From: an uncultured candidate division Zixibacteria bacterium
GTDB taxonomy: Bacteria; Zixibacteria; MSB-5A5; UBA10806
DNA: 64,000 nt
Assembly (NCBI GenBank): GCA_963801605.1
Contig: CAWDFP010000006.1
Coordinates: forward strand, 32,001-96,000
Direction of reading: 5' to 3'
Numbering within the stretch: position 1 is the first letter of the stretch; each line of letters opens with the position of its first letter. The notes below the pieces were generated by a model. The model made no database searches, was not told where the DNA came from, and was given only the letters and a program-made list of their open reading frames with translations. A program made the position numbers and the translations under genes. Positions 1-64,000 of this stretch are shown in pieces.

Positions 1-1211
1 AGATACTAACATTCCATCCCGTTGGATCCATCGAGGAAATATATAGTGTTACCAGATTGGCAAGTCCCATGTCCGCTGATAGAATTTGTCCCGCATTGAA
101 GACTATTTGATTGGGCCTGAACCATGTACTCGTGACTGGGGTTATTACCATTTTCGGTCACCCTGGCATAAATTACGGTATCGCTGGAGTAACAAACGAA
201 ATCATGACGAAGGCTATGAATCACGGTATTATCGAACTCATAGCTATTCGGATACAGGTAGTCAGGATTTAGATCGCCCGGATTAATTCCGATATTCCAT
301 ATTCCGTATTGCGAGGGTCCAACATAAAACTTGTAAGTACCATCGAGTATTTGAATTTCCCTGCCATTGCCGCCATTTCTGGGATAGCAGTAAACATACA
401 TAGGTCTGATGAGCAGGGCGTCATTCTGATCCCTGATTTCGCCGTATATGCTGTCTGTCGGGGCGGAATAGGCAAAATTGACACCGTCAATGATACCGTT
501 AGCGGTTCTCATTTGATCGGCGGGCGTTACATAACCCGGAATATCAGAGGGTTTAATCTGGAACAGAAGTCCAGTGCCAGCATCACCAATATTCATCTGA
601 TAGAATCCGCTGTCATTGGTAAGAGCGCCCCATAACTGGGATTCGTCGCCCTGAGGCTTGCCTTCGATCCAAACATTGTGCAGAACCGGGTCGGGGGCAG
701 GATGCCCCGTAACGGTTATCTGGCCGCGAAACATATTGGGGGGTGACAATAGCGGATTGCAATACAAGGCTCTTTGTGCCGAGGTGGCATCGGATTGGTC
801 GGTGGCCTTGAATACGTAATTTCCCGGAGCAACTCCAAGCAGCATAGGCGGAGAAACGTACCAGCCATCCGGAACAGGATTGATGTCCGGCGGAGGGCCG
901 TTTGAAAGAGTATCGCCATCAGCAATATTAAACGTAGCCAGCATCCTATCGGAGGAAGGTTCGATTATCGAATTGCCGTTCAGATCGATCCATATCTCCC
1001 AGGTTATCGTGGCGCCAACGGCGCAATTTGACCCCCAGCTTACCAATTCACCCTGCGTCATAGAGGTTCTCGAAGAATCTCCGTTGACGGAGAAGAAGAT
1101 ATAATTCGTAAGTGCCATCGCCGGTCGGAATGACAACAACACAAATAATAAAAGACCGATCGCAATCCAGGATTGCAGGCCTTTAGACTTAAGATTGGTA
1201 ACAGTTTTCAT
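1..1211 (-). CDS. Secreted or surface protein with N-terminal signal peptide; probably continues beyond the window or is frameshifted near the edge
   Basis: 401-aa ORF; hydrophobic leader ending PAMA; beta-rich composition; GGAG RBS upstream. Confidence 0.65.
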
Positions 1212-1966
1212 ACTCCTCCATGTTTGTCTTTAATTATTGAATGTTACAATTAAGATTTTCGATCTTAAATTCCCTCAACTCCCAATACAGAAGGGGATTT
1301 ACTTAGAAGGATTTTTCCTGTGTTATATATCGGCAGAATAATGGTAATTATAAGTATCGGATAGAATTATGGACCGTCATTATCGGCGGCCAGATGAGAC
1401 TCATGTAACACCAGGGGTTACCCGGTTCCTTTTAGCGAAACTTGTTATTATGATATAGAGCATCATGTTCAAGTAATCGAAGCGAAAACAAGGAACTTGA
1501 AGGGCGGGCGCCGACAGCAGCCGAGTTTTGGAGATTATATCGGATACAGGCTTTCTTTGGATTTTAGCATATTTCAGATAACATAAATATGGTATCAAGA
1601 TTGAGGGAACCATGGATCCCGGCCAAATGAAATGCTTAACGCAGAAATTAGCTATACCAGGGAACTTTACTTGGGCATAATTCAGTTTTTTTCAAGAGAG
1701 GTTTCGTAAGGGAAACTTCGGTAATGGTAGTTTCGGGAGGGGTTTTTAATATTTAAGGCGAAAAGCTTGAGAAAGAGTGGGATTTGCGGATAATTACTAT
1801 ATGGCAGCCCGGCTCATAAACCCCTCTTGTTCATTAACATAACAACAGTTCACAGTGAGGTAAATCGCTTACCGCATATAGGGTAAAAACATAACGTAAA
1901 ATAAATCCAGGTTTTTGGTATTTGATAATGAATAGCAATATCAATTAGGGTTAAGGAGTACAATCC

Positions 1967-3094
1967 ATGATAAAGAGAATGATCATAATGCTGATATGTG
2001 TCCTGGTTTTTATAGGCGCATTAGGATTCACGAAATATCACCAGATCAAAACCGCAATCGCCCAAAATTCATCATACAAACCTCCGCCGGAAGCCGTAAC
2101 CACAGTGGTAGCGGCCCAAAATGAGTGGCAGACGATGTTGAAGTCAATCGGAACTGTGACGGCGGCGCAGGGCGTGGTTGTCAGCGCCGATCTGCCGGGT
2201 ATTGTAGCGGCAATAAATTTCGAATCCGGCAAGCGGGTAAAAACGGGCGACGTGCTCGTACATCTCGATACCAAGCAGGAAGAAGCGCAACTGGCCGGAG
2301 CGGTGGCCCAACAGAAACTGATGCATTTGAATCTCGACCGAGCGAACGGGCTTCGGGACAAAAATTTAATTGCCCAGGCGGATGTGGATCAGGTCAAGGC
2401 TGAAACCGAACAGGCCGATGCCGGCGTAAATGAGATTCAGGCTACTATCGAACGCAAGACGATTCGGGCGCCGTTCGATGGAATACTTGGTATACGTCAG
2501 ATAAATCTGGGTCAATATGTAACTGCCGGCCAGGCGATTGTGCCGTTGCAGGCATTGGACCCGGTATATGTCGATTTCGCGATACCTCAACAAGAGATGG
2601 CGGACGTGCATGTGGGCGATCAACTGGAGGTTGCTCTTGAGGGCACATCCGGGATAGCAGCAAAAGGGCAAATTACGGCGATCAATTCAGTCGTCGATCA
2701 ATCAACGCGCAATATTAATATTCGGGCAACTCTTCCCAACCACGATGGCAAGCTGTTCCCCGGAATGTTTGTGAAGGCGAGCGTGCTGGTAGGCAAAAGC
2801 AATCCCGTGATAGCGGTGCCGGCATCATCGATCGCTTACACCCCATACGGGGATTTCGTTTATATCGTTGATGATTTAAAAGCGCCAAACGGCGAGACAT
2901 ATAAAGGAGTCAAGCAGCAGTTGGTCAGGCTCGGCAGCGCGCGAGGCGATCAAGTGTCAATTGAAAATGGAGTTAGAATTGGTGAAGAGGTGGTAACCTC
3001 CGGCGTATTCAGGCTTCGCAGCGGAGCGGCTGTTGTAGTCAATAATGAAATTCAACCGTCCAATAATCCCACGCCAAAACCCGAGGAGAACTAA
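1967..3094 (+). CDS. RND efflux periplasmic adaptor (membrane fusion protein)
   Basis: N-terminal TM anchor, lipoyl-like GDVLVHLD, TIRAPFDG and LFPGMF motifs; TAATG coupling to the RND gene. Confidence 0.93.
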   Translation: MIKRMIIMLICVLVFIGALGFTKYHQIKTAIAQNSSYKPPPEAVTTVVAAQNEWQTMLKSIGTVTAAQGVVVSADLPGIVAAINFESGKRVKTGDVLVHLDTKQEEAQLAGAVAQQKLMHLNLDRANGLRDKNLIAQADVDQVKAETEQADAGVNEIQATIERKTIRAPFDGILGIRQINLGQYVTAGQAIVPLQALDPVYVDFAIPQQEMADVHVGDQLEVALEGTSGIAAKGQITAINSVVDQSTRNINIRATLPNHDGKLFPGMFVKASVLVGKSNPVIAVPASSIAYTPYGDFVYIVDDLKAPNGETYKGVKQQLVRLGSARGDQVSIENGVRIGEEVVTSGVFRLRSGAAVVVNNEIQPSNNPTPKPEEN

Positions 3095-6000
3095 TGAAAC
3101 TTACGGATCTTTTCATTCGTCGCCCGGTCCTGGCCATAGTCATTAATCTGATTATACTGATCGCCGGGCTCCAGGCGATTCGATCTCTTAATGTACGGCA
3201 ATACCCCAAAAGCGATTTAGCGGTCATTACGGTAACGACGACTTACGTTGGCGCTAACGCTGATCTGGTGCGCGGATTTATCACTACGCCGCTGGAGAGA
3301 GTGATCGCGAACATGGATGGAATCGATTACATGGAATCGTCCAGCTCACAGAGCATGAGCACTATAACGGTCCATCTAAAACTTAATTATGATACCAATG
3401 CGGCACTGACCCAAATTCAAGCTAAGGTAGCACAAGTCCGAAATGATCTCCCCCCGGACGCTCAAGCATCAATTATTGAGCTTGAAACGGCCGAACATCA
3501 ATTTGCGGCCATGTATATCGGATTTGCGTCACAAACGTTCGATCAAAATCAGATTACGGAATACCTAACGCGCGTGGTGCAGCCAAAACTCTCGGCGGTT
3601 AGCGGCGTGCAGAGAGCCGATATTCTGGGCGGCCGCACATTTGCGATGCGTGTATGGCTCAAGCCGGATAGGATGGCGGCCCTGAATATATCACCGTCAC
3701 AGGTGCAGGATGCCTTGGCCAAAAACAATTACCTTTCGGCACTGGGATCCACCAAGGGATCAATGGTGTCCGTAAATCTCGTGGCCAACACCGATATCCA
3801 AACACCTGAAGAGTTTCGTCAAATGGTGGTCAAGGAGGATAACGGAGTAGTAGTGCGACTCGGGGAAATTGCGGATGTCGTATTAGGCGCCGAAGATTAC
3901 AACCAGGATGTACGTTTCAACGGACAAGGCGCGACGTTTATGGGCATCTGGGTACTTCCGACAGCAAATACGCTCGATGTTATCAAGCGTGTGCGTGAGG
4001 TCATTCCGGAAATCCAGTCTCAACTGCCGAACGGCATGACTGTAGGTATCCCCTATGATTCGACCGAGTACATCAAAGACGCCATCGGAGAGGTACTCAA
4101 AACGCTATCGGAAACATTGCTTATCGTAATCATTGTAATCTTCCTATTCCTGGGCTCTATCAGGGGAATGATAATTCCGGTGATAGCAATCCCGGTTTCT
4201 CTGATAGGGGCCGTGTTCTTAATGTTTATCGCCGGATTTACCATTAACCTGCTCACACTTCTCGCTATAGTGCTGTCGGTGGGGTTGGTTGTAGATGACG
4301 CTATAGTGATGGTTGAAAATATCGAACGGCATATACATCTGGGACAACGTCCGGTTCAGGCTGCAGTTCTGGCGGCCCGGGAGCTGGTGGGCCCGATAAT
4401 CGCGATGACTATCACGCTAGCGGCGGTGTATATGCCAATAGGAATTCAAGGCGGATTAACCGGTTCGCTCTTTCGGGAGTTCGCGTTTACGTTGGCAGGA
4501 GCAGTGATAATATCGGGTGTCGTAGCTCTGACGCTCTCCCCTATGATGGGCTCAAGGTTTCTTCGAGCGGGAGACACCGAGCGCGGTTTTGCGGGCATGA
4601 TCAACAGGCATTTTGAGGCAGTTCGCAGCCTGTATATGCGAGTACTAACCCGCATTCTGGCGTACCGTCCGGTGGTTTATGTCCTTTGGGGTATTGTGGC
4701 TTTATTAATGATACCGTTTTATATGTTTGCTCAGCGCGAGTTGGCGCCTGCTGAAGATCAAAGCGTGGTGTTCGGTATCGTGCAGGCATCGCCGAATTCA
4801 ACGCTGGATCAGACCAGGCTTTTCACTGATAAAGTAAATCAGGTTTATCAATCGCTGCCCGAATATAAAAATACATTCCAGGTGACATTTCCCACCGGCG
4901 GCTTTAATGGGCTGGTCACCAAGCCTTGGAGCGAACGGACTAAATCTACAAAACAGATACAACTGGACGTGGCCAGAGGTGTTTCGAAAATTGCGGGTGT
5001 TCGGGTGATCTCGTTGATTCCCCCGGCGCTTCCGGGCGGTGGAGATTTCCCGATAGACCTGGTAATAGCGTCTACGGCTGAACCCGAACAGCTTATTCAG
5101 TTCGCGAATCAGTTGGTGATGAAAGCATACGGCAGCGGCATGTTCATGTATGCTGACGCCGACCTTAAATTCGATCAGCCACAAGCAGAGGTGATATTCG
5201 ATCGTGACAAGATGCGCTCCCTGGGAGTGGATATGAGTCAGGCGGGCCGCGATCTTTCCACGCTCTTAAGCGGGAATTATGTAAATCGGTTTAGTTTCCA
5301 GGGCCGGAGTTATAAGGTTATACCTCAGGTTGAGCGAAGCCAGCGTTTAACACCTGATCAACTCGAGGGGATTTATGTGACGGGGCCGGCGGGACATCTG
5401 GTGCCGCTGTCTACTTTCGCCACTCTGCAATCCTCGACTCAGCCTCGCGAACTGAAGCGATTTCAGCAGCTAAACGCGGTGCGTATCCAGGGGGTGATTC
5501 CTCCGGGGGTTTCGCTCGATAAAGCGTTGAGCTTTCTTGAAGATCAGGCAAAGCAGATACTTCCACGCGGTTACACTATCGATTATGCGGGGGAATCGCG
5601 GCAACTGCGTGTTGAGGGCAGTAAGTTTCTCGGCATTTTCCTGCTTTCGGCTATTCTGATATTCCTCGTGCTGGCGGCACAATTCGAGAGTTTTCGCGAT
5701 CCGTTCGTGATTCTGGCGGGATCGGTTCCGTTGGCGATATCCGGCGCTATGATGTTTATGTTCCTCGGATTTACTACTCTTAACATTTATAGCCAGGTCG
5801 GACTGATAACGCTGGTTGGGCTGGTATCGAAAAATGGAATATTAATAGTCCAGTTTGCCAATCAACTTCAGGCCACGGGCAGAAATAAAATTCAGGCAGT
5901 CATTGAAGCAGCCGGAACAAGATTGCGTCCGATTCTGATGACCACGGCAGCTACAGTGGTCGGCCATTTACCGTTGGTCTTTGCACATGGTCCCGGCGCC

Positions 6001-6180
6001 GGGGCGCGAAATAGTATCGGTATTACGCTGGTAAGCGGAATGATTATCGGCACGGCATTTACATTATTCGTAGTTCCTGCGATTTACATGCTTGTGGCGG
6101 GCGTTCACAGGCCGGAGATTTCTATCGAGACAGAGCAGGAATTTGTGTCGGCCAAAGCCCTGGTAGCAGTACCGCAATAG
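3094..6180 (+). CDS. RND efflux permease (AcrB/MexW-like, HAE1)
   Basis: 1028 aa; FIRRPV start, GLVVDDAIVMVENI, KNGILIV and RLRPILMT motifs. Confidence 0.96.
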   Translation: MKLTDLFIRRPVLAIVINLIILIAGLQAIRSLNVRQYPKSDLAVITVTTTYVGANADLVRGFITTPLERVIANMDGIDYMESSSSQSMSTITVHLKLNYDTNAALTQIQAKVAQVRNDLPPDAQASIIELETAEHQFAAMYIGFASQTFDQNQITEYLTRVVQPKLSAVSGVQRADILGGRTFAMRVWLKPDRMAALNISPSQVQDALAKNNYLSALGSTKGSMVSVNLVANTDIQTPEEFRQMVVKEDNGVVVRLGEIADVVLGAEDYNQDVRFNGQGATFMGIWVLPTANTLDVIKRVREVIPEIQSQLPNGMTVGIPYDSTEYIKDAIGEVLKTLSETLLIVIIVIFLFLGSIRGMIIPVIAIPVSLIGAVFLMFIAGFTINLLTLLAIVLSVGLVVDDAIVMVENIERHIHLGQRPVQAAVLAARELVGPIIAMTITLAAVYMPIGIQGGLTGSLFREFAFTLAGAVIISGVVALTLSPMMGSRFLRAGDTERGFAGMINRHFEAVRSLYMRVLTRILAYRPVVYVLWGIVALLMIPFYMFAQRELAPAEDQSVVFGIVQASPNSTLDQTRLFTDKVNQVYQSLPEYKNTFQVTFPTGGFNGLVTKPWSERTKSTKQIQLDVARGVSKIAGVRVISLIPPALPGGGDFPIDLVIASTAEPEQLIQFANQLVMKAYGSGMFMYADADLKFDQPQAEVIFDRDKMRSLGVDMSQAGRDLSTLLSGNYVNRFSFQGRSYKVIPQVERSQRLTPDQLEGIYVTGPAGHLVPLSTFATLQSSTQPRELKRFQQLNAVRIQGVIPPGVSLDKALSFLEDQAKQILPRGYTIDYAGESRQLRVEGSKFLGIFLLSAILIFLVLAAQFESFRDPFVILAGSVPLAISGAMMFMFLGFTTLNIYSQVGLITLVGLVSKNGILIVQFANQLQATGRNKIQAVIEAAGTRLRPILMTTAATVVGHLPLVFAHGPGAGARNSIGITLVSGMIIGTAFTLFVVPAIYMLVAGVHRPEISIETEQEFVSAKALVAVPQ

Positions 6181-6292
6181 ATAGACGGCTGAGATTATTT
6201 GGGGGCTGAATTACGTTAAACTCCGGGCATTGACGCTCTTTAGGAAAGCATCATTTGCCCGGGGTGTGATTAGCGATGCGAGACAAATTGCG

Positions 6293-6859
6293 ATGAGAAA
6301 AGTAATATTTGAAATGCTTATATCTCTCGATGGCTTTTTCGAGGGGCCAAACGGAGAGATTGACTGGCATAATGTAGATGCCGAGTTTAATGATTTTGCG
6401 ATTGAATTTCTGGACTCGGTAGACATGCTTTTATTTGGCAGGGTAACATACCAGCTAATGGCGGCCTACTGGCCAACTTCGGAAGCGATAAAGGACGATC
6501 CTATCGTGGCTGGCAAAATGAATAAATTGCCTAAGATCGTATTTTCAAAAACACTGAATAAGGCCGATTGGAATAATACCACGTTAGTGAAGGATAATAT
6601 TGCGGAGGAGATTTCAAAACTGAAACGACAAGCGGGCAAAGACCTGGTAATATTTGGAAGCTCGAATTTTGCATTGACACTGATTCAAGACGGTTTGATA
6701 GACGAGTTTCGAATAATGGTAAATCCGGTGGTATTGGGTAAAGGCAATCCGCTGTTTAGCGGAATAAACGGCCCGCTTAAATTAAAGCTAATCAAAACCA
6801 GGACGTTTCGTTCGGGAAATGTAATGCTCTATTATGAACCGATCAGAGAGAAAGCATAA
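6293..6859 (+). CDS. Dihydrofolate reductase-like (RibD C-terminal) protein
   Basis: ISLDGF, LLFGRVTY, KIVFSKTL, GLIDE and PVVLGKG motifs. Confidence 0.9.
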   Translation: MRKVIFEMLISLDGFFEGPNGEIDWHNVDAEFNDFAIEFLDSVDMLLFGRVTYQLMAAYWPTSEAIKDDPIVAGKMNKLPKIVFSKTLNKADWNNTTLVKDNIAEEISKLKRQAGKDLVIFGSSNFALTLIQDGLIDEFRIMVNPVVLGKGNPLFSGINGPLKLKLIKTRTFRSGNVMLYYEPIREKA

Positions 6860-6898
6860 ACGGGCTTATTTAAAATTGTAAAAAATCTATCTGGATAA

Positions 6899-7517
6899 TT
6901 ATAATAGGCTTTTTCGCCATAAAAGCTGAATTTCGTAAGGCAAATCCGGGTAGGCGTCAGGCCGAACAAACGCTAATTCATAGCCATGATTAGCATAGAA
7001 CCTGCATGCCGGTACGTTGGTATTTTGAGTTTCGATTATTATAGCGATATTATTTTTTGCTTTAGCCCATTGTTCACATTTATCGAGAAGAATTGACCCA
7101 ATACCTTTTCCCCGCCATTCCGGCGAGATTCGGATATCCCATACGACAGCCTGATTAGCGGGCTTGTCGAGAATAATGAGGTCATCCGCTTTAAGAGGCA
7201 ATCGCCGCTGCCCCAACGGCCTTATTTCCGATCCGCACTGAAAATAATAACCACTCTGTCATGTCAAATCTTTTAGGCCAATCGGACGGGCTATTTCCCG
7301 GTAATTGATCGTAGTTTTTGAGATATGAGGTTTCCAATTTGCGTTCACTTTGCAGCAGGCTGCTCAAATTACAATCCGCATTGGGGGGAAATAAAATACT
7401 CGAAACATTGAAGGCAATTGATATCTGACAATACATATCGAGGAATGATAAGGATTCTTCACGTATTTCGAGCGGCGATGAGAGTGCTCTGCCATTACGA
7501 GGCATTTTATGGTTCAT
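6899..7517 (-). CDS. GNAT acetyltransferase (streptothricin acetyltransferase-like); frameshift near 7200
   Basis: Two overlapping ORFs join into one protein; WRGKGIG acetyl-CoA motif and ETQNTNVPACRFY. Confidence 0.8.
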
Positions 7518-7652
7518 AAGGATAAATTAATATCCTGATTATTTCACTGCAATCGATTTTGCGCATTAGAAGGCCGGAGTTCTCGGCCAGGTTCAAGGCA
7601 TTTTTGAAAGTCCGGGCGCTCAGGGCATCAAGATGCTGCAACTGATAAGATT

Positions 7653-8030
7653 TCAGGATCGATTTGCGCCGGCGAACATGGCGGCAAACGGCCGACCATC
7701 GAATGCCGACTCGACGTGCACGATCTTGCCGTTATTTATCTGATGCCATTCAGCAACCAGCGTGGTTGCCTCCGCCGGGGCCTTGGTTACCAACTCGAAA
7801 AAGACAGCCGCATTATTGCCCTCGGCAATTATTACTTTAATATCCAGCCGCGTGGTGACTGATAACAGGCCTGTTAGGGCTGTGAGATATTGATCGGCGT
7901 TACGATATGTTTCAAAAAGGCCAACAAATATAAGATCGTCGCTTAAGTATCTGCGGGCAGTAGTGAGATCCCTATTTATAACGGCCGCGTAAAAATTCTT
8001 TAAGGTATCCCCTGCGTTTGTCATAATCAT
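7653..8030 (-). CDS. SnoaL-like / NTF2-family protein
   Basis: 125 aa; typical FY..., LSDD and GKIV pattern. Confidence 0.75.
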   Translation of the reverse strand: MIMTNAGDTLKNFYAAVINRDLTTARRYLSDDLIFVGLFETYRNADQYLTALTGLLSVTTRLDIKVIIAEGNNAAVFFELVTKAPAEATTLVAEWHQINNGKIVHVESAFDGRPFAAMFAGANRS

Positions 8031-8060
8031 GCTCCCCTTTTTATTATTTTATTAATATTG

Positions 8061-8492
8061 TCAATCGTATTCCAGCGCCTCCCCAGATTCCAACAGGCTT
8101 TTCATGCTGTTCAGGAGCTGCGGCCAACCCTCGCCAACATCCTCAAGGGCGTTAGCGCTGAGGTTTTCATGAGTGACAGTTAGCCTTACTACGAATTTCC
8201 CGGCTGGCGCGATTTCCATAGTTACAATCGAAGGGGCATCTTTCGATATAGCCGGCTTTCCTTCCAAGTGAAATGTATAGGAAAGTTTCGTAAGGGGCTG
8301 ATATATTAGCACTTTGCCCAGCCAATCGATTTTATTTCCGTCGTAGAGCGCTTTAATTTCCGAGCCAACTTTCCAATCCGTTGCCAAGCGACGGCCCCAC
8401 CAATATTTTTCGGTGAATTCCGGGTCGGTCAGTGCCTTCCAGAGTTTCTCCGAAGTTGTTTTGATATAGATTGCGTAAAAAAAGCGATCCAT
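8061..8492 (-). CDS. SRPBCC (AHSA1/START-like) protein
   Basis: LWKALTDPE, RLTVTH and GWPQLLNSMKSLLE motifs. Confidence 0.88.
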   Translation of the reverse strand: MDRFFYAIYIKTTSEKLWKALTDPEFTEKYWWGRRLATDWKVGSEIKALYDGNKIDWLGKVLIYQPLTKLSYTFHLEGKPAISKDAPSIVTMEIAPAGKFVVRLTVTHENLSANALEDVGEGWPQLLNSMKSLLESGEALEYD

Positions 8493-8589
8493 TTTTAGTC
8501 TCCATTTTACGAAAGGGGTGGATAGTTCCACCCCAATTATCGCCACTTATCCATTATCAAGGATATGTACACATTTTGGTTGATTGCCA

Positions 8590-9661
8590 TTATTTAACCA
8601 AAGTCATCCGTTTTGTTTCTGAGAAATCCCCGGCTCTAATATTATAGAAGTACACACCTGATGGTTTGTCGGCGGCGTTCCAAATCACAATGTGATTGCC
8701 GGCCGACTGGTTATCGTCTACGAGAGTTTCAATTCTTCGCCCCTGGATATCATATACGGTCAAATTGACGTCGGAGTTTATCGGTAGGTTGTATTGGATT
8801 GCCGTAGTTGGGTTGAATGGATTGGGGTAGTTTTGGGCTATGCTGAAATCGTTTGGCAAAGAGCCATTTTCAGCCACCGGGGTTTGCTGGCCCAGGAATT
8901 CGGCCGAGGCATCACTGCTATAGTTTACCGTATTAGAAGACACTTCCTTAGATACGCCAACCAGCGTATTAAAGCCCGCTCCAATGAAATTTGCCGTATA
9001 ATTATCGGATGTAGATGAAAAAAGCAGATTGTTCAGGCTGTCGTAGGTATTGAAAGTCATCCTTTCGTGAGACATAACGCGCAGGCATGAAACCGAATTG
9101 GTATTGTAGCGCGCAGTTCCCCAGGCGTTAGCGGAATAATAGGTCGTATCGAGAATATTGGTATGAAATAGTCCGCTATGCAGAGTCCAATGATGATATC
9201 CGGTCCACGAATTGCCGTAAGCGATGGGGAAAGTCCAATCGGGGGCGTTGTTTCTATAGACTACGATGGACCCTCCGTTTGGCGCACGGCTGACATTTCC
9301 CTCGCCGGTATATACGCTTGAATTGGATTGGTAGAATATCCAACTGGTATCCGTTCCTAAAATTGCCTTAAATACAAGATTGGCGTTCGGAAAACTATCG
9401 AGGGATGGTGAAGTACTGAGTTCAATTACAGTCACAGCGAAATTCCCTCCATATACCCGATTCGAAAAGTCCCAAGTCAAAGGCCCGCCGTTACCGTTGG
9501 AGGCGAAATAAAAAAGCGCACTATCGGCTTGAGCATCGCCACGGCTCTGAAGAACCGTGCCGGGTACCGGCTGAAAATTATTATTGATAGTGATCTGCGC
9601 CAGCGCCGCTTGTTGAAGAAACGGCCAACATCGTTAGTGCAGTTAAAAGCATTTTACGCAT
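8590..9661 (-). CDS. Secreted protein with C-terminal T9SS/FlgD-like sorting domain; frameshift in the signal-peptide region
   Basis: C-terminus AQNYPNPFNPTT...YDIQGR...SGVYFY...MTLVK; ATG and GGAG RBS at about 9661. Confidence 0.8.
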
Positions 9662-10090
9662 AAGTCTCCCCCCTATTTATTAATAAGACGCGTTGCTCGT
9701 CGGATTGCACTTAAAGGTTTAGCCCGTAAATGCTCCTATAATTGATATATTTGATTTTAAACAACACTCCTGCGAAAAAGCATCGAATAATCATTGTAAC
9801 CATAAATAATTTGTTTACCTTAACGGCGACAAGTAATTTGGAGTTCCCTTCCGGTGGAAATATATCTGAAGATGAATAGGGGCAGACAACATTTTTGCGG
9901 CCAAATCGATTGTGAACAGAGTAGTTATTTAGATTGATATAATTGATACTGAAGAATGACAAAGTATTAAGAGATACCCGATATCGGGTTATTTTATGCT
10001 GAATTGGTAGGGATAAGAAGGCAATTTTTATCGTCCAACGGCGATATTGATGGCGGATCATAGCTGGCGTTAAATATGTTCCGCACCTTA

Positions 10091-10432
10091 TCAGTCGCGA
10101 TCGAAATGCGGCAGTTGATCGGGGATCGGAATTGAAATTTCCACATAACCCTGAAACTTCCCCGTTTCGAACAGCGGTATTTGATGGATGATTTTCTTTT
10201 GTCCGTTTTTCCTAATCGTATAATGATTTGGCTGGCGCGATTTATACATCGAGGCCAATTTAGACCGGGATGGTTCGGGATGGCAGACCAGGACATCGCT
10301 GCCGATCAAGGCGCTGCCGCCGTCAGCCGCGAAAGTAGAGACCGAGGCGGGATTCATTTCGGTAATTATGCCATTAGCATCGGTGACCGTGATTGCGATG
10401 GCGGCGTGATTGTTCCAGTTATCGGTAGTCAT
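10091..10432 (-). CDS. Standalone PAS-domain protein
   Basis: AITVTDANG..MN, LIG..V..CHP and NHYTI.KNG.KK motifs; AGGAG RBS. Confidence 0.8.
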   Translation of the reverse strand: MTTDNWNNHAAIAITVTDANGIITEMNPASVSTFAADGGSALIGSDVLVCHPEPSRSKLASMYKSRQPNHYTIRKNGQKKIIHQIPLFETGKFQGYVEISIPIPDQLPHFDRD

Positions 10433-10534
10433 TGAGTTTCTCCTACATAAATCTGTTTGCAGGGAAATATACGAGAATTTGCCATATGGCGCGATGGAAA
10501 ATGAGGGAATAATCATTCACATTTTGGTGAATTT

Positions 10535-10557
10535 TGGTGGAGGCGGGCGGAATTGAA
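10535..10557 (-). mobile_element. Displaced tmRNA 3'-end fragment (att-site scar)
   Basis: Minus strand reads TTCAATTCCGCCCGCCTCCACCA; 18/20 identical to ssrA 33360-33379, same orientation, and ends in CCA. Confidence 0.75.
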
Positions 10558-10997
10558 TCTCATTTTCAGCATACGGGACATAGACTTATTGACGGGGGAA
10601 CGAAAGTGGGATGAATTTCAGCCCATTTTTAATAAAAACAATGTTGGTGACCATCGGGTCCCAAACCCGAATATTGATCGCAAGGATAAATTATTGTTTG
10701 ATGATGTCATCAATGTCGCGTGAGCAATGGAAGCGTTTCTGTCACAAAGGATTATCCGCAGAAGCACCATCTGAATCATGCTCGGATGAGCGCTATTATC
10801 GCTTTCCTTATTTAGATAATTTCTTCAAAATATGTCCGTTGAAGTTCTGCATATTTAATATTTACGGCTCAATTATTTATTATTAAAAAATCTATGCCGT
10901 AACATATTAAAATAGTTTCGGATTATCGCCCTTAATTTCACAATAAAAGATCCTTATTAAGAATTCATTTTCAATTAATATCATTATTCTAAAAATA

Positions 10998-11015
10998 TAG
11001 TTGCAAGTGCAACTA
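10998..11015. promoter_or_regulatory. Putative MarR operator
   Basis: Inverted repeat TAGTTGCA-AG-TGCAACTA about 50 bp upstream of the marR-family gene. Confidence 0.7.
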
Positions 11016-11066
11016 AATGTATTATATTGCGTTTAAATTTGAAGCTGGAAAACGAACGGAAGGAAT

Positions 11067-11576
11067 TTGAGAATGACTAAAAAGCCAAACCCGGAAGCAC
11101 TGCGAGTGATGGTTCAGGCTTTTATCCATCGATTCGGATTGCTTGATCAGACGCGTACTCCCTGCGGTTTGGCAATCAGCGTATCTGACGCCCATGCACT
11201 TATGGAGCTATTGAACAATCCCAATATCGATCAAATGGACCTGTCCCGGCGGCTTGGTCTTTCCAAGAGCGCGACAACAAGATTGGTGCAAAGGCTAAAA
11301 AGACGCGGGCAAATTAATCGAACTCGAAGTCAGGCCGACGGTCGGGCTTACAATCTCCAATTGACGGAAAAAGGCAAGCGTCAGGCTCAAATGATTAACC
11401 GTGAGAGCCTGTCGACTTTCAGTTCAATCATTTCTGAGCTATCAGTAGAAACGGCTGATAAATTATTGGAATGTCTGCCGTATCTAATCGAGGCGCTGCC
11501 TAAAACGCATGGCGATAAAAATTCCCGTGATCTTGAACATAACGATAATGGTATTAAAGGAAAAATAAATGATTAA
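11067..11576 (+). CDS. MarR-family transcriptional regulator
   Basis: wHTH LSRRLGLSKSATTRLV; DGR...LTEKG motif. Confidence 0.92.
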   Translation: MRMTKKPNPEALRVMVQAFIHRFGLLDQTRTPCGLAISVSDAHALMELLNNPNIDQMDLSRRLGLSKSATTRLVQRLKRRGQINRTRSQADGRAYNLQLTEKGKRQAQMINRESLSTFSSIISELSVETADKLLECLPYLIEALPKTHGDKNSRDLEHNDNGIKGKIND

Positions 11577-12741
11577 TTTAGGGATTCCAATCAAATATCG
11601 AAAGCCCTTGATTTGGCTTGCGGCGATAGCGGGATTGATGATAATTCTCAACCTCACCATTATGGCCCCGTTGAGCATCCAATCAACAAATGTTATAAAA
11701 AGGGATTTGGTCGCCCAGGTATACGGCAATGGCACTGTCGAGGCCAAGGTGGTCGTGCCGGTCTCAAGTAAGGTTACCGGCCGAATTGAAATGCTTTTTG
11801 CCGATCAAGGCGATACCGTCAAAAGCGAACAAATCCTGGCACAACTTGAGGCTGAAGATTATCGGCAACAGGTTTTGGAAGCCGACGCCGGTGTTAAGAA
11901 AGCAGAAGCAGTTCTTGTGGTCGGAAATGCTGATAATCAAAAGGCGCAGGCTAATCTGGAATTGGCGGAAAAGAATTATGCTCGGATCAAAGCAATGGGA
12001 GATAAAAACCTTATTTCCCAGCAAGCTGTAGATGAGCAGGCGGCATTATTGGCAGTGGCTCAAAAGGAAGTTGAACGATCCGCTGCCGCTATTGATGTCG
12101 CCGGTAAAGACCAACAGGCATCGTTGGCCAACCTGTCATTTGCCGAAACCCGTAAAAATGACATGATAGTTGCAGCACCTGTTGATGGGATTGTCATCTC
12201 TAGAAACCTGGAAAAAGGTGCTACAGTGGCTCCCGGTCTTCCAATTTTTCGAATCGCCGATCCCTCCTTAGTCTGGGTCACGGCATTTATCGATGAATCT
12301 CAGTGCCGGGACTTGGCGCTAGGACAACCCGCGGCTATATATCTCCGTTCTTCACCGAAAAAGATGTTTAAGGGTCATGTAGCCAGGATTGGACTTGAAA
12401 GCGACAGAGTAACTGAAGAGCTTGAGGTGGATGTTGCCTTTGATCCTCCCTTACCCCCATTTCGAATTGGAGAACAGGCTGAGGCCTATATCACCACGGT
12501 TACGAAAAAAGATGTAACGGCACTGCCTGCGGGGGTGGTGGTATCCAAGGGCAAGCAACGAAATGTTTGGATTATTAAGGACGGTAAACTCAAGACCACA
12601 GACATTGTCGCGGGAATTGAGGATCGGACCGGTTTTGTCGAGGTTGTATCTGGAATAGACGATAAGTCATCTGTTGCTCTCGCTCCTTCCCCGATTATGG
12701 CCACGTTTAAGGATGGCATGCGAGTGAAGGTGAAAAAATGA
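11569..12741 (+). CDS. Efflux membrane fusion protein (MacA/HlyD-like)
   Basis: VSSKVTGRI, coiled coil and APVDGIV motifs. Confidence 0.9.
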   Translation: MINLGIPIKYRKPLIWLAAIAGLMIILNLTIMAPLSIQSTNVIKRDLVAQVYGNGTVEAKVVVPVSSKVTGRIEMLFADQGDTVKSEQILAQLEAEDYRQQVLEADAGVKKAEAVLVVGNADNQKAQANLELAEKNYARIKAMGDKNLISQQAVDEQAALLAVAQKEVERSAAAIDVAGKDQQASLANLSFAETRKNDMIVAAPVDGIVISRNLEKGATVAPGLPIFRIADPSLVWVTAFIDESQCRDLALGQPAAIYLRSSPKKMFKGHVARIGLESDRVTEELEVDVAFDPPLPPFRIGEQAEAYITTVTKKDVTALPAGVVVSKGKQRNVWIIKDGKLKTTDIVAGIEDRTGFVEVVSGIDDKSSVALAPSPIMATFKDGMRVKVKK

Positions 12742-13940
12742 ATTTGGCCATTCGAGATATACTTTATCATAAAGGGCGCTTTATACAGACCAGTTTCGGC
12801 CTCGGACTTCTCATTGCGGTTGTCATGAGTATGGGAGGGATTTATCGCGGCCTTATAGCCGATGCAACCGTTGCCTTAAAATCCACTGGTGCAGACCTCT
12901 GGGTAGTTCAAGAGAACACCGAAGGCCCGTTTGCGGCGGCATCTCGTCTTCCCGAAGATGCCGAATACCGAATTGCGGCGGTCCCTGGAATCGCCCAAGC
13001 CTCGGGATTGTCATTTCAAAATATGCAGATCACCCGATTTGGAAAGCCATTGCGATTTTTCCTGGTTGGCTACAAGCTGGACGGGCTTGGTGGCCCGCCC
13101 CTGATTATTGCCGGACGCAATATTAATCAGAAGCATTACGAAATGGTTGTTGATAAGAGCATGAAGATGCCCCTTGGCGAAACGATCAGGCTCGGATTAA
13201 ATGACTACACCGTAGTGGGAATCACCAAGGGAATGAATTCTGTTTCCGGGGACCCCTATGCTTATGTAAGCCTGGCTGACGCCCAGGACATCCAGTTCAA
13301 AGACGATAACAATGCCATTCGAAACAATAGAGACAGAATTGCAGATAAAATATCCAAAGTCAGCGTTCTTTCGCCAGCCCAGATAGTCCAATTTGTTCCG
13401 CTTGTGACTGAGATTGCCGGATCGACACATATTGTCAATACGGTGGCAGCCAAATTGGCGCCCGGAGCTGATATAAAACACGTGCAAGAGACCATTCATC
13501 GTTGGAATCATTACCGTGCCATCTCAACCGCTGAGCAGGAAAAGATACTCACCGCTGGCATGATTCAAAAATCCAAAATGCAATTATCACTATTTCGGAG
13601 CATCCTTCTGATTATCTCGGCCGTTATCATTACCTTGATAATTTACACCATGACAATGGAAAAAATACGGGTGATCGCTACACTTAAGTTAATCGGTTCG
13701 CCCAATAGAGTGGTCGCCGGCCTCGTACTTCAGCAATCCTTATTGATCGGGCTGATTGCTTATATTATAGGATACGTAATCATCAGCCTTACATACGATA
13801 AATTCCCTCGGCGAGTGGAATTGGTCACTTTCGATCTGGCCGCTCTTTTTGTCATTATCATGGTTATCTGTGTACTTTCAAGCCTGCTCGGGGTTCGAAA
13901 GGCCATGAAAGTTGATTCATCTCATGCTTTGGGAGGATGA
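12738..13940 (+). CDS. ABC transporter permease (FtsX/MacB-like)
   Basis: GADLWV and IATLKLIG motifs; 4-TM layout. Confidence 0.9.
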   Translation: MNLAIRDILYHKGRFIQTSFGLGLLIAVVMSMGGIYRGLIADATVALKSTGADLWVVQENTEGPFAAASRLPEDAEYRIAAVPGIAQASGLSFQNMQITRFGKPLRFFLVGYKLDGLGGPPLIIAGRNINQKHYEMVVDKSMKMPLGETIRLGLNDYTVVGITKGMNSVSGDPYAYVSLADAQDIQFKDDNNAIRNNRDRIADKISKVSVLSPAQIVQFVPLVTEIAGSTHIVNTVAAKLAPGADIKHVQETIHRWNHYRAISTAEQEKILTAGMIQKSKMQLSLFRSILLIISAVIITLIIYTMTMEKIRVIATLKLIGSPNRVVAGLVLQQSLLIGLIAYIIGYVIISLTYDKFPRRVELVTFDLAALFVIIMVICVLSSLLGVRKAMKVDSSHALGG

Positions 13941-14641
13941 GGTCAATGTATGCTATCCAGGTAGAAAACCTTACAAAGAAATACGGTAAAGGGCATACGG
14001 AAGTGACAGCACTCTCGGATGCGACTTTGAGCGTGTCGCCGGGTGAGTTGGCGGCGGTAATCGGCCCATCGGGATCAGGAAAGACGACCATGCTCACAAC
14101 GATAGGATTGATCAATGAACCTTCAAAAGGAAAGGTGATCATCGACGGTATGACGGTGGCTAGCGATGGCTGGATTCCGGGCATTGACATGAAACGAATA
14201 CGCCGGGAAAAACTGGGATTTATTTTCCAAGCCTACAATCTAATACCATTTCTGACTGCTATGGAAAATGTGATGATTTCACTTAGCTTAAACGGCGTTA
14301 AGGGTAAAGAAGCGCGCAATAGAGCGGCTGAGTTGCTTGAAAAACTCTTGCTGGGGCGTGTCAAGAACAGCTACCCATCCGAACTTTCAGGTGGCGAGGC
14401 TCAGCGAGTAGCCATAGCAAGGGCTCTGGCAAACCGGCCAAAGGTAATACTCGCTGACGAACCCACCGCAGCTCTTGATACCGCCAATGGGAAAAACGTA
14501 ATGGATTTGCTAAAGAAGCTGGCTCAGGAAAATAATTCCGCCATTATGGTTGTCACGCACGATTCCAGAATGATCGAGGGGTTTGATAGAATTTATGAGA
14601 TCCACGACGGGCAATTAGTGCAAGAAGGAAATCATTCTTAG
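13937..14641 (+). CDS. ABC transporter ATP-binding protein
   Basis: Walker A GPSGSGKT, LSGGE signature, ILADEPT and VTHD. Confidence 0.96.
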   Translation: MRSMYAIQVENLTKKYGKGHTEVTALSDATLSVSPGELAAVIGPSGSGKTTMLTTIGLINEPSKGKVIIDGMTVASDGWIPGIDMKRIRREKLGFIFQAYNLIPFLTAMENVMISLSLNGVKGKEARNRAAELLEKLLLGRVKNSYPSELSGGEAQRVAIARALANRPKVILADEPTAALDTANGKNVMDLLKKLAQENNSAIMVVTHDSRMIEGFDRIYEIHDGQLVQEGNHS

Positions 14642-14712
14642 AATTATTTCTTTGATCAAGTTTTTTTGAATCGCCAATGGATTTATCACATAACAATGCG
14701 ATGGGAGAAGTG

Positions 14713-14898
14713 ATGAAGATACTGGTAATAATGAACGATCCACCATACGGGACTAAACGATCATATAATGGTCTTAGGCTGACAATATCGATGTCAAAGC
14801 AGGCGGAGTGCGAAGTGAAAGTATTCCTAATGGCCGACGCAGCATCGTGCGGAAAATCATGGCAGAACGCTTGGATGCTACCAGGTTTCAACTTTTGA
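14713..14898 (+). pseudogene. Truncated DsrE/YchN-family gene
   Basis: NDPPYG...LRL...VFLMADAASC matches the N-terminal half of 15364-15714, then degenerates. Confidence 0.7.
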
Positions 14899-14933
14899 AT
14901 ATTTACGGTAAATAAAGCTCTTTCATTTCAAGG

Positions 14934-15287
14934 TTAGTAGGAATGAGTACCTAAAACTATCTGGATATTAAATTTCTTCTCTATAGTAATTTTTAAATCC
15001 TCATACTCAATGGGACATTGAGCCGAATCCATAGCAAGTTTGATGCATGTCCCCAAATAAAGAACCTCCAATGGTCTATTCAAGCCGCCAGTTATTTCTG
15101 TTAAAAGTTTAACTCTGGGGACTACCAGGCCAGGGCAATCGCCGCAGTCCGTCATGGCCACCAGTTCAATCGTTTCATAGCGGGAGAATTCGCCGTTTTT
15201 CTCCTGGATACCCTTGAAGCATTTCGCGCAGGCGATGCACTATTGATCCTTTATTTTCTTGCAGTAAAGAATTGCTGCTTTAGCCAT
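14934..15287 (-). CDS. CGGC-domain protein with in-frame TAG at codon 16
   Basis: Reads MAKAAILYCKKIKDQ*CIACAKCF...CGDCPG...GTC...CP...GTH; AGGAG RBS. Confidence 0.8.
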
Positions 15288-15363
15288 TAATGCTCCTTAG
15301 TTCTGTAGATCGTGCAGTATGCGCTATCTTTTGCGTATTTAGCTTTCATCTATGCCTCGCAGT

Positions 15364-15714
15364 CTAAAATGTAATAACCTTATCTGCCCATATTGTCCAA
15401 TCGGTCAATTCGTCCATATTACTTTTATGTACGCCTTCAAAAAGGTCCTCGGGCTTTAAGCCCCTGGCATCCATACATGAGCCGCAAGCGCTGATGGAGA
15501 TATTTTTAGAGGTTAGCGATTTTAACATTCTTGCAAGATTATAATAGCCAGACGGGGTCTCTTGCCCCGACTTGGCGCAAGAGACAGCGTCGGCCATAAG
15601 GAAGACACGAAGCTCAGTATTGGGCCTATTTGAAAAGGAAATCGCAAGCCTTAGCGCATTGTATGGTTTCTCGCTGCCATATGGCTGGTCGTTGATAATG
15701 ATAGTATACTTCAC
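15364..15714 (-). CDS. DsrE/YchN-family sulfur-relay protein
   Basis: PYGSE, FLMADAV, CGSCMDARG and WADKVITF motifs. Confidence 0.9.
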   Translation of the reverse strand: MKYTIIINDQPYGSEKPYNALRLAISFSNRPNTELRVFLMADAVSCAKSGQETPSGYYNLARMLKSLTSKNISISACGSCMDARGLKPEDLFEGVHKSNMDELTDWTIWADKVITF

Positions 15715-15745
15715 TCTCCTCCGAAAAATTACCTAAAATTCTATG

Positions 15746-16150
15746 CTAATGGGAACAGCACGACGACTCGCCGGATGAATCCAATTGGCCACGAGCATAC
15801 ATGGCGGCGGCTTCCTGTGCAGAAATGTCAGCGCTTATGATTGCTGGTTTGATTCCATTTGCCGCCAAATCAATCACTGCCCTTCTTCCCATACCGCGGC
15901 AAATGATAACCTGGCAGTCACTCAGAGCCCCGATAAACCCATCGTGGCTATGGTGACCCTCTCCATGCTGATGTTGACCTTCTTCATGCTCATGATTATG
16001 TTGACCATGTTGATGATGCCCAAAACTATTGGTTCGGTATTCAAGTTTTCTCACGCCATCGTTTTCTTTTTCAAAAATAATAAACCCCCCGCATCTTCCG
16101 AAATGCGAAGCTATGGAAATTTCATCATCTGAAGCTACTGCTATTTTCAT
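15746..16150 (-). CDS. NifB/NifX-family (FeMo-co binding-like) protein with His-rich insert
   Basis: KIAV...SHFGRC and ICRGMG motifs; HHQHGQHNHEH tract. Confidence 0.88.
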   Translation of the reverse strand: MKIAVASDDEISIASHFGRCGGFIIFEKENDGVRKLEYRTNSFGHHQHGQHNHEHEEGQHQHGEGHHSHDGFIGALSDCQVIICRGMGRRAVIDLAANGIKPAIISADISAQEAAAMYARGQLDSSGESSCCSH

Positions 16151-16650
16151 GTTGTCTCCTTTTTTGATATTGCAGATCTACCCTGACGCCTTCGGCAACC
16201 CATACCACGACTACCGCCGCCAGCATCCTGACATCCTCGATCAGCATCGGATCGGTGCAGATTGGCGCTTCCACATTTCGGACAAGCCTCAGGTCTGCCA
16301 GTTCCAAAAGGCTCTTCCCAATTATGCTCGCAATCGGAACAGACAAAAACCCTCTTGTTTGGCATTTTAAATACACCTCCTTCTATTTTAATCGCCTTGC
16401 CATTTATGAGCGCGTCAGCGACTTTCTTGTGAGCCGATTCGATTATCCGTCCAAATGTTGGACGAGAAATTTTCATTTTGGAGGCAGCCTCCTCCTGATA
16501 TAAACCTTCAAGGTCAGCCAACCGGATGGACTCGAATTCATCAAAAGTCAGGGCCACTTCCTCCAACTCTGATAGAGGAATTGCGCGCGGTTTGAAGTAT
16601 TTAGTGCTGGGAAAACCCTGTATCAATCTGGGGCATTTTGGTCTTGTCAT
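16147..16650 (-). CDS. DUF134 HTH protein with C-terminal Zn ribbon
   Basis: MTRP..R, FKP, RLAD..GL.QEEAA..M.ISRPTF; CxxC...CPxC. Confidence 0.9.
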   Translation of the reverse strand: MTRPKCPRLIQGFPSTKYFKPRAIPLSELEEVALTFDEFESIRLADLEGLYQEEAASKMKISRPTFGRIIESAHKKVADALINGKAIKIEGGVFKMPNKRVFVCSDCEHNWEEPFGTGRPEACPKCGSANLHRSDADRGCQDAGGGSRGMGCRRRQGRSAISKKETT

Positions 16651-16668
16651 GTATTACCTCTGCAATTA

Positions 16669-16688
16669 TTATAAGCATATGCTCATAA
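16669..16688. promoter_or_regulatory. Putative DUF134 autoregulatory operator
   Basis: Near-perfect palindrome TTATAAGCATATGCTCATAA just upstream of the start codon. Confidence 0.6.
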
Positions 16689-16762
16689 CTTATCAAGCGA
16701 AAATTCATTTTAACCTCAATATTTGTCATTTTTAAACAAAGGATTTTACTATTTGCTATTAA

Positions 16763-16894
16763 TTTTCTAACATAAAACGCGTAATACGGGACAATACCGG
16801 AAAAAACGACAAGGCGTAAGTGTTTGCCCTTGTTGTACTATATTGTTTGGTATTGTCCCGGGTTAGGGGGTTACATCCGGCTCATAACCCGAAG
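16763..16894 (+). repeat. Hairpin-forming dispersed repeat, copy 1
   Basis: About 82/100 identity by manual alignment with 32996-33138; arms CGGGACAATACC / GGTATTGTCCCG. Confidence 0.85.
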
Positions 16895-16976
16895 CACACC
16901 TCTTGAGAAAAAAAAGAGTATAGCACTGCGGGGGAAATTTATAAGCTGTGACCAAACGCCACCTAAGTATTTTGAC

Positions 16977-17429
16977 TTAATTTTCTGTAGCAAATATGTG
17001 GCACGTCCTGTAAAGGCTTGATACATAAGGGGCATTACAGGGTTCAAATCCCGGTCTCTTCGCCTGAGTCAATACCCTACAAATAGTTACATAATTTTTA
17101 ATCGGCTTGAAACCATAAACATTCGGATGCCTGGAGCTGAAGAATCTATAATGAACTGAACTTGTGACATTGGCCACAAGACCGATTTGTTTTTCGGTTC
17201 CTGTTGCAGCATCCTTGATCTTAATCTTCTCATGGCATATCAAGCATGTAGATTGATCTTCATAGGCCATGATACCGGCTATCCGGAAACGTTCGATTTG
17301 ATCGAATTGAGCGTTATAGGATTTGTTAAGATCATCAGCTATTAAAGAAAACACTTCCTGGCTTACTAGCTCGACGGGAAAAGAGATATTGCCAGGCCTG
17401 CTGTCCGGCGGCAGAATGAGGTTTATCAT
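16977..17429 (-). CDS. Hypothetical protein, possibly a decayed gene, with one CxxCH motif
   Basis: 150-aa ORF with CLICH; signal-peptide-like start at 17480 is out of frame. Confidence 0.35.
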   Translation of the reverse strand: MINLILPPDSRPGNISFPVELVSQEVFSLIADDLNKSYNAQFDQIERFRIAGIMAYEDQSTCLICHEKIKIKDAATGTEKQIGLVANVTSSVHYRFFSSRHPNVYGFKPIKNYVTICRVLTQAKRPGFEPCNAPYVSSLYRTCHIFATEN

Positions 17430-17524
17430 CCGAGGCTAAAAGGCGATTGCAGCCAAAGCCAATATTCTTCGCATCTTCATAAAATTCTCCGCTTTTTTAT
17501 AATTAGTATTGATTTAGATAATTA

Positions 17525-17562
17525 TTGACATCAATTAGCTATGTGGCTATATTGCCACATAG
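17525..17562 (+). promoter_or_regulatory. Sigma70 promoter with overlapping ArsR operator
   Basis: TTGACA-17-TATATT; palindrome CTATGTGGC-N6-GCCACATAG centred on the -10 box. Confidence 0.8.
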
Positions 17563-17574
17563 GAAGGTGATATT

Positions 17575-17898
17575 ATGACCAAAGATTACGAATTAGCTGA
17601 ACTCAAAGCCGATGTTTTAAAAGCCATGGCCCATCCTACCAGGCTCTATATGCTGGAGATGCTTGCAGGGGGCGAGCGCTGCGTGTGCGAGCTAAATGAA
17701 ATGGTCGATGCCGATCATTCGACTATCTCCAAGCATTTGTCTATTTTAAAGCAATCGGGACTGGTTTCCGATCGCAAGGATGGCCTCAAGGTCTATTACA
17801 AGCTTGAGGTGCCCTGTGTACTCGATTTCGTGAAATGTGTTACCAAAGTTATCGCCAAGAGGACTCAAAAACAGCTGACGGCATTAAGGGAAAGCTAA
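17575..17898 (+). CDS. ArsR/SmtB-family regulator
   Basis: KAMAHPTRL, ERCVCEL and SKHLSILK..GLV motifs. Confidence 0.95.
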   Translation: MTKDYELAELKADVLKAMAHPTRLYMLEMLAGGERCVCELNEMVDADHSTISKHLSILKQSGLVSDRKDGLKVYYKLEVPCVLDFVKCVTKVIAKRTQKQLTALRES

Positions 17899-17902
17899 TC
17901 CT

Positions 17903-18988
17903 ATGGCACAGGAATCGCTTATCGAATCTGAACCTAAAATTAAAAAGGAAAGCGCAGACGAAAGAAAGCCGCAAACACTGGGGCTTATTTCCAAACTCGC
18001 TTTAGGGGCAGTTGTTTGGGTCATCCTGTATTATTATCTGCAGCCTCTGACCGCTTGGCTATCAGTTTCCGTTCTGGGCCTATCACCCGAAAATCGACTG
18101 GGAAGCGCCTTCATTTTCTTTGTCTACGAAGCTCCGAAAGTGTTAATGCTTTTGGCTGGTGTGGTATTTATAGTTGGCGTCGTCCGTTCATTTTTTACCC
18201 CTGAGCGTACCCGCCAGATGCTCGTCGGACGGCGGGAGCTGGCAGGCAATTTCATGGCCTCTGCTTTGGGTATAGTCACCCCCTTTTGCTCCTGCTCGGC
18301 TGTTCCGCTCTTTATCGGCTTTGTAGAAACAGGCGTTCCTCTTGGAGTCACCTTATCGTTTTTGATTGCCGCTCCCATGATAAATGAAGTTGCTTTGGTG
18401 ATGCTACTGGGTATGTTCGGCCTAAAGGTTGCGGCCATTTATGTATCCACCGGCCTGGTTATTGCCATCATATCCGGGTTTGTCATTGGACGGCTACGCC
18501 TTGAACGCTATGTTGAGGAATGGGTGCATACGGTAAAGCTGGGGGATAGCCATTCGGACGAAATCAAATACACATGGCGGGACCGAATTGAAATCGGCAC
18601 TATCGCCACCAAGGAAATCGTCGGCAAGGTCTGGCCTTATGTATTGGGCGGTATAGCCGTTGGCGCTTTCATTCACGGCTACGTACCTGAAAACCTGATG
18701 GCATCATTTATGACTAAAGGCTCCTGGTGGACCGTACCCCTGGCAGTCTTATTGGGCGTTCCAATGTATTCTAATGCCGCCGGAATTATCCCCATCATGC
18801 AGGCATTGTTAGAAAAAGGGGTACCGCTTGGCACCACGCTTGCTTTTATGATGGCGGTCATCGGACTCTCATTGCCCGAGACGATTATTCTTCGGAAAGT
18901 GCTTAAGATTCAGCTTATCCTGATATTTGTTGGAATTGTGGCAGTAGGAATAACAATAGTAGGCTATCTTTTTAATTTAATATTGTAA
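17903..18988 (+). CDS. ArsP/DUF318-family permease
   Basis: TPFCSCSAVP, APMIN and GLSLPE motifs. Confidence 0.92.
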   Translation: MAQESLIESEPKIKKESADERKPQTLGLISKLALGAVVWVILYYYLQPLTAWLSVSVLGLSPENRLGSAFIFFVYEAPKVLMLLAGVVFIVGVVRSFFTPERTRQMLVGRRELAGNFMASALGIVTPFCSCSAVPLFIGFVETGVPLGVTLSFLIAAPMINEVALVMLLGMFGLKVAAIYVSTGLVIAIISGFVIGRLRLERYVEEWVHTVKLGDSHSDEIKYTWRDRIEIGTIATKEIVGKVWPYVLGGIAVGAFIHGYVPENLMASFMTKGSWWTVPLAVLLGVPMYSNAAGIIPIMQALLEKGVPLGTTLAFMMAVIGLSLPETIILRKVLKIQLILIFVGIVAVGITIVGYLFNLIL

Positions 18989-19010
18989 GATACGTGAAAT
19001 AGGAAGATGT

Positions 19011-19505
19011 ATGAAAAATGCGTTTGGCAGTATCTGGTTAATAATTTTATCCTCGTTGTTTATAAACAGTGGATTAGGGCATAGCGCTTTGGCAGGTGGG
19101 GCTGATAACCCTGATAGCACGGCTGCTTTAGATTCAATGAAAATACATTTACAAACTGAGAACCTTCATCGCCTGCAGGCAGATCTGAAATCGGGCAAGC
19201 CGACTCTGGCCTTCTTTTACTACTCTGTAGCCTGCTCCTGCACGGCAGCCAGATGCCAGATTGCGGCAGCGGTCATTGACAGCATCCCAGAGCTTCATGG
19301 TAAAAATGATTCTTTAAATTATGGAGCGCTTGACGCCTACCTGGTGCCCGAAGCGGAAAGCCTTTATAATCTCATGATTATGCCGGCTGTAGTGTATTTC
19401 GATAAAAATGGTAAAGAGGTAAACCGCCTGGAGTGGGGCACCAGCCGAGATGCCATTAAAATGCTCATCGTGCATCCTGATATAAAACAAGTTCCCGTAG
19501 ATTAA
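19011..19505 (+). CDS. Exported thioredoxin-fold protein (CxC...C)
   Basis: Signal peptide; FFYYSVACSC...C and P..VYFDKNGKEV. Confidence 0.65.
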   Translation: MKNAFGSIWLIILSSLFINSGLGHSALAGGADNPDSTAALDSMKIHLQTENLHRLQADLKSGKPTLAFFYYSVACSCTAARCQIAAAVIDSIPELHGKNDSLNYGALDAYLVPEAESLYNLMIMPAVVYFDKNGKEVNRLEWGTSRDAIKMLIVHPDIKQVPVD

Positions 19506-19524
19506 ATTAGAAGGAGATAAAGAT

Positions 19525-19788
19525 ATGAAAATCCAGGTCCTTGGCACGGGCTGTCCAAACTGCAAAAAAACGGCCCAGATTATTAAAGATGCCGCGAAAA
19601 ATCTCGGTCTGACTGAGGGGTCAGACTATTCGTTCGAGAAGGTTGAAACCATGGCCGAAATCATGAAATTCGGGATACTCATGATGCCGGGTATTGTTAT
19701 CGACGGCAAAGTCATTTCATCCGGCAAGGTGCCGTCATTGGCAGAGGCTACAACCATAATCACCAACCGACTGGCGCAGGAGGGATGA
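19525..19788 (+). CDS. Small redox-active disulfide protein (Thioredoxin_3)
   Basis: IQVLGTGCPNC and PGIVIDG motifs. Confidence 0.92.
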   Translation: MKIQVLGTGCPNCKKTAQIIKDAAKNLGLTEGSDYSFEKVETMAEIMKFGILMMPGIVIDGKVISSGKVPSLAEATTIITNRLAQEG

Positions 19789-20207
19789 TGAAAAGGAGTA
19801 TTCTCATTTCTCTAACAACAACTGCAGTCGTAGTATGCTTGGCATCTTTCGGTTATTCGGAGAAAACCGACAAGGCATCAAAAAAATCTTCGCCGGTCGC
19901 TATCAAGGCCCAAAGCGTATCCACAGCCAAACTTCCTCAGATCCTCGATCTCGGCAGCAAAAGCTGCATTCCCTGTAAGGCGATGGCTCCAATACTCGAC
20001 AGCCTGCGTCAGGAATTTAAGGGCAAGGCTGAAGTTTCTTTTATTGATATCAAAGAAGACCGGGCCGCTGCGACCAAGCATAAAATTACCCTGATACCGA
20101 CTCAAATATTCTTTGACTCATCGGGGACCGAAGTGTTTCGTCATATCGGCTTTTTCCCGGCTGACTCTATTACCATCCATTTGAAACAAGCGGGGGCAAA
20201 GCTTTAG
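19785..20207 (+). CDS. Exported thioredoxin
   Basis: DLGSKSCIPC and IPTQIFFD motifs. Confidence 0.9.
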   Translation: MMKRSILISLTTTAVVVCLASFGYSEKTDKASKKSSPVAIKAQSVSTAKLPQILDLGSKSCIPCKAMAPILDSLRQEFKGKAEVSFIDIKEDRAAATKHKITLIPTQIFFDSSGTEVFRHIGFFPADSITIHLKQAGAKL

Positions 20208-20884
20208 TGGATTCCCTGGCGCTCTTTATCCAGAACAATCCGGCTTTCGCCATTGTCGCCGTCTTTGCTGGTGGCCTAGTCTCGGCCGCTTCGCCCTGCG
20301 TCCTGGCAGTAATCCCGCTGGTAATTGGCTATGTCGGTGGCTATTCCCAAGGGGATAAGAAGAAAGCCTTTCGCTATGCTTTGGTATTTGCGTTGGGCCT
20401 TGCAATTACATTTACATTAATGGGAGCCGCTGCCGGTCTTATTGGCTCTTTTCTGGGACTAACCGGCAAATATTTTTTCTGGGCCATTGCAGCAATTGCC
20501 GTTATAATGGGGCTATCGCTAATAGGCCTATTTGAAATCCGGATCCCATTTAAGGACAAACTTAAAGTAAAAACGGGCGGCTTGCTCGGGGCTTTTTTAA
20601 TGGGGCTGCTATTCGGGCTTGCATCCACGCCTTGTGCAACACCTGTATTAGTGGTGCTATTAGCTCTTGTCGCCACCAAAGGGCGAATACTATATGGCAC
20701 ATTTCTGCTATTCGTATATGCTATTGCTCACTGCGCCCTAATAGTATTGGCCGGAACAATAACCGGTTTTGTGGAATCTTTCGCCAAGTCGCGCGGAGCT
20801 ACCAATTTTTCGATCTGGTCTAAACGAATATCGGGAGCAATAATTATCTTGGTTGGCGGTTATATCTTCTATTTATATATATAA
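20207..20884 (+). CDS. ccdA: CcdA/DsbD-type transmembrane thiol-disulfide transporter
   Basis: SPCVL and TPCATP conserved Cys in TM segments. Confidence 0.9.
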   Translation: MDSLALFIQNNPAFAIVAVFAGGLVSAASPCVLAVIPLVIGYVGGYSQGDKKKAFRYALVFALGLAITFTLMGAAAGLIGSFLGLTGKYFFWAIAAIAVIMGLSLIGLFEIRIPFKDKLKVKTGGLLGAFLMGLLFGLASTPCATPVLVVLLALVATKGRILYGTFLLFVYAIAHCALIVLAGTITGFVESFAKSRGATNFSIWSKRISGAIIILVGGYIFYLYI

Positions 20885-21002
20885 TGAATCGCTACATTTT
20901 TCTCAGTAATAGAGGTCTGCTTCTAACAATTATATGGAAGCGATTTAAAAAAGACCGCTGTTTTATTAACGTATTTAATTTTAAAAAATGTTGGATCAGG
21001 TT

Positions 21003-21459
21003 TTATCTGCCGTAGATATCCAATAGCTGAAGCCTGGTGGCGTCGAGGCGTTCTGCCATGATTTCCGTGAATATCTGCATCATTTTAAATCCAAGTCCGT
21101 TATCCTTCTCGCATTTTGTACGAAGGCATTTACCGTCAAGAGCGATGACCCGGGTTTGCTCAGTTGCCTTAGCGTCAAAACGCCATTTATATGGTGGAAT
21201 AAGCCACGACCAGCCAACGACGTCACCCTCGGTGCAAGTTTGAATGCAAATAGACCCTTGCCATGGGGAGAAAACTTCCACAATCACACGACCATGTCGG
21301 ATGACATAGAAAGTGTTAGCCTCCTCACCCTCTTTGAAAATATATTGATCAGAATTAAAGACAACATTGGAGGCGCATCCCACCATGAGTTTGATTTCGG
21401 CATCATTGAAGCTTTTAAAAAATGGATGAGATATTAGCAAAGGTTCAATTGTTTCCATT
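21003..21459 (-). CDS. Cyclic-nucleotide-binding domain protein (no HTH)
   Basis: IFKEGE, GDVVGWSW and RLQLLDIY motifs. Confidence 0.85.
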
Positions 21460-21972
21460 TTTTTGCTCCTTATCATTGACTTTTTGCCTGATTGCCAGGC
21501 TATTCCCACCATTAAAACCGATCCAGTTTAGGATTCGATTTATGGCTGGTTCCAATGCTGCCTCTACCAGAGGGGTCAATTTCTCACTTAATGTCTGGAT
21601 ATCCATTGCTTCTATAGCAAGGACGTCAATCCTATCCGGCATGCTAATTCCCATTTCGCGACCAAATTTCAAAGCCGTCGGAAGGTTAATCTGATGACTG
21701 CAGGTCAAATTCTTTGAGGGTACAAAATGGCCCATTTCAGTAAAATGAAGAGTGCCCGGAACCGCTTCATCGGTTATGATAGTATCAACAATTAGCGCCC
21801 GTTCTCTGTCTTTCAATAAGTCAATGAGATTTAGCCCGCCCAAGGGCGAGAATTCAATATCTACTCCTCCATTAAAATCGTATTGCTCTATAAGATTGCG
21901 GGCAATTTTATAGCCGAATGAATCGTCTGACAAAATCTCATTCCCCAGGCATAATACAAGCGCTGGTTTCAT
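21445..21972 (-). CDS. Hydrogenase maturation protease
   Basis: LGNEILSDD, IVD and SH motifs; follows the large subunit. Confidence 0.92.
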   Translation of the reverse strand: MKPALVLCLGNEILSDDSFGYKIARNLIEQYDFNGGVDIEFSPLGGLNLIDLLKDRERALIVDTIITDEAVPGTLHFTEMGHFVPSKNLTCSHQINLPTALKFGREMGISMPDRIDVLAIEAMDIQTLSEKLTPLVEAALEPAINRILNWIGFNGGNSLAIRQKVNDKEQKNGNN

Positions 21973-23454
21973 TAGTTCCTCTTGATAACCTTGATTTTCT
22001 CGCCGCTGGCAGCATCATGAATAATTAATTCAAGAGGCATTTGCCCCGGCAATGAGTGAGTTGCGCAACCAAAGCAGGGGTCATAAGCTCGGAAAGCCAT
22101 CTCGATTCTATTGAGCATGCCGTCAGTAATTTCGCACCCCTTTTTAATCATACCCTCAGCGGCGCGCTTGATTGACATGGTAATCGCGGCGTTATTGTTC
22201 GTCGTCCCGACAATAAGATTAGCCTCGGTGATAATGCCGTTTTTATCCGTCCGATAGTGATGAGTTAAAGTCCCTCGAGGCGCTTCTACTATTCCAACTC
22301 CTTCACCAACAATGCTTGTGGGAGGATCAAGAATATGATCTGACGTGATCTCATCATCCTGCGCCTGTAAGAGAACCGACTCGCAAGCGAACATAAGCTC
22401 CACAACTCGCGCCCAGTGAGTCGCCAGAGTGGAATTTACCGGTATTTTGCCGGAACGATCCCCGGTCAGCGTTTCATAAAATCTTTCATATTCCGCTTGA
22501 GCCAGCGGTGTAGCCATGCCATCGGATACATTAAGACGCGAAAGGGGAGTTGCTTTATACACACCCGAATCCATACCGTCGATAAATCCCTTCCAACCGA
22601 TCTTTTTTAGGAATGGATATTTCAAGTAACTGTATGGCTCAACATGCTCGGCGACATATTCAAGATATTGTTTCGGTTCATATTTGGCGTGTTCTGTGCC
22701 GTCAGGCGCTGTTACGCGAACCATTCCGTCATAGAAATGAACCTTGTTGTTTGAATCTACCAGCCCCATATTATAAGTCTTATGGGCATATGAATCTGAG
22801 AGGATAAGATCGATATACGCCTTATTTGCCAGGACGACATCATTCAAAACTTTAATGGTAAATTTGGCAAATTCAACCATCTCCTGCCCAATCTTAATCA
22901 TTTCCTGCTGTTCTTCTTTGGTCACCCGTTTCGACATCCCGCCGGGAAGGGCGGTAACGGGATGAACCTTCTTGCCGCCGATTATTTCGATGACCCTCTG
23001 GCCGCGGGCTCTTTGGGCAATGACTTTCCTGCCGGCATCAAGGCCAACTTTGGCGATTACACCCAGGATATTACGCTCGGCAGGGAGGAGCATCTGGGCC
23101 ACAGACAAAATCAGGGCCGCCGAGGGCATAAAAATGCGTCGTATGGTCGCCGGCATAGAAACCGTTATATACCAATTCTCTCAGCTTAAAGGCCGCCGAT
23201 GGGATTTTTGCTCCATAGACTGCATCGGCGGCCTTGGCTGCTGCCATGTGGTGTGCATCCGGGCAAACGCCACAGATGCGGGTTGTGATGCGACACATTT
23301 CTTCAACGGGACGGCCCACGCAAAATTTTTCAAAACCTCGAAGTTCAGGTACCTGGAAGTAGGCATTGGCGAGATCTCCATCGTCATTAATAAACAAATG
23401 TATTTTACCGTGGCCTTCGAGGCGGGTTATCGGATCGATTACTATCTCTTTCAT
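21972..23454 (-). CDS. mvhA: [NiFe] hydrogenase large subunit, group 3c; frameshift near 23075
   Basis: TRLEGH, RICGVC and [12 protein letters not shown] plus a cleavable C-terminal tail. Confidence 0.92.
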
Positions 23455-24426
23455 CTTTGTGCTCTCCTCAACATTGAATCGGGAAGGCTAAAGCGATAAA
23501 ATGTGCCGATGGGATCGGGAATCGTATCGATTATTGACTCTATTTCCTCCGGATTGGTTGAATCGATGATGCTGGCAATCGCGGAGGCCATTTTGGCTCC
23601 CTGGTCGCGCACATTGGAAGGCATCCCGTAACAGCCGCGGCAGGGGACTCCAGCCTTAACGCATTTGGCGCCGCATCCGCTTCTGGTAGCCGGTCCCATG
23701 CAAACTATGCCCTGCTCCATCAGACATAAATTTGGATCTGTCACCTTTTCAAACGGCCTGATAAACTTCTTTATCTTTCTTGATATTCCTCTCTCGCGGA
23801 CATTCATCACAGCAACTTTTTTCGCTCGCGCCCAAGACAGTCCCTTTGGGCGGAAGTGGCTTTCCGTTCTTTCAGGATATCGATAACCGCTCCAACCACC
23901 GCTGCGATCTGATCGGATTGCGGCGGGCAACCGGGAATGATGTAATCAACTTCCACAGTTTGCCCCAAAGTGCGCACCGTATTCCACAAATCGGGAATTC
24001 TGTATTTCACCCTCAGGGAGCGTTATAGATCGGTTGAGGTATCGTTTTTGTTGGATTATCTACAGAAGGCGAATTTAGATAGACGTAGTCAAATATTGCC
24101 TGCTTGCTATAAAGATTGGCCAGACCGGGAATGCAACCTTCGGCAGCGCAACTTCCAAAGGCACAAAGGACCACCGATTTCTGCCGCAGGAGCTTGGCGA
24201 TTTCATAGTTTTCATCGCTGCGAATTGCGCCGTTGAATAGTGTCAGCGTAATTGATTTATCGGGCATTTTTCTAACATCGTCGTACTTAAAATCAAGGGC
24301 ACAAGGCCAGAATATGGGATCAAAAAAGTCTACCACGCCAAGTATCTTCTCTTCAATATCAAGTATGGCGATATCGCATCCCCCACAAGAAGCAGCCCAA
24401 TATATTGCTAACTTTGGTTTTGCCAT
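23451..24426 (-). CDS. mvhG: [NiFe] hydrogenase small subunit; frameshifts near 24012 and 23840
   Basis: SCGGC, GSCA, PGCPP, CMGPAT..GC...C and PCRGCYG motifs. Confidence 0.9.
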
Positions 24427-24890
24427 AACATTTCTCCCAACGCCTTAAAGTCAACAGTCTCTTCTTTTTCCGGCGTAAAATTCAGTTCTTTCAACTGAAG
24501 CGGCCCCAATGCGCGGATATGCTCGGTAAATTCAGTAACGATCTTCTGAAAACGCCCTCCCTCTGATGCCGAGACCCATTCCAGGCGCAGCCGCTCCGAT
24601 TCGATACCCATGCTTTGGAGAATCCTTTTCGTAAGAGGCATCCGGCGCATGCATTTGTAATTCCCTTCCACATAGTGGCAATCGCCGGGATGGCAACCGC
24701 AGACAAGTATCCCATCGGCGCCTTTGCTGAAAGCGTGCAATATGAAGCCGGGATCGATTCGCCCGCTGCACATAACCCTGATACTTGTCATGTTTGGAGG
24801 ATACTTCATACGGGCGGTACCGGCCAGATCGGCGCCAGTGTAGCTGCACCAGTTGCACAAGAAGCCAACTATTTTGGGTTCAAAGCTCAT
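24408..24890 (-). CDS. mvhD: MvhD [2Fe-2S] adaptor
   Basis: FLCNWCSY, RVMCSGR, GCHPGDCHY and WVSASEG motifs. Confidence 0.96.
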   Translation of the reverse strand: MSFEPKIVGFLCNWCSYTGADLAGTARMKYPPNMTSIRVMCSGRIDPGFILHAFSKGADGILVCGCHPGDCHYVEGNYKCMRRMPLTKRILQSMGIESERLRLEWVSASEGGRFQKIVTEFTEHIRALGPLQLKELNFTPEKEETVDFKALGEMLWQNQS

Positions 24891-26645
24891 GATAGTATTC
24901 CTTCTATTTGAGCGTAAATCTGATCGTCGGTGAAGTGCTTGGCAACTATCGCGCCCGACGGACATGCTGCTACACATGTACCGCAGGCTTTGCACATAGC
25001 CGAGTTGACCGAGCTTTTCTTTTTCTCGCTATCAAATTCAATAGCATTATATGAACAAAGATCATTACAGATTCGGCATCCACTACATAAATCTTCAGTG
25101 ACCACCGGCAAAGGCGGCATCCATCAATATCTCTTTCTGACAAAGAAGTTTTAAGGCGTGAGACGCCGCCGCCCCGCCTTGCGCTACAGTATCGGGGATA
25201 TCCTTTGGCCCCTGGCAGGTGCCGGCGAGATAGATGCCATCTGTTGTAGTCGAAACCGGTCCGAGCTTGGGGTGAGCCTCAATAAACCAGCCATCAGCTC
25301 CTGTGGAAATGTTGAATTTGCGGCCAACCTCCTTGGCATCTTTTCGGGCTTCAAGGGCAGTGCAGAGGATTACCATATCGACGGGGATCTCGCGGAATTT
25401 CCCGACCAGCGTATCTTCGCAACGAACTAGAAGATATCCTTCCGATCCGCGATGGCTCGAAGATGGGACAATCTCAGCCCCTTTGCCGCGAATGATATTT
25501 ACATTCTCTTCCAGTATCCGCTGATAGAACTCCTCATAACCTTTGCCGAAACTTCTGACATCGATATAGAGCTGATAGACCTCAGCGCTGGTTTTCTCCT
25601 TAACAAGGTGCGAGAACTTGAAAGCGTACATACAACAGACGCGGCTGCAATACTTATGATAATTTTGATCGCGACTTCCGATGCAGTGAAGAATGGCGAT
25701 TGCGCGCGGTTCCTCACCATTCTCAAGAACGATTTTACCACCGGTCGGTCCCGCGGCGTTGTTCATCACTTCAAATTCCTCTGACGTGATAACATTGGGG
25801 TACTTACCATAACCATATTGTTTCATAGGAGAAGGATCAAAATTATCAAAGCCGGTGGCCATAATGACCACGCCAACATCCACTTCCTCAAATTGCTCGG
25901 TATCATCGTAATGAATGCAATCCTTGGGGCATACCTTGGAGCAGACTTTGCATGCCCCGGTCTTAAAATGAATGCAGAATTCGGGGCTAATTCGTGGCAC
26001 GTTGGGGACTGCTTGCCTGAATGGAAGCGAAATTGCAGAATTGGGCCCCAGCGCCACCTCGTGATGAATTATCTCGCGACCGTCAATGTCCTCTAATCTG
26101 ATATGTCCCGTAGGACAGACTTTGGCGCAGGCACCGCAAAGAATACAGTCCTCGCTGGCATCATCGAATGGAGTTGAGACCTTTCTATACACTCCCCGGT
26201 CGCTGAAGGCCAGAGCATGAGCGCCAACAATTTCATCGCAGACACGTACACACAGTCCGCACAGAATGCAAGTATCGTCGCCCGTACCCCAGCGCGGCTT
26301 TTCTATCCCGAACTGTTGGGCCAACTGCTGCAGAACCGGAGCTGGAGCGCAGCGGCTTAACAGCATTTCCAAATTAACCCTGCGAGCATTCTGGACACGA
26401 GGCGTATCGGTGAATATTTTCAAACCCTTCCAGACCGGATAATTACAGGATGTAACTATCTTCGACCAGTCCTTATCATCACGTGCCTCAACCACGCAAA
26501 TACGGCAGGCGGCATAGGGCGTCATGTAGGGATAGTAGCAAAGGGTTGGGATATTCACGCCCAGTGTCCTGGCGGCCTCAAGAACAAACGTTCCCTCTTC
26601 AACTTCAATCGGATGCCTGTCTATTTCTATTTTTATCATGCTCAT
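24887..26645 (-). CDS. Fusion of NuoG/HydA-like N-terminal Fe-S domain with the C-terminal part of HdrA; frameshift near 25110
   Basis: IPTLC..CRICVVE..SC and 2x CxxCxxCxxxC, then in frame HdrA motifs PFRQAVP, ATGF, HCIGSRD, CSRVCCMYAFK, GTCQGPKDI and a C-terminal 2x[4Fe-4S]. Confidence 0.9.
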
Positions 26646-26654
26646 AGATTTCTC

Positions 26655-28673
26655 CTATGCCACCGCCGATTGCTTTGATACTTTTACCGGTGGACGCCAG
26701 TCTACGCCGGCGATATTTTGGACACCTTCGCCCTCACCCCGTTTGGCTCTGGTTATGCCATCATATTTACAAATCTGATAACAGGCGCCACACTGAATGC
26801 ACTTTTACCTGATCTATCTTATGCAAATTTTTTAATTCGCCTGTGATCGCCTTACTGGAGCACGCTTTGACGCAGGCATGACATCCCGTGCATTTAGCAT
26901 TGATAGCGTGCGAAACCAGATCCTTACAGACTCCTGCCGGGCAGCGCTTATCCTTGATATGCGCCAGGTATTCCTGACGAAAATATCTTAGGGTGGATAG
27001 ATACGGATTGGGCGCGGAACCGCCGAGTTGACAAAGGCTGGTATCGATCATAACCTGCGAAAGTTCTTCCAACAATGACAGATCTTCCATTTTACCCTGA
27101 CCCTCTGGTAATCCGATCAAGAATTTCAAGCATCGTCCGCAGCCCCTCTCGGCAGGGCAGACACTTGCCGCAGCTTTCCTCCCTTAAGAAATTGAGGAAA
27201 TAACGGGCAACATCAACCATGCAGGAGTCCTCATCCATGACAATCATGCCGCCTGATCCCATCATCGAACCTGCCCTGGTCAAGCTCATCGAAATCGACA
27301 GGAAGATCGAGGAGACTGACGACTTCTTCATTGTCATGGATATCGCCGTGCGCTACGAGACTGTCATGAATTTTCTTCTCGCCGGTTTCGACTATCAAGG
27401 TTCCGCCTGATGGTCCCCCGGTTTGCACGGCCTTAAATTTTTTGTGGCCGCGCACTCCACCACCGATATCATAGAGAATCTCCCGCAAGGTGATCCCCAT
27501 GGGAACCTCTACCAAACCAGTATTATTGACCTTTCCTGTCAGACGCGAAAACCTTGGTGCCTTTGGAGCCTTCGGTCCCAATACCGGCATACCAATCGGC
27601 CCCCTTTTCAATAATGATTGGGACATTAGCCCAGGTCTCTACATTATTTAGAGTTGGATGGCTTTTCCCAGAGTCCAGCATCAACGGTATGAATATATTT
27701 GGCTCGCGGTTCGCCCGTTTTACCCTCTAACGATGCCATAAGCGCTGTTGATTCGCCGCAGACAAAAGCACCACCGCCCGCGACTAACCTCAATTGTAAA
27801 ATCAAAACCGCTTCCCAAGATATTCTTTCCCAACAGGCCATATTCGGTAGCGGCATTTATAGCGATCGAGAGATTTTTTACTGCTAACGGATATTCGTTT
27901 CTGACATATACAAATCCCTGGTCGCTGCCAATGGCGTAAGCCCCGATTATCATCCCCTCAACTACCGAGTGAGGATTGCCCTCCAGAAGCGAGCGATCCA
28001 TGAATGCTCCTGGATCACCCTCATCGGCATTGCAGATCACATATTTCGGGATTCCCCTTGGCTTTACGACAGGACGCCCATTTTTTGCCGGTGGGATATC
28101 CTCCGCCTCCTCTTCCACGAAGCCCCGATTTTTTTATCTCCTCGATAATTGCTTCAGGCACCATCTGGCCTAATGCCTTGGCTACTGATTTATATCCGCT
28201 CAAGGCGATGTAATCATCGATCGAAGTCGGATCCATAAAACCGTTTTTGCCGAAGATGAGTCGCATCTGCTTTTTATAGAAGGGAATATCGGCTTCATGG
28301 GTGATTGCTTGCTTGGTTTGGGGATCTTGATACAGAAGACGCTTAATGATCTGATTGCCTTTTATGGTCTGATCAATTATTAGTCTGACATCCGATGGTC
28401 TGAACCTTTTGATAAAAAATCCCTCCAGGTTGAATAACAACAAGTGGTCCTCGCTCACAAAAACCGTGACAACCTGTTGTTTTAAGCTCGACAGCTTCCT
28501 GAAGATTGTCTTGAATCAAGTTCTCTTTGAACGCAGTTGCAACCGCCTCACAGCCGCAGGCCAGACAACCGGTCCCGGCGCAAAGGGCTATAGTGGTTTT
28601 ATTTTCCTTACGCTTTCTGAGAAGTTCCTGGCGAAGCTCGCTCCAGATCTGCTGGCGATGATATAAATTTCAT
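26655..28673 (-). CDS. NuoF/HydB-like FMN/NADH-binding subunit (long form); several frameshifts
   Basis: N-terminal CxGx[46 protein letters not shown] and C-terminal 2x[4Fe-4S] motifs across fragments. Confidence 0.9.
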
Positions 28674-29185
28674 TCTTCTTCCTCCTCATCGCCAGCCGCT
28701 TCCTTGCCGCCAAGCTTTTCAATCATCCGCTCGACTTTGGACGCAGTCATGTTACCGTAGTAGATATCATTGGCAGTAACAAGCGGCCCCAGCGCACAAG
28801 CGCCAAGGCAGTTTACCGTTTCCAGACTGAAACTCTGGTCTTTGCTCGTCTCGCCGGCTTGGATACCAAGCGTGGTTTCAAGTCTATTAACAATAACATT
28901 CGCTTGCCTGACATGACAGGCAGTACCGGTACAAACACAGATATGATTTTTCCCTTTAGGCTTTAGGCTGAATGTGCGGTAAAAAGTAGCCACACCGTAG
29001 ATTTGTGCTATTGGAAGCCCCATCTTCTGCGCCACCAGTTTTAATGCTTCTTTGGGAAGGTAGCGATAATGCTTTTGAATATCTTGCAAGACCATGATTA
29101 GGGCCGTTGGCTTGGCCTGATAGTGATCCACAATATTGTGAATGGCTTGTTCGAGATCATAGTTATCATTGATTGCCAGGCTCAT
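28670..29185 (-). CDS. NuoE/HydC-like [2Fe-2S] subunit
   Basis: VATFY, VCTGTAC and CLGAC..GP motifs. Confidence 0.95.
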   Translation of the reverse strand: MSLAINDNYDLEQAIHNIVDHYQAKPTALIMVLQDIQKHYRYLPKEALKLVAQKMGLPIAQIYGVATFYRTFSLKPKGKNHICVCTGTACHVRQANVIVNRLETTLGIQAGETSKDQSFSLETVNCLGACALGPLVTANDIYYGNMTASKVERMIEKLGGKEAAGDEEEEE

Positions 29186-30155
29186 TTGGTACCTCCTCTC
29201 ACCGGAATTGCGACTGGTTCCGGCATCGGCTGCGCCCCGGTAAGAACTGTGAGATCATGCTCCGGCCCCATGATACCCGGATGCTTGATATCCAAAGCCG
29301 CACCCTCCTTGAAAACATTTTTGCCGAACATCAATCGCCGGTGCGATGGATACTGACGACTGGGGCAAGCTTCATAGCAAGTTCCGCAACTATTGCATAG
29401 GGTTGTATCGACATAGCGGGCTTTATGCCTGATTTTGACAGTGAAATTCCCGATGTAGCCCTTAACATTCTCGATTTCTGCCCATGTAATGAGTTTGATA
29501 TTGGGGTGCTTCCCCACAGAGACCATCTTCGGAGTCAGGATACAAGCAGCGCAATCAAGGGTTGGAAATGTTTTGTCGAATCGCGACATGTGGCCACCGA
29601 TCGAGGAATCTCTTTCGACTAAAACCACTTCAAAACCGGCGTCGGCTATTTGAAGGGCCGCTTCGATACCGGCAATTCCGCCGCCGACTATAAGGACTCT
29701 ATCCTTGATTGGTACTTTTCGCATTTCAAGAGGCTCATGAAATCTCACTCTGGCTATAGCCCCTTTTATAAGAGCGATTGCCTTGGTTGTGGCTAACTGC
29801 GGATTCAACGTAACCCAGCTGACCTGCTCTCTAATATTGGCCATCTCAAAGAAATAGCGATTGAGGCCGCCCGTCTCCACTGCCTTACGAAATGTTTGCT
29901 CATGCATCAGAGGGCTGCAGGCAGCCACGACAATTCTATTGAGACCAAGCTCTCGAATATCTTTTTGAATCAAGTTCCTGACCGGGATCGGAACACATGA
30001 AACGGTAATGACGCGAGATCGACAACTCCCGGCTGATCCTGAACCGCTTCGGCGACTTTGACCACATCCACCGTTTTAGCAATATTAGTTCCGCAATGGC
30101 AGACATAGACGCCAATGCGGATCTCCTTGCCGTTATCTGAATGGGTATTATTCAT
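29182..30155 (-). CDS. hdrA: HdrA N-terminal part; frameshifts near 29975 and 30015
   Basis: GVYVCHCG.NIA, AACSP..HE, NIREQ, GGGIAG, DKTFPTLDC..CI and one CxxCxxCxxxCP, then stop. Confidence 0.9.
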
Positions 30156-31036
30156 GCTCTGGCCTCCTTTAGGCCGACATAAAGTTCCTCCGGCTTAATT
30201 AATAGCTGGTCCATTCCCATTTCTTTCGGAGAAATACCAAGCGCTATTCCTATCAGATGACTGAAATAGACTATTGGCATTTTGAAATTTCGTCCGTAGA
30301 CTCGATTAATCTTCCGCTGGTAGGCCTCGAGGTTCATCTGGCAAAGCGGGCAGGCTGTTGCGATCATATCGGCTCCGTTGTCAAGTGCGCCATCCAGAAG
30401 CTTGAGATTCAGCTCCAGGGCAATCTCCTCAGCGGTGGTCATAAGCATCCCGCCACAACAGCGAACTTTGTAGGGATAATCAATCGGTTCAGCTCCCAGA
30501 GCGGCCAGCAGCTTATCCATCGTTACGGGTTGATCGACATCATCGAATTGCCCATGCGGACGGACTATCTGACATCCGTAGTAAGGAGCTACCTTTATTC
30601 CCTTTAAATTATTACTGACTTTTTTGGTAAGCGCTTCAAGGCCTAAATCGTTAACAAGAATATCCAGCGGATGACGCACCTCAACCAGGGTATCATAAGA
30701 TAGATTGGCTGCAGCAAGTGCCTGGTTAATTTTATCTCTTTCCTTGGGATCCCAGGCGATATGACGGTTGGCCTTGCGAAGGATCGTATAGCAACTGCTG
30801 CATGGCGCGCAAATTTGCATCCCCATGTTTTGAGCAAGAGCCAGATTGCGAGCGCTGATCGAATATCCTACGATTTTTTTGACTGACATATACATCGTGG
30901 CGCCGCAGCAATTCCAATCCTCAATCTCATGCAGGCCGATCCCCAGAGCCTTAAATACTGCCCTTATCGATTTATCATAAGGGCCGGCAGTGTGCTCCAA
31001 ACTGCATCCGGGATAATAGGCGTATTCCAGCATCAT
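30152..31036 (-). CDS. hdrB: Heterodisulfide reductase subunit B
   Basis: YYPGC, two CCG motifs, YYGC and ACPLC. Confidence 0.95.
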   Translation of the reverse strand: MMLEYAYYPGCSLEHTAGPYDKSIRAVFKALGIGLHEIEDWNCCGATMYMSVKKIVGYSISARNLALAQNMGMQICAPCSSCYTILRKANRHIAWDPKERDKINQALAAANLSYDTLVEVRHPLDILVNDLGLEALTKKVSNNLKGIKVAPYYGCQIVRPHGQFDDVDQPVTMDKLLAALGAEPIDYPYKVRCCGGMLMTTAEEIALELNLKLLDGALDNGADMIATACPLCQMNLEAYQRKINRVYGRNFKMPIVYFSHLIGIALGISPKEMGMDQLLIKPEELYVGLKEARA

Positions 31037-31620
31037 CCTTCTCCAAACTGATTGGCTTTATTAATAATGGCGCGAATCTCTTTAATCCGCTTCAAGCTCT
31101 TTGGCAGAAGCCCGAGGCGACGATTCTTGATCATGGTCAATCCAAAGCGAAAATTTGGGAATAATTTCACAATATTGGTGCTTAAAATATACTTCAAGCC
31201 GAGTCCCAATTCGTAATTTCTGCCGTATTTATAAACGTTATCCGTAAATGTTTTTGATAGAGTATGAACCGGGAAACGCAATGGATATATCTGCTTTTCC
31301 ATGGCGATTCGTTTGAGGGCATATAACGTATCGGTTATCTTAATCCCCACGGGACATCGTACCGTGCACGAATAGCATGAGGCGCATAGCCAGATCGCTC
31401 GACTCCGAAGGATATCTTCCATCATACCAGCCCTAAACAATGCCACAATTTGTCGAGGAGTAATATCCATTGCATACGAGACCGGGCACGAGCCCGTACA
31501 GGTACCACACTGAAGACAAAGCTTGATTTTGTCTCCTTCAGGGAAACTTCCGACCTGGTTCCAAAAGGCGGCACGCAGATCAGCTTCTTTTTTGGGGAAA
31601 GGCATTATAGCATCTTTCAT
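31033..31620 (-). CDS. hdrC: Heterodisulfide reductase subunit C
   Basis: CLQCGTCTGSCP and WLCASCYSCTVRCP motifs. Confidence 0.95.
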   Translation of the reverse strand: MKDAIMPFPKKEADLRAAFWNQVGSFPEGDKIKLCLQCGTCTGSCPVSYAMDITPRQIVALFRAGMMEDILRSRAIWLCASCYSCTVRCPVGIKITDTLYALKRIAMEKQIYPLRFPVHTLSKTFTDNVYKYGRNYELGLGLKYILSTNIVKLFPNFRFGLTMIKNRRLGLLPKSLKRIKEIRAIINKANQFGEG

Positions 31621-31961
31621 ACTACCCCGCTTGAACGCTTATAAATTTTCAATTTTCGGCCAGAATCTTCTGGCGGAAAGAGCCAGGATTTACAAATTCT
31701 GATATATCAGTAATTTCGTTTAGTAAAGTTGTCAAGAGGTTTGTTTTTTTCGCAAGCCATCTTGTCACCATCGACCGCCATAATGGCAGGACATATTCAA
31801 TAAAGTGAAATTGATAATTTTTTCACATAAAATCATATTTTAAAAAAGTTCGCTTTTTATTTCAATATCTCATAACTTATTAAGGATTTTATAGATAAGT
31901 CATAAGATTCCATCTCCACTCTAATTATTAATAAGTATTACTAATACGAATATAGTACATA

Positions 31962-32007
31962 GTCACCATGCGGTGACACATATTTCTGCCTATCACTACA
32001 TGGTGAC
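31962..32007. promoter_or_regulatory. Tandem putative TetR operators
   Basis: GTCACCATGCGGTGAC (31962-31977) and ATCACTACATGGTGAC (31992-32007) between divergent hdrC and tetR. Confidence 0.6.
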
Positions 32008-32208
32008 ATAAAGTCTCCAAGCTGATTTAACCATAGTTCGAGGGATTTTTAATAATCATCGATTTGTAATTTTCGCCATTACTTATTTTATGGTACCTTG
32101 GTAATTTTTTCTGGTAAATCTATTACCTCTTGGCCTATACTTATTGAAGATTATTGCTTTTAATAGAATTAAACAGGTGGTAATTAAAAACGAAGAGGCC
32201 CCTATCTT

Positions 32209-32832
32209 ATGCACAAAGATAAATCCATAACCAGGGAAAAGATCATTTCCGCGGTAGGCAAGGTCTTAATAAATTCGGGAATGCGTGAAATTGGGATAAA
32301 TTCGATTGCCAGGCAAGCGGGGGTAGATAAGGTTCTTATCTACAGGTATTTTGGAAGCCTCGAAGAGTTACTGCGCGCATTTGTTCAGGAAACCAATCTT
32401 TGGCCAACTTCAGCCGAACTTTTAGGCGAAAAAGCTGTTATTCGACGCACCAGTGACATTAGGGATGTAATAAGTAGTCTTTTAATTAATCAATTGGCTG
32501 AAATCAGACGTCGTAAGCCCACCCAAGAAATTCTTCGGTGGGAGACAATTGAGGAGAACGAGCTTACTCAGTCGCTGGCTGCTGCCAGGGCAAAACAGGC
32601 TTCGGATATTGTCAGCGGTTTTTACCTGACCCAACAACCATCAAAGGATATTGAAGCATTGCTGGCGCTCATTAATGCTGGAATCACCTACTTAGTGCTA
32701 CGATCGAAAATAACGGATAAACACCTGGGAATCGACCTGCATTCAAACTATGGCTGGCAACGACTTTCAAAACTTATTAATGAGCTCGTGGCCGATTATT
32801 TGAAAACCGCTGACGGAAGTGCTACAAAGTAA
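32209..32832 (+). CDS. TetR/AcrR-family regulator
   Basis: IARQAGVDKVLIYRYFG HTH. Confidence 0.93.
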   Translation: MHKDKSITREKIISAVGKVLINSGMREIGINSIARQAGVDKVLIYRYFGSLEELLRAFVQETNLWPTSAELLGEKAVIRRTSDIRDVISSLLINQLAEIRRRKPTQEILRWETIEENELTQSLAAARAKQASDIVSGFYLTQQPSKDIEALLALINAGITYLVLRSKITDKHLGIDLHSNYGWQRLSKLINELVADYLKTADGSATK

Positions 32833-32995
32833 AATTATGCCGCATATTTATTTTCGCTGAATTGTCGAAACCTTCGAATTTCTTAGCTAATGTATCAAAT
32901 TACGGCTTATTCTATGTATAAAGGCTTTCACTTTCAATAAGCTCAATAAAACTCGAATATATTGAATCAACTCTCCATCGATGTTTTTCTAACAT

Positions 32996-33138
32996 TTTTT
33001 TAACATAACACGCCGTAATACGGGACAAAATGGGACAATATCGGAAAAGACGACATGGTGTAAGTCTTTGCCCTTGTCGTCTTTTATTGTTCGGTATTGT
33101 CCCGTGATAGGGGGCTGCATCTAACTTATAACCCGAAG
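32996..33138 (+). repeat. Hairpin-forming dispersed repeat, copy 2
   Basis: Direct repeat of 16763-16894 with an extra GGGACAA unit; inner arms AAAAGACGACA / TGTCGTCTTTT. Confidence 0.85.
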
Positions 33139-33359
33139 GTCCAAAATATATTGATGTGGGCACGAAAAAACTGGCGAGCGTCTCAAAATATAACCCCACT
33201 TCCTTAATATTGAATGATTTTTATGGTGCCCAAAATGTGACCCAAAAAGTTCAGCGTTATTCTATATTATTCAAGGATATAGCAGTTTAACCATTGGGAC
33301 GGGGAGAACAATACCCCAACCCCAACGATAACTTATTGTCAGGTAATTACTTATAAATC

Positions 33360-33719
33360 TGGAGGCGGGGGGAATCGAACCCCCGTCCGAAGATACCTCG
33401 GAAAAACCATCTACGCGCATAGGTTGTCTATTTGAGTCTCGGTCGTCAGTGTCGCCGATAACCAGGCTATCCGACAACCTATCCTTCTATTATTTCGCGA
33501 CCCAACCGAAGGCGTGAAGGGCCGCTATCTTATCTGAGTCGACGCTCTATTCCGAAGCCGATAAGCAGGCTCAGATAGAACGAGCCACCAGTGTCTTAGG
33601 CGGCCAGTGCGTACGAATAATCGTTGGCACTTAAAGTGTTCCCAGTTGATTAACGAGGCAAACTGGAACCTCGGCGCGCAAGTTTAACGTCAGCCATCCC
33701 GTCGAAACCTGTCGCCCCC
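33360..33719 (-). ncRNA. ssrA: tmRNA; tag peptide ANDYSYALAA
   Basis: 5' GGGGGCG pairs with 3' CGCCUCC-A including the G3:U pair; T-arm GGTTCGATTCC; tag ORF 33628-33596 ends ALAA-TAA; 360 nt; CCA not encoded. Confidence 0.97.
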
Positions 33720-33725
33720 ATGAAA

Positions 33726-33776
33726 TTTTCAAAGAACCAAGAGAAGTAATATAATCATTGTGAAACTTTATCGCAA
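33726..33776 (-). promoter_or_regulatory. ssrA promoter and boxA-like leader
   Basis: TTGCGA-17-TATATT; GTTCTTTGAAAA just before the mature 5' end. Confidence 0.6.
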
Positions 33777-33932
33777 TTGCTCGCTAATAATATATTACTC
33801 TTTTGCCCATAATAGTGTTCCCCCCTATCGGCAATCATAGACAATTTCAATGCTTTACAGCCGTCTATTATACTCCCCCGGATATTTCTTCTTGATAATG
33901 TCATGACGGGAGTATATGCTTAATCAGTAATT

Positions 33933-34916
33933 TTGCGAAAGGGCTCGGATATGGCATTGGATGATTCTGTCTTAAATTGGCTATTAGAAGATGAGAATCC
34001 GTCGGTTAAGTATTTAACAATGACTACAATTTTGGAAGAACCCGAAGATTCTAAATTCGCGAAAAAAACGAGAGCGCTGATAGCCAAATCACCATTCATT
34101 CTCGCTTTGTTCAACGGGCAGCAAAGGGATGGCAATTTCGGCTGTAATGTTTACGACAAATGGATGGGCGCTCATTGGCGGCTTCGATCCATTGTGGATT
34201 TAGCCATTCCCGAAGGCGACAAGCGGGCCATTAAGGCCGCTGATCAGGTTCTTCGTTGGCTCGAAAGCCCGGAGCATAAAAAGTATATCAGGCTTATCAA
34301 TGGCCTGACTCGGCGGTGTGCCTCGCAGGAAGGGAACGCCCTGGTGGCATGTTGCCGGCTCGGTATGGCGGACGACCCGCGCGTTCGAAATCTGGCTAAA
34401 TCTTTAATATCATGGCAATGGCCCGATGGCGGCTGGAATTGTGATAAGGAGATTACGGCGCACCACTCATCGTTTTATGAAAGCGTGATACCGATGTGGG
34501 GGCTTATGGAGTATCACCGTACAACGGGTGATAGGGCGGCGCTTTCTGCCGCAAATAGAACCGGAGATTTCATTCTACGTCATCGCCTTTTCCGTTCGGA
34601 AAAAACGGGAGAGATAATAAATTCAAACTGGCTTCGGTTACGCTACCCTCATTACTGGCATTATAATATTTTGCAGGGGTTATCGGCGCTCGCGATGCTC
34701 GGCAAGGTTAAAGATTCGCGCTGCTGCGAAGCGGTTGATATCATAGAGAAGAAACGTCGACCGGATGGCCGTTGGAAAGCAGACGGTTATCATTGGAAAT
34801 ATCCAATAGAGGGCGAAAGATATGGCTCGCCTGTCGATTGGTGGCGCGGCCAACCCAACAAGATGCTGACACTAAATGCACTTAGAGCCTTGAAGGCGGC
34901 GGGAAGACAGTTATGA
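33933..34916 (+). CDS. Conserved hypothetical protein (prenyltransferase/squalene-cyclase-like repeats)
   Basis: WLLE..PSVKY, QWPDGGWNC, YP.YW.Y and TL.ALR.L motifs. Confidence 0.7.
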   Translation: MRKGSDMALDDSVLNWLLEDENPSVKYLTMTTILEEPEDSKFAKKTRALIAKSPFILALFNGQQRDGNFGCNVYDKWMGAHWRLRSIVDLAIPEGDKRAIKAADQVLRWLESPEHKKYIRLINGLTRRCASQEGNALVACCRLGMADDPRVRNLAKSLISWQWPDGGWNCDKEITAHHSSFYESVIPMWGLMEYHRTTGDRAALSAANRTGDFILRHRLFRSEKTGEIINSNWLRLRYPHYWHYNILQGLSALAMLGKVKDSRCCEAVDIIEKKRRPDGRWKADGYHWKYPIEGERYGSPVDWWRGQPNKMLTLNALRALKAAGRQL

Positions 34917-35707
34917 TTGAAGAGATGCGCAAAATAAATATCAATGTAGCTGATATAAGAAACAAGCCCAGATTCAAATCCGAAAGGATAACGCAGGCCC
35001 TCTATAACGAATCGGTTGAAATTCTCAAAAGGGGCGAAGACTATTACCATGTAAAACTTCAAGACGGCTACAAAGGATATGTTAAAAAACTCTTCCTTTC
35101 AAAAGATGATGCGGAAAGCGGACAAAATTTTATAATCAAATCCCCGTTGGCCGCGGTTTACGCCAAACCCGATGAGCACTCCTCAGTATTGACCATGCTT
35201 CCATTCGCGGCTGAACTCAAGGCTCAAAGCGAAAATGAACATTTCATGTCCGCGCATTCTCATCGTTATGGCGATATCTTCATAAAAAGCCCGGATCTTC
35301 TCCCAATCGCTAAGAGGCCCAGACTGACCAAAGAAAATATCCCGCTAATGCTTGATATAGCGCGCCAATTTATGGGAGTCCCTTATCTCTGGGGCGGTAG
35401 ATCGTATTTTGGGGTCGATTGCTCGGGTTATGTGAATGTGATCCTGAAGTATTTCGGAATCATGATGCCCAGAAAAACGAAGGATCAGGTCAAGTTCGGG
35501 AAGAAAGTCCCTTATGGAGAGATCGAGGTTGGCGATCTGCTTTTTTTTAGAATTCATGTCGGGATTGCTCTTAATAAGACCGATTATATCCACTCCAGCC
35601 TTTCACAGGGCGGCGTGCACATAAATTCTCTTGATCCGGAATCGAATAAATACCTTCGCTTTCGAGACCTGAGCCTAAGAGCAGTTAGGCGATTTACGAC
35701 TGATTAG
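34913..35707 (+). CDS. NlpC/P60 (C40) peptidase with SH3-like domains
   Basis: PYLWGG...GVDCSG, GDLLFF and HVGI...IH motifs. Confidence 0.92.
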   Translation: MIEEMRKININVADIRNKPRFKSERITQALYNESVEILKRGEDYYHVKLQDGYKGYVKKLFLSKDDAESGQNFIIKSPLAAVYAKPDEHSSVLTMLPFAAELKAQSENEHFMSAHSHRYGDIFIKSPDLLPIAKRPRLTKENIPLMLDIARQFMGVPYLWGGRSYFGVDCSGYVNVILKYFGIMMPRKTKDQVKFGKKVPYGEIEVGDLLFFRIHVGIALNKTDYIHSSLSQGGVHINSLDPESNKYLRFRDLSLRAVRRFTTD

Positions 35708-35864
35708 AATATTTGCAATTTGTTGTCCAATTGCCCGCAAAATAATATTATTTTTAAGCAACTAAAACCGAAACCGGACAGGCGTTATCATAGTTTCATA
35801 GGAGTAGCATTGTTGCGGGTTTGATTATTGGATTTAATTAAATAAAGAAATGAGGAAGGAATAA

Positions 35865-36429
35865 ATGATTCAGATTGGAAAAACGATTCCGAATTTTGAG
35901 ATCGAGGCTTATCACGATGATGAAATCAAGAAAATTGAACTTTCTGATTATCGAGGCAGATGGCTGGTGATGCTGTTCTATCCGGCTGATTTTACTTTTA
36001 TCTGCCCAACAGAACTCGAGGAAGCCGCCTTACTATATGACCGTTTTAAGTTAGAAGGCGCCGAGATTATAAGTGTCAGTACCGATACCGTATTCACCCA
36101 TAAAGCCTGGCATGATTCGTCAAAATCTATAGGTAAAATCAAGTATCCGATGGCTGCCGACCCGACTGGAAGGCTCTGCCGTACGCTGGGTACTTATATC
36201 GAATCTGAGGGAGTTTCTCTTCGGGCCAGCTTAATAATTGATCCCGATGGCGTATTGAAGGCTGTCGATATTCATGATAACAGCATCGGGCGGAACGCTA
36301 ATGAGATTCTTGCGTAAACTTCAAGCTGCCAGATTCGTGCGCGAAAACGAAGGATTAGTCTGCCCGGCCAGTTGGTCCCCCGGTAAAGATACCATGCGTC
36401 CCGGATTAGGATTGGTGGGGAAAATTTAA
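35865..36429 (+). CDS. ahpC: 2-Cys peroxiredoxin; frameshift near 36311
   Basis: FYPADFTFICPTE; resolving VCPA.W.PG motif in the shifted frame. Confidence 0.92.
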
Positions 36430-36557
36430 GATCTCCGATTAATTATCATATAAATGCCCGCAATCATAGATGTTTGCGGGCATTCTTATATTGGGGAGAT
36501 GATTTAGAAAGCCGGGCACAGGAGTTGAATTCCAGTATAATAGTCCATAACCGGTAA

Positions 36558-38066
36558 CTACTTTTCAATATCGGCTTTTGCCTGGCGGGCCAGTTGTAGA
36601 ATTTCCCAATACGGCGGACGGTACCCTTGGTTCGATTGAAAATCCACAGCAAGTTCCAGCGTCTTATCTCTTATTTTATCATGTCTGGCAGTATAGCTTT
36701 TATTTCTCAGGGCGCCCTCTGCACTCATACCCTCAGGGACCGGCCCCACCGCTCCGAAGCGATTAATAATCCAACTATAAAGCTTGGCAATCCTCGCCAG
36801 CGGCAACATGAAGATATTGTAGGATAAATCGTCACCCCTCTCAGCACCTTCGAGCATAGCGTCAGTGACGGCATTATCGATGTGATCTTTGTAAAGCGTT
36901 TCGATATCGCGCCACTCCGCCACAACCGTAAGCTTCGGATCATATTCCAGATCGGATGGCTCCTGTGTTTCGAAGTGGGTGACTCCAAAATATGAGAGCC
37001 AGCGAACCACGCCCGGCGATGAGATAGACGATTTCTTTGCCCAGAGCTGAACACCAGCCCCGGCATAAGGATCAAGTACAACCTCGGAGCAGAACTGGCG
37101 CGAATTATCTTGCGAATCCATCTCAAAATCGTAAGCAATGTGCCGACTTTTAGCCTCGTCCAAAGCCGCTTTTGCTACTCTGTGTGGAAGCATGGGATCG
37201 GCGACCATCTGCGGCAGGTCATGGCGAAGCCGCAATATCATCACTCGAAGCTTTTTATCTTTAAGGTAGCTTTCAAGCGATGATATGGTTACTCCTCGTT
37301 CGATATGAGATTCTATAATCGAAGCCAGGTTAGTCTGGGGATCGACATAGACCAGCGCCGCATGAGAGAAGTTGCCCTGATAATTGCTGCCCCGAGCTAT
37401 CAACGCTGATGTGGCCGCTCCTCCTCGCGATATAAGGATATCGCCACTGTGTATGGTGGCGCCCAAAATTCTCGTGAAGGGAGTCGACGAAGGCTCCTCA
37501 TTGCAGGCAAGGAGTGGCGTGAGGGTGTCCGATGCAACCTGCAGCATGATCTCCTCGAGCGCCCCCCTGGCTCCATAAAGCAGACGATAAGTGGTTTCCT
37601 GCGCGAGATCGCTGCTTATATCCCAATTAATTGACTGCTTCTTAATTGAATTCCTGAGTTTGACGGTAAGCGTTTGGAAATCGCCCAGGTAATTGGGGCA
37701 GATCGCTACCATTATGGCCAGGTTGAACAGGTTATTTTCGAGGTGATGGTAAATCGGAGAATCGGGATTATATTCTGTTAAGGAGAGCAGATCAAGCAAA
37801 CTATCTTCACTATGAAAATCGTCGGTAATTCGGGGCAAAAGGCTGGGGCATCCTACAGCTCTGGCTTGTTTGAAATTTCGTTCGAGCAGTAACCAGTGAT
37901 CGTCCTGGCTCCAGGCAAATGGCTTTTTATAATCGTTTTGAACTTTGGGAGTTGAATCGGGAATTAGAAGCAGGGCATAGAATAAAGTCAATAAAATCAA
38001 AGCGATAAAGGCTCTTTTCTTAGTCATTATTTTAACTCCACTTAACGATGCCCTGAACCATAACAA
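36558..38066 (-). CDS. YiiX/YebB-like permuted papain-like amidase
   Basis: GDILISRG, FSHAAL, YDF and FCSEV (His before Cys) motifs. Confidence 0.85.
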   Translation of the reverse strand: MLWFRASLSGVKIMTKKRAFIALILLTLFYALLLIPDSTPKVQNDYKKPFAWSQDDHWLLLERNFKQARAVGCPSLLPRITDDFHSEDSLLDLLSLTEYNPDSPIYHHLENNLFNLAIMVAICPNYLGDFQTLTVKLRNSIKKQSINWDISSDLAQETTYRLLYGARGALEEIMLQVASDTLTPLLACNEEPSSTPFTRILGATIHSGDILISRGGAATSALIARGSNYQGNFSHAALVYVDPQTNLASIIESHIERGVTISSLESYLKDKKLRVMILRLRHDLPQMVADPMLPHRVAKAALDEAKSRHIAYDFEMDSQDNSRQFCSEVVLDPYAGAGVQLWAKKSSISSPGVVRWLSYFGVTHFETQEPSDLEYDPKLTVVAEWRDIETLYKDHIDNAVTDAMLEGAERGDDLSYNIFMLPLARIAKLYSWIINRFGAVGPVPEGMSAEGALRNKSYTARHDKIRDKTLELAVDFQSNQGYRPPYWEILQLARQAKADIEK

Positions 38067-38232
38067 GCTCTAATTAAGGCGTAGCGATGATTAAAGCAAT
38101 CAATTTCGGGCCAAAATCTGTTTTGAGGTTTCAAAATTATAATATTATTACACTTGATAATTTTATTCGATTATACCATCATAATATAAGTAAAACAATC
38201 GAACAGGTTTAAATAGCATCGGGGCGGGAATT

Positions 38233-39012
38233 ATGGATATCTACAAGGAAATTGCGGAGCGTCTTGAACAGGGCAAGCCATTTGTGCTGGCAACTCTTAT
38301 CCACACTTCAGGGTCAGTGCCAAGGGATCCGGGCGCCAAAATGCTGGTTTTTCCGGATGGCACCATTTCGGGCACAATTGGCGGTGGCAAATTCGAAAAA
38401 ATGATTATAGATGATTGCTTAGCCATGTTTGCCGATAATTCAACAAACCAGCTAAAAAGTTATCTTCTGCAGGACTCCGGACCAGATGCCATAGGCATGT
38501 ATTGCGGCGGCAAAGCCGAGGTTTTCCTTGAAAGGTTTTCCCGTCCCGAGACACTGTATATTTTCGGAGGGGGACATATCGGGCGAGACCTGGCAAAAAT
38601 TGCTCTCGGTTTGAATTTTAGAATCATTGTAATCGATGACAGGCAGGACATACTATCGCAATATCAGAGCCCGGTTGAGACTATCCTTACAGATACCAGT
38701 TTCGATCTGGATTTCCCTCAGATAAGTGACGACAGTTATGTGGTTATCGTGACACATGGGCATAAAGGCGATCGCGACGTGCTTTCGAAAGTGATAAATA
38801 CCAGCTGCGCTTATATCGGAATGATCGGTTCAAAAACCAAGATTGCCAAGACTTTTGCATCGCTGGAGGAAGCTGGAATTGATCGAGAAAAATTATCTCG
38901 GGTGCATAGTCCCATCGGCCTCGATATTGGCGCCGAGGGGCCGTACGAGATTGCAGTGGCAATAGCGGCTGAAATAATTGCGGCCAAACGGAAACAAGCA
39001 GCCAAAAAATAA
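38233..39012 (+). CDS. xdhC: XdhC/CoxI Moco sulfuration and insertion chaperone
   Basis: GS.PR..GAKM, GTIGGG, CGG, YIGMIGS and PIGLDIG..P.EIA motifs. Confidence 0.95.
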   Translation: MDIYKEIAERLEQGKPFVLATLIHTSGSVPRDPGAKMLVFPDGTISGTIGGGKFEKMIIDDCLAMFADNSTNQLKSYLLQDSGPDAIGMYCGGKAEVFLERFSRPETLYIFGGGHIGRDLAKIALGLNFRIIVIDDRQDILSQYQSPVETILTDTSFDLDFPQISDDSYVVIVTHGHKGDRDVLSKVINTSCAYIGMIGSKTKIAKTFASLEEAGIDREKLSRVHSPIGLDIGAEGPYEIAVAIAAEIIAAKRKQAAKK

Positions 39013-39025
39013 CAGATATTTATTG

Positions 39026-39237
39026 GGGTCATAACAAATTATGACATCCAATTAGATTTTTGTTGGGTTTCTCGTCCGGGAAATCGCAATACGCCTACAC
39101 CAAAGAAATATGATAATATATATGATTGAGCAACTGCCTTTATCAACATCCCCTGAATTGTGTCGCTACGGAATTTAATAAACGAATCCTACACCAAAGA
39201 AAGGATGTGGTCACATTTAATTGTGACACACATCCTT
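39026..39237. repeat. Degenerate palindromic (REP-like) cluster, possibly a bidirectional terminator
   Basis: GTCATAA..TTATGAC; CCTACACCAAAGAA twice, 95 bp apart; AAGGATGTG-GTCACA..TGTGAC-ACACATCCTT between convergent genes. Confidence 0.55.
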
Positions 39238-39255
39238 GGCTACTTAGTATTAAAA

Positions 39256-40308
39256 TTATTCTATGATTTCCCAGTTTGGCTGGTATTTATCGAGTTCGAT
39301 TCGGGTACGCTCGTCCAGGGGATGAGGACGCTCGGGTATTTCGACATGCTTATCGACTCCACACAGCGGAGTAGAAAAATAACGCTGGCCGGTATCGTTA
39401 ATCATGGTAACGATCCGTTTCAGTTGCGGATGTTTCTTGGCGAGCTTGATGGCCGCGGCGATATTAGAGCCCGATGATATTCCGCAGAATATGCCCTCCA
39501 TACGAGCCATCTTTCTGGCCATCTCTAAGGCTTCGGATGTGGTGGTAGTGATAATGCCATGCAGAAGTGAAACATCGAGATTGATCGGTACAAAGCCATC
39601 GCCGATACCCTCGATACCGTGCGGACCCCAGGCTCGCTTTGAAAGGAGCGGGCACTCCGCGGGTTCGATCGCATAAAGTTTGGTTTTCCCTTTTTGTTTG
39701 CGGATATATTTTCCAACGCCGGTTAAGGTGCCACCGGTGCCCTGCGTGGCGATGAAAGCGTCGAGCCTGCCACCAGTCTGCTCCCAAATTTCGGGGCCGG
39801 TGGTCTTGAAATGAGCGGCCACGTTATCGGCGTTATCAAACTGCGCCGGCACCCAATATTTCTTTGGATTTTGAGAGCGGATTAGCGCAAGCTTCTCAAG
39901 CGCCAAATCAACGTCGCTCTCCCCGCCCGGCGTATAGACCATTTGAGTGCCATAGGCGATATCGAGCATCTTACGTTCCTCGGACATGCCCTCAGGCATA
40001 ACAATAATGCAGGGATATCCCTTAACTGCGGCGACAAATGAACAACCAATACCGGCGTTGCCGGTGGAACATTCCAAAACAGTCATGCCGGGTTTAAGCT
40101 CGCCTCGCTTTTCGGCCAGATTGAACATATTGAGGTAGATGCGATCTTTAAGGCTGCCCGACGGCGAAAAATATTCGACCTTGCCCAATATCTCGCATTC
40201 TACGCCCATCGATTTCGGAATTTTATTCAATTTAACAAGCGGCGTTCTGCCGATAGTATCGAAAATGTTTTTGGAAATACGTTTGTTGCTGTCCCATTTG
40301 ACTGGCAT
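39256..40308 (-). CDS. Cysteine-synthase-like PLP enzyme (fold II)
   Basis: IGRTPLV, SGSLKDR, STGNAG, GTGGT, IEGIG and GISSG motifs. Confidence 0.9.
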   Translation of the reverse strand: MPVKWDSNKRISKNIFDTIGRTPLVKLNKIPKSMGVECEILGKVEYFSPSGSLKDRIYLNMFNLAEKRGELKPGMTVLECSTGNAGIGCSFVAAVKGYPCIIVMPEGMSEERKMLDIAYGTQMVYTPGGESDVDLALEKLALIRSQNPKKYWVPAQFDNADNVAAHFKTTGPEIWEQTGGRLDAFIATQGTGGTLTGVGKYIRKQKGKTKLYAIEPAECPLLSKRAWGPHGIEGIGDGFVPINLDVSLLHGIITTTTSEALEMARKMARMEGIFCGISSGSNIAAAIKLAKKHPQLKRIVTMINDTGQRYFSTPLCGVDKHVEIPERPHPLDERTRIELDKYQPNWEIIE

Positions 40309-40319
40309 GTTAGTCTCTC

Positions 40320-41573
40320 CTATTTGAAAAGCTTTCTTATTCTCCGTTCGATTGCACCGATATCGGGATCAACCAGTTCGATATCAGATGAGATATTCGT
40401 CGCGGCGGCCTCGATATCCTTTAAGCCGTGCCCGGTAAAAAGAACTACGGTTGTTTCATCCCTATCTATCTGGCCAGATTCCACGAGATTTAGAAGTCCG
40501 GCGTATGAGGCGGCGGCCGCAGGCTCAACGAAAATTCCTCCCTGCCGGGCGATTATCTTTTGCGCCGAGAGAATCTCATCCTCGCCAACTGCGATCATGG
40601 CACCCTGAGTGGTCCTCACGGCTCGAAGCGCCTTAAAGCTATCCCTGGGGTAACCGACCGAGATTGAATCGGCAATGGTTTCGGTGGCACTTAAGAGGAT
40701 CGGCTCGCCATCCATCATAAAAGCTGAAACCAGCGGGCTGGCCCCTTTGGCCTGGATTCCATAAAGGCGCGGCATTTTATCTATCAAGCCCAAACCCAAC
40801 AAATCGGAAAAACCTTTGTAAAGTCCGCCAATAATGCAGCCATCGCCGACCGGACAGATGACAGAATCAGGCGCTTTACCGAGGTCTCGCGCCATTTCAA
40901 GCGCGGCGCTTTTTTTGCCCTCTCCCGTGTAGGGATTAACTGCGGTATTACGATTGTACCATCCGAATTTTTGGCAAGCCTCCTGGCAAAAATCGAAAGC
41001 GTGATCGTAGTCGCAGTCAAGTTTGATGATATGCGCACCGTGTATTGCGATTTGCACCATTTTGGGACGAGGAGCGTTTTTCGGGACAAAGACTATAGTC
41101 TCAAGCGATGTCGCAGCGGCCAGCGTGGCCAATGATGAAGCGGCATTTCCGGTGGACGCAGTTGCGATCACCTTAGCCCCCGCTTCCTGCGCCATGGCAA
41201 TTGCCACGGCCGAGGCACGATCTTTGAATGACGCCGATGGGTTTCTACCATCGTCTTTAACCCAGAGTTCTTTCATTTTAGCTGCTTTAGCCAATTTAAT
41301 GGATTTGAACTGTGGGGTCTGGCCAACCGGTATCGGAGGCAGGTTTTCTCTGGATTTAAATGGGAAAATATCCTCAAGGGATTCAAATACCGGCTTGCAA
41401 CGATGCAGAAGCTGAAGCGCTTTGTATTTGCTTTTTAGTTTCTCTAAGGGATAGATAACATCGAGGGTGCCGCGAAAGGGGCTACAGTTGGGACAGGTAT
41501 ATACATCGGAATCTTCCGCAAATTCGCGTTCGCAATTAACACATCTAAGCTTAAATTTCAAATTCTCTCCCAT
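40320..41573 (-). CDS. Threonine-synthase-like PLP enzyme with N-terminal Zn ribbon
   Basis: CxxC..CPxC, SASFKDR, ASTGNA and TGHGLKD motifs. Confidence 0.9.
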   Translation of the reverse strand: MGENLKFKLRCVNCEREFAEDSDVYTCPNCSPFRGTLDVIYPLEKLKSKYKALQLLHRCKPVFESLEDIFPFKSRENLPPIPVGQTPQFKSIKLAKAAKMKELWVKDDGRNPSASFKDRASAVAIAMAQEAGAKVIATASTGNAASSLATLAAATSLETIVFVPKNAPRPKMVQIAIHGAHIIKLDCDYDHAFDFCQEACQKFGWYNRNTAVNPYTGEGKKSAALEMARDLGKAPDSVICPVGDGCIIGGLYKGFSDLLGLGLIDKMPRLYGIQAKGASPLVSAFMMDGEPILLSATETIADSISVGYPRDSFKALRAVRTTQGAMIAVGEDEILSAQKIIARQGGIFVEPAAAASYAGLLNLVESGQIDRDETTVVLFTGHGLKDIEAAATNISSDIELVDPDIGAIERRIRKLFK

Positions 41574-42886
41574 AACGATTTAGCTAATTTTCCGGCTTCA
41601 GACAGCATGCCGTCATAATCGAATCTTTCAAATTTGCCGCCGGATAATATTTTAGAACCCCCGATCCAAACTGAATCGGCAGACAGATCGCAAAGGCCAT
41701 AGAGATAATGCCCGATAATATTGGCGGCGTTAAGCGGTGTGGGCGGATTGTATCGCCAGAGGACCAGATCGGCGGGATAGCCCGGCGCAATCCGACCGAC
41801 TCTCATTCCGGTGATCTTTTCAAAGATGGATGGATTTCGCTCGAGCAGCATTTCTCCAATTTGACCGAAACCGAAATCGGGGTCTTCCTTTTCATGCCTC
41901 GATAAATAGAGAGCCGCTTTAGCCTCATGTAGCATATCGGAGGCGATACCATCCGTGCCCAAGCCGATGGAAAGACGATCATAATCCCACCAAGGTGCGA
42001 ATCCGACAGCATTATTCTGATTGGATCGAGCGCACAACGCCAGGTTGGTTTTAGTTGAACTTAATTTTGAAATTTCATTTGTATCGAGATGGACTCCGTG
42101 CACAGCCAGGCTGCGTTCATTAAGCAAACCATAGTTGGCGAAACGTTCAGCGGCTTTGTGTCCATATTTTTCAAGCGATATTTTTTGATCGATCCGATCC
42201 TCAGCCAAATGAAAATGGTAACCCGAAGAATATTGTTTGGTGGTATCGGCAATAGCTTTTAGATTTTCATTCGATAGAGTCATCGAGGCGTGCAGGCCAA
42301 CCATTGCAGTTAGATTGCTTTTCACGCCACCATAGGGCCATTTGCTGAGCGCATCAACTGACTCATTAATTCCGAGGTTGAAAGCTTTTTCCCCGGCGCG
42401 ATTAGACAGTTCAAAGCATAGCGAGCCGCGCAAGCCGATAGTTTCGAATGCAAGGGCGATTTTATCCAGAGAGCCTTTAATCGTACGCTGGCTGGAATGG
42501 TGATCGACGACCGATGTCACACCCGAAAGAATAGACCGGCTGAGGCCAACGAGGGCGGAATAGTAGATATCATCAAGATTAAGACCTTCATCAAGGGGCC
42601 ACCAGATGCGCTCCAGGATTTCCTTGAAATTAGATGGGGGTAATGATTTCGGAATCCAGCCGCGCGCAAATGATGAGTAAAGGTGATGGTGAAGATTAAC
42701 CAGCCCCGGTGCAAGTAATCCCTGACCAATATTCTCAAGGGGAACTTTGGGATTGTCATGTTTGATCTTTTCTACAGGACCAATCTCGCGAATAATCCCG
42801 TCTTCAATAAGAACCGCGCCTTTTTCGAAGAAAGCGTCAGGCTTATCATTGCTGAAAATTGAAGAACCGGTTAAGATTGTTTTCAT
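41558..42886 (-). CDS. ssnA: SsnA-like amidohydrolase
   Basis: NLHHHLYS, DHH, GLHAS.T, HLAE, SN.NNAVG and GTDG motifs. Confidence 0.88.
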   Translation of the reverse strand: MKTILTGSSIFSNDKPDAFFEKGAVLIEDGIIREIGPVEKIKHDNPKVPLENIGQGLLAPGLVNLHHHLYSSFARGWIPKSLPPSNFKEILERIWWPLDEGLNLDDIYYSALVGLSRSILSGVTSVVDHHSSQRTIKGSLDKIALAFETIGLRGSLCFELSNRAGEKAFNLGINESVDALSKWPYGGVKSNLTAMVGLHASMTLSNENLKAIADTTKQYSSGYHFHLAEDRIDQKISLEKYGHKAAERFANYGLLNERSLAVHGVHLDTNEISKLSSTKTNLALCARSNQNNAVGFAPWWDYDRLSIGLGTDGIASDMLHEAKAALYLSRHEKEDPDFGFGQIGEMLLERNPSIFEKITGMRVGRIAPGYPADLVLWRYNPPTPLNAANIIGHYLYGLCDLSADSVWIGGSKILSGGKFERFDYDGMLSEAGKLAKSLWERI

Positions 42887-42889
42887 AGT

Positions 42890-44095
42890 CTAAACTTGAC
42901 GAAGCTCCAGGCATCCGGATACAGGTTGAGTCAGAAGGCACAATCCGCACCCGACACATTTATCATGAGAAATAGACGGTTTTCTTTTTGCAGAATCCCA
43001 TTCAATCGCTTCGTGGCCGCCATCGCGACAGGCGACATAGCATCGTCCACACCCGATACATTTCTCATCGACCACATTGCTTCGAACCTGTTGACGAGGA
43101 AGAGCGTCATGATCGACCAGATGCGGCAGGGCACGGCCGACCAAATCGGTTACGGAATTGAAATTTTTATCTGCCAAGTATCTATCGAGACCGCTGGTCA
43201 GGTCCTGGATAATATCAAACCCATAAAGCATAACAGCGGTACATATCTGCACGTTGGATGCTCCTACTGCGAGAAGCTCCACGGAATCTCGCCAGTTGGA
43301 AATGCCGCCGTTGCCGGAAATAGTTATATCGGGGATGTGACGAGCAATTTCAGCTACGGTTCGCAGCGTAATCGGTTTGATGGCCGGGCCGGTTAAGCCG
43401 GAATAGGTAGAATAGTTTGCTACGCCCGGAACGGGAGTAAGCGTATCGATATCGATTCCCATAAGGGCGGGAACCGAGTTTGAGGCGGTAACGCCATCGC
43501 AACCGGCACGCTGGATTGCCTTGACAATTGTGACAATATCCGTGACCTGCGGAGTAATCTTGATGAGCACCGGAAGCGATCCGGCGGCTTCCTTGACCCA
43601 ACTGGCCGCTCTTTCGGTAGCCGTTTCGCTTTGAGCCAGCATTTTACCGGGGTCCTCTCCGATATTCCCTTGTGGGCAGGAGAAACTGCATTCGATTAGA
43701 TCAACTCCGGCATCTTTAAGCGCTTTCACCAGCGTTTGCCACCCCTCTTTTGAGCCTGACATGATCGAGGCGGCAATCATCTTTGAAGGGAATTCTTTTT
43801 TAAGGGTAGAAACACGCTTTGATATTTCGTCAATATGGTATGCGCTGATAAGATCGATATTCCCCATTCCGATGGTTTTATCATCGCTTACGATTGAGCT
43901 CATCATGGGATAAGCAAGATCGACTTTGGTGTCGAGCGCCGAGGTAGTCTTCAGTATCAAGCCAGCCCAGCCGGCTTCGAGTCCTCTCCTCGCAATCGAA
44001 AGCTCATCTGTAGAGGGGGCCGCCGAAAGGATGAACGGATTTTCAAGGCGGATTCCGAGGAAATCGTAACTTAATCTGGATGATGTCAAAGTCAT
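42890..44095 (-). CDS. preA: Dihydropyrimidine dehydrogenase PreA-like subunit
   Basis: NPFILS, SCP loop, KITP, G..GPAIKP and C-terminal 2x[4Fe-4S]. Confidence 0.85.
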   Translation of the reverse strand: MTLTSSRLSYDFLGIRLENPFILSAAPSTDELSIARRGLEAGWAGLILKTTSALDTKVDLAYPMMSSIVSDDKTIGMGNIDLISAYHIDEISKRVSTLKKEFPSKMIAASIMSGSKEGWQTLVKALKDAGVDLIECSFSCPQGNIGEDPGKMLAQSETATERAASWVKEAAGSLPVLIKITPQVTDIVTIVKAIQRAGCDGVTASNSVPALMGIDIDTLTPVPGVANYSTYSGLTGPAIKPITLRTVAEIARHIPDITISGNGGISNWRDSVELLAVGASNVQICTAVMLYGFDIIQDLTSGLDRYLADKNFNSVTDLVGRALPHLVDHDALPRQQVRSNVVDEKCIGCGRCYVACRDGGHEAIEWDSAKRKPSISHDKCVGCGLCLLTQPVSGCLELRQV

Positions 44096-45339
44096 TTTGC
44101 CTCCAGATAGCTGATAATCGCGGCAGCCACAGACTTACCGTCCCGAACAGCTTCAACGATTGTTCCCTCGCCTCTGGCCCAATCGCCGGCGGCGAATATT
44201 CCGGGAATCGAGGTTGTAAGATCGGGATTGATTTCTATATCCCTCATATATTCCGACGCTAAACCGACGGCGGTGATTACCATCTCGGTCATCATCATAA
44301 ATTCGCTTCCCCTGATCTGGCGCGGAATTCGTCTGCCGGAGGCATCACACTTATCATCAAGCTGAATTCTGGTACAATTGACAGCTTCGATATTCCCACC
44401 TTCACCCATTATCTCGACCGGCGCAATAAGATATTCGATAATTATTCCCCTCTTTTGCGCTTCCCGCAGCTCCGAGCGCCAGACTTTCATCTCAGCGGGG
44501 CCTCGGCGATAAAGCAAACGAACTTCCGAAGCGCCGAGACTGGCGGCAGTGGAAGCCACGTCAAGGGAGACATTTCCTCCGCCAACCACAACAACCTTTT
44601 TGCCTGCGATATCGTTAATTTTGCCCAAACGCGCTTTCCGGAGAAAGCTGATGGCGTCTATAACGTCGGGGAGGTGTTCACCGGGAATTTCGAGACGTTT
44701 TCCGGTTTCGAGACCTGAGGCAATCAGGACCGCGCTAAATTCTTTCAGCAAGCTTTGCGGATCATCTATTTCCTGATTTAACTTAAATTCTATTCCAAAG
44801 CTTTTGGCATAATTAAGATCAAGATTAATTTCATCATCGGACAATCTAAAGCCGGGAATACTGACGGCGGGGACTCCGCCGGTTTGGGAGTCTTTATCGA
44901 AAATCGTGATACGATATCCGGCCTTGGATAGTTTTATCGCCGCGCTTAAGCCCGCGGGACCAGCGCCGATAATCGCGACTTTGCCTGTTTGAGCCGGCGC
45001 CGTAATTTCGGTTTTACTCTCTTTATGCGATGCGAAGCTATGAAGATTCCTGATTTTAATCGGCTGGTCGATTTTACCCCTGGTGCAGGCGCTCTGACAG
45101 AAAACCTCCTGAGGACAAACGGAGCCGCAAATTGCCGCCATCGGGTTGGCCTCACGGACCAATAATGAGGCTCTATAAAGATTACCGCTATTAATCGATC
45201 TTATAAATTCGGGAATGGGAATTCCGGCAGGGCACGCTTTTTGACAGGGAGGATCGAAACACGACAAACAACGCTGTGCCTCGGTCTTTACCCATTCATC
45301 TTTATTAGATTTTACATCCGATGGAATTAAAACGGGCAT
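44092..45339 (-). CDS. preT: PreT/GltD-like FAD/NAD(P)H Fe-S subunit
   Basis: RCLSC..PPC..ACP, CG.VCP, GAGPAG, GGGNV and FAAGD motifs. Confidence 0.85.
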   Translation of the reverse strand: MPVLIPSDVKSNKDEWVKTEAQRCLSCFDPPCQKACPAGIPIPEFIRSINSGNLYRASLLVREANPMAAICGSVCPQEVFCQSACTRGKIDQPIKIRNLHSFASHKESKTEITAPAQTGKVAIIGAGPAGLSAAIKLSKAGYRITIFDKDSQTGGVPAVSIPGFRLSDDEINLDLNYAKSFGIEFKLNQEIDDPQSLLKEFSAVLIASGLETGKRLEIPGEHLPDVIDAISFLRKARLGKINDIAGKKVVVVGGGNVSLDVASTAASLGASEVRLLYRRGPAEMKVWRSELREAQKRGIIIEYLIAPVEIMGEGGNIEAVNCTRIQLDDKCDASGRRIPRQIRGSEFMMMTEMVITAVGLASEYMRDIEINPDLTTSIPGIFAAGDWARGEGTIVEAVRDGKSVAAAIISYLEAK

Positions 45340-45350
45340 TGATAAAACCT

Positions 45351-45881
45351 CTAAACAATAAATTTCTTCAAATCGTTTTCCGTTATTATTAGTGCCGCCT
45401 TCCTGACAGCATCGAGTATTTGAATATAGCCGGTACATCGGCAAAGATTGCCCGCAAGGGCCTGTTTGATTTTGACATCATCGGGATTATGGTCTTTCAA
45501 AAATAGCGCAATCGTAGACATGATCATTCCGGGCGAGCAGAAACCGCAATGGACTGCATCGCAATCCACATACGCCTTTTGTATCGGATGAAGATCAGCG
45601 GCCCCCGACGATGCTACTCCTTCTATTGTCCAGATACTGGCTCCATCTATCTGCGGCGCTAACAGCAGACAGGCGTTGACGGCATTACCGTTGAAGAGCA
45701 CCGTGCACGCCCCGCATTCACCAACCTCGCAGCCGCACTTGACACCGAGATACCCCAAACCGTCGCGGAGAAACCGAAGCAGGGTCCATCCAACAGGAGC
45801 ATCCTTGTTAAAAGGAATACCGTTCAGCCGAAAACTGATTTCAACAGTCGGTTCGCCGATGCCAAAGCCTAACGAATTCAT
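45351..45881 (-). CDS. Mo-hydroxylase [2Fe-2S] subunit (set C)
   Basis: GCEVGECGAC, CGFC.PG and GNLCRCTGY motifs. Confidence 0.95.
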   Translation of the reverse strand: MNSLGFGIGEPTVEISFRLNGIPFNKDAPVGWTLLRFLRDGLGYLGVKCGCEVGECGACTVLFNGNAVNACLLLAPQIDGASIWTIEGVASSGAADLHPIQKAYVDCDAVHCGFCSPGMIMSTIALFLKDHNPDDVKIKQALAGNLCRCTGYIQILDAVRKAALIITENDLKKFIV

Positions 45882-45882
45882 T

Positions 45883-46737
45883 TTAAATAACGCTCATCCC
45901 GGACGCTTCGTGAAGCGCTCTTTTCATCAGTCCGATTAATACAGGTTTTTTGTAAGGGGTTGACCACCTGTAGCCGCTTTCCTTTAACATTAATTCCGCA
46001 GCAAAATTGGCCGCATCTTCAAACAGTTTCTCGGATATTTTCTGGCCATTCAATAACTTTTCCAAATCATTCATTCGTGAAGGCGCCGGGAAGATTGATC
46101 CTCCCGCGATGATGGCGTTTTTAATGATTCCCTTATCATCCCGCATTATCGTGGCGGCCAGAGTCATTCTGGAGATGTTTACTGCCTGACGTCGTCCAAG
46201 CTTGATATAGGATGACCCGGAGGGGCCGACGGCTTTATGGCATCTGATCGAATAAAGCAGTTCATCGGGATTAATCAGCGTTTTATATGGGCCGATTACA
46301 AATTGGCCGAGGCTTATAGTTCTTTTTCCCTTACGAGAAAGCAATGTCAGTTCGGCGTCATAATTAAGCAAGGCCGGCACGGAATCGGCACATGGCGAGG
46401 CGTTTATAATATTTCCACCAACGGTACCGCGATTTCTTATTTGCCAGGAGCCAACCAAACTGGTAGCACGGCTTACCAGCGGCAAATTTTCCTTAATCAT
46501 ATTATTCGTTGATAAGATTGTATGAGTGCAAGCAGCACCAATTTCTATAAAGTTGTTATCATCATTAATAAATGACATTCCTAAACGAGATATATCAAGT
46601 AACTGGCTTGGTTTTCCGCCGCGCAGTTGAGGAATCAAGTCTGTTCCGCCGGCAATAGGGATAAATTCGCCTGAGGATAGCAGGTCAAGCGCTTCGTTAG
46701 GCGTTTCCGGTTTGCGATATGAAGTAACGCTAATCAA
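45883..46737 (-). CDS. Mo-hydroxylase FAD subunit (set C)
   Basis: AGGTD and QIRNRGT.GGN..ASP motifs. Confidence 0.95.
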   Translation of the reverse strand: MISVTSYRKPETPNEALDLLSSGEFIPIAGGTDLIPQLRGGKPSQLLDISRLGMSFINDDNNFIEIGAACTHTILSTNNMIKENLPLVSRATSLVGSWQIRNRGTVGGNIINASPCADSVPALLNYDAELTLLSRKGKRTISLGQFVIGPYKTLINPDELLYSIRCHKAVGPSGSSYIKLGRRQAVNISRMTLAATIMRDDKGIIKNAIIAGGSIFPAPSRMNDLEKLLNGQKISEKLFEDAANFAAELMLKESGYRWSTPYKKPVLIGLMKRALHEASGMSVI

Positions 46738-49080
46738 TTTCGCTGGCTCCTCGAAGCGGTTGAGCCACGCTTTTCGCCGCGAACCAGAGTCTTGCCCAGT
46801 AATACTCGTTCCAGCGTCAAGGGCAAGTCTCTCACACGCTTGCCAATTGCGTTAGCCACCGCGTTGACAATCGCCGGTGCGGCCAGTTCGCAAGCCGGTT
46901 CGCCAAGCGATTTGGCCCCAAAGGGACCGATGCTATCCGGATTTTCGATAAAGGTAACGTCAACTTCAGGTAGATCGCAAATAGTCGGAAGCAAGTACTC
47001 GTCGAAATTTTGGAGTGACGGCAAACCGTTTTCTTCGGAATAATCTTCAAGCAGAGCATATCCCAAACCCATCGCCACACCGCCGTAGACTTGTCCCTTG
47101 GCTCCGTTCAGATTAAGAGTGCGACCGATGTCATGCGAGCTCGCAAACTTCACTACCTTCACCTGCCCGGTAACAATATCAACTTCCACTTCCGCTAAAT
47201 TGGCTCCGTAAACATAAGTGAAGTAAGCATCACCCTGGCCGGTATGCTCATCCCAGGTAGTGGATGGCGCTTTATACCAACCGTGAGCAAATAAAGAAAT
47301 ACCTTTGCGGAAACACTCGGCTGCCAATTCGCCGAAACTTAGCGTCTTATTAATCTCTACCGTAGAACAGATTTGATTATCCTTAAAAATCAAAGATGGT
47401 TCCGGACAACCAAGCATTTCCGCCGCTACAGGCTTAATCCTTTTAAGTAGCTCAGCGGCGCCAATCCTGGCGGCGTTACCGGCCATGAGGCTGGTTCTCG
47501 ATGCAACGGTTGGCCCGGAATCAGGGATACTGGTTGTGTCAGCATTGAGGAACCTGATACGGTCAACAGTGACGCCAAGCTCTTCGGCCGCAACTATCGA
47601 GATCGTTGTTCCCGCTCCCTGGCCCATATCAACCAAGCCGCAAGAAAGTACAATTGAGCCATCGGTTTGTATCGAGATCCCGACGCCGGCGGCGTCAGTA
47701 CCCTCGGCCCCCAGCGAAACGCCGCGGTAGCTGCAGGAGATTCCGATTCCCTTCATTATGCCATTCCTGCACTGCTGAGCGCGATTCGCTTTCCATATAG
47801 CGCCGAAATCGATTCCCTTAGTAACATTCGATAAGGCCTCGCCAACACTAACCTTGTGCTGCAAGGTCTGACCGGTTGCGGTCACACAGTTATCCTTCAG
47901 GATATTTTTCAAGCGCAGTTCCAGACGGATCGATACTGAGCGTCTCGGCTATTTCATCCATCAGGGATTCGGCTGCAAAACAGATCTGGGGCGATCCGAA
48001 GCCGCGCATGGCGCTGGTGTAGCAATTGTTGGTGTAAGCAGCAAAGACATCGGTTTTGACATTGGGGACGATATAAGGTCCGGTGGCCTGCACAACAGAT
48101 CGCCAGGTAACGAACGGCGACATGGCGGAATAAGCGCCGGCATCAGCGTGGATAGCGATTTCCATTGCCTGCAATAATCCGGTTTTGGTAACGCCGACTT
48201 TATATTTCAATTTATAAGGATGACGCTTGTAAGATTCGCGCATGGAGTCTTCGCGGCTATTTACCATTTTGACCGGCCTGCCGGCAGCAAGCGCCAGGAG
48301 CGCCGCCCGGCAACAAATAGAGCTCATAACTTCATCTTTACCGCCGAATGAACCGCCAAGAGTAGCTTGAATGAGATGGATTCGATTTAATGGCAACTGG
48401 GTGACACGCGATATGGCCCGTCTGATATTGTAAAGATTTTGCAAAGTGCCTGTGATGGTCACTCCGCCATTCTCACCAGGCTCAGCAAGAACCGCTTCAG
48501 GTTCAATATAGGAATGCTCAATTCGCTGGGTGGAGTATTCACGTTCCAGAACAATTTCGGACTGGGCAAATCCGGTTTCAATATCGCCTTTTCGAACCTT
48601 ATGATGGATGCACAAGTTGCCGTTGTCATGAACGAGGGGCGAATCAGGAGATAACGCCTCGATTGGATCTGTCACCACGGGAAGCGGTTTATAATCGATT
48701 TCAATAAGATTAACCGCACGCTCGGCAATTTCGGGTGTTTCCGCGGCCACGATAGCAACAACATCACCGTAAAAACGGACCTTATCGGAACAGAGAACCA
48801 TCTGATGAGTCTGGATCGCCCCAAATCCCTTTTCGCCGGGGATATCGACATGAGTCAAAACGGCGCGAACGCCGTTCAGGGCCTTCGCTTTGGTTGTGTC
48901 GATTCGGATAATTTTCGCATGAGGATATTCAGCATATTTGGATGCTCCGAAAAGCTGCCCGGCACAATTAAAATCGGCTCCATATTTAGCGCGACCGGTA
49001 ACTTTGTCGATCGCGTCGACACGCGGTACCGCGGTGCCAATCAGATTGAATTTATTTTCACCCGGATTTTGTTCAGGCAT
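46734..49080 (-). CDS. Xanthine-dehydrogenase-family Mo subunit (set C); frameshift near 47915
   Basis: KVTG, GGSFGGK, AMRGFG, GQG, ASR and GAKSLGE motifs. Confidence 0.92.
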
Positions 49081-49920
49081 TATAATTCCATAATTCCGGT
49101 AAGCCCGCGCTTTAAGAGGACTCCCACCATCTCTTTTCTATAGAGAGCATTGGAACGGATATCATCGATTGGCCGGGCTTCTTCTTTTACAATATTGGCA
49201 GCTTCGGCGATAAGCTTCCGGGTTAGTACGTTTCCGAGCAAGTATTCTTCGGTTTTAATGGCTCTGATAACCGTAGGCGCCACAGCCCCAAGGGCAATTT
49301 TAACTGAATCAATCTTACCATTATTAATATTCAAACTGGCAGCCACCGAAAGTTTGCTGATGGCCAATGCCTTGCGCGTTAGCCAGACGCAGGAAAAATC
49401 CATGATTAGTTAACCTGGGCAATTTAATAGCAGTTATCAATTCGTTCGATTTCAAGATCGTTGCGCCCGGACCCTTAAAAAAGATATCAATAGGAACAGA
49501 TCGTTTCACGTTACTTGATTCCAGCGCCAGCGTCGCGCCAAGAGCGTAAAGCGGAGGAATGAGATCGCCCGCGGGGGAGCCATTGGCGATATTGCCTCCG
49601 ATAGTGGCTCGATTTCGAATCTGCACTGAACCTGCCAGCGAAGCCGCCTCCACAAGCTGAGGAGCATGAGTTCGTAAAAGCTCTGATTCCTCGATCTCAG
49701 CGAATGTCACCAGCGGCCCGATTGAAATCTCTTTGGGGGTAATTGTAATCTTGTGAAGCGCTTTAATATGATCCAGAACGAGAAGCTTGGGCCAGGGCTG
49801 ACGGTCATGCAACTTGACCAGGATATCAGTTCCTCCGGCCACAGCTACAACGCTGGGACGAGCCATTGCTTTCAAAGCCTCGGACAGTGATGATGGAATT
49901 ATGGTTTCGGCCGCGTTCAT
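49080..49920 (-). CDS. Mo-hydroxylase FAD subunit (set B); frameshift near 49390
   Basis: AGGTD, QIRNRAT.GGN, GAVAP and PIDDIRS..YR motifs. Confidence 0.9.
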
Positions 49921-50378
49921 TTTCTTTTCGATACCGAATTTTTCGAGGCCAACTCAACTGCCTCAATTATTTTCTCATATCCGGTGCAGCGGCAGAGATT
50001 ACCCGACAAAGCGTGTTTTATCTCTTCTCTCGATGGCCTTTTATTTTTGGCAAGAAGCGCTGTAGCCGAAAGGATCGCACCCGGCGAACAAAAACCACAT
50101 TGCACCGCCCCCGTGGCTGTAAAGGCTTCCTGCACTTGACTGCCCATAACTCCCTCGATAGTGGTTACCTCTCGTCCAACAAGCTGGGCGGAAATCATCA
50201 GGCAAGACGAAACTGGACGACCGTCAAGCAGAATGGTGCAAGCCCCGCATTCTCCTTTGCCACATCCCTCTTTGGTGCCGACGAGCTCCAGAGTATCGCG
50301 CAAAAGATCGATGACACGTTCGCTTCCGGCGACATCAAGCGATACATCTTTGCCATTAAGCTTAAATTTGATCTTCAT
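49917..50378 (-). CDS. Mo-hydroxylase [2Fe-2S] subunit (set B)
   Basis: GCGKGECGAC, QCGFC and GNLCRCTGY motifs. Confidence 0.95.
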   Translation of the reverse strand: MKIKFKLNGKDVSLDVAGSERVIDLLRDTLELVGTKEGCGKGECGACTILLDGRPVSSCLMISAQLVGREVTTIEGVMGSQVQEAFTATGAVQCGFCSPGAILSATALLAKNKRPSREEIKHALSGNLCRCTGYEKIIEAVELASKNSVSKRK

Positions 50379-52618
50379 TTGTTAAGCCCCGCCCAAACTT
50401 TTTCAGGAGTTATAGGAAGCTCTCTGACTCGAACGCCACAGGCGTTATAAACAGCGTTAGCTATCGCCGGAGCCAGCCCCATAAGCGGCTGTTCCCCGAA
50501 TCCCTTGGCTCCGTGCGGTCCCCAGGGATAGGGATGCTCGACGATGATCGGTACGATTTCGGGTTGATCCTCGGCAGTTGGAATAATATATGTCGAAAAT
50601 TCGGAGTTTCTAATGGCGCCATTCTTATCGGCGGTCATATCTTCCATTAAGGCATAGCCGATTCCCTGCAGAGTGCCACCCTCGATCTGGCCCTCGGCAG
50701 ATGCCGGATTGATGGCTTTGCCGATATCATGCGCGGTCCAGACTTTGAGAACCGTAACCTCGCCAGTCTCTTTATCGACTTTCACTTTCACCAGATTGCT
50801 GGCCCAGGCATAGACGATATAAGCATCACCCTGTCCGGTGCTATCATCCCAGCTTGTAGGAGGTGAAATTACCCAACCCTCGGCGGATAGAGGCTTTCGT
50901 TTATAGCTACATGATTTAATGACATCCATTAATGGAATTGTCTTATCGCCAGTAATGACTTTGCCATCGTCGAAATTAATATCGGATATCGGCAAACCAA
51001 GCATCTCGCCGGCTTCTTCAAGGAGAACGCTCTTAATTTTAAGGCAGGCATCCATAAGAGCGTTACCGGACATAAGAGTAGATCGCGAAGCCACGGTTGG
51101 CCCGGAATCCGGAACACGGCTGGTATCGGGCGGAAGCATTCCCACCGCTTCAAGCGGCAAACCAAGCTCATCGGCCACGATTTGTGAAAGGACCGTAGTC
51201 ATCCCCTGCCCGATCTCCGTTGTGCCCACAGAAAATATAACCGAGCCATCGGCATGAAGGATCACCCTGGCACCGGTGCGAGCCAGCAATTTGCCGCCCG
51301 CGCCAAGTCCGACTCCGTAGAAAATGGTCGATAGTCCGAAGCCTACACCGTCTTCTTTGGGTGCTTGGGGCGACCAGCCGGAAACCTGCACCACTTTATC
51401 AAGTGTTTCTGCCAAACCGACGCTGTTTTCAAGTTTCTGGCCGGTGGTGGTCGTATCGCCAAGCTTTAGAATATTTTTCTTTCGAAATTCAAGAGAATTC
51501 ATTCCAATTTTTTCCGCCAATTGATCGATCTGGGATTCAACAGCGAATAAAATTTGCGGTGAACCGAATCCTCTGAAAGCGCCGGTGGGGACTTTGTTGG
51601 TGGCAACAGCATAACTTTCGACTTTAACATTTTCGCAGCGATACGGACCGACCGAATGAGCGGTACCTCTAAAAAGCACGACCGCCGATAACGTGGCATA
51701 AGCACCGCCATCGATCACATATTCGGCTTTAACCGCTCGAAGGATTCCATCTTTGGTGGCGCCGGATTTATAGTATACCCAGGCCGGGTGGCGTTTGGAG
51801 GTAACGATCATATCTTCGTTGCGGTCATAGACGAGTTTGATCGGTCGCTTAAGTTTCCACGCAGGCAGGGCAACCTGGCAGGCCAACAGCGAAGGCACAT
51901 CCTCTTTGCCGCCGAAGGCGCCGCCGGTGGCACATTGAATAACCCGCACTTTACTCTCGGGTAGGCCCAATATTGTAGTGATAGCTTTTCTAACATAAAA
52001 TGGGCATTGCATCGAACCGCGAATTTCGATACTGCCATCAGGGTAAGGAATGGCGATCATCGCCTGTGGTTCGATATAGGCATGTTCCTGATAGGGAGTG
52101 CGGTATTCGTTTTCGACGATGGCATCGCAACCGGCAAACGCTTTATCGGCATCACCCCTGATAACTCTCATCTTCTTAAAAATATTATCATTTCCGAAAA
52201 GATGAATGTCGGGATGATTACGGGCTTCAAGTGGATCCAACAGCGGTGTCAGCGGTTTGATTTTAAGCTCGATCTTTTTGGCGGCTGCACGGGCGGTTTG
52301 ACGATCATCGGCGATAACCACCGCAATCGGTTCGCCGATATAATTGACGAATTTTTCTGCAAGGAAAGGTTGGTCGTCGATTACGATCGGGATGCAGTTT
52401 TTGCCGGGGATATCCTTACAAGTGAAAACGCCTTTGACGCCAATTTGCCTCGAAACGTTTTCAGTTTCGATTTTTTTAATTTCGCCTCTGGCAATCGGGG
52501 AGCGCACTACGGCGGCGTGAAGCATTCCATGATATTTATAATCGTCGGTGAACAGGCCGGCGCCCTTCACCCTATCGGCTGCCTCGGAACGGATCACTCT
52601 TTTTCCGACGACGCTCAT
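50375..52618 (-). CDS. Xanthine-dehydrogenase-family Mo subunit (set B)
   Basis: QEH..E, GGAFGGK, AFRGFG, GQG, ASR and GAKGFGE motifs. Confidence 0.95.
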   Translation of the reverse strand: MSVVGKRVIRSEAADRVKGAGLFTDDYKYHGMLHAAVVRSPIARGEIKKIETENVSRQIGVKGVFTCKDIPGKNCIPIVIDDQPFLAEKFVNYIGEPIAVVIADDRQTARAAAKKIELKIKPLTPLLDPLEARNHPDIHLFGNDNIFKKMRVIRGDADKAFAGCDAIVENEYRTPYQEHAYIEPQAMIAIPYPDGSIEIRGSMQCPFYVRKAITTILGLPESKVRVIQCATGGAFGGKEDVPSLLACQVALPAWKLKRPIKLVYDRNEDMIVTSKRHPAWVYYKSGATKDGILRAVKAEYVIDGGAYATLSAVVLFRGTAHSVGPYRCENVKVESYAVATNKVPTGAFRGFGSPQILFAVESQIDQLAEKIGMNSLEFRKKNILKLGDTTTTGQKLENSVGLAETLDKVVQVSGWSPQAPKEDGVGFGLSTIFYGVGLGAGGKLLARTGARVILHADGSVIFSVGTTEIGQGMTTVLSQIVADELGLPLEAVGMLPPDTSRVPDSGPTVASRSTLMSGNALMDACLKIKSVLLEEAGEMLGLPISDINFDDGKVITGDKTIPLMDVIKSCSYKRKPLSAEGWVISPPTSWDDSTGQGDAYIVYAWASNLVKVKVDKETGEVTVLKVWTAHDIGKAINPASAEGQIEGGTLQGIGYALMEDMTADKNGAIRNSEFSTYIIPTAEDQPEIVPIIVEHPYPWGPHGAKGFGEQPLMGLAPAIANAVYNACGVRVRELPITPEKVWAGLNK

Positions 52619-53232
52619 TCTTTTCGAGCCCTCTCCAGATCATCCCTGGTATCGATATCTTTAAGTACTCCGGGGTCTTCGCAGCGGAATTGTATAACCA
52701 TCGATTCATGATTTTTTATTATGTCGCGGAGAGTGGTTTCTTCTGACGATTCAATTATCTGCCTGATGATTTCCGCGGGGATTAATATGGGATGACCCCG
52801 TTTGTAATTGTAAACGGGAATAATAATTCTTTTGGGAAATTTAGCGAAAGCCTCTTTCATCAGTCGATAGGTTTCGGGGGCCACAAAGGGGTGATCGACC
52901 AGCGTGATAAATGTACCGCAGATATCGCTTTTAACATTCGACAATCCGGCTTTAAGCGATGAAAACTGGCCCTTTTTCCAATCGGTATTAATCGCATAAT
53001 TTATTTGAAGCCTGGTTGCTTCCCCGATGATAGCATCCGCGTCACGCCCCCCGACAACAATAACAGGTTCACAATCGATAGCTTTCAAGCGTCCGGTGAT
53101 TACCTCAAGAAAGGTTTCGCCGTCGAGCTTAGCCATCGCCTTGCACTCTCCGAAGCGTCGCCCCTCGCCTGCCGCCAGAATGACAGCGGCAATTCTTTCA
53201 CAGGGGGTCGTCTTCATTGCCTTAGATACCAC
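52615..53232 (-). CDS. mocA: Molybdenum cofactor cytidylyltransferase (MocA/YgfJ-like)
   Basis: ILAAG..RRFG..K, D.P, GHP and DIDT motifs. Confidence 0.88.
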   Translation of the reverse strand: MVSKAMKTTPCERIAAVILAAGEGRRFGECKAMAKLDGETFLEVITGRLKAIDCEPVIVVGGRDADAIIGEATRLQINYAINTDWKKGQFSSLKAGLSNVKSDICGTFITLVDHPFVAPETYRLMKEAFAKFPKRIIIPVYNYKRGHPILIPAEIIRQIIESSEETTLRDIIKNHESMVIQFRCEDPGVLKDIDTRDDLERARKE

Positions 53233-54211
53233 CCATCGTCATCGCCATGATAGCTTTGCAGGTATGAAGCCTGTTTTCAGCCTCTTGATACACCACCGAT
53301 TGCGGGCCATCGATAACTTCATCGGTTACTTCGTTACCGCGATCAGCTGGCAGGCAATGCATATAGATTGCATCCTTTTTAGCATGAGCCATCATCTTTT
53401 TATCGCAAATCCAGTTTTTGTAATTAGCAGCCAGCTTCAGGGCTTCATCGGGTTTGCCGAATAGCTCCAGAATACCCCAGCTCTTGGGATACACCACATC
53501 GGCGCCCTCGAATGCTTCCTCCATAGAATTAGCGATTTCAAATTTTCCGCCACCGGAGGCTGCATTCTTTTTGGCGAGCTCAATCTGATCCGGCATCAAC
53601 TTAAATTCCGGGGGATGAGCCAAGGTTACATCCATACCATATCTGGTCATAAGGGTGATCAGGCCCTGCGGCACAGATAGAGGTTTGGCATAACTGGGCG
53701 CATAAGCCCAACTGACGGCTATTTTCTTACCGCGTAGATCATTGCCAAATTTTTCGCGGATAGTCATCAGATCGGCAAGCGTTTGGAAGGGGTGATCGAT
53801 ATCGCATTGCATGTTGAATACCGGCACGCTGGCATATTGGGCAACTTCGCGCATGTAACTGTTCCCTTCGCCGGGGACAAGGTCGTGCCTGATTGCGATA
53901 CCCTCGCCATAGGTTGAAAGGATAATCCCCATATCCTTGGGGCTTTCGCCGTGGGCTATCTGAGACGTTGAAGCATCGATAAAGTGGGCATGCCCTCCAA
54001 GCTGGGTGATGCCGGCCTCGAAGGAGTTGCGAGTTCGGGTTGATTTATCGAAGAAGAATAAAAATACGGTTTTATCGACTAAAAGCCTGTGGGGAATCCC
54101 CTTATGCTTCTTATCTTTGAGTTCAGATGAAAGGCGCAGGGCCTGTTCAAGTTCATCTTTGGACCATTCCTGAGTGGTGATATAATCTCGTCCCAAAAAG
54201 TTGTTCGACAT
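53222..54211 (-). CDS. ygeW: YgeW-family carbamoyltransferase
   Basis: STRT, HP.Q and HCLP, plus YgeW-type WAY.PSY.KPLSVPQG and YPKSW. Confidence 0.85.
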   Translation of the reverse strand: MSNNFLGRDYITTQEWSKDELEQALRLSSELKDKKHKGIPHRLLVDKTVFLFFFDKSTRTRNSFEAGITQLGGHAHFIDASTSQIAHGESPKDMGIILSTYGEGIAIRHDLVPGEGNSYMREVAQYASVPVFNMQCDIDHPFQTLADLMTIREKFGNDLRGKKIAVSWAYAPSYAKPLSVPQGLITLMTRYGMDVTLAHPPEFKLMPDQIELAKKNAASGGGKFEIANSMEEAFEGADVVYPKSWGILELFGKPDEALKLAANYKNWICDKKMMAHAKKDAIYMHCLPADRGNEVTDEVIDGPQSVVYQEAENRLHTCKAIMAMTMGGI

Positions 54212-54356
54212 CTGAAACTATTATCCTTTCTTTAAGGCGCCTTTATAAGGCCTACATTCGTTACAATATATAAAATAATACTTGAATTTGCTACCTAATG
54301 GCAAGGCAATTTAGCCCTTACAAGCGCAACTCTAAAATCCTAAACGAAGTAATCAA

Positions 54357-55747
54357 TCAGTCCGGTTTGATACTTTTTCCCCTTTTCAGAAACCTGCCAT
54401 GCCCCGCCTTGGCGACAAATTTTCCATTTTCAGCTACAATCTCACCGCGGCTTATTGTCAATACCGGATATCCCTGCAATTTGAATCCCTCATAAGGTGA
54501 CCAGTCGCATTTTGTTTGAAGGCGTCGATGCGAAATCGTCACCCTCTGATTGTGGATTGAATATTACCAGGTCAGCATCGGAGCCAAGAGAGATTGTTCC
54601 TTTTTGAGGATAAAGACCGAAAAGCCTGGCGGGATTGACGCAGAGGAGTTCAATCATTTTCGATGAGGAAAGCCTCCCCTTACCTACGCCATAAGTGTAT
54701 AGCAGCGGAAGCAGCGTCTCAACGCCGGGCAGACCATAGGGTATCTTTGTGAAATCGCCGCCCCAGCGCGCTTTTTGTTTGCTTCGAAAATGTGCAGTTA
54801 TCGGTGGCTACGACAGAGATAGTGCCATCCGACAGCCCATTCCAAAGCGCTATAGAATCGGCTTTTTTCTTTATTTGGGGACAGGTGGCATAGAGATAGC
54901 CATTAGGTTTCTTAAAAACTGAATCGTCAAATAATAGATAATGCGGGCAAGTCTCAGCATAAACATTTACGCCGCGCCGCTTGGCCTGCCTGACGATTTC
55001 AACTCCCTCCTGCGTGGAAAGATGAACGATATAAAGCCTGCCTCCCGTGGCCTCAGCCCAGGTGACTGCTCGTTGGACCGCTTCGGCCTCGATGAAATTG
55101 GGACGAGATAGCACGTGGCAGTAAGCGCCGAACCGCTTCATATCCTCTTTATTGTGATAGCGGTCAACTAGTAAATCCAGTACTCCGGCCGATTCGGCGT
55201 GGACTGTCACCATGCCACCGTATTTGGATGATTCCTCAAGAGCGGAGAATATGGCGGAATCACTGCTCATCAGCCCGGCTTTGGCATAGATCATATACAT
55301 TTTGAATGATGTAACACCGTTAGCAGCGATCTTTCCCATTTCGATTTTAGTTTTATCATTCCAGTCAGTTGGCACGGCATGAAGAGCATAATCGATTGCG
55401 ACTTGGCTATCGGCTTCTTGGCGCCTATCGCGAATTGCCTGTGATAGCGTTTTCCCTTTTTCCTGGATGGCAAAATCGATCACTGTCGTTACGCCGCCAC
55501 AGGCTGCCGCCCGCGTACCGCTGGCAAAATCCTCGGCTGTTATCGTTCCACCTGCCGGAAGCTGGAAATGAACATGGGCATCGATTATGCCCGGGAAAAT
55601 GAGCATCCCTTTAGCATCGATGATGGTCCTGGCATCGACTTGCAGATTACGTTTAATCGCCTTAATAATGCCCTTATCAATGGCGATATTGGCGACAAAA
55701 GACTTATTAGCCGTGACGATTTTGCCGTTTTGAATTAAGAGATCCAT
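54357..55747 (-). CDS. hydA: Dihydropyrimidinase/hydantoinase (HyuA-like); frameshift near 54780
   Basis: DAHVH, GGVTT.IDF, FK, VHAE, ETCPHYL and GSDAD motifs. Confidence 0.9.
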
Positions 55748-55760
55748 AAATTTTTAATCA

Positions 55761-55877
55761 TCATTGCGAATCGGTTGTATCGCTCGACGAAGCAATCTAA
55801 ATGCCTTTATAGGAAAGTATTCTTGCGCATAGATTCAGATTGCTTCGCCCCGATGAATCATCGGGACTCGCAATGAC
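55761..55877. repeat. Nested palindromic interspersed element (REP/RPE-like)
   Basis: TCATTGCGA...CGAAGCAATCT...AGATTGCTTCG...CCCGATG/CATCGGG...TCGCAATGA. Confidence 0.8.
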
Positions 55878-55882
55878 TACGC

Positions 55883-58247
55883 TCACTTACCTTCCTTCTT
55901 TTTGATCTCGCCTAGCGCCAGGGCGATTTTTTCCGCGGTTATAGGCATCGATTTTATCCTGAGGCCTAGAGCATCTTCAACCGCGTTAGCGACAATCGGC
56001 GCGGCGGGAATCATCGTATGTTCGCCCATTCCTCGCGCCCCAAATGGGCCATCCGGCTGAGCGACCTCGACTAAAATCGGGACCACTTCATCGGGGATAT
56101 CCATTGCTGTGGGAATTTTGTAGTCGGTGAAATTGGCATTGAGGATTTTGCCCTTATCGTTAAATTTCATATCCTCGAAAAGCACGGTCGCTATTCCCTG
56201 CAAGAGGCCCCCGGCAATCTGCCCTTTAACCAAATCGGGATTAATTGCTTTCCCCAGATCAACCGCCAAGGCAACTTTAGGGATATGCATTTTGCCGGTT
56301 TCCTTATCAATTTCAAGGATAATTCCTGCCGCGCCTACCGTGTAATGTACATTGGGGTGACCACCCTGGCTTGTTTCGGGATCGCTAAGCGCCGATGCGA
56401 ACTCCGGCATGAACATCCCTCGTCCGACAATCGGGCCGCCACGGAAAGTGCCATCGGGTTGAGGAATTCCGCCGATGACAATATCCTTGAGCGGAATCGA
56501 AAAGCCCGGCTCGACCTGCGATTTCACCTGCTCATCCTCAAGATATAGCGAGGCCCGATCCTTGCACAAGCCGCGTTCAACAACATCGAATATCTGTTCT
56601 CTGGCGTCAGTAGCCGCCCGTTCAACAGCGGTGCCACATCCCCAAGTAATATGGGAGGCCACGGTCTGCCACTCGTAGGGATTGCGATCTGTATCGGGAA
56701 GCTCCACTCTGATTTTCTCCGGCGGAACCGTTAAAACCTCAGCGGCAATCTGTGCCATGACAGTCAGAAATCCCTGCCCGATTTCCATCGCGGAAACCAT
56801 GATATTGAGACTGCCATCCTCGTTGAATTTGAGAAACGCAGTCGAGGCCGCGTTGGGCGGCATGGCCGGAGCTTTCCAGAATAAGGCAAAACCCTTTGCC
56901 AATTGCCTTTTTGGGATTATTGGATTTTACTTTTTTGCCCCATTCAATTTCATGTGACACTTTATCAATGGCCTCGAATTAATCCGTTGGGATTCATTTC
57001 AGCCCCATAAGCCAGGGAGTCGCCTCTCGCGAATGGCGTTTTTCCGGCGGAACTCCACCGGATCGATACCCAGCTTCTTGGAGACCTCGTTGATATGAGA
57101 TTCCAATCCGAATAGAAATTCGGAATATCCAAACCCGCGATAAGGACCTCCGGGAGGAAGATTGGTATATACACAAACAGAATCAATGACTACATTCGGC
57201 ACGCGATATGGTCCTGTGGCGGAAAGCCCCGCGGCGTTGACCACGTTAGCGCCGTACTCGACATAAGCGCCGGCATCCCAATGAAGAATCTGCTCCAACG
57301 CGGTGATGGTGCCGTCACGTTTGACGCCGATTTTTATTCTGGCATCTAGTCCCTGTCGTTGATAGGTATTATAAAACTCCTGAGAGCGCGACCAAAGAAT
57401 CTTGACCGGATTTCCGCGAACAGCGGTCGCCAACGCAGCAGCCAGGATTTCCATCGAAACTCCGGCCTTGCCGCCGAAACCGCCGCCAACATAAGGCGAG
57501 ATCACTCGGATATCTTTATGAGTCAATCCCAGCGGTTCGAGAGCCTGGGCAAAGAGATGCCGTTGCGTAAACGGTGATTGCGAGGCGGTGTAGACTGTCA
57601 ACCGACCGGAATAATCGTAATGACCCGACCGCGCCGTGAGTCTCGATTGCGCAATGGGCGTAACGCGGGACAGTATAGTTATCCTCCAGAACGAGATCGG
57701 CTTCGGCAAATCCGCGCTCGATATCCCCTTTGCGCACTTTTCGCCAGTGGGCGATATTGGTACCCGCCTTGGGGAAAAACCAGGGGACATGAGAATAGCT
57801 GCCAAGATCCGGATGAATAAGCGTCGGATTTTTGCCAAGCGCAGTCTTGGACGGATAAGTACCGGCGGCAGCGGCTCATAATCAATTTTCACCAGTTGAG
57901 CAGCGCTTCTTAGCAGTTCGAGCATCGCGCGCGATTACCGCCGCCACCTGTTCGCCGACAAAGCGGACTCGATCCTGGGCGAAAATATAGCGGTCGTGCA
58001 TATAGAGGCCGAATCTATAGGGAAAATCTTTGCCGGTTACAACTTTGACTACACCCGGTACTTTTTCCGCTTTGGATTTATCGATTTTTTTAATTAACGC
58101 GTGCGGATGAGGGCTTTCGACAATTTCGGCGTAAAGCAGATTTGCGGCCAAAATCGAGATCATCGATAAACTGCGCCGCGCCGGTGATCTTGACTTTGCC
58201 GTCGATACCGGGCACTGGATTGGCCAACATATTTTAGATTCGTTCAT
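55883..58247 (-). CDS. Xanthine-dehydrogenase-family Mo subunit (set A); multiple frameshifts
   Basis: GGGFGGK, PYRGFG, EIGQG and GARGMGE motifs across fragments. Confidence 0.88.
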
Positions 58248-58722
58248 CGATTTTCTCCCCCTGTCCAGGCTCGGTGATGGCATCGATAATGGGACGAATA
58301 CCCGGTACAGCGGCAGAGATTGCCGGAAAGCGCCTCTTGATTCTCGCTGTATTCGGCGGGCGGTTTTTCTCTCAAGAAGTTCGGTCGCCGAAAGAATCAT
58401 TCCCGGCGCGCAAAAACCGCACTGGAATGAATTTCTGCGCCAGAAATGATTCCTGAAGCGGTGTCAGATTGCCATCCTCCATCAATCCCTTCAATGGTGG
58501 TAATCTCAGCGCCGTCGATCTCGATTGCCAGTATCAGGCAACTGCGCACGGTTTTACCATCGAGCATGAACAGTGCAGGTGCCGCAATCTCCGCGATTGC
58601 AGCCGCATTTGGGGCTATTTCACTCCCAGCCGGTCGCGAAGCATTTCGAGTAAGGATTTCGTACGGCTCAACATCGAGAGAATATTGCTCTGGCCGTTGA
58701 GCTTGAAATTATTATCTTTCAA
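58244..58722 (-). CDS. Mo-hydroxylase [2Fe-2S] subunit (set A); frameshifted
   Basis: GCNRGDCGTC, VQCGF and GNLCRCTGY recoverable in shifting frames; GGAGG RBS. Confidence 0.8.
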
Positions 58723-58724
58723 TG

Positions 58725-59641
58725 CTACACCTCCGATAGTCTCAACAACATTTTCGCCATACTCCGGACCATTCCGTCTAAGACGAGCGCCGCGCGCTTA
58801 CGAGAGCCGCGTTCGAACATTACCTGACACATGTGCAAACGGTATTCCTTCGATGGCTCTGATATCGGTAATCGGGAATGACAATTCCGGGTATCAGCGC
58901 ATTGGGCATGCTCGATAAGCAGATCATCCGGTTCTTGCCGTAAAGCAACTTCTCGATATTTCATAAGCGCGAATGGGAATAGGCCCTACTGAACCGAAGG
59001 CAATTCGATAAGCTGCGATCAGCGCAATGCCAGATCACTAGAACACTGGCCTGCGCCAGGTCTTCGCCGGAGTATCTGCCAAGCTTGGCGTAACAACCGC
59101 CATGCTTTTTCTTCGGAATTGGAATTTCGATTGCCGTTACAATCTCGCCCTTTTTCAGAGACGGTATTCCGGGGACCACGAAACCAATCAGCTATCGGGA
59201 TTTTTCTTTTGACCTTTGAGACCCTGAACCATGACGATAGCCTCATAGGAGCAGAGCAGCGGCCCGCGAATCCATACAGGGTACTGCAGAACAGATATTG
59301 CCGACCATGGTTGCCCTGTTTCGAATGCCAACCGAGCCAACTGTTCTGGCAACTTCAATAAATAGAGGCAGGCGCTTTTTGATGACGGCGGATTCTATGA
59401 TATCAGAAAAAGTAACCAAAGAGCCAAGTGTTAGCTTACCGTTTTTTACTTCTATCTTTTTAAGGGATGACAAACCTTTGATATCGATAAGCGCCGATGG
59501 TTTGGCCGCACCTTCTTTTATTTCGTTGATGATATCGGTTCCGCCCGCAAGAATAGCGGCATTCCTTTGTTTCGAAAGAAGCTTGAGCGCCTCGGACAAG
59601 GTTGCAGGCTTAAAATATTCGAAATCATGCACAATCGGCAT
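58725..59641 (-). CDS. Mo-hydroxylase FAD subunit (set A); frameshifted
   Basis: YFKPATL.EA, AGGTD, IRNRAT.VGN and KLGR motifs. Confidence 0.85.
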
Positions 59642-59651
59642 AAAATCCCCC

Positions 59652-60477
59652 TTACTTTCCGGGCGGCATAAAGGCCACGATTCGGCACATCGACGATTCC
59701 AGTTCGATTCCGCTTGAGCGGGAAACAACCGATCCAGGCCCGCTTGTTGGACAGCTTGTCTATATCTCCGCCAAGATTTTCAGCATGGACAATTTTTTTC
59801 GGGAAAAGATTCAAATGCATCACCTGGTAGTACTCGTCCGGAGGGAAACATCTCGTCCCAGGACCTGGCCATATTTGATCTGAAGTTTTTCCTCGGCTTC
59901 GATAAAAAGATCGGGATGCCATTTGCGAATGATCGTGTTCATGGGATGGTCGGCGCTGCCGCAATCGACACCAATCCATTTGATTTTCATCTTGGCTACC
60001 CACTTGTGAAAGCCCGGCCCCGGTCCCGGATGCTTGACAAAATAGCGCATTTCGTCGGATTTTTTCTGATCCCAGGCATATTTGTGATAACCGGTGTTGA
60101 TAATCAGGATATCGCCTTTTTGGATATCGACTCTTTCGGTCAGCATTTCGGGAGTGTAAAGATCGTAATCATCGACTGCAGTCCGAAATATCGACTACTG
60201 CGCCCGGGCCGATCCATTCCTCTATCGGTACCTGGCCTATGGATCGTCCTGAGGCATGGAAATGAATTTCGCCATCCATGTGGGTACCGACGTGATTACT
60301 GGTAGTGATAATCTGGCCGTTAGCTCCCTGTCCCATGTGCGCCCCGGCGATTCGCTTGAAATACTGTATCCCGAGCGGCGCGTAGCTTGGCCAGGGAGGC
60401 GTATGGATACTGAGCCGCTGTGTCAGGTCATAGACCTTGATTTCATCCATGAATTTGAGGAACTGATTAATTTTCAT
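59652..60477 (-). CDS. Cyclase-family metal hydrolase (kynurenine formamidase-like); frameshifted
   Basis: HVGTHMD, GDILIINTG, IGVD..S.D and HAENL motifs. Confidence 0.85.
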
Positions 60478-61886
60478 CTTCCAGGCTCCTTCATATTTTC
60501 CAAAATTTTTGCCAACCCATCATAAGCCCGACCGAACGGTTCGCCCGGCGCGTTTAGCACTCCGGCTCCGATCTGACCGACACCGGCATCTTTGTGCGCT
60601 ACGCCGGTATCGATAAAGGGCAACACGTTATTTTCGACAACCTTGATGACATCGATCCCTGTCGGGGTTCCGCGGAAATCAAGATATGGTATCTGATACG
60701 CTTTATTCTCCGAGGACGTTATCTCGTACATTTCCAGAGTATAGTTTTGGGCATCCTTAGCGCTGCCACCCACAAAACCCACAATAGCGGGCGCGGAGGC
60801 AATCGCAAATCCGCCCAGCCCATAAGTTTCAGTGATAGCGCTATCGCCGATATCGGGGTTGGCATCGTTTTTAGAGAAACCCGCAAAATATAGGGCGTCA
60901 GGAATTGGCGCGGGGCCGGTGAACCACTGATTTCCGGTACCGGCCAGCTGTACTCCGAAATCAACACCATTTCGGGCCATCGTCACAACCACGCTGCTAA
61001 GCTCAATGTTTCTGGCAGCGTCAAGCGAAACTTTAGCGGCCGCCATCGATAGGTTCAGGAAGAAATGATCGTTGGAATTGATGAACTCCATCACCCTGGC
61101 TGCTGTCTCACTATCGGAACAAGTCCTCATAATGGCGGGGGCAATAATCCTAAAGAGAAGCGATGTTGCCGCACGATTCCTGTTATGAAGCTCGTCGCCC
61201 ATGTGAAGTGCCTGAGCGATGATACTCTTGAGATCGATCTGGCCGATTTTCTCAATCGCGCTTTGAAGAACAGGATATAGCGTATCATTCATCCACTTGA
61301 GGCGCACTATAACATCATCGCTATAAGCGCCATAACGAAGGACCTTACCTAAACCTTCATTCATCGTAGTAAACGCGAGATTGCCAAAGGTCTCGTTCTT
61401 AATGATAAAGACCGGCATTGACGGTGATATGATACCGGCCATCGGACCTACCGAGGCGTGTTCGTGGCAAGGGGAATATTCAATTTTCGGAGCCAGTTGC
61501 TCGGCCTCGGTGCGATTTGACGCCATCCCCTCATATATCAGCGCGCCGATTACGGCTCCCTTCATGGGGCCGCACATTCTATTCCAGGTGATAGGCGGAC
61601 CGGCATGAAGGATCATGTTATTCTTCATATCCGGGATTACATCAATCGCTTTGGCCAGGCCGATTAGAACAGGCTTACCGTCAATAATCTTTTTTACGGC
61701 ATTTTGATTGGCTGATTCGATTATCCGGCGATTGGATTTAATTATCTGACGTGAATTTTCAGCAACAATGATTGGCGGGCGCCAATCGAGTTGAATCGAT
61801 TCGATATTATTGATATCCAGGGGCTGCTTGAAACTCTCCAAACCCATATTTATGATTTTTAGCTCTTTTCCGAATAGCTCTTTCAT
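60474..61886 (-). CDS. ylbE: YlbE/YahG (DUF1116, AllG-like) protein
   Basis: LHAGPP, VGPMAG, NEGLG..LR, MGDE.HNRN and GDSA..E motifs. Confidence 0.9.
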   Translation of the reverse strand: MKELFGKELKIINMGLESFKQPLDINNIESIQLDWRPPIIVAENSRQIIKSNRRIIESANQNAVKKIIDGKPVLIGLAKAIDVIPDMKNNMILHAGPPITWNRMCGPMKGAVIGALIYEGMASNRTEAEQLAPKIEYSPCHEHASVGPMAGIISPSMPVFIIKNETFGNLAFTTMNEGLGKVLRYGAYSDDVIVRLKWMNDTLYPVLQSAIEKIGQIDLKSIIAQALHMGDELHNRNRAATSLLFRIIAPAIMRTCSDSETAARVMEFINSNDHFFLNLSMAAAKVSLDAARNIELSSVVVTMARNGVDFGVQLAGTGNQWFTGPAPIPDALYFAGFSKNDANPDIGDSAITETYGLGGFAIASAPAIVGFVGGSAKDAQNYTLEMYEITSSENKAYQIPYLDFRGTPTGIDVIKVVENNVLPFIDTGVAHKDAGVGQIGAGVLNAPGEPFGRAYDGLAKILENMKEPGR

Positions 61887-63442
61887 GAGAGTTCCTTCGC
61901 AATGAAACCAGCCAGACGGCTGGCAGCGGCGTTTGATTCCTTGACGATAACGCCAATTTTACTCAATCCCTCGACAACCATAGATCGATTTTGAGGGTCT
62001 TTATCGGTGCCGGTCACAGAACAGATAAAAGAAAGCTGCCGTCCAGATTTTTGGGCGATTGACATAGCTTCCTCAATAGCAGGAGCGATCTCCTCAAGCG
62101 GATTCATATTGGCGCCGAATCCCAGGACGATATCAAATAGGATTACGGCCGTTTCGGGATCATCAGATTCTTGAATGATTCGTTTTTTTCTGAGCGTGAA
62201 ATCTATCATCGGGTGAAGCCGTCCGAGAGTAAACTCGTCAGCGCCCATATCGATAAAGGTATGCTTTTCGCTTTTGAGAACATCGTTTAAATCATTGTTA
62301 TCCTTGATCGGAGAATTGGAATAAATATTATTCAACATGCCTTTTAACAATACCTGTGTCTCATAGCAGTACGTACCGCCACTGAAAAGTCCCCTTATAT
62401 ATTTTTGGCCAGGCGCCATACCGGTGGTTTGGGTTTTGGCAAGTTCGATAAGCTTGGCATCAGAACCTATAAATTGATTTGGCTTTTCGCCTTTCGATAA
62501 GGCAACCGCAGCCAGGGCACCTTCCTCAAGTGATTTTGCATAATAGATACGGCTGTTTGATTTTAAGTTTTCAGCGCCGAGAAATATCGCCACCAGCGGT
62601 TTGGTTACATCTTTCAAAACCGATTCAATCTTCTCAAGTGTCTCCGGCGCCGGTGGCTTGGAAACAAGAAGAATAACCTTGGTATTATCATCCGCCGCAA
62701 GCGCCTTGAGGCTTTGGATAAACATCATCCCGCGCAGATCGCGCCCGATATCACGGCTTCCGGTGCCGATTGCCTGTGAGATACCATATCCGGCATTAGA
62801 AATAATACAGCTAACCTCCTGCAGGCCGGTCCCGGATGCAGCCACAATTCCGATATCCCCGTGGTTGACGGCATTGGCAAATCCAAGGGGAATACCATTT
62901 ATAATCGCCGTACCACAATCGGGACCCATTACCAGCAAACCCTGTGATGCCGCATAATGCTTAAGTTCAATCTCCTTTTCGAGCGGGACATTATCGGAAA
63001 AAAGCATCACGTGGAGTCCTGATTTGAGAGCGCGCATAGCCTCATCACCGGCAAAACGGCCCGCCACCGAAATAATGACGAGATTAGCGTCAGGCATTAC
63101 ATTTAAAGCGGAGTCTATCGTCCGGGGAACGCCTACCGATCCCTTTTTATCCGTGGCTTTTAAGGATGATAATAATTTATCGATTTCATTGGGTAATCGT
63201 TTAGCGAGGTCTTCGTTTTCGGTTTTAAGAACAATCAGAAGATCGTTATCGCAGGAATCTCGAAGCTTGTCGTTCATCATACCCGCCGACTCCAGTATCG
63301 CTTTGTTGCTGTCGCTTCCCATAATGGCGGCGGAATCAAGCACGCCGGGAAGCTCTCCGAGCTTCTGAGCCAGACGCATCAACGTTACAGAATCGTAATA
63401 TTCGCCCTTGCGAACAACTCCATTTATAAAATGACTGTTCAT
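61883..63442 (-). CDS. fdrA: FdrA (AllF-like) acyl-CoA-synthetase-like protein
   Basis: Y.DSV.LM, FSDNV, MGPDCGT, ASGTG.QE and HPMID motifs. Confidence 0.93.
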   Translation of the reverse strand: MNSHFINGVVRKGEYYDSVTLMRLAQKLGELPGVLDSAAIMGSDSNKAILESAGMMNDKLRDSCDNDLLIVLKTENEDLAKRLPNEIDKLLSSLKATDKKGSVGVPRTIDSALNVMPDANLVIISVAGRFAGDEAMRALKSGLHVMLFSDNVPLEKEIELKHYAASQGLLVMGPDCGTAIINGIPLGFANAVNHGDIGIVAASGTGLQEVSCIISNAGYGISQAIGTGSRDIGRDLRGMMFIQSLKALAADDNTKVILLVSKPPAPETLEKIESVLKDVTKPLVAIFLGAENLKSNSRIYYAKSLEEGALAAVALSKGEKPNQFIGSDAKLIELAKTQTTGMAPGQKYIRGLFSGGTYCYETQVLLKGMLNNIYSNSPIKDNNDLNDVLKSEKHTFIDMGADEFTLGRLHPMIDFTLRKKRIIQESDDPETAVILFDIVLGFGANMNPLEEIAPAIEEAMSIAQKSGRQLSFICSVTGTDKDPQNRSMVVEGLSKIGVIVKESNAAASRLAGFIAKELS

Positions 63443-63449
63443 CTCAGAC

Positions 63450-64000
63450 TTAAATTCGATTAAATGTTAAAAACACACCAACTCCCCAATCGGCGCCGGA
63501 TGTTTCGCCTATTTGGCATAATTGCTTGGTACAAGAATCGATTTTATCATTCGACTCAAAAATGAGAGCCATGAGTAGCGCCTTTTGATGTTCGGTATAG
63601 CAGCCATCCCTGGCACATTTAAGAAAGGCGTTACTCAGAAGATTCTTTCCGATGGCATTGGCATAAATATCATTAACCAGACCCGAATAATCCCGTCCGA
63701 AAACTTTCTCGGCGGCTTTGTAGGCGGCTATCATACCTGTGTTGAAATCGTCTCCGCTGGGAGTCAAGCCGATCCCCAGCCCGCGCATCATACGCACACC
63801 GATTATGGTTTGTCCCTGTTGCATATACCTTGAGGCGCTTTTGGACTGCGCAAACATCATTATTTCCCGGGCTCCCCGGAGATCAGTAAGGTATCCTGGT
63901 TCGATCAATACGGCCAGGCTCTTGGGAGGGGAATAAGCAATTAGAGCATCTTTAAAAGTTTGAAGATTAGAAAATAATACTAAAGGTTCAGGTTCTTCAA
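63450..64000 (-). CDS. DUF2877 (YlbF/YahE, AllH-like) protein, partial
   Basis: GLG.GLTPSGDD and GETSGAD motifs; 5' end lies outside the window. Confidence 0.85.
   Translation of the reverse strand, partial: EEPEPLVLFSNLQTFKDALIAYSPPKSLAVLIEPGYLTDLRGAREIMMFAQSKSASRYMQQGQTIIGVRMMRGLGIGLTPSGDDFNTGMIAAYKAAEKVFGRDYSGLVNDIYANAIGKNLLSNAFLKCARDGCYTEHQKALLMALIFESNDKIDSCTKQLCQIGETSGADWGVGVFLTFNRI

Follow-up and report, generated by a model that had tools for sequence, protein, structure and literature searches.

The window analysed here, a stretch of 64,000 nt to whose positions all coordinates refer, carries on its minus strand the genes hdrC, hdrB, hdrA(N), nuoE-like, nuoF-like, NuoG-like::hdrA(C), mvhD, mvhG, mvhA, a protease and a cNMP protein, in this order (Table 1). 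Reading frames and domain profiles thereby bear out the arrangement proposed by an earlier sequence-only reading of this DNA. HdrA(N) comprises the N-terminal cluster domain and half of the FAD domain, namely the first, in which GxGxxG and FPTLDCxxC lie; of the inserted ferredoxin domain it has the first Cys motif. Three genes interrupt HdrA; the third (NuoG-like) forms a fusion with the remaining half of HdrA. Their earlier labels as NuoE-like and NuoG-like held, while the nuoF-like gene could be refined to the HydB/BfuB type; its product has an N-terminal [2Fe-2S] cluster, the FMN/NAD site, B1, the B2 site and two C-terminal [4Fe-4S] clusters. HdrB has the Cys motifs for its two non-cubane sites, in relatives as well. 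At the distal end, the protease gene lies 3′ of mvhA in most relatives' loci too, whereas the cNMP gene had no match in relatives' loci among the matches listed and is probably outside the conserved unit. A TetR-type gene is likewise found upstream in loci L021 and L022 (41% identity to the L022 copy), and the window's TetR-family protein is a possible regulator of the operon.

Table 1. Genes of the hdr-mvh operon and its divergent neighbour (window positions)
Gene	Position	Strand	Features
TetR-family regulator	32209..32832	+	PF00440; divergent from operon
hdrC	31033..31620	-	195 aa; Fer4 dicluster domain; 78% to same-genus orthologue
hdrB	30152..31036	-	294 aa; two CCG domains; Cys motifs for both non-cubane sites
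hdrA(N)	29182..30155	-	inserted bases at 30020 and 29974
bfuC (NuoE/HydC-like, [2Fe-2S])	28670..29185	-	PF01257, E 1e-51; ATG overlaps hdrA(N) stop
bfuB (HydB-type NuoF homologue)	26655..28673	-	nine inserted bases
NuoG-like (BfuA)::hdrA(C) fusion	24887..26645	-	assigned by domain profiles, PDB match and frameshift-aware alignment
mvhD	24408..24890	-	[2Fe-2S] adaptor; PF02662, E 7e-57
mvhG	23451..24426	-	hydrogenase small subunit; four inserted bases
mvhA	21972..23454	-	[NiFe] hydrogenase large subunit; RICGVC, DPCFGCATH; one inserted base
hydrogenase maturation protease	21445..21972	-	PF01750
cNMP-binding protein	21003..21455	-	PF00027

As had been claimed, HdrA(N) ends within the inserted ferredoxin domain, after a tail of ∼60 residues past the first CxxCxxCxxxCP, and its TGA stop shares bases with the start codon of the following gene (ATGA at 29185-29182, preceded by GAGGAGG). 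HdrA resumes 2.5 kb further on, in a fusion gene that starts at 26645 and whose HdrA part runs from near 26050, with PFRQAVP, the second Cys motif and CSRVCCMYAFK sharing one frame behind the NuoG-like domain. Frameshift-aware alignment of nine genes against the intact operon of a same-genus relative revealed 17 single-base insertions, no deletions and no in-frame stops. Since all 17 are single-base insertions and none falls at the hdrA split or at the fusion joint, they look like sequencing error. Furthermore, an intact 585-aa fusion protein (P0001) is 95% identical to the fusion of the window. That the locus is an assembly artefact, or a gene wrecked by the insertion, is extremely improbable: the number of frameshifts would fit, as would a second, unsplit hdr-mvh operon in the same genome that might take over its function, but the absence of stops and the uniform type of error speak against it, the unsplit operon carries frameshifts of its own, intact copies with conserved ligands recur in many genomes, and independent assemblies already contradict it. 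Because the frameshifts lie elsewhere and the same join is present in many independent assemblies, the split is genuine and not an indel artefact, as the sequence-only reading had maintained.

Within the phylum, the joint is spanned in 48 of 285 genomes, and the synteny of split hdrA with nuoEF-type genes is kept, with the full gene order in 17 of 21 distinct fusion loci (counted without the duplicates L039 and L040 and the non-fusions L049-L053). All 120 homologues among the matches listed carry the BfuA::HdrA(C) fusion, and the linker from BfuA to the inserted domain is 28-29 residues long in each of the 112 of these 120 proteins in which it was measurable. A second class has HdrA(N) fused to BfuC as well (L033; 120 of 120 among the matches listed), so that, together with BfuA::HdrA(C), HdrA is covalently joined to both ends of the module. 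One locus (L046) retains the split but has a diverged BfuA and no bfuBC; its genome yielded no close BfuB (best matches 35% and 47%), which indicates that the split design can in some cases do without the second flavin. In a plasmid search the best matches were below 60% identity, and the ten listed cover the NuoG-like part only. Across 201 genomes from the phylum, the long double-HdrA fusion had 45 matching places, none of which included BfuA. A BfuB tree was built as a quick version without bootstrap. We see an even chance that the Bfu cassette is a portable plug for the inserted HdrA domain which, besides forming a widespread double-bifurcating hydrogenase class, entered different hdr-mvh backbones and the double-HdrA proteins of cultured sulfate reducers. 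Candidate cultured hosts of the long class are Desulfatitalea alkaliphila (WP_246914692.1) and Desulfosalsimonas propionicica (WP_181551067.1).

We next considered the structure of the divided protein. The AlphaFold2 model of the fusion protein alone was poor (mean pLDDT 58, pTM 0.36) and carries no weight in the argument. Modelled with the fusion protein, HdrA(N) gave a score of 0.81 versus 0.00 for the best control, with at least 97% of contacts agreeing between runs and a partner pLDDT of at least 90. This model covers HdrA(N) and the fusion. It passes a mark that 116 of 157 solved complexes attain as against 2 of 215 mismatched pairs, but may do so through likeness to solved HdrA. In the model, strands of the FAD sheet pair across the two chains, and BfuA residues 167-176 contact HdrA(N). 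HdrA(N) and the fusion protein are predicted to rebuild one HdrA, including the FAD fold, and each of the two clusters in the inserted domain would be ligated by both chains, because one Cys motif lies on each chain.

An orthologue of HdrA(N) aligns to residues 13-266 of HdrA in PDB 8RVU and the fusion piece to residues 252-653; on this alignment, the Cys202/Cys205 pair is kept in 16 of 16 sequences. The FAD-side Lys motif is present in 120 of 120 listed homologues, and Glu292 and Lys343 are invariant across 46 alignment rows. We take the bifurcation residues of HdrA to be numbered Lys409/Glu356. Judged from the aligned motifs, these determinants (FAD-side Lys and Glu, Cys pair and cluster motifs) are retained, in an HdrA that is split and fused rather than a single chain with a free inserted ferredoxin domain. 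HdrB, HdrC, MvhD and the [NiFe] MvhAG are present with intact metal motifs, and all score below the NCBIfam methanogen cut-offs. HdrB has YYGCQ where methanogen HdrB presumably has a His. In the genome of the window (87% complete) ETF was found, and DsrC and RnfD-type genes were not.

The inserted module was compared with bifurcating BfuABC. In BfuB, the FMN-site Asp, the FMN/NAD site and the B1 [4Fe-4S] are present in 19 of 19 full-length relatives, and the FMN/NAD and B1 motifs were found across the reading frames of the window. The same 19 relatives all have the four B2 ligands (C438, H525, C531 and C536, A. mobile numbering). At the fifth B2 position (476), where Cys or Thr is the criterion for BfuABC, nine have Ser, six Thr and four Cys; the window has Thr. 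Eight C-terminal Cys for B3/B4 occur in 18 of 19, as does the N-terminal [2Fe-2S] B5. BfuC carries the C1 [2Fe-2S] and BfuA at least A1 and A2, with the His-ligated A3 motif of BfuA absent in 120 of 120 listed homologues. The eight best PDB matches of the BfuB orthologue are all HydB/BfuB subunits, and the best match of BfuA is the A chain of 9MQX, a tungsten-oxidoreductase-type Bfu that we take to be Wor-Bfu. On these motifs, the insert carries the ligands that define bifurcating BfuABC/HydABC. The idea of a diaphorase hard-wired into HdrA is therefore too modest: an NADH module is indeed fused in, but with the sequence features of BfuBC it is more than a diaphorase. Given these features, two bifurcating flavin sites, which had been raised as a possibility, become the default reading.

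The design combines traits of several known systems. It shares HdrBC, MvhD, the [NiFe] MvhAG, all HdrA domains and the Cys pair with methanogen MvhAGD-HdrABC (PDB 5ODC, 8RVU; PMC13580544), but its HdrA is encoded in two pieces, with the break inside the inserted ferredoxin domain, and BfuA is fused at the place where MvhB, FmdF or ferredoxin docks. The class II benzoyl-CoA reductase BCRII (BamBCDEFGHI; bioRxiv 10.64898/2026.04.10.717634) likewise contains HydBC-type and HdrA-type bifurcating modules serially in one complex, and its Bam-Bfu has a similar BfuA with three clusters. There, however, Bfu takes the place of the hydrogenase at the HdrA input, electrons from the inserted domain go to BamBC, and BamE and BamGHI each have intact genes of their own, whereas the window keeps the hydrogenase, splits HdrA, fuses Bfu into the output domain and has an HdrB that retains the Cys motifs for its two non-cubane sites. 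Tungsten BamBC, BamD and the fused double HdrA (BamE) are absent from the operon of the window, and the core genes in the 21 fusion loci do not include them either. The order of the two modules is most likely the reverse of that in BCRII. BfuABC Type 1 (PMC9304861) resembles the insert in its BfuBC core with all cluster ligands and in having a catalytic domain behind the BfuA clusters; in our case BfuA is joined to one half of a further bifurcating flavoprotein, and the output of the first bifurcation would serve as third substrate. No type with a half-HdrA fusion is among those listed in the sections consulted. In type III HdrA, ANME-1 HdrA9-11 and HdrL, too, this domain of HdrA houses an NAD(P)H module (PMC12054007, PMC9012536), and type III HdrA occurs with mvhADG in Bathyarchaeota (PMC12054007). 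All of these are unbroken chains in which the insert is a single FAD domain (GltD or NfnB); in the window there is no GltD/NfnB domain within one HdrA chain, and the insert is a three-gene FMN module of BfuC, BfuB and BfuA. The GltD/NfnB insertion was likely a separate event, since the insertion site in one of these proteins (L065) lies ∼20 residues further along the chain, past the PQAVP strand. Finally, the nuoEFG-mvhD-hdrA clusters of Desulfotignum phosphitoxidans contain the same gene families in putative operons, reported as separate genes, with no mention of a split or fusion in the passages of PMC4046663 consulted.

We put the probability at roughly 0.6 that the hydrogenase, HdrBC, the two-piece HdrA and the fused BfuABC form one complex that oxidises H2 and splits the electrons twice in series. 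By analogy with the methanogen structures, electrons from H2 would pass from MvhAG via MvhD to the FAD of HdrA, from which high-potential electrons would reach a disulfide through HdrBC and low-potential electrons would reach the inserted ferredoxin domain through a shuttle cluster. As the fusion point suggests, the latter would then enter BfuA, held at the inserted domain by its fixed linker, and be split again by BfuBC between NAD+ and ferredoxin. The net reaction would be 4 H2 + 2 RSSR + NAD+ + 2 Fd(ox) -> 4 RSH + NADH + 2 Fd(red), and arithmetic with textbook potentials suggests that ferredoxin could be reduced at ∼70-fold lower H2 than by plain Mvh-Hdr, with half the ferredoxin yield. We infer the wiring into the low-potential arm of HdrA from the fusion point and the solved methanogen complexes; the inserted domain is the low-potential exit (PMC9012536, PMC13580544, bioRxiv 10.64898/2026.04.10.717634). 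H2 oxidation is the probable direction; it is the cellular role of every group 3c hydrogenase characterised so far (PMC11216029). As counterpoints to the serial scheme, feeding low-potential electrons into Bfu would waste energy at plentiful H2, and in BCRII the homologous BamI feeds the input side of HdrA. For GltD-inserted HdrA, the opposite assignment of the arms has been proposed (PMC12054007).

Were the insert a simple diaphorase or a ferredoxin dock, HdrA alone would bifurcate, and its low-potential electrons would pass to NAD+ or ferredoxin without FMN coupling. This would suit the variable fifth B2 position and the L046 locus, which keeps the split without bfuBC, and Bfu bifurcation is predicted from sequence only. 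We nevertheless consider it unlikely, as B2-B5, which are missing from non-bifurcating homologues, are kept here in 18-19 of 19 relatives, and Thr at the fifth B2 position is common in BfuB (both PMC9304861).

Rather unlikely, too, is that the same complex with the same wiring runs mainly in reverse, with Bfu merging electrons from NADH and reduced ferredoxin, thiol electrons joining at the HdrA FAD and H2 leaving, or with NADH and ferredoxin donating to both a disulfide and protons, similar to type III HdrA. By our arithmetic, and according to which disulfide is used, the serial equilibrium would lie at about 1-70 Pa H2, a range in which H2-consuming partners can hold H2. Bifurcating enzymes are also reversible (PMC9304861), and H2 production has been proposed for GltD-inserted HdrA with mvhADG (PMC12054007); however, the characterised group 3c enzymes work in the oxidising direction (PMC11216029), and the type III scheme is a proposal that would exchange the roles of the two HdrA arms. 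Alternatively, BfuA could reach the C-terminal ferredoxin domain or MvhD, making NADH and ferredoxin an alternative mid-potential input beside H2. Such is the wiring of BCRII, the sole solved Bfu-plus-HdrA complex, and BfuA does share a chain with the C-terminal ferredoxin domain, but the retained MvhAG would fill that input, the spacing between BfuA and the inserted domain stays at 28-29 residues in all measurable proteins, BfuA contacts HdrA(N) in the model, and MvhD is of normal length where BCRII has an enlarged BamF adaptor, which together make this wiring very unlikely.

The sequence-only reading had regarded the architecture as not characterised, and our literature search likewise found no description of the design in the papers it covered; the Appel 2021 HdrA-module review (doi 10.1016/j.bbabio.2021.148379) could mention it. 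With the fusion and split found elsewhere, the FAD fold rebuilt in the model and no published description found, the overall interpretation offered by that reading is supported. In public annotation the proteins appear as 'heterodisulfide reductase subunit A', 'NuoE' or '4Fe-4S dicluster protein', generic names under which annotation pipelines conceal the fusion class. The odds seem balanced that they represent a widespread class of double-bifurcating hydrogenases, a mirror image of BCRII that ties HdrA's low-potential output covalently to the FMN module of a portable Bfu cassette, so that anaerobes could gain NADH as well as reduced ferredoxin from traces of H2. According to the BCRII preprint (bioRxiv 10.64898/2026.04.10.717634), no oxidoreductase complex with two different bifurcating modules was on record before BCRII; if our reading is true, this would be a second and far more widespread case, with the opposite order and a link fixed by gene fusion. 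The naturally split HdrA could serve to dissect the HdrA mechanism, and the double-module complex, if real, would let sediment anaerobes reduce ferredoxin down to a lower H2 threshold.

The gene order proposed by the sequence-only reading was borne out: hdrC, hdrB, hdrA(N) (the first half of a split HdrA), a NuoE-like gene (bfuC), a NuoF-like gene (bfuB), a NuoG-like domain (BfuA) fused to the rest of HdrA (BfuA::HdrA(C)), mvhD, mvhG, mvhA, a maturation protease and a cNMP-binding protein follow one another with overlapping or almost abutting junctions. The overlap claimed for the hdrA(N) stop and the next start was likewise present (ATGA, preceded by GAGGAGG). Relative to the intact same-genus operon L021, nine window genes contained 17 single-base insertions, no deletions and no in-frame stops. 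We read these extra bases as systematic sequencing error; none falls at the split or the fusion joint. The split is a true gene boundary rather than an indel artefact. The nearest named HdrB (76%) points to a Zixibacteria bacterium as the probable host. A divergent TetR regulator precedes hdrC in L021 and L022 as well.

Locations of the split operon, its neighbours and related loci (window coordinates unless a locus or genome is named)
Feature	Location	Remarks
Split operon	31620-21003	minus strand
BfuA::HdrA(C) fusion gene	24887..26645	minus strand
TetR regulator	32209-32832	divergent, upstream of hdrC
ArsR-type regulator, permease, thioredoxin-like proteins, CcdA/DsbD-like gene	17575-20884	converge on end of operon; named by sequence appearance
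Two different split operons of one same-genus genome (G002)	L021:4655-14600; L033:4655-14642	HdrA(N) fused to BfuC in L033
Locus lacking bfuBC	L046:2304-4993	hdrA(N), then directly a fusion with diverged BfuA
Loci with genes between hdrA(N) and bfuC	L045:4004-7843; L047:3133-7842	
Other Bfu-like cluster	L036:7474-13863; L037:5424-11771; L038:5466-11828	BfuC, BfuB lengthened to ~1060 aa, 225-aa BfuA, conserved ~540-aa gene; also in window's genome, upstream of window
Unsplit hdrCBA-mvhDGA-protease operon, window's genome (L064)	G000:C6:950349-957168	

Both the fusion and the proposed split-hdrA/nuoEF synteny proved to be conserved. The joint region was matched in 51 of 285 genomes of the phylum (E 1e-60) and spanned in 48, including the window's own, counts that take in kin and hence non-independent genomes. 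All 120 homologues listed from 8000 scored candidates had the BfuA::HdrA(C) architecture (65–95% identity). Deposited names, which are unverified, include Zixibacteria, KSB1, Eisenbacteria, Acidobacteriota, Ignavibacteriales, Alphaproteobacteria and Eubacteriales. A 50%-identity library yielded 14 matches, among its top 150, that carried both parts in a single stretch. The fusion was present in 23 of 28 loci examined, 21 of them distinct. The full order from hdrC to mvhA was found in 17 of these 21, three others being broken by contig ends and one (L046) lacking bfuBC, and a continuous hdrA was absent from all 21. The stop-start overlap recurred at 11 of 12 junctions compared, with L046 as the exception.

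On methanogen HdrA (PDB 8RVU), orthologous HdrA(N) covered residues 13-266 and the fusion covered 252-653, the short overlap arising because BfuA has its own Cys motif. HdrA breaks immediately past the first Cys motif of its inserted ferredoxin domain, leaving the second motif on the fusion protein, and the FAD fold is divided between the two chains too. In the L033 fusion, the canonical EFDEG stretch directly follows BfuA, which confines the breakpoint to the interval from the first motif to this stretch. Two-cluster ferredoxins usually ligate each cluster from both Cys motifs; both clusters would therefore bridge the two chains. When L021 HdrA(N) residues 10-290 and the L021 fusion were modelled with FAD and three [4Fe-4S] clusters, the halves were predicted to rebuild the FAD fold (score 0.81, against 0.00 for the best of three controls), a pass that may reflect likeness to HdrA, which has already been solved. 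Of 157 solved complexes, 116 reached the score mark, as did 2 of 215 mismatched pairs; these figures apply only roughly here. Runs agreed in at least 97% of contacts, with partner pLDDT of at least 90. The tightest predicted contacts joined fusion residues 259-264 to HdrA(N) 153-157 (FAD sheet) and 219 to 247 (ferredoxin domain); BfuA residues 167-176 also touched HdrA(N).

In the PDB, HydB/BfuB subunits filled the eight top places for a BfuB orthologue (E 1e-181 or better), and complex I NuoF ranked below them. Across 19 full-length relatives, the Asp of the FMN site, all four Cys of B1 and the ligands of B2 (C438, H525, C531 and C536, A. mobile numbering) were invariant, and B5 and B3/B4 were complete in 18. 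Clusters B2-B5 distinguish bifurcating from non-bifurcating homologues according to PMC9304861. Judged by these motifs, the insert is Bfu-type: its NuoEFG/HydBC likeness stood, whereas a plain diaphorase is unlikely, since the bifurcating-type BfuB ligands are kept. The His-ligated cluster motif was absent from BfuA in all 120 listed homologues, as it is from BamI of class II benzoyl-CoA reductase (BCRII). The relatives also retained the HdrA bifurcation residues, the nickel motifs of MvhA and, in 20 of 20 rows, the cluster motifs of MvhD.

The likeliest reading of these features is serial bifurcation, which we infer from solved methanogen complexes and the fusion point. Electrons from H2 would reach the HdrA FAD, one arm leading to a putative disulfide and the other to Bfu, which would then pass electrons to NAD+ and ferredoxin. 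The low-potential electron of methanogen Hdr leaves the FAD semiquinone through a shuttle cluster and arrives at the inserted ferredoxin domain (PMC9012536, PMC13580544), a route shared by BCRII (bioRxiv 10.64898/2026.04.10.717634). BfuA is tethered to this domain by 28-29 residues in the 112 proteins measured of 120, and in PMC9304861 the input domain of Type 1 Bfu enzymes is attached at the matching position. With potentials from the same paper, the calculated equilibrium H2 was ~0.9 Pa for the serial scheme, whereas plain Mvh-Hdr came to 67 Pa and Bfu on its own to 15,500 Pa; assuming a disulfide at -220 or -250 mV shifted the first two values and left their 72-fold ratio unchanged. L046, which lacks bfuBC, counts against serial bifurcation; there, either the split outlasted loss of the flavin module or the partners are encoded elsewhere. 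Less probably, the same complex runs in reverse, or BfuA is wired as in BCRII.

Several variants surround this arrangement. The fusion of HdrA(N) to BfuC in L033 recurred in all 120 listed homologues (by deposited name Planctomycetota, TA06 and one archaeon), and the L031 fusion additionally carries MvhD. A third class of ~1080 aa, known from protein sequences alone, joins BfuA::HdrA(C) to a second HdrA (120 of 120 listed) and occurs in Desulfobacterales, Chloroflexota and WOR-3, including Desulfatitalea alkaliphila and Desulfosalsimonas propionicica. L065-L067 encode an HdrA of ~1490 aa with a second HdrA and an insert, GltD-like by eye, that begins ~20 residues beyond the Bfu break point. 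In L045 and L047, DRTGG, kinase-type ATPase and PHP genes separate hdrA(N) from bfuC, joined in L047 by an [FeFe]-hydrogenase-like gene. Such genes are companions of HydABC operons, which suggests that the insert arrived as one whole cassette, possibly bringing H2-sensing regulation with it.

Unrooted HdrB and MvhA trees each comprised two clades (support 100/100), with the unsplit L064 opposite the window's. In a quick unrooted tree, BfuB of four loci from the non-window clade nested among those of the window's clade. L024, L025 and L032 were mosaics: their HdrA(N) core was closer to the unsplit paralogue (73-74% vs 63-66% to L021), and their ferredoxin strand and second motif to L021 (69-75% vs 36-44%). 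The simplest reading of these sequences is that recombination transferred the cassette between paralogues; alternatively, the unsplit copy may have lost it.

Precedents exist for two bifurcating modules in series (BCRII, bioRxiv 10.64898/2026.04.10.717634) and for an NAD(P)H domain within the same HdrA domain (type III HdrA, PMC12054007). We found no description of a Bfu module combined with split HdrA in the openly accessible literature, as covered by the available portions of PMC9304861, PMC12054007, PMC13580544, PMC9012536, PMC5736913, PMC3903129, PMC11237513, PMC4046663, PMC12142623, PMC7325909, PMC11216029, PMC11291895, the BCRII preprint and bioRxiv 10.1101/2024.09.26.615249. The locus is a real, conserved recombination of two known bifurcating machines in an apparently so far undescribed combination, for which the unsplit operon of the same genome offers a natural control in assays.
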